From NCBI GenBank assembly GCA_024626585.2, contig JANKJI020000004.1, positions 132,701 to 152,500 on the forward strand: a DNA stretch of 19,800 nt, given 5' to 3'. Made by a program: the position numbers and the translations under genes. This stretch comes from Ginkgo biloba. Its lineage: Eukaryota; Plantae; Ginkgophyta. Shown here one piece after another: positions 1 to 19,800 of the stretch (position 1 is its first letter; every line of letters starts with the position of its first letter). The notes under the pieces were generated by a model. That model ran no database searches. It saw only the letters and a program-made list of their open reading frames with translations, and was not told the origin of the DNA.

Positions 1-373
1 CTAGAACATATGGAAGGTACTAGCATCATTCAAGCTTAAGGTTTTGGGATGGTTGGTGATATATCATAGCCTTGTAGTCAAAGATCGATTAATAAAATTA
101 GCCCTGACGGATCCATGGTATGTTGTATGTCAAAAGAATGAAATCATTTTACATGTATTCTTGCAATGCCCAATAGATAAACTCTTTTGGAACCAAATAC
201 AGGTTGAGTATGGAGAATTATTTGTAGCTTTAATGTGGAAGAGGGTAACTCTAGGAGATAAATAGATGATCATGACTTATTTGGGATACCATAAGGCTTG
301 TAGGTATCTCCTTCTTGTGGAAATGAATATGTAATTTATTTTTTCAAGGAAGAGGGGATACCTTGCACTTGAA
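1..373 (+). mobile_element. L1-like LINE ORF2 C-terminal fragment (zf-RVT zinc-binding region), decayed
   Basis: ORF 44..265 reads LVVKDRL...VVCQKNEIILHVFLQCP...FW, a degenerate C-x2-C...E-x3-H-x-F-x2-C motif. It is followed by WDTIRLVGISFLWK*ICNLFFQG (the LW..RN...F motif of plant L1 elements) up to the N gap. Confidence 0.8.
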
Positions 374-432
374 NNNNNNNNNNNNNNNNNNNNNNNNNNN
401 NNNNNNNNNNNNNNNNNNNNNNNNNNNNNNNN

Positions 433-2450
433 ATAAGTAGAGTCGACTCTAGCTGTAGACAGGTATGATATGATTTCTCTTCTCACCTTCATAGGGAGAA
501 GGCATGTGATCCAATTCTTTCTAGAGGTAATATAAGCATCATTCTTTTAAAAAAAAAGAAATATACTATGCCATTTGCACTTGGTTCTCATTGGGAATTC
601 CCCACATAAAGATCTTCGATTTAGTTCTATTAATTTGCTAACCATAAGTTAGAGTGTAAATCCTCAAATCTTAGTGTGAAGCTGTCATTTCTTTGAACTT
701 GGGATTCCCCAAAGTAGCTCTATCATTTGCAAAGAGTTGATGGGTTATAAACAATTTTTTCTCGTCTATTAGAAAGGCGTCCAAAAGACCAACTTCCATA
801 AGCCACTTGAGTAAAGCAGAGAAAACTTTTAATGCTAACGCATAAACATAGAATGAGAGTGGAGAGCACCATATAATGCCCCTAGAAGCATAAATGATAG
901 ATGAAAGCATGTTGATGGCTATGTTAAAGTTTATCATCTTCAAAATGGCCTTGGATTATCTCAAAGACAACTAAGGTAAGCCTTTACATTTGAAAATTGC
1001 CAAAATGTAGTCCCATTCCATTATGTTATAGGCTTTGCTAATATCAAGCTTGAGAAGCATCAGAGGAATTTTCCTAGTTTGGGCCATATAATTACTTCCA
1101 TAACTATAGTTATGTTATCAACAATTTTTCAATCCTTAACAAAGGCAAACTAGGCATCTCCTACCATTTCCTACATAAAAGGCCCAAGCCTAGTTGTAAT
1201 TGTCTTTGTTATTATCTTATAAGAGATCTTGCACAAAATGATTAGTCTCTAGTGTTACATTGATGATGGTTTTGAGATTTTTCGAATAAGGACCACTATT
1301 GTAGCAATGATTGTTGGATATAGGGATCCTTTGAGTAAAGTTTCCTTACTAATCTCTTGGAGTAAAGGAATTATTCTATCCTCAACTAGAATTCTATTGG
1401 GAGACTGTCTAGGCTTGAGGTTTTTCCTTAATCTAATTTGTTCATTACTACTTCTATCTCTTCCCTGGAAATGTCCCTTTCCATCTAGCCATTTAAAGCA
1501 ACGACTATCCCTTCTAAAATGGGTGTAATCTTACCAAAAATAATCTTAGTAGCTTGCAACCTACGTATATTGATGTCTCTAGCTTGCCATATCACTTGAT
1601 ATAATCCCTGATCATATTTTGAATCACACACTGATTAAAGTTAAGATTGTCATCTGCACCCGCAAGAAAACTAACTCTTGTGTTTTCCTTCTTTCTTTCA
1701 GCAACTTAATTAAATAATTATGTGTTCTTGTCCCTCCTATTGACACCACTTAACTTTATTTTGAATTATGAATTCTTGTGCCCAAGCTTCATTGTTGGAG
1801 TTGATTGTGATAGTCAATCCCTCCTCCCTCTTTCTTTGAGCTGGGGAGCAAGTCCCAAAGTTGCCTTAGAGCTAAACTTGGGCTAACTCCTTTTTTACAA
1901 GTTCTAGTTGAGAATTTTCCTCCCTAACTTTTTGCTTCCCATATTCTTTGATGTGACCCTTGAATTTCTTTATGATTTTGACCCATACTTTTTATGGGAT
2001 TGAAGCTTCCCCTACTTGATATGTTATTTGGTCCCACCATAGTTTGAGTTTGTGCACAAAGGAAGGATCCTTCATGCAGGAGGCATTAAATTTGAAGGTA
2101 ATGTTTCCCTTTTCAATCCAAATGTCTTTAGTCATTATGCAGAAGAATTTTGGTTGATGATTAGAGATCGTTACAGTTGAAATGGAAATGTAACAATGCA
2201 TCCTTAACTCTTGCTAAATTTTAGAAGATAGATATATTCTATCTAGTCTCTCTTTTATGTTATTTGGGCCCATTCTCCCATTAGACACCAACTTTTAAAT
2301 TCATGCATTCTTTTAGTAGCCTCGACATATCAATTTCAACACAAATCTTTACTACACCTTGAGTTCTTCTTTCCATGGTGAGGGGGTCTAGCTTTAATAT
2401 GGCCCTAAACATCAAACAAATCTTTACCAGGATATTAAAACTTCTAAATT
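433..2450 (-). mobile_element. L1-like LINE ORF2 remnant (end of endonuclease through reverse transcriptase), many stops and frameshifts
   Basis: Minus-strand motifs occur in the expected order: ERLDRIYLS and SNHQP (SDH-like, ~2150-2250), FKFNASCMKDPSF...WW (~2030-2100), CKISYKIITKTI (~1200-1230), LLKLDISKAYN (~1025-1060), SRGIIWCSPLS (QG.PLS, ~860-890) and HQLFAND (LFADD, ~720-745). Both ends are approximate. Confidence 0.85.
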
Positions 2451-2854
2451 TGTTTGGCAGATATGGAAAACAATCTGTATCATAATCCCTACAAGTCTAG
2501 AATTATCTAGAGTGAAAAGCGTTGCCACCATCGCAAGACCAAACTAGAGTTCTAGAAGCACCGTGGCCTTCCAGTGAGGACATTTTGAAGGTCTTGGCAT
2601 AACAAGAATTCATTTTTTTTTCAGAGAACACCTGCGCTGCGTTGATTGCTGGTCGATTTTGAAAAAATCTCACGAAATCTATTCGAATCTTCTCAAATTG
2701 GTTCGGAGCAACCCTTAGCAAATCAATTTTAGCAACTTCATATTAGCTTCAAAAAAATCAACTTTAGCAACCTTATTAAACCTTCCACAATAGAGTAAAC
2801 TCCTTTAGAACACAAAAACAACAAAATGTACAAAACCTCCAACTGTATGCTTAC

Positions 2855-2970
2855 CTCCCCCATAGCCCATACCAGATGACTGACGGCCATCATATAATCC
2901 ATAGGAGTCCTGCCCAGCCATTGAACCTCTGGCACCCCCACCATAACCTACTTGGGAACCTCGTCCAAGT
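2855..2970 (-). CDS. hnRNP Q/R-like exon: Gly/Tyr/Ser-rich tail
   Basis: Acceptor tttgctctAG|A completes an Arg codon; reads LGRGSQVGYGGGARGSMAGQDSYGLYDGRQSSGMGYGG; donor G|GTAAG. No stop is reached, so the gene continues; I found no next exon in 1-2854. Confidence 0.88.
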
Positions 2971-4341
2971 CTAGAGCAAAAATAATCATATGAATCAAAA
3001 ATACAATCAAACTGATTGTTGTTACACGTAGACATAAAAATATACAACCCATCAGTACTCACCTGGCAGATTCACCATAGGGAGGATCACCATACTGTGA
3101 AGTACCAGCATTTACACCGTAGCCCAGTCGAGCTCTAGACTGTCTCAAGGCAGGATCCGCATATCTAGGTTCATCATCCTGAAGATGAGAAAAGAGTATT
3201 AAATTTTCGTAAAACCTCTCCCTGGAACAAAATCACAATAGGAAGCAAGCTTTACAGAAAGCACCAAGAGCCTACCATTGCAGAATATGGACGTTTTGAT
3301 CCAGATACTGCATCATAATCTCGTGCACGACCATCACGATAGGCCCGATCTACACGTCGTCCATAACCTTCGTCTGGGTATGAAGCCCTGCGCGAGGCAC
3401 TCCTTGATGCCATATGAGNNNNNNNNNNNNNNNNNNNNNNNNNNNNNNNNNNNNNNNNNNNNNNNNNNNNNNNNNNNNNNNNNNNNNATGACGACCGCCT
3501 TGCAGCAGCTGCTCGGGTAGCAAAATCTGGAGCAGATCTTGATGATCGGGCCTGACGATCATCGTACAATTCATCTCGCCTTCCATAATCCCTTCTTGCA
3601 CTGCTCCTTGGATAGGCTGCAAATCCAAAATAATAAAAGTATTTTACTATATACAACACAAGTAGGGAACAAAGAACCATAACATCAGCAAATTCCCATA
3701 AAGAACAAAAATAGCTGCTACCAACACACTACCTAGTGGCGGCCTCCTATCACGTGCCCTCTCAAGAGGTGGTAGATGTCTGCTTCCAACCCTGTCTGGA
3801 ATTGGTGGCAATCGACCTTCTCTTCCAGCAAAAGGACGTTTTCCACCCCGACCAACAATTTGACCACCACGACCAATACCTCGTCCACCACGACCCCCAA
3901 ACCTCCTCGATTCAAAATGACCAGGGCCACGACCCCAGGGCCCTCTCCCACCACGTATGCCACCTCTCCCAATACGATAACCTCCACGAGCACCATGCTT
4001 CAATAACCTACCCTTTTGGTGAGGCTTTGACAATCTTACTTTAACCTTAACCTGCAAAGCAACAATACAAGGCTCATAAATAAAGCTAAAATTATTATAT
4101 AAAACTTCATTTGCATTAATAAAATAAGGGGTTACCTTGTTGTCCCCTTCACCAAGTTCTGTGTTGTTAACTCCCTCTATAGACGCCACAGCAGCATCAT
4201 GAGTTGTGAAGGTAACAAATCCAAAGTCTTTTCGCCTCGCTGAAGGCATGTTGCGGGCCAACTGAACTTTCTCAATTTCCCCATATTTTTTAAATTGCTC
4301 TTTAACACGNNNNNNNNNNNNNNNNNNNNNNNNNNNNNTAC
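2855..4341 (-). CDS. hnRNP Q/R-like (multi-RRM + RGG) RNA-binding protein gene, partial: five exons visible, 5' exons and final exon(s) not visible
   Basis: Exons 4341-4136, 4051-3733, 3616-3276, 3178-3063 and 2970-2855 are joined by GT-AG introns with consistent phases (0, 1, 0, 2). The protein has the RRM segment KYGEIEKVQLARNMPSARRKDFGFVTF..HDAAV (RNP1-like), then ELGEGDNKVKVKVRLSKP, an RGG tract and SGSKRPYSAMDDEPRYAD. From memory these match the plant hnRNP Q/R-like family (Arabidopsis At2g44710-type). Confidence 0.9.
3063..3178 (-). CDS. hnRNP Q/R-like exon (missed by the ORF track)
   Basis: Acceptor tcatcttcAG|GAT; reads DDEPRYADPALRQSRARLGYGVNAGTSQYGDPPYGESA(R); donor AG|GTGAGT; 116 nt (phase 2). 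Confidence 0.9.
3276..3616 (-). CDS. hnRNP Q/R-like exon: Arg/Ser/Tyr/Asp-rich region (contains a 69-N gap)
   Basis: Acceptor ggatttgcAG|CC completes an Ala codon with the G from the previous exon. Reads AYPRSSARRDYGRRDEL...RDYDAVSGSKRPYSAM; donor ATG|GTAGG. The frame is preserved across the gap. Confidence 0.88.
3733..4051 (-). CDS. hnRNP Q/R-like exon: end of RRM and RGG/RG-rich box
   Basis: Acceptor gctttgcAG|GTT; reads VKVKVRLSKPHQKGRLLKHGARGGYRIGRGGIRGGRG...RDRRPPL; donor CTAG|GTAGTG; 319 nt (phase 1). Confidence 0.9.
4136..4341 (-). CDS. hnRNP Q/R-like exon: last RRM domain
   Basis: Acceptor ctattccAG|GTA gives exon start 4341. After the 29-N gap it reads RVKEQFKKYGEIEKVQLARNMPSARRKDFGFVTFTTHDAAVASIEGVNNTELGEGDNK. 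Donor AAG|GTAAC at 4136/4135. Confidence 0.9.
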
Positions 4342-4769
4342 CTGGAATAGAGCAGGTAAGTATTGAGTCTATTAAACAAGTAAATTAGTACAGCACATCC
4401 ACAACACATTTCCGCGTTGGCCCATGTAACTGGGAGTAGACAAACATCTATTTTGGCCAACAGTATATTTTAGCAGTTAAATTATCATATACAAAAAGGC
4501 TATATGAGATTTCATAGACAGTCAACACACATTTGTTTCAACCAGTTTTAAAATCTTGTNNNNNNNNNNNNNNNNNNNNNNNNNNNNNNNNNNNNNNNNN
4601 NNNNNNNNNNNNNNNNNNNNNNNNNNNNNNNNNNNNNNNNNNNNNNNNNNNNNNNNNNNTCTCTCAGGTTTATTCAACTTAGGCTTTTGTCTCTCAAGGT
4701 TTCTTGTCCACGATTTGCCAATGACCTCTTACAATCCCTGATTGTTGAATTATGATAGATTTTTATTCT

Positions 4770-5300
4770 CCCCACATAGATGTGATTCCTTTATAAAATG
4801 TACCCTATTCTTTATTATAGGTTGATAAGTCCTATTATAGACACTAGTCCTTAAAGTTTCTCCACGTAAGCTAATCAATATTCTTGATCTCTTCTTCTAT
4901 AATCTAGCTATTGTCCTTGGGTGGTAATCCATCCCATTCTACCAAGTATCTAACATATCTTCCTTTTTTGGTCTTGACCACTTTTTGGTCCAACACTTTC
5001 ACAAATCCTTTCCTTCTTCTTCTTCGGAACATATTGCTACCAATATTCATCTTCTTCTTTTGGCACTTTGTCCCCTTGGTATTTTTATATATTAATGACA
5101 TTAAACATGGGTGATATATCAAAGTCGTTAGGAAGATTCACTTGGTATGAATTCTCGTTTATCTTATTGATGATTTGACATGGTATAATTTTCTAGTATT
5201 TTAACTTGGTATACGTTCCTTTTGGAAACCTATCCTTTATCAGATGTACCATCACCAAGTCTTCGAATTTGAATTCTTTATTTTGATACAACATAATAAA
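4770..5300 (-). mobile_element. Ty3/gypsy chromovirus relic A: integrase C-terminal GPY/F region plus chromodomain
   Basis: KEFKFEDLVMVHLIKDRFPKGTYTKLKY*KIIPCQIINKINENSYQVNLPNDFDISPMFNV (~5280-5095) is followed by KVLDQKVVKTKKGRYVRYLVEWDGLPPKDNS (chromodomain-like, ~4990-4905). A purine tract GGGGAGAA near 4770 is a candidate PPT. Confidence 0.85.
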
Positions 5301-6950
5301 ATTTAGATAGATATATTTTCTTAGGGTAGGAAATCATCTCACTTGTCTTGATCATTTGTATCCTCTAAATCTGTGGGTTCAGAGTGCATAGACTAGTTTG
5401 ACATTGCCATCTCATCTTCATCGTCCTCCATAGAGTTGTTGGAGTTGGATTACACTGATTGCAATCTAAATTTAGGGCTAGGCACTCTAGGATCTACTAC
5501 ATGTTGAGCAACATTGTCTTCAAATGTCATATTGATCTAAAATTTTAACCANNNNNNNNNNTTGGTGATCTATTTTGATCTAAATATCACTTCACCTTCA
5601 TCAAGTATTATGTATTGAGGCATATCTTGCAATGGAAGTATGCCCTTTCAACACCAAGTACTCTATCCTACTTAATAATTGCTCCCCTAGTTGCCAATTG
5701 GATTCAAAATAGTAATACTCTCCATGTTTGATAGCTTTGGTTTCACTCAATAACGCCCAATACGCATGCATACAAAAGTACATTTGTAGAATTTGTGTAA
5801 GCTTATCTTCATGCAATAATTGGGTCACAACTCATCAAGATTATGCTTATATTACAAAATAAAATGTTGGTTACTTAATGTCTTGACTTCAGTATACTTG
5901 GAGTTAGGGTGTCAAATAATTTGTCATCTCTATGATACTAATCAATTATTTCCAAAACCTAATCCAATTCTTAGATCATGATTTGTGCAAAATCCTTTAG
6001 CTTTATCCTTTGCTTCATCTTAGTAGTCATTGTGTTAATTCAATACTTCTCAAGTTCATCCCTCATGAGTCCCAAATAAATAAAAAAAGGCTTAGCTTAA
6101 TCCATAAATGAGATTTTTTTCCTTATAGTTTTGCATTATAATGCTTAGGGTTGTTTTTGCCTTCTCAAGGATACAACATGCTTTATCTATCCTATAGTGC
6201 CATTAGTTGTTGGCCAACCAACTAGCTATCTAATCACCCTTTCCTCGTAGGATTTGGATTGGGATTTAGATCACTGCCATAGATGTGGAAATCTTGTTAG
6301 TTACTTAACCATTTAATGATGATACAAAGTCAATTCAAAGAATTAGCAATATTATTTCCCATAATTACTTGCAAATATTTTTTAATGACTACATTTATTA
6401 AATTTAACTTTCCTACCTTCCATATTTTTTTCATGTATATTTTTCCTAAGTAAGAACCCTTTTCCTTTATGTTCAAATGCCATTGGGCTTAAGAATATGT
6501 TGCACTAGGCAGACACCAACTGTTGAACTTCTCGATTAATGTCCTTATCTTTAGTTTCATGCATGATGTTTACGATGAACCATTTGTTTCAATCTTACTT
6601 GACAATTGATTCAAAACCTCTTGTGATTAGTTTATGTTGTACTTTCGATCAAAATTTTGCACCATTTTTGAATTATTTATTGATTTGTAGGGATTGTTTC
6701 AAAAGGCAGGAATTCTTTCATACATTTCAACTACCTCATTTATGTTTCTTAGGGAAATTGCTCCTCTTACTGCATGCACTTTATTCGATCATGCAAAATT
6801 TCATCCTACCATGCCCCTCCACTCGGAGCTCATTCCTCAAAATGCAAAGTATTTAGACTCTGATCATAGTGGCCACTTGATCTCCCATGAGGCAGGGGTG
6901 AGCAAGCATTCCTTATCCAATATTCAATTCATTTTTCATTTTAAATATTA
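5300..6950 (-). mobile_element. Highly decayed upstream gag/pol part of gypsy relic A
   Basis: Faint minus-strand motifs in the right order: zinc-knuckle-like C...GH near 6870-6900, protease-like CKILI (~6660), a C.I.L..PW.F-like remnant (~6480-6505) and a VI...GWP remnant (~6210-6250). All are frameshifted and were recognised by eye only. Confidence 0.5.
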
Positions 6951-7403
6951 TTATTTCATTTTTATTTAGTGAAATCCATGGAGATACCAATATTTGAGTT
7001 TTAGGACTTTAATCCCTTCATTTTCAACTCAATTTCTATATTTGCATCTTCTTCAACCAATATTGTTTTAAACTCTATTGTTTGAATTCATTTGTTTATT
7101 GGCTGCATTTTGAGTTTCATTTATTACATTTGAATCCCTTTGTAAAGATTTGAGTCTTCGACTAGTTTGTGCTTTAAGATTTATCTCCTTGGGTTTGATC
7201 AAGTTTCAATTGATGGGAACATCTTTATTTGCAATTGTTCTATATAATACATTTTTAGATTTAATGTTAATTGTGATTTTCAATAATTGTATGACTTTGT
7301 TTTCTTATTTCTTTGTTTTTAATACAATTTTGTTTTAGAAAAACTACAACATTCCTACCTTTTAAATCTACATGCCAACAATATCAAAACATGAAAAAAA
7401 GAT

Positions 7404-7421
7404 AAAAAAAAAAAAAAAAAA
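7404..7421 (+). repeat. A18 homopolymer
   Basis: 18 consecutive A; either a simple repeat or a retroposon tail. Confidence 0.9.
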
Positions 7422-7489
7422 TGCATAAGAAATATTGATTTATAATAATGACTCAAGTGTTGCAAGTAAAACTACATGTCAAGCATATA

Positions 7490-8525
7490 AACCTAGACCA
7501 TTAGGGCCAATGGTAGACTAGGCATCTTGGGCTATCATCAACTGCTAACCATTGGGGACCACCTAAAGGAGCCTATTTGACTGCCAACCAAATCTCTAGT
7601 ACATAAATGCTGACCATCAACACTAAGAACCTAAAGATGCTCTACTTGATTCCACCCCTTATGGCTAAATAAGAGTGCTAGGTGTAGGCCCATTTTCAAC
7701 CTCGCTTTGACACTAGCAGTATCTCCCTGATGAAATGTCCACCCCACTGCCAATACTATGCATACAAGCATAATTGACTACAACAAATTGTGAGTAAGAA
7801 CAATGTGCACAAAAATATATACTAATACAAGTCAATCCTGAGAGGTATGGGCCATTCCCAGTGCTAGCACACCTCATAGCATTGAGACCTCTCCCGAGAG
7901 TTCTCAGGGTGCTAGCCCTACCTTCACTATCAATAGCCCTATGACTCCAAGTGACAAAATGCTCGCTATGGGCTATGGCTTGTACGGTCCCAAGAGAGAC
8001 ATAGAGCATCCACTACACAAGCATACCTACACCTGCAACTAATAATCCCCTCAGTGGTTTCCTTGCTAGGAAACACTGCCATGCGAACTGGGTTCTAGGG
8101 TTTAAGACCCTTAGAATGAGGATGCCCTCAATAGGAGATTATAATCATGAAGAGAGAAGATGACTAAAGGTTATCTAAGCCCTGACAAACCTCTATATGC
8201 AATAAAAAAGGGCACCAACCCTCACATGGAGTTGGGCTTACTTCTAGGGCTACACCCAACCTAGGAAGCCCTGTCTGGCATAGCATTCTCTCTAACCACT
8301 CCTTGAAGGGAGGTGCCCCTGGTTGGAATGCCCTCTTGGCACTTTCTTTCACAATTTTCTCTCTCCTAAGCACCTCTCCATGGGATTTCACCAACACGTG
8401 CAATATATGTAACTAGATCCCATCAATAAATAAGCTTAGGTTTAGTAGTGTCCCTCAAGGTTGAATTTACGACTCCCCTTGACCCACTCTTCAAGGCCAA
8501 ATTCACAAAATCCTGAGCTATAACA
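7490..8525 (-). repeat. 3' LTR of gypsy relic B (left boundary approximate)
   Basis: On the minus strand the sequence begins TGTTATAGCTCAGGA at 8525, directly after a polypurine tract. It is non-coding, more GC-rich than its flanks and similar in part to 12115-12178. Confidence 0.7.
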
Positions 8526-8536
8526 TCTCCCCCCGC
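8526..8536 (-). other. Polypurine tract (PPT) of gypsy relic B
   Basis: Minus strand GCGGGGGGAGA sits immediately before the TG LTR start and just after the chromodomain. Confidence 0.85.
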
Positions 8537-8539
8537 ATT

Positions 8540-9572
8540 GCGAAGATCATTGCCCTCATTGAGCCCAACTTCTCTAACAAAGGTCCACATGGATTCTTCA
8601 AGTGGCTAATTGGACCATTCCACAAGATACTCTATAATATCCTTGTTTCTCAGTCTTCTTGTCCTCTCATCCAATATGTCAATTGGATCTTGACCTTCTT
8701 ATTCAACTTGTTGGACATCAACATAAGTAGGCAAAACATTATCATATCTACATAAATCCTTCTTCAAATAACTGACATGAAACATGAGATCATCTTATCA
8801 TGGGCCAGTGACTACAATCTGTAAGCCACTTCACTAAATTTCTCCTGCACCCAAAAAGGACCACAATATCAAGGTGACAACTTAGCACAACGTCTCACTG
8901 ACAATGAGCTACTTGGCTTGACCCTGAGATATACCATATCTCCCACCTCGAGACTCCTCAATGATCTATGTTGATCTACATATAACTTAGCACGTACTTA
9001 TGCTCTTTCAATATTCCTTCATCACTCCCTTAATTCTTCTTCCATCTGCTCGAGCATCTCAAGGGCCCTTAAAATTCTTCAAATTAAGCTCCAAAGGAAT
9101 TAAGGGCTCAAAACTAGACATAGCCTTAAAGGGTGTCATACATGTAGTCAAGTGCTTACTGTTGTTGTATGCGATCTCCACAAAAAGAAGCCTCTCCTCC
9201 CAACTAGTCTATCTAGTGGCAAAATGAGACTTCAATGTATCCTCCATGATCTGATTAACTCACTTTGTTTGTCCATCTCTCTAAGGATAATTACAACTAA
9301 TGAAGTCCAACCTAGTGCCCAATTCACAAAACAACTCAGTCCATGCATGACTGGTGAACTTTGAATCTCGATCACTCACAATACTCTTAGGAATAGCAAA
9401 CTTAGTAAAGACCTAAGCAATCAAAATATCGGTTGTCTTTACCCTTATGAGTCATCCTGCAAGGAATAAACCGAGACATCTTTATGAATCAATCCACAAC
9501 AACCAAAATCTGGTCATGTTGTCATTGTGTCCTTGGTAGGGATGTCAGAAAATCCATGGAGATACTCCCCCA
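8540..9572 (-). mobile_element. Ty3/gypsy chromovirus relic B (Tekay/Del-like): integrase core, GPY/F region and chromodomain
   Basis: Motifs in order: WGSISMDFLTSLPRTQ*QHDQILVVVD (~9570-9490), IVSDRDSKFTSHAWTELF...DGQTK*VNQIMED (~9380-9240), VGDMVYLRVKP...KLSP*YCGPF...VAYRL, FHVSYLKK, DPIDILDERTRRLRNKDIIEYLVEWSN*PLEESMW. Confidence 0.92.
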
Positions 9573-9672
9573 NNNNNNNNNNNNNNNNNNNNNNNNNNNN
9601 NNNNNNNNNNNNNNNNNNNNNNNNNNNNNNNNNNNNNNNNNNNNNNNNNNNNNNNNNNNNNNNNNNNNNNNN

Positions 9673-10400
9673 TAAGGGCATACCTTTAACTACCCCTTGC
9701 TTTCCCCACAAAAATTTTCTGAATAGCCCTTCCATTTGGATATAGCCAGATTTGGCCAAAAAGAGACGGGGTGAATAATATATATGCCCCACAACCAAGA
9801 TAATGTCTACCACTGTAACGTTTCCTGCCAAAGGGAGGTGTCTAATGTTCCATCTTTGCATCTTAGCAGATAATTTATCCAGCACCCACTACCACTGATC
9901 CCTTGGAGAAACGCTAATACCAAAGGGGATACCAAAATATCTAATAATTTTCCCTGGCTGAATTATTTTCCATGCTTTATTCCACCAGTTTGGTGTCGTA
10001 TCATGTCCAATAAAGATGACCTCCATCTTTTCCTCACTAACTATTGCCCCTATTGCTTTTGAAAAGGTTTCCAAACATGCCAACGTNNNNNNNNNNNNNN
10101 NNNNNNNNNNNNNNNNNNNNNNNNNNNNNNNNNNNNNNNNNNNNNNNNNNNNNNNNNNNNNNNNNNNNNNNNNNNNNNNGGAGATGGCTGCCATTTGGGA
10201 GAAATATGCCTTTCATCTGTCCATCTACTTTGGCCACTTCCAGCAAGAAACCCAAGGCTTCTGCTTCAATGACATACAAGTAAGGGGATAATTGGCAACC
10301 CTGTCTAATAGGTATGATGGATTCGAAATTGTCTGTAGATGATCAAACCGTTGTATACCTTTTGATGATATAGGGTGCTCGGAAATGGTCGCCAAATATT
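9673..10400 (-). mobile_element. L1-like LINE reverse transcriptase, C-terminal half
   Basis: PIRQGCQLSPYLYVIEAEALG, FSKAIGAIVSEEK, RYFGIPFG and KMQRWNIRHLPLAG...FRKFLWG are classic L1 RT and post-RT motifs; interrupted by an N gap and a stop. Confidence 0.9.
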
Positions 10401-11309
10401 GTGAATGAATAGTCATCCTTCTAGATAATAGATTTGATTTGTACAGGCTAGAGATAAGCAGACTTGAACCGTTAACATCCACCACGGGGTAAGATCTATC
10501 AAGTCTTTGATCTTCTTTGTTTGGGAAAACCATTCTTTTAATACTTTCCATTCTTTGACAAGACCAAGAAAAGAGGATAACATAACATATTGATTCATCG
10601 AACTATTATGATGGGGTCTATCTATATGTACGTACATCTATACAATTGGATTGTATTAGTAAGCTCATCGTAAACAACCACTCAAGTCGAGGCGTAGGAG
10701 AATAAAGTCGAGATTGATTGAATAGGATGGAGATAGCATGATAATTTGACTCCCCCATAGGAGATTTCTGGTGATTGGGATTTCCACTTTTAGAGACCAT
10801 CCTCTTTAATTGTTCTCAAAGAGTTCTAGTTGTGCCTTCCATATATGAATGCAAACTTCGTCCTCATTCCTAATCAAGAATGTAAAATTTTTTTGTCAAT
10901 CCTGTGCCATTCCCTTTGCAAGTATTATGTATCTAATTCCTCGCAATTTTTTTCCTGGAGTTTAAGCATAGAACATTTCTAAAACAATATCTAGTTTTGT
11001 CTTTACCCATAGTCTAGATCTGCCACTTCATATACTATCCCTTCTTGTCTACAATATTAAATTAGCATTTTTATTATTGAAATGATTGACTTTTAAGAAA
11101 ACTGGTTGATTTAGTTTCATAACTATTATGAACAATGGAACATGTATTGATGAAGTAGGTAAATTTCCAAGATGAGATACATATTGCTAGTTGCATAGGA
11201 GATTTAGCANNNNNNNNNNNNNNNNNNNNNNNNNNNNNNNNNNNNNNNNNNNNNNNNNNNNNNNNNNNNNNNNNNNNNNNNNNNNNNNNNNNNNNNNNNN
11301 NNNNNNNNN

Positions 11310-11603
11310 TCTGATAATTCCAGAAACAATCAGTTGAATCCGTGCAACCAAGGCTTTTCCCAGAATTTTGTAGGAAACATTAAAGAGAGTTATAGGTCCC
11401 CATCCTCCTACCATTTCCCTCTTCGTTCCTTTGGGGATGAGCTTTATCACTCCTACATTAATCATTTCTCCCATTATGCCTATCCCGATGGATTCTTGGG
11501 ACATCTGAAGAAGATCATTTCCAATCATTGGTCACAATTTCTTATAGAACTCCACAGGCAATATGTCTGGTCCAAGAGATTTTCCATTGTTGATTTGCTT
11601 TAT
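11310..11603 (-). mobile_element. L1-like LINE reverse transcriptase, N-terminal part
   Basis: GKSLGPDILPVEFYKKL*PMIGNDL...GVIKLIPK...GGWGPITLFNVSYKILGKAL (KSPGPDG, LIPK and WRPI.L.N..YKI motifs); flanked by N gaps. Confidence 0.92.
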
Positions 11604-11908
11604 NNNNNNNNNNNNNNNNNNNNNNNNNNNNNNNNNNNNNNNNNNNNNNNNNNNNNNGATTTCTTTCATAGCTTGCTACTTTAGACGGCACTATCCTTTT
11701 AACCATTTCTCTAGCCTCTGTCCTATGCCAAATCTCTAGTCAAACACTTGCAACAAAGTTGCCTTCCTCCAAGGAAGAGATTTGAGCACTTGTACAATGA
11801 AAACTTGTGCTAGAAAGGTGCTATAATGATAGAGCTCTAGCTTAGCAGTGTGCAAAATGCAGTAGTAGTAGAAAGCANNNNNNNNNNNNNNNNNNNNNNN
11901 NNNNNNNN

Positions 11909-12297
11909 TATTCTAGCCAAATTGCAGAAAATTGCAGATAGAGAGACAATACCTTGTAGAGAGAGATAGTATGGTCTTAGGAGTTGCTTAAGCCCAAACA
12001 AGCCCCTACTTATGCCAAAGCTAGGCACAATCTACTACATAAAGGATGATTTAACCTTGGGGCTGCCCTATGCCCCGAGAAGACCTCTATGGACCTTTGC
12101 TATCACAAATTAGTCCCTGAAAGGAGGCACCCTCTGCTAGAGCATCCTCATGACCCTTCTTTTCATAATTTTCTCACTTAATGAATTTCCAGCGTACTAA
12201 CCAATAACTACAAAATACGTGCACTAGCCTCTAGGACTTCTTGTCCCTTTTCGCACTAACCAAGATATGATTTGCTTGGCTGTCCTGGGATGTAACA
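11909..12297 (-). repeat. LTR fragment related to the LTR of gypsy relic B
   Basis: Starts TGTTACATCCCAGGA on the minus strand at 12297 (compare TGTTATAGCTCAGGA at 8525). 12115-12178 aligns by eye with 8301-8363. The left boundary runs into an N gap. Confidence 0.6.
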
Positions 12298-12863
12298 ATG
12301 TGAAATCTTCGATTATTGCATTGACGGCCCCAATTCTCTATTACAAATACATTTAAACATGTCATTAATGCGACAACAAGATTTGCTCATAAGCGAGACT
12401 GAATCTCTATGGTAACACAAGAAAAGCAATTTTTGACTTAGCACAAGTACAATTTTTTGGAAAAGACTAATGTACTCATTGTCCATCTTTTCTGATAATG
12501 ACACCTTCAACATGTACAGTCATTGGAGATGTTAGAATAATGCAAAAGCATATTTTATTATTCTAATAAAACATTTATTTTTCCATATAATACAATTTTC
12601 ACTAAGCTGNNNNNNNNNNNNNNNNNNNNNNNNNNNNNNNNNNNNNNNNNNNNNNNNNNNNNNNNNNNNNNNNNNNNNNNNNNNNNNNNNNNATATGTTA
12701 CAATTTGAAATTTGCTTTTGTAGCATCTACATCTAATCAACACATTTGAGTCAGATAATTGATCCTTACTATTTTTGACTGGCTTTTCAAGTTAATTGCA
12801 GTAGGCAATTGTCCTGAACATTTCATAGCCATTGAGCATATTCACCTCTAGGAGATGTCTTCC

Positions 12864-12959
12864 TTAAATCTTTGGATCATTCAAGGTACAAGGCTTCTTG
12901 GGAAATAAAACCGTTAGTAGCGTCTTACGATGATGAACAGCAGTAAGTGTTTTATCATC
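12864..12959 (-). CDS. FLVA: FLVA terminal exon with a frameshifted C-terminus
   Basis: Acceptor tgtctttgcAG|GAT; DDKTLTAVHHRKT then LLTVLFPKKPCTLNDPKI*. An out-of-frame CGC TAC TAA (R Y stop) lies at 12922-12914. Confidence 0.82.
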   Translation of the reverse strand, partial: DDKTLTAVHHRKTLLTVLFPKKPCTLNDPKI

Positions 12960-13336
12960 CTGCAAAGACATAAAGTTGTAATTACTTAGAAGATCAGAAC
13001 TTGCGTAAAGCAACCCAAGTAGTATTTCCCTTGATTCCACAGATTGATTGAACTGATAAGCATTAAAATGCATAAACAGTTTTTGCTCATAAAAGCAAAT
13101 AAAGACAGACAATACACAGAACGTACAGCATGCAGGGGTTTTCATACAAAGGGTAGAGATTAAGAAAGGCAAGAACATTTGAACTCTCTGGTATTTTTAA
13201 TTTCCACTAAACTTGCTAAGAAAACAACATTTAATACGTTACTTCCTTTCTCTTGTTCAAATGCAGCTCTACTTTCATCAGGAATTGATCATGGCTGGAT
13301 TTAATATTATATATTCCTTCTGATGCATGTTTGCAG

Positions 13337-14520
13337 AGAATTGGAAGCACTCTTGGGGCTGAATGAAATAGCTTAATTAATACAACTTGAACTTTCCCGA
13401 TCAAACACAAAAGGGCAAGATAAAGTCAATATTGCTTCATTGAACAGTTAATTTTCTACAAGCTGCCACGGTTTCCTCACAACTTAATAGAGCCATTAGA
13501 TTTACACACCTTGAGAAGAATGGAGAGATACAATGGTGGAAGTCACCCTCTAAGTGAGTGAAGACAAAGGAAAAATAAATGGAAACACGAATTGATGTTG
13601 GCCTCATCAAAAGTGATCTCAGTCAAGCATTCAATTTGATGGAGGACATCAGAGCCGCAACAGTTGATGAATTGTTACCAATCATGCCACTTATTATGAG
13701 AAATCAGGAGGTAAAGAAGTGGCTAGTAAAACTCGCAACAGATTTCAAGTAGCTGGTGAAAGTTTTCACTATCTCAATTCTTAGACTTTTAACACTACTG
13801 TCTGAAAAAGCGGTCAGTTATGGAAGTTTGGTGGAACTGGACATGTCAGGTGAGTTTCAAGTTCATGACTTCATTTGCATAGTGAAGTGTTGATCATTAA
13901 GGAAGAACTAGAGAGTGCTTTGTTGATGAAATCAGTTGGCTTCCATCAATCAGTGGATTCTCACCCAAACAATAGCCTACAAAAGACCTGGGGAACTCTT
14001 GAATGTGGAGTTCCCAAATGTACAAGAGAATTGTGTCAATCTAGACTCCAATTATATACCGGCTTGCAGGGTTGAGATGGGCTCTTCTTCATCAGCTGCT
14101 GCTAGAAGAGAAGCGACAAACAATTACCACTTTATCATGGAGCTGCCCAGTGAGGAAGAGGACAATTAGAAAATATAGTGTCCACATCTTCCTTTACTAT
14201 ATGGTAGTCTAGCTCTTTTCTCTAGTGGTAAAAAATGGTTAGCTCCAGAATTCGGTAATCCTAGATATAAGCAACCCTGATGCTATTATGTTTTACTCTG
14301 TGAACTTCCAAAGAAAGTGCCATATAGTCCGAGCACGCCCATGATAAGCATCGAGCTACCTGGACATATGGCAGCCATCAAATTAGAATATTTGGCAGAA
14401 TATTCCAATATCAAACTGTTACTGTGCTGTTGTACATCCAAGTTTCTTGAAATAAGCCACAGCCGTAAGCTAGTTTCCATTTTGCATGTAAAGATGAAGA
14501 GTCATAACTGTACAATTGTG
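13337..14520 (+). other. Unidentified exon-like, decayed coding-like segment antisense within the last FLVA intron
   Basis: Bounded by tttgcAG (AG at 13335-13336) and GTAAGT (14521). Several open stretches share one plus-strand frame (13579-13752, 13936-14169, 14281-14529). No TE motif recognised. Confidence 0.3.
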
Positions 14521-14951
14521 GTAAGTTGAGGTTGGTCTATTCTTATATGTGCTGAATAAAACCAATGATTTTTTAAAGGACAAAGAGATGTAAATGTTGT
14601 ACTGCTTACTTTTATTAATATAAGTAATGATTCCATGCTTTGCCTTACAATTGGCAGTTCCCTATTCATTCCAGGGCCTTAGTCACCATGTCTTCAGAAT
14701 CCCTTCTTTTATTGCCTTCTACATTGATGCATCTTTCTTTACCAATCTTTGGTTGTTGAAGTTGGAAGGTCATTTTGATGTTCTCATAATAATTCTTTTG
14801 TTGGCTTCTAAAGTAATGCATTTTTCTTCATAGAGCTTTCATTGTAGAAGTTGGGAGACCATTTCAATGTTCCAAAAGGCACACTTGTGATACTATACTT
14901 TGCAGTAGAAACTAAATCTCTATATGTGGATTTATCTGCCAGAAGACAGAC

Positions 14952-15041
14952 CTGTAGTTGGCCATCATCGACTGTTGCATAGAGGACCCAATGGTCTCCA
15001 GTTTCAAAGCGACTCTTTACAGTACATTCCATCCATGATAT
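14952..15041 (-). CDS. FLVA: FLVA flavin-reductase exon, frame intact
   Basis: Acceptor tgccttcAG|ATA; ISWMECTVKSRFETGDHWVLYATVDDGQLQ (90 nt, GDH motif); donor CAG|GTCTGT. Confidence 0.92.
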
Positions 15042-15212
15042 CTGAAGGCATGATGTAAAGAAATATTATAAATGGAAATTGCTGAATGAAATCCATCCTG
15101 AAAAGGTAACGACTGGAGAAGTTACAGAAAATAAACTACACACTTTCTCTTGTATAAAAAAATAAAGTGCATAACATTATTGTACTTAAGCTGAAGAGAA
15201 TCGCCAAAATAC

Positions 15213-15314
15213 CGCATCTAAAAGAATTCTTCCACCACTATTTGCTCGCTTTGTTTGCAGCCCCTCAAATCTAGGGTCTCCAGGTTTAAATGGCTTCAGA
15301 AGTTGCTTAATTGT
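15213..15314 (-). CDS. FLVA: FLVA flavin-reductase exon (5' part lost in an N gap), frame intact
   Basis: TIKQLLKPFKPGDPRFEGLQTKRANSGGRILLDA; donor GCG|GTATTT at 15213/15212; phase 0. Confidence 0.88.
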
Positions 15315-15449
15315 NNNNNNNNNNNNNNNNNNNNNNNNNNNNNNNNNNNNNNNNNNNNNNNNNNNNNNNNNNNNNNNNNNNNNNNNNNNNNNNNNNNNNN
15401 NNNNNNNNNNNNNNACACCGAATTGAACATAATTAATTGTCTCTTCCTT

Positions 15450-17300
15450 AGGATCCAAAACTCATCTCTAATTCTATGAAAAATTTAGTTATGAAAAAAA
15501 TCACAGAGTTCAATGCTCAGGTGGTCTGTTCAGAGGGATTGGTAGGAGGTTTACCCATTCTCTAGAGTTCTAAGTCCTTAAGGGGACTGGTGGAAGATCA
15601 AATTAGACACTGGATAACAATGATGATGTGTCAGTTGGATGAAGCTAGGGAGTTCTAGATTTTTATCATCTATGGGCCATCCATCATAGAGATAAGGAAC
15701 CCGTTTGGAGGTTGTTTTGGGATAGTCACAATGCTCTTGTTACATGGCACATGATTAACTAATACTCTATTGATAATTAGAATATAAGAAAAGAGAGCTT
15801 TTGATTCATCACTTATACTTGGTATTGACTCTTCGCTTTTGATGCTCACTAGACATTAAACGATTGTAGAGATCTACTATTAGTGAATAGGTGCTCTATT
15901 CAACAAAGATTGAGTGGATTCAAGTAGTTGCAATGGTTGTATCTTGATAAGAATTGTTCATAAGTCATGGATAATTCATGGTGGTTCTCTTCATGATTGA
16001 CGTAGTTTAATTTCTCATCCTATAGATTTGGATTCCATACTAAGCCAAAGATTGCAAAAAGAATAAATAAATAAATAACAAAATAATTGAATCATTTATC
16101 TTTTGTAAATGTAAAGATATTACACTTGATGATTGAGTTTGATCCATTGGTCGTACAATGATCCTCTAAGATGACTTATAGGTCATATGACATATAATTG
16201 CAAGTTCTAAGTATAAGTTGACCAAAGTATGATTAGGGCATTCTACAGGCATGGAGTTCTTTGGGTTCCTTTAACGTTTTTATAGGCCTCATAACATTTA
16301 AAGGATTTACAAGCAACAAGTTGAAGATTCTACGAAAGCCATTGTTTGAATCTACGTCATTATTTACTGAATTTGTACTAACAAGATGGTTGGATTCCAA
16401 TTCTTCTCTCATTATAGGTCACATTGACAAGATAGTTGGATTCTAGTTTTTCTCTAATCATATGTCACCAAATATGCAACTTTATTCAAGTAATATGAAC
16501 GCCATTGCTATCAAAATTGGTTAGTCCAAGTCCTACTCGCTTCTTCAAATCTTCGAGGGGCATAAAGGAATGTATTCTTACAGCCATGCTATTTATTCTA
16601 GTTGTAACTAGTTGAAGTACATTGGTCTCCTTTTTGGTGTCAAAATGAGTCCACTATGTCAATCTCTATATCATGAACGCTTTGTCAATTAACTCATTTT
16701 GATGGGATAAGCTTCAGTATTTTGAGAAAAAATTTGTTGGGATCCTTAGAACTCTTTGAAAGAGCATCTAGTTCTAAGATCAACAAACAAGAGTCTTAGA
16801 AATTCTAGTCCTTCCATCAAAAGGGCAATTTGGGGATTGAAAGGAATCTAGTGACAAAGTAAGAACCTATTTGGGAATACCATATCAATGGTTGGGATCC
16901 AATCTTTTAAAGAATAGAAATGAGCTACTAGTCTAACCACTTTGACATCAAAATTTAGAAGGAACAACTTGGGAATCCCATATCAATGGTTGGGATCCAA
17001 TCTTTTGAAAGAATAGAAATGAGCTACTAGTCTAGCCACTAAGACATCAAAATTTAGAAGGAACAACTCTCTCTACAATACCCCAATACATACTTATGAT
17101 TATGTCATCATGAAAAGTAGTTTTCATAAAGTTGCAAATGATTTTTACTAAACATATGTGCAAAGGTAAGGAGTCAATGGAAAGTGTTTCACTCCATTTA
17201 GTTAAAACACTTTGATTGCACAAAAATGTAAGGACTTAGTCTTTGTGTTTCCATTTAAGTGTCATTCTTGGCACTAGCCAAATTGTTGTGGAACATGTCA
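15450..17300 (-). mobile_element. Probable Ty1/copia relic (gag, protease, integrase), heavily decayed
   Basis: Faint minus-strand motifs in copia order: zinc-knuckle-like remnant (~16600), DSNGVHIT (DSG...H.T protease-like, ~16490-16515), NLLLV (NLLSV-like, ~16310) and TIATT (integrase AI.TA-like, ~15930). Recognised by eye; boundaries approximate. Confidence 0.45.
16871..17067. repeat. Direct tandem duplication, two units of 98 and 99 bp
   Basis: 16871-16968 versus 16969-17067 (ttgggaat.ccatatcaatggttgggatccaatctttt...aaatttagaaggaacaac): 4 substitutions and one 1-nt indel by manual alignment. Confidence 0.95.
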
Positions 17301-19174
17301 CAGGAAGAGGAACATATATGAAAGAAAGTTTTGATAGGCGAATATATGTACCCCGACTATCATAGTGATCCGTTTTCGGATCCTAGTAGTCAAGAATATG
17401 TCAAAATTTATGAAGTCCCGACTTGTGGTGGAATTTTCGGAGTAAAATANNNNNNNNNNNNNNNNNNNNNNNNNNNNNNNNNNNNNNNNNNNNNNNNNNN
17501 NNNNNNNNNNNNNNNNNNNNNNNNNNNNNNNNNNNNNNNNNNNNNNNNNAAGGGTTGTGGGGTGGAGTCTAGCAGATCTCTAATAGCTACTAGACATTGA
17601 TGGCTGCGTTTATGTGCCAAAGGTTTGGTTGCCCATATTATGCAAGACCTATAGGCGGTTCCCATGGCCAATAGAAGGTAGTTGGAGTCCTAGTTGCAAG
17701 TCATCCCTAGTCTATCAATCCTTTTTTCTACTAACCTAAAAACTAGCGCACTTGACTAACAACTACCATAATAAGTTTAAATGTATGTTATGTATGGGCC
17801 TTCATTACTACACTTAATTATGGTTGATTTTTATTTTTGAATGCATGACTAGAGTTGCCTCACTCTCTTATGCATTTCTATGTTTGATGGCAGGTCTAAT
17901 TAATTTGTTTTGCAAGTAGAGTAAGGGCAGGAATTTAGATTAATGGTGTAACAATTGATATTTAATGGATAACCACTTGGAAGAACATGTCATTTAATAT
18001 GAAGAGATGTCATTTATGTTTTAGAGAGAGAAAACGATATGACTAAGAGAGAGAATGAGTGGATTCAATGTAAAAGCTGAGTGCAAGTGCCTAGGGTTAG
18101 GTGTGAGAGCCCTGTTCTAACACTTTCTATTATGTAATTGTGAATTTATACGTAAAAAATGAAGATTATACCCACGTGTGTTTATTCTCTTCTACACTTG
18201 TGAATTACCAATGCATGTGTTTCTCCTTTATGATATGCTAAACCATTGCTAATGGTGGGCCCCATGCCTTGAACCATAATTAGTCAACATCAATACACTG
18301 ACTAATACCATAGCATGAATTGGACTCTGTGTAGTAATAGCCCAAAAATCTACAGATGACATTCAGAGTCGCAGCTCGAAGTTAAGTCAGTTATTGGATC
18401 GGATTTCAGCCTCACTAGGACACTGGAAGAAATTATCGACCTGCAAAGAAGGAACTGAATCATAGGAAGATTTGGGAGTCAAGAGAAGCACGCACACATG
18501 GAGGAACAAACTGCTACATTGGTGAATTGGATTGTAAAAGATCCACTGGAAAATTAAGAAGAGGCTTCTCCCTCCAGATTTTGGATTAGTAAACAAGTTA
18601 CTATTGTAATGAACTCCTGCATTTTGGAAAAGAGATGACCGACTGAATGGGCATAGCTTTACTTACTGATTTCTTTGAATGTGATTTAATTGCAGTACGA
18701 AAAGCATTTAACAGGTCAGTAATTTCATCTTTTTTGTCTCAAGTCCTTGTACTAAGTACTTTTCTCTGCCTGATTGCAATGTAATAGGGTAGATTAGCAG
18801 TTCTCTACTGAATCATTTCTTGGAAATGGCCACTGGTTTCTGACTTTCCACAGGCTGTCACTTTGTAAATGCTGACCTTACTTTAATTGACGTAGCTGGT
18901 TTTCAAAAAAATATGTAGAATAACTTAGATGAGTTGTCAAAAGCAGCACACAAGAAGTGGCTAAAGTTGTTTGATCTGAAGCAGCAGACAAGACGTGACT
19001 AAAGTTGTTTGATCTGGAAGCCGCAGCACATTGGTTCCCACCCAAAAGCAACTTTCTTTTGCAATAAGATATATACTTGAATTTCACCCAGTTATATAGG
19101 AGTAAAAACAGTCACTCCTACACTTCATATTATAAGCAAATCTCAAATGAATAACCGAAAATGCATGATACCAC

Positions 19175-19685
19175 CTGTATTGGAGTTGGCATATGGCCAC
19201 CTAAAGTAGGACTTCCAATGAAGAAACCATTACACCATCACACTAAACTAGCAACTTCCTCATTTGTGCTCTGCTCACAATTCAAGGTTTCCACTATAGT
19301 TCCAACTTTTAAGATTCCCTGACTTGTCGCCTGTGCAAGGGTTATTGTATTTCCATAGGATGACATATAAATTACACCTATTGTTGCTTCATCTATCTTA
19401 TTAGCCTTTGTTGTGTCCAAGCATTATACTCATGGACAAGCTTAGTTAGGGCATATTACACAATAGGCCCATGAATGGGGAAAATTGCTATAGTAACAAA
19501 AATACCCTCTACATTAAAGGGCCAGAAACTATAGCTAATGTACTCATTGATAGGTTAAGTGAACTAAGCATGTTAGAAAGGATGTAATTCACATCTGCCT
19601 TAACTATATCAATGCCTATTTTTCCTGTATAACTCAACTTAGCAAATTGTGCTACAATAGGTGGCTTTTGTAAAGTAGCATCATC
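19175..19685 (-). pseudogene. FLVA: FLVA exon (end of metallo-beta-lactamase domain and flavodoxin N-half), disrupted
   Basis: Reconstructed: DDATLQKPPIVAQFAKLSYTGKIGIDIVKADVNYILSNML...GPL/fs/VEGIFVTIAIFPIHGPIV*YALTKLVHEYNAWTQQ/fs/ANKIDEATIGVIYMSSYGNTITLAQATSQGILKVGTIVETLNCEQSTNEEVASLV*WCNGFFIGSPTLGGHMPTPIQ|GT. Stops at 19456-19458 (TAA) and 19238-19240 (TGA); frameshifts near 19515 and 19407. The 5' boundary is approximate. Confidence 0.9.
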
Positions 19686-19800
19686 TTTCCAAATGATTAT
19701 TGATGTATTAGGTTCCCTCCTTCTAGCTACCATATTGTCTCCAAAGGAATTTTTATGAATATGAATTTTGAGCTACAACATCTGGCTCTAACTTGGGGAT

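Follow-up and report, generated by a model that had tools for sequence, protein, structure and literature searches.

A broken, partial and probably composite FLVA copy in the gymnosperm Ginkgo biloba, beside an intact FLVA gene model

Introduction

Angiosperms lack both FLVA and FLVB, and this loss of FLV stands out in their evolution. The closest described relative of the locus reported here is the intact FLVA gene model of Ginkgo biloba, Gb_29526 (730 aa; EukProt EP01018_P021910), which is full length, is an orthologue of Marchantia MpFLV1 and Synechocystis Flv1, and is 70% identical to MpFLV1 over residues 330-744. Its diiron motif region reads GHLSPKR, which we take to be of the non-canonical type when judged against the canonical HxExDH motif. 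In functional FLVA, the diiron site of the N-terminal domain is non-canonical (type 2; PMC11408035), and FLV-dependent P700 oxidation in Ginkgo is mentioned in a passage of PMC9455243 that cites Yang et al. 2021. Pseudogenes and captured fragments of genes also number in the hundreds of thousands in gymnosperm genomes (PMC13477047).

The window, which is the whole stretch of 19,800 nucleotides analysed here, was found in an initial annotation to carry FLVA-type exons with disabling lesions. These were taken either for a dead paralogue or for a lineage-specific loss of the FLV valve, and for a molecular fossil of that loss if the genome belonged to an angiosperm or a heterotroph. The last suggestion does not apply, since the source of the window is Ginkgo biloba, a gymnosperm that is neither.

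Materials and methods

FLVA coding sequence was searched for with tblastn, a 28-sequence FLVA family HMM (all six frames, filters off), and Pfam scans. Exons were searched singly and not as a joined spliced model, and position-wise comparisons were made per piece. Intron positions were compared with those of Marchantia (L001), Selaginella (L002), and a conifer (L003, a Cupressales Logan contig).

Results

FLVA-type exons were found in order on the minus strand of the assembled sequence, where the initial annotation had placed them, and the GT-AG borders that it described coincided with ancestral intron positions (Table 1). The nearest relative by far was Gb_29526, followed among the top matches by Wollemia and Cryptomeria FLVA and Marchantia MpFLV1, which identified the exons as Flv1-type. 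FLVA/Flv1 orthologues were closer to the window exons than FLVB/Flv3 or bacterial FDPs, and the best PDB match of the upstream exon was Synechocystis Flv1 (6h0c/6h0d). The window matched residues 313-483 of Gb_29526 at about 80% and residues 650-726 at 100%, with the same domain order and with exon borders at ancestral intron positions. It differed from Gb_29526 in carrying two stops, two 1-nt deletions in the upstream exon, and an 8-nt deletion near the C-terminus, so that the reading frame was interrupted. It also lacked residues 484-649, which make up the latter half of the flavodoxin domain and the greater part of the flavin-reductase domain, so that the three-domain architecture (beta-lactamase-like, flavodoxin, and flavin reductase) was incomplete. 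Residues 1-312 fall outside the window, and the domain with the diiron motif lies beyond its end. The assembly is gappy, with 13 N runs in 19.8 kb, and all lesions were read from the assembled sequence alone. Exact-product look-ups found no identical product on record for three ORFs of the window. Judged by these features, the locus is a broken, partial, composite FLVA copy that is predicted to be non-functional, and it is probably not the working FLVA of ginkgo.

Table 1. Coordinates of the FLVA-derived features and of the intervening sequence in the window
Feature	Coordinates	Strand	Basis
AG acceptor, ancestral intron position 312/313	19685..19686	-	sequence; position common to Marchantia
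Decayed FLVA exon, 510 nt	19175..19684	-	tblastn against Gb_29526, family HMM, PDB match
First frameshift, 1-nt deletion in an A run	19509..19516, near 19513	-	frame change, L003 nucleotide comparison
In-frame TAA where R389 stood	19456..19458	-	tblastn, sequence
Second frameshift, 1-nt deletion after the QQRL codons	19396..19405, near 19400	-	tblastn, L003 nucleotide comparison
In-frame TGA at R462; next codon TGG for R463	19238..19240	-	tblastn, sequence
GT donor, ancestral intron position 483/484	19173..19174	-	sequence and intron comparison
Non-coding spacer with N gap 17450-17549	15415..19172	-	six-frame family HMM, tblastn, Pfam scans
Assembly gap interrupting, at residue 650, the exon that encodes residues ~627-683	15315..15414	.	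extent from L001, L002, L003
Exon part, residues 650-683	15213..15314	-	34/34 identical to Gb_29526; donor GT 15212-15211
Exon, residues 684-713 (flavin-reductase domain)	14952..15041	-	30/30 identical to Gb_29526
Last exon, residues 714-726	12864..12959	-	13/13 identical to Gb_29526; AG at 12961-12960

The upstream exon corresponded to residues 313-483 of Gb_29526, a segment that runs from the last part of the beta-lactamase-like domain through the linker to the middle of the flavodoxin domain. Gb_29526 was matched by this exon in three successive frames with 77-82% identity in tblastn, and the family HMM matched it as well. The exon differed from Gb_29526 at 33 of 170 residues and was altered at 6 of the 36 family-invariant positions. 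A single CpG remained in 508 nt (o/e 0.06), a loss of the kind undergone by methylated DNA. The two stops and two frameshifts that had been described in this exon were confirmed, each frameshift being a 1-nt deletion. At the first of these, TTAAAT, as inferred from the protein, was shortened to TTAAT in the window, and the frame switched between residues 369 and 370. The conifer contig reads CGA CGG at the codons of R462 and R463, whereas the window reads TGA TGG; both changes are therefore C-to-T transitions at CpG. Decay of the exon looks neutral, with the two stops, the two 1-nt deletions, the changes at invariant residues, and the near-total loss of CpG, and the exon is, on this sequence evidence, an old dead duplicate. 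An assembly error was also considered as the source of the two stops and was rejected, since two adjacent CpG transitions relative to the conifer codons resemble biological decay.

Four introns were kept, with AG/GT at ancestral positions 312/313, 483/484, 683/684, and 713/714, which are occupied by introns in Marchantia, Selaginella, and the conifer as well. Three further ancestral introns (341, 401, and 433), all present in these three plants, were missing inside the upstream exon, and in the Ginkgo copies the largest exon of FLVA is equivalent to four ancestral exons. This fusion implies that either three neighbouring introns were lost in the Ginkgo lineage or the copies had a semi-processed origin. 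The view that the locus was not a retrocopy was thus mostly borne out, since the flanking introns were retained with AG/GT borders, although the upstream exon lacks the three introns named. A processed pseudogene was rejected because of the four retained introns and the absence of direct repeats around the copy. The parental intron borders were kept, and disabling lesions were combined with relaxed constraint (the altered invariant positions, the CpG depletion, and TGA TGG), as in an unprocessed pseudogene. Searches for transposon signatures gave no Pfam domain in 15415-19175 or 13000-14950 and no terminal repeats.

A Ginkgo gene model of 118 aa, Gb_06517, was found to be another decayed duplicate of this FLVA exon. 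The flank 5' of the decayed exon, when read as peptide, was homologous to the start of Gb_06517, and the two copies had in common this non-FLVA flank, the AG border, the fused exon that lacks introns at 341 and 401, and the derived residues S327A and A371V. The segment QQRLSRQMKQQ of Gb_06517 corresponded to QQRLIR*MKQQ of the window in the same shifted frame, and the second frameshift appears, from the protein, to be common to both. Gb_06517 differed in having neither the stop at R389 nor the first frameshift. As 28 of 94 residues differ between the two copies, they separated long ago. Gb_06517 is a pseudogene fragment though annotated as a gene, and Ginkgo has at least two such decayed copies.

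The three 3' exons were identical to Gb_29526 at all 77 residues and had kept their CpGs (6 in 237 nt, o/e 0.57). The exon for residues 684-713 was bordered by AG at 15043-15042 and GT at 14951-14950 and was matched by Pfam Flavin_Reduct (E = 6e-4). Their sole defect was the 8-nt deletion, which accounts for the frameshift previously noted in the last exon. By comparison with the last exons of Selaginella, Marchantia, and the conifer, the deletion lies after residue 726, four codons before the stop, and is flanked by short CG repeats. It left the ancestral TAC TAA (12919-12914) out of frame, so that 18 unrelated residues, ending at a TAA at 12866-12864, replaced the conserved C-terminal GARY. 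Neither GARY nor a short extra exon encoding it was found in the window, and the start of the 3'UTR beyond the deletion was homologous to the conifer 3'UTR. The protein collection searched contained no Ginkgo model other than Gb_29526 that included the 3' exons.

The family HMM detected residues 484-649 nowhere in the window. The spacer showed no trace of exons for residues 484-626 with the HMM or tblastn. The exon cut at 15314 began ancestrally at about residue 627, and beyond the gap, from 15415 onward, there was no FLVA coding in any frame. No overlap was found between the sequence ends at gaps 17450-17549 and 15315-15414. Gb_29526 is not encodable by the window, in which its residues 484-649 and its (T)GARY end are absent and the upstream residues differ as described above. 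Judging from the protein model, the live FLVA probably lies at a separate locus.

The two parts of the locus were sharply different in their degree of decay, a contrast that, like the absence of residues 484-649, the initial annotation had not remarked on. Changed residues numbered 33/170 in the upstream exon and, in the 3' exons, 0/77 (Fisher p = 2.6e-6), and CpGs numbered 1/508 vs 6/237 (p = 0.005).

Discussion

The upstream exon is very probably a dead duplicate and FLVA has very probably not been lost, and this holds for any origin of the 3' exons. That ginkgo's only FLVA is decaying here, in a lineage-specific loss like that of the angiosperms, is hardly credible. The lesions in the assembly speak for such a loss, but the window cannot encode the intact model Gb_29526, the decay of Gb_06517 as well points to a family of pseudogenes, and FLV-type P700 oxidation is reported for Ginkgo in the passage of PMC9455243 cited above. 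An intact FLVA elsewhere, which the initial annotation had said would reduce the locus to a duplicate pseudogene, exists at the gene-model level. Its proposal of a dead paralogue is supported both by this model, which the window cannot encode, and by Gb_06517, whereas its proposal of a lost FLV valve conflicts with the intact model and with the cited physiology. The likeness to the angiosperm loss is limited to the gene family: both genes are absent there, whereas Ginkgo keeps an intact FLVA model and, by the cited physiology, FLV activity. Since an intact model of the gene is also present in ginkgo, no loss is in progress, and the locus is probably an ordinary gymnosperm pseudogene.

On balance, we favour a separate locus in the form of a composite duplicated unprocessed pseudogene. 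The 3' part would be a much later copy than the 5' part, or the product of a much later gene conversion from the live gene, and the live Gb_29526 elsewhere would sustain the FLV electron valve. Since two ages are not expected of a uniform duplicate, a further event must be assumed, namely conversion, another duplication, or a scaffolding join. The lack of a second Ginkgo model with the 3' exons speaks against a separate composite locus and also fits the live gene's own end. It is possible, though unlikely, that the three 3' exons (15314-12921) are the true end of the live FLVA and that the decayed exon arose long ago by duplication of one of the gene's own exons and sits in a long intron; the exons up to residue 649 would then lie beyond the window or in gaps, and the 8-nt deletion would be an assembly error or an allele. 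The complete identity of the 3' exons to Gb_29526, their canonical splice sites, and their retained CpGs agree with this, as does the missing second model. Long introns are to be expected, since FLVA genes of gymnosperms and ferns are about 83-114 kb long (Taxus 114 kb, Adiantum 83 kb), and the true length of the 100-N gaps is not fixed by their N count. However, Gb_29526 ends in TGARY, which the window cannot encode, and only by coincidence would a duplicate exon have landed within its own gene in the correct order and orientation while the 4.4 kb upstream contained no true exon. That the 3' exons are the live gene's end and the 8-nt deletion is also real in the sequenced tree, with GARY replaced at least as an allele, is very unlikely.

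A scaffolding chimera, in which an old pseudogene fragment and a younger or live 3' end of FLVA, derived from separate loci, were misjoined across the 100-N gaps, seems improbable. Both gaps (17450-17549 and 15315-15414) fall exactly between the old and the young parts, one of them cuts an exon, their sequence ends do not overlap, and the age difference between the parts is sharp. Nevertheless, the parts have the gene's order and strand, an arrangement expected from a random misjoin in at most 1 in 4 cases, and read pairs are unlikely to confuse paralogues that differ at about 1 residue in 5. The composite pseudogene that we favour resembles the duplicated pseudogenes and transposon-captured fragments of gymnosperm giga-genomes (PMC13477047) in being a partial copy with retained intron borders, lesions, and CpG decay, and in occurring in more than one copy beside a parent that is intact as a gene model. 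It differs from them in having no transposon hallmark and in having two halves of different age.

A gymnosperm caught losing FLVA would merit attention; the evidence points instead to one of very many pseudogene fragments. If the 3' exons were the live end with a real deletion, one of the gene's introns would house an old dead duplicate of FLVA's largest exon, and the deletion would be a natural variant for testing the role of the FLV C-terminus, or would mark the onset of decay. Among public Ginkgo models, Gb_06517 should be read as a pseudogene fragment and not as a gene, and the locus illustrates how copies of unequal age, lying side by side, can mimic one decaying gene.

Identity of the FLVA sequences and map of the lesions

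The 61-residue piece at 19423-19241 (-) matched the opening part of the Synechocystis Flv1 flavodoxin domain (PDB 6h0c/6h0d, E = 7.5e-8), and the piece at 15065-14811 (-) matched the Pfam flavin-reductase domain. When the 61-residue piece was run by phmmer against the whole library, full-length relatives were recovered, Marchantia MpFLV1 among them, and with that protein the land-plant FLVA family was gathered by word search. When the gathered FLVA relatives were ranked by tblastn against the window, Gb_29526, a Ginkgo biloba protein model of 730 aa from EukProt, was far ahead. It was identical to the 3' exons at 77/77 residues; on these exons, other gymnosperm FLVAs lay below it, at ~80-87% among the matches listed. 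FLVA has a non-canonical diiron site and forms a heterocomplex with FLVB (PMC11408035); its diagnostic N-terminal domain lay beyond the window's bounds. Mapping of the assembled sequence against Gb_29526 bore out the coordinates and the lesions of the initial annotation, which had described a spliced FLVA gene apparently being lost.

Features of the window (residue numbers of Gb_29526)
Feature	Position	Strand	Remarks
zf-RVT domain, retroelement debris	5-262	+	E = 2e-9
RRM + RGG-rich spliced gene, hnRNP-like	3000-4400	-	Pfam RRM_1 E = 4e-10 for 3650-4309
Chromodomain, weak match, retroelement debris	4907-5137	-	E = 6e-4, under Pfam cut-off
ORF pieces, reverse-transcriptase-like by eye, retroelement debris	9500-11530	-	without Pfam match
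Last exon, residues 714-726	12959-12921	-	canonical splice border
Exon, residues 684-713	15041-14952	-	canonical AG/GT borders
Exon, residues 650-683	15314-15213	-	starts at N gap; GT border canonical
GT after upstream exon	19174-19173	-	donor border
Upstream exon, residues 313-483	19684-19175	-	single unbroken stretch, 3 successive frames
TGA in place of R462	19240-19238	-	upstream exon; TGG then replaces R463
1-nt deletions, two frame changes	near 19513 and near 19400	-	upstream exon
TAA in place of R389	19458-19456	-	upstream exon
AG before upstream exon	19686-19685	-	acceptor border

Past the T726 codon, the window read C TAC TAA. Since Selaginella, Marchantia and the Cupressales conifer contig L003 had GGN GCN CG/TA at the equivalent position, followed by the same (C/T)TAC TAA/TGA/TAG, 8 nt were lost from the last exon. 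This deletion, bordered by short CG repeats, shifted the frame into an 18-residue tail ending with TAA at 12866-12864. The 3'UTR of the last exon was homologous to that of the conifer, and its first ~20 nt were alignable between Ginkgo and Cupressales (window 12890-12920 against L003 3613-3640, GGTTTT..CCCAAG).

A composite locus of two ages

In the upstream exon, 6 of the 36 positions invariant in 28 plant FLVAs were altered. The exon's 508 nt contained a single CpG (o/e 0.06), whereas the o/e of the non-coding DNA around it was 0.23-0.32. Where the conifer orthologue had CGA CGG, the window had TGA TGG, which amounted to two C-to-T changes at CpG, and further differences of like type were CGT against CAG and CCG against CCA. 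This pattern appears to be the mutational decay of silenced, methylated DNA, unlike assembly errors; the CpG decay and the C-to-T changes at CGA CGG speak against assembly error as its source. The upstream exon is an old copy, and a dead one. The 3' exons, by contrast, carried 0/77 residue changes against 33/170 in the upstream exon (Fisher p = 2.6e-6), the probability of 77 unchanged residues at the upstream-exon rate being 6e-8, and their 237 nt still had 6 CpGs (o/e 0.57), a difference from the upstream exon with p = 0.005. They are young or live. From these contrasts in residues and CpG, the locus is a composite of two ages with two 100-N gaps between its parts.

One of these gaps (15315-15414) adjoined the exon at residue 650, and because the same exon starts at ~residue 627 in Marchantia, Selaginella and the conifer, it was cut by the gap. 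No FLVA similarity was found past this gap in any frame. The other gap (17450-17549) sat within non-coding sequence, and contig-end overlap was found across neither. A search of all stop-to-stop pieces in six frames with the 28-plant-FLVA profile, filters off, gave no match to residues 484-649; three ancestral exons, and a fourth in its opening portion, are either absent or concealed in gaps. The spacer between the FLVA parts held two short tandem duplications, at 16861-17068 (unit ~98-99 nt, copies 88-94% identical) and at 18941-19016 (38-nt unit, 92%).

The window was a very gappy stretch of plant scaffold (13 N runs in 19.8 kb, G+C ~0.33-0.38). Five of the 13 runs (4560, 9573, 11210, 15315 and 17450) were exactly 100 N and the others odd-length, and the mixture suggests two differing scaffolding steps. 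The N count of the 100-N joins does not give their true length. The hnRNP-like gene, the neighbor named in the initial annotation, was broken by N runs 3419-3487 and 4310-4338.

A second dead copy and the intron positions

Residues 300-490 of Gb_29526, used in a word search, recovered Gb_06517, a Ginkgo model of 118 aa. It started with MATRRRPPNTSINIWK, and the window immediately upstream of the AG read MVARRREPNTSIIIWK; the two are homologous non-coding flank, alignable within one lineage only. Both had a shifted reading after QQRL (QQRLSRQMKQQ in Gb_06517, QQRLIR*MKQQ* in the window), for which the loss of one A from CTAAAG would account, and two derived residues in common. Over 94 common residues, the window and Gb_06517 each differed from the live gene at 17 and from each other at 28. 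Because of the shared frameshift, the derived residues and these counts, both copies probably go back to a single ancestor that was broken already, with a long divergence since. Gb_06517, a public Ginkgo "gene", is itself a pseudogene fragment: residues derived from an intron, then an FLVA exon in decay, and an end out of frame.

At the positions equivalent to Ginkgo residues 341, 401 and 433, introns were present in Marchantia, in Selaginella and in the Cupressales contig alike. The upstream exon ran through all three without an intron, and Gb_06517, covering residues ~313-409, ran through 341 and 401. The AG acceptor at the ancestral 312/313 border survived in both copies, as did the GT donor at 483/484 in the window's exon. 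The copies are either DNA-level duplicates of a Ginkgo FLVA that had lost three neighboring introns, or products of partly spliced RNA (semi-processed).

Origin of the locus

The analysis showed that the exon belongs to a family of dead copies, that an intact parent model exists, that the middle exons are missing and that the 3' exons, apart from a small deletion, are near-identical to those of the model. On the likeliest reading, a duplicated FLVA segment would have died long ago; at a later time the live gene would have supplied a new or renewed 3' part, through gene conversion or by a second duplication, and this part would then have gained the 8-nt deletion. The unchanged 3' residues could instead belong to the live gene's own end, with the old exon a duplicate in its intron; the 8-nt deletion would then have to be an assembly error or an allele, and we consider this rather unlikely. 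It is less probable again that the 100-N joins, which lie between the old and the young parts, are wrong.

That FLVA is being lost, one of the alternatives in the initial annotation, has the lesions in its favor and is very improbable. Gb_29526 is a full-length FLVA whose GARY end and residues 484-649 were not encoded in the window and from which the upstream exon differed at 33/170 residues, so the intact model was not derived from the window. The intact model and the decayed exon support only the other alternative, a dead paralogue, against loss of FLV. FLV-dependent P700 oxidation has been reported in Ginkgo by Yang et al. 2021 (Plant Sci 312:111030), as cited in PMC9455243. Pseudogenes and pseudogenic fragments number in the hundreds of thousands in gymnosperm genomes, where ~400,000 gene fragments per genome are captured by transposons (PMC13477047); the locus is one more such case, but no transposon hallmark was found around it. 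In Ginkgo it is an FLVA pseudogene, ordinary and unannotated, and under every reading except that of loss, FLVA is not being lost.
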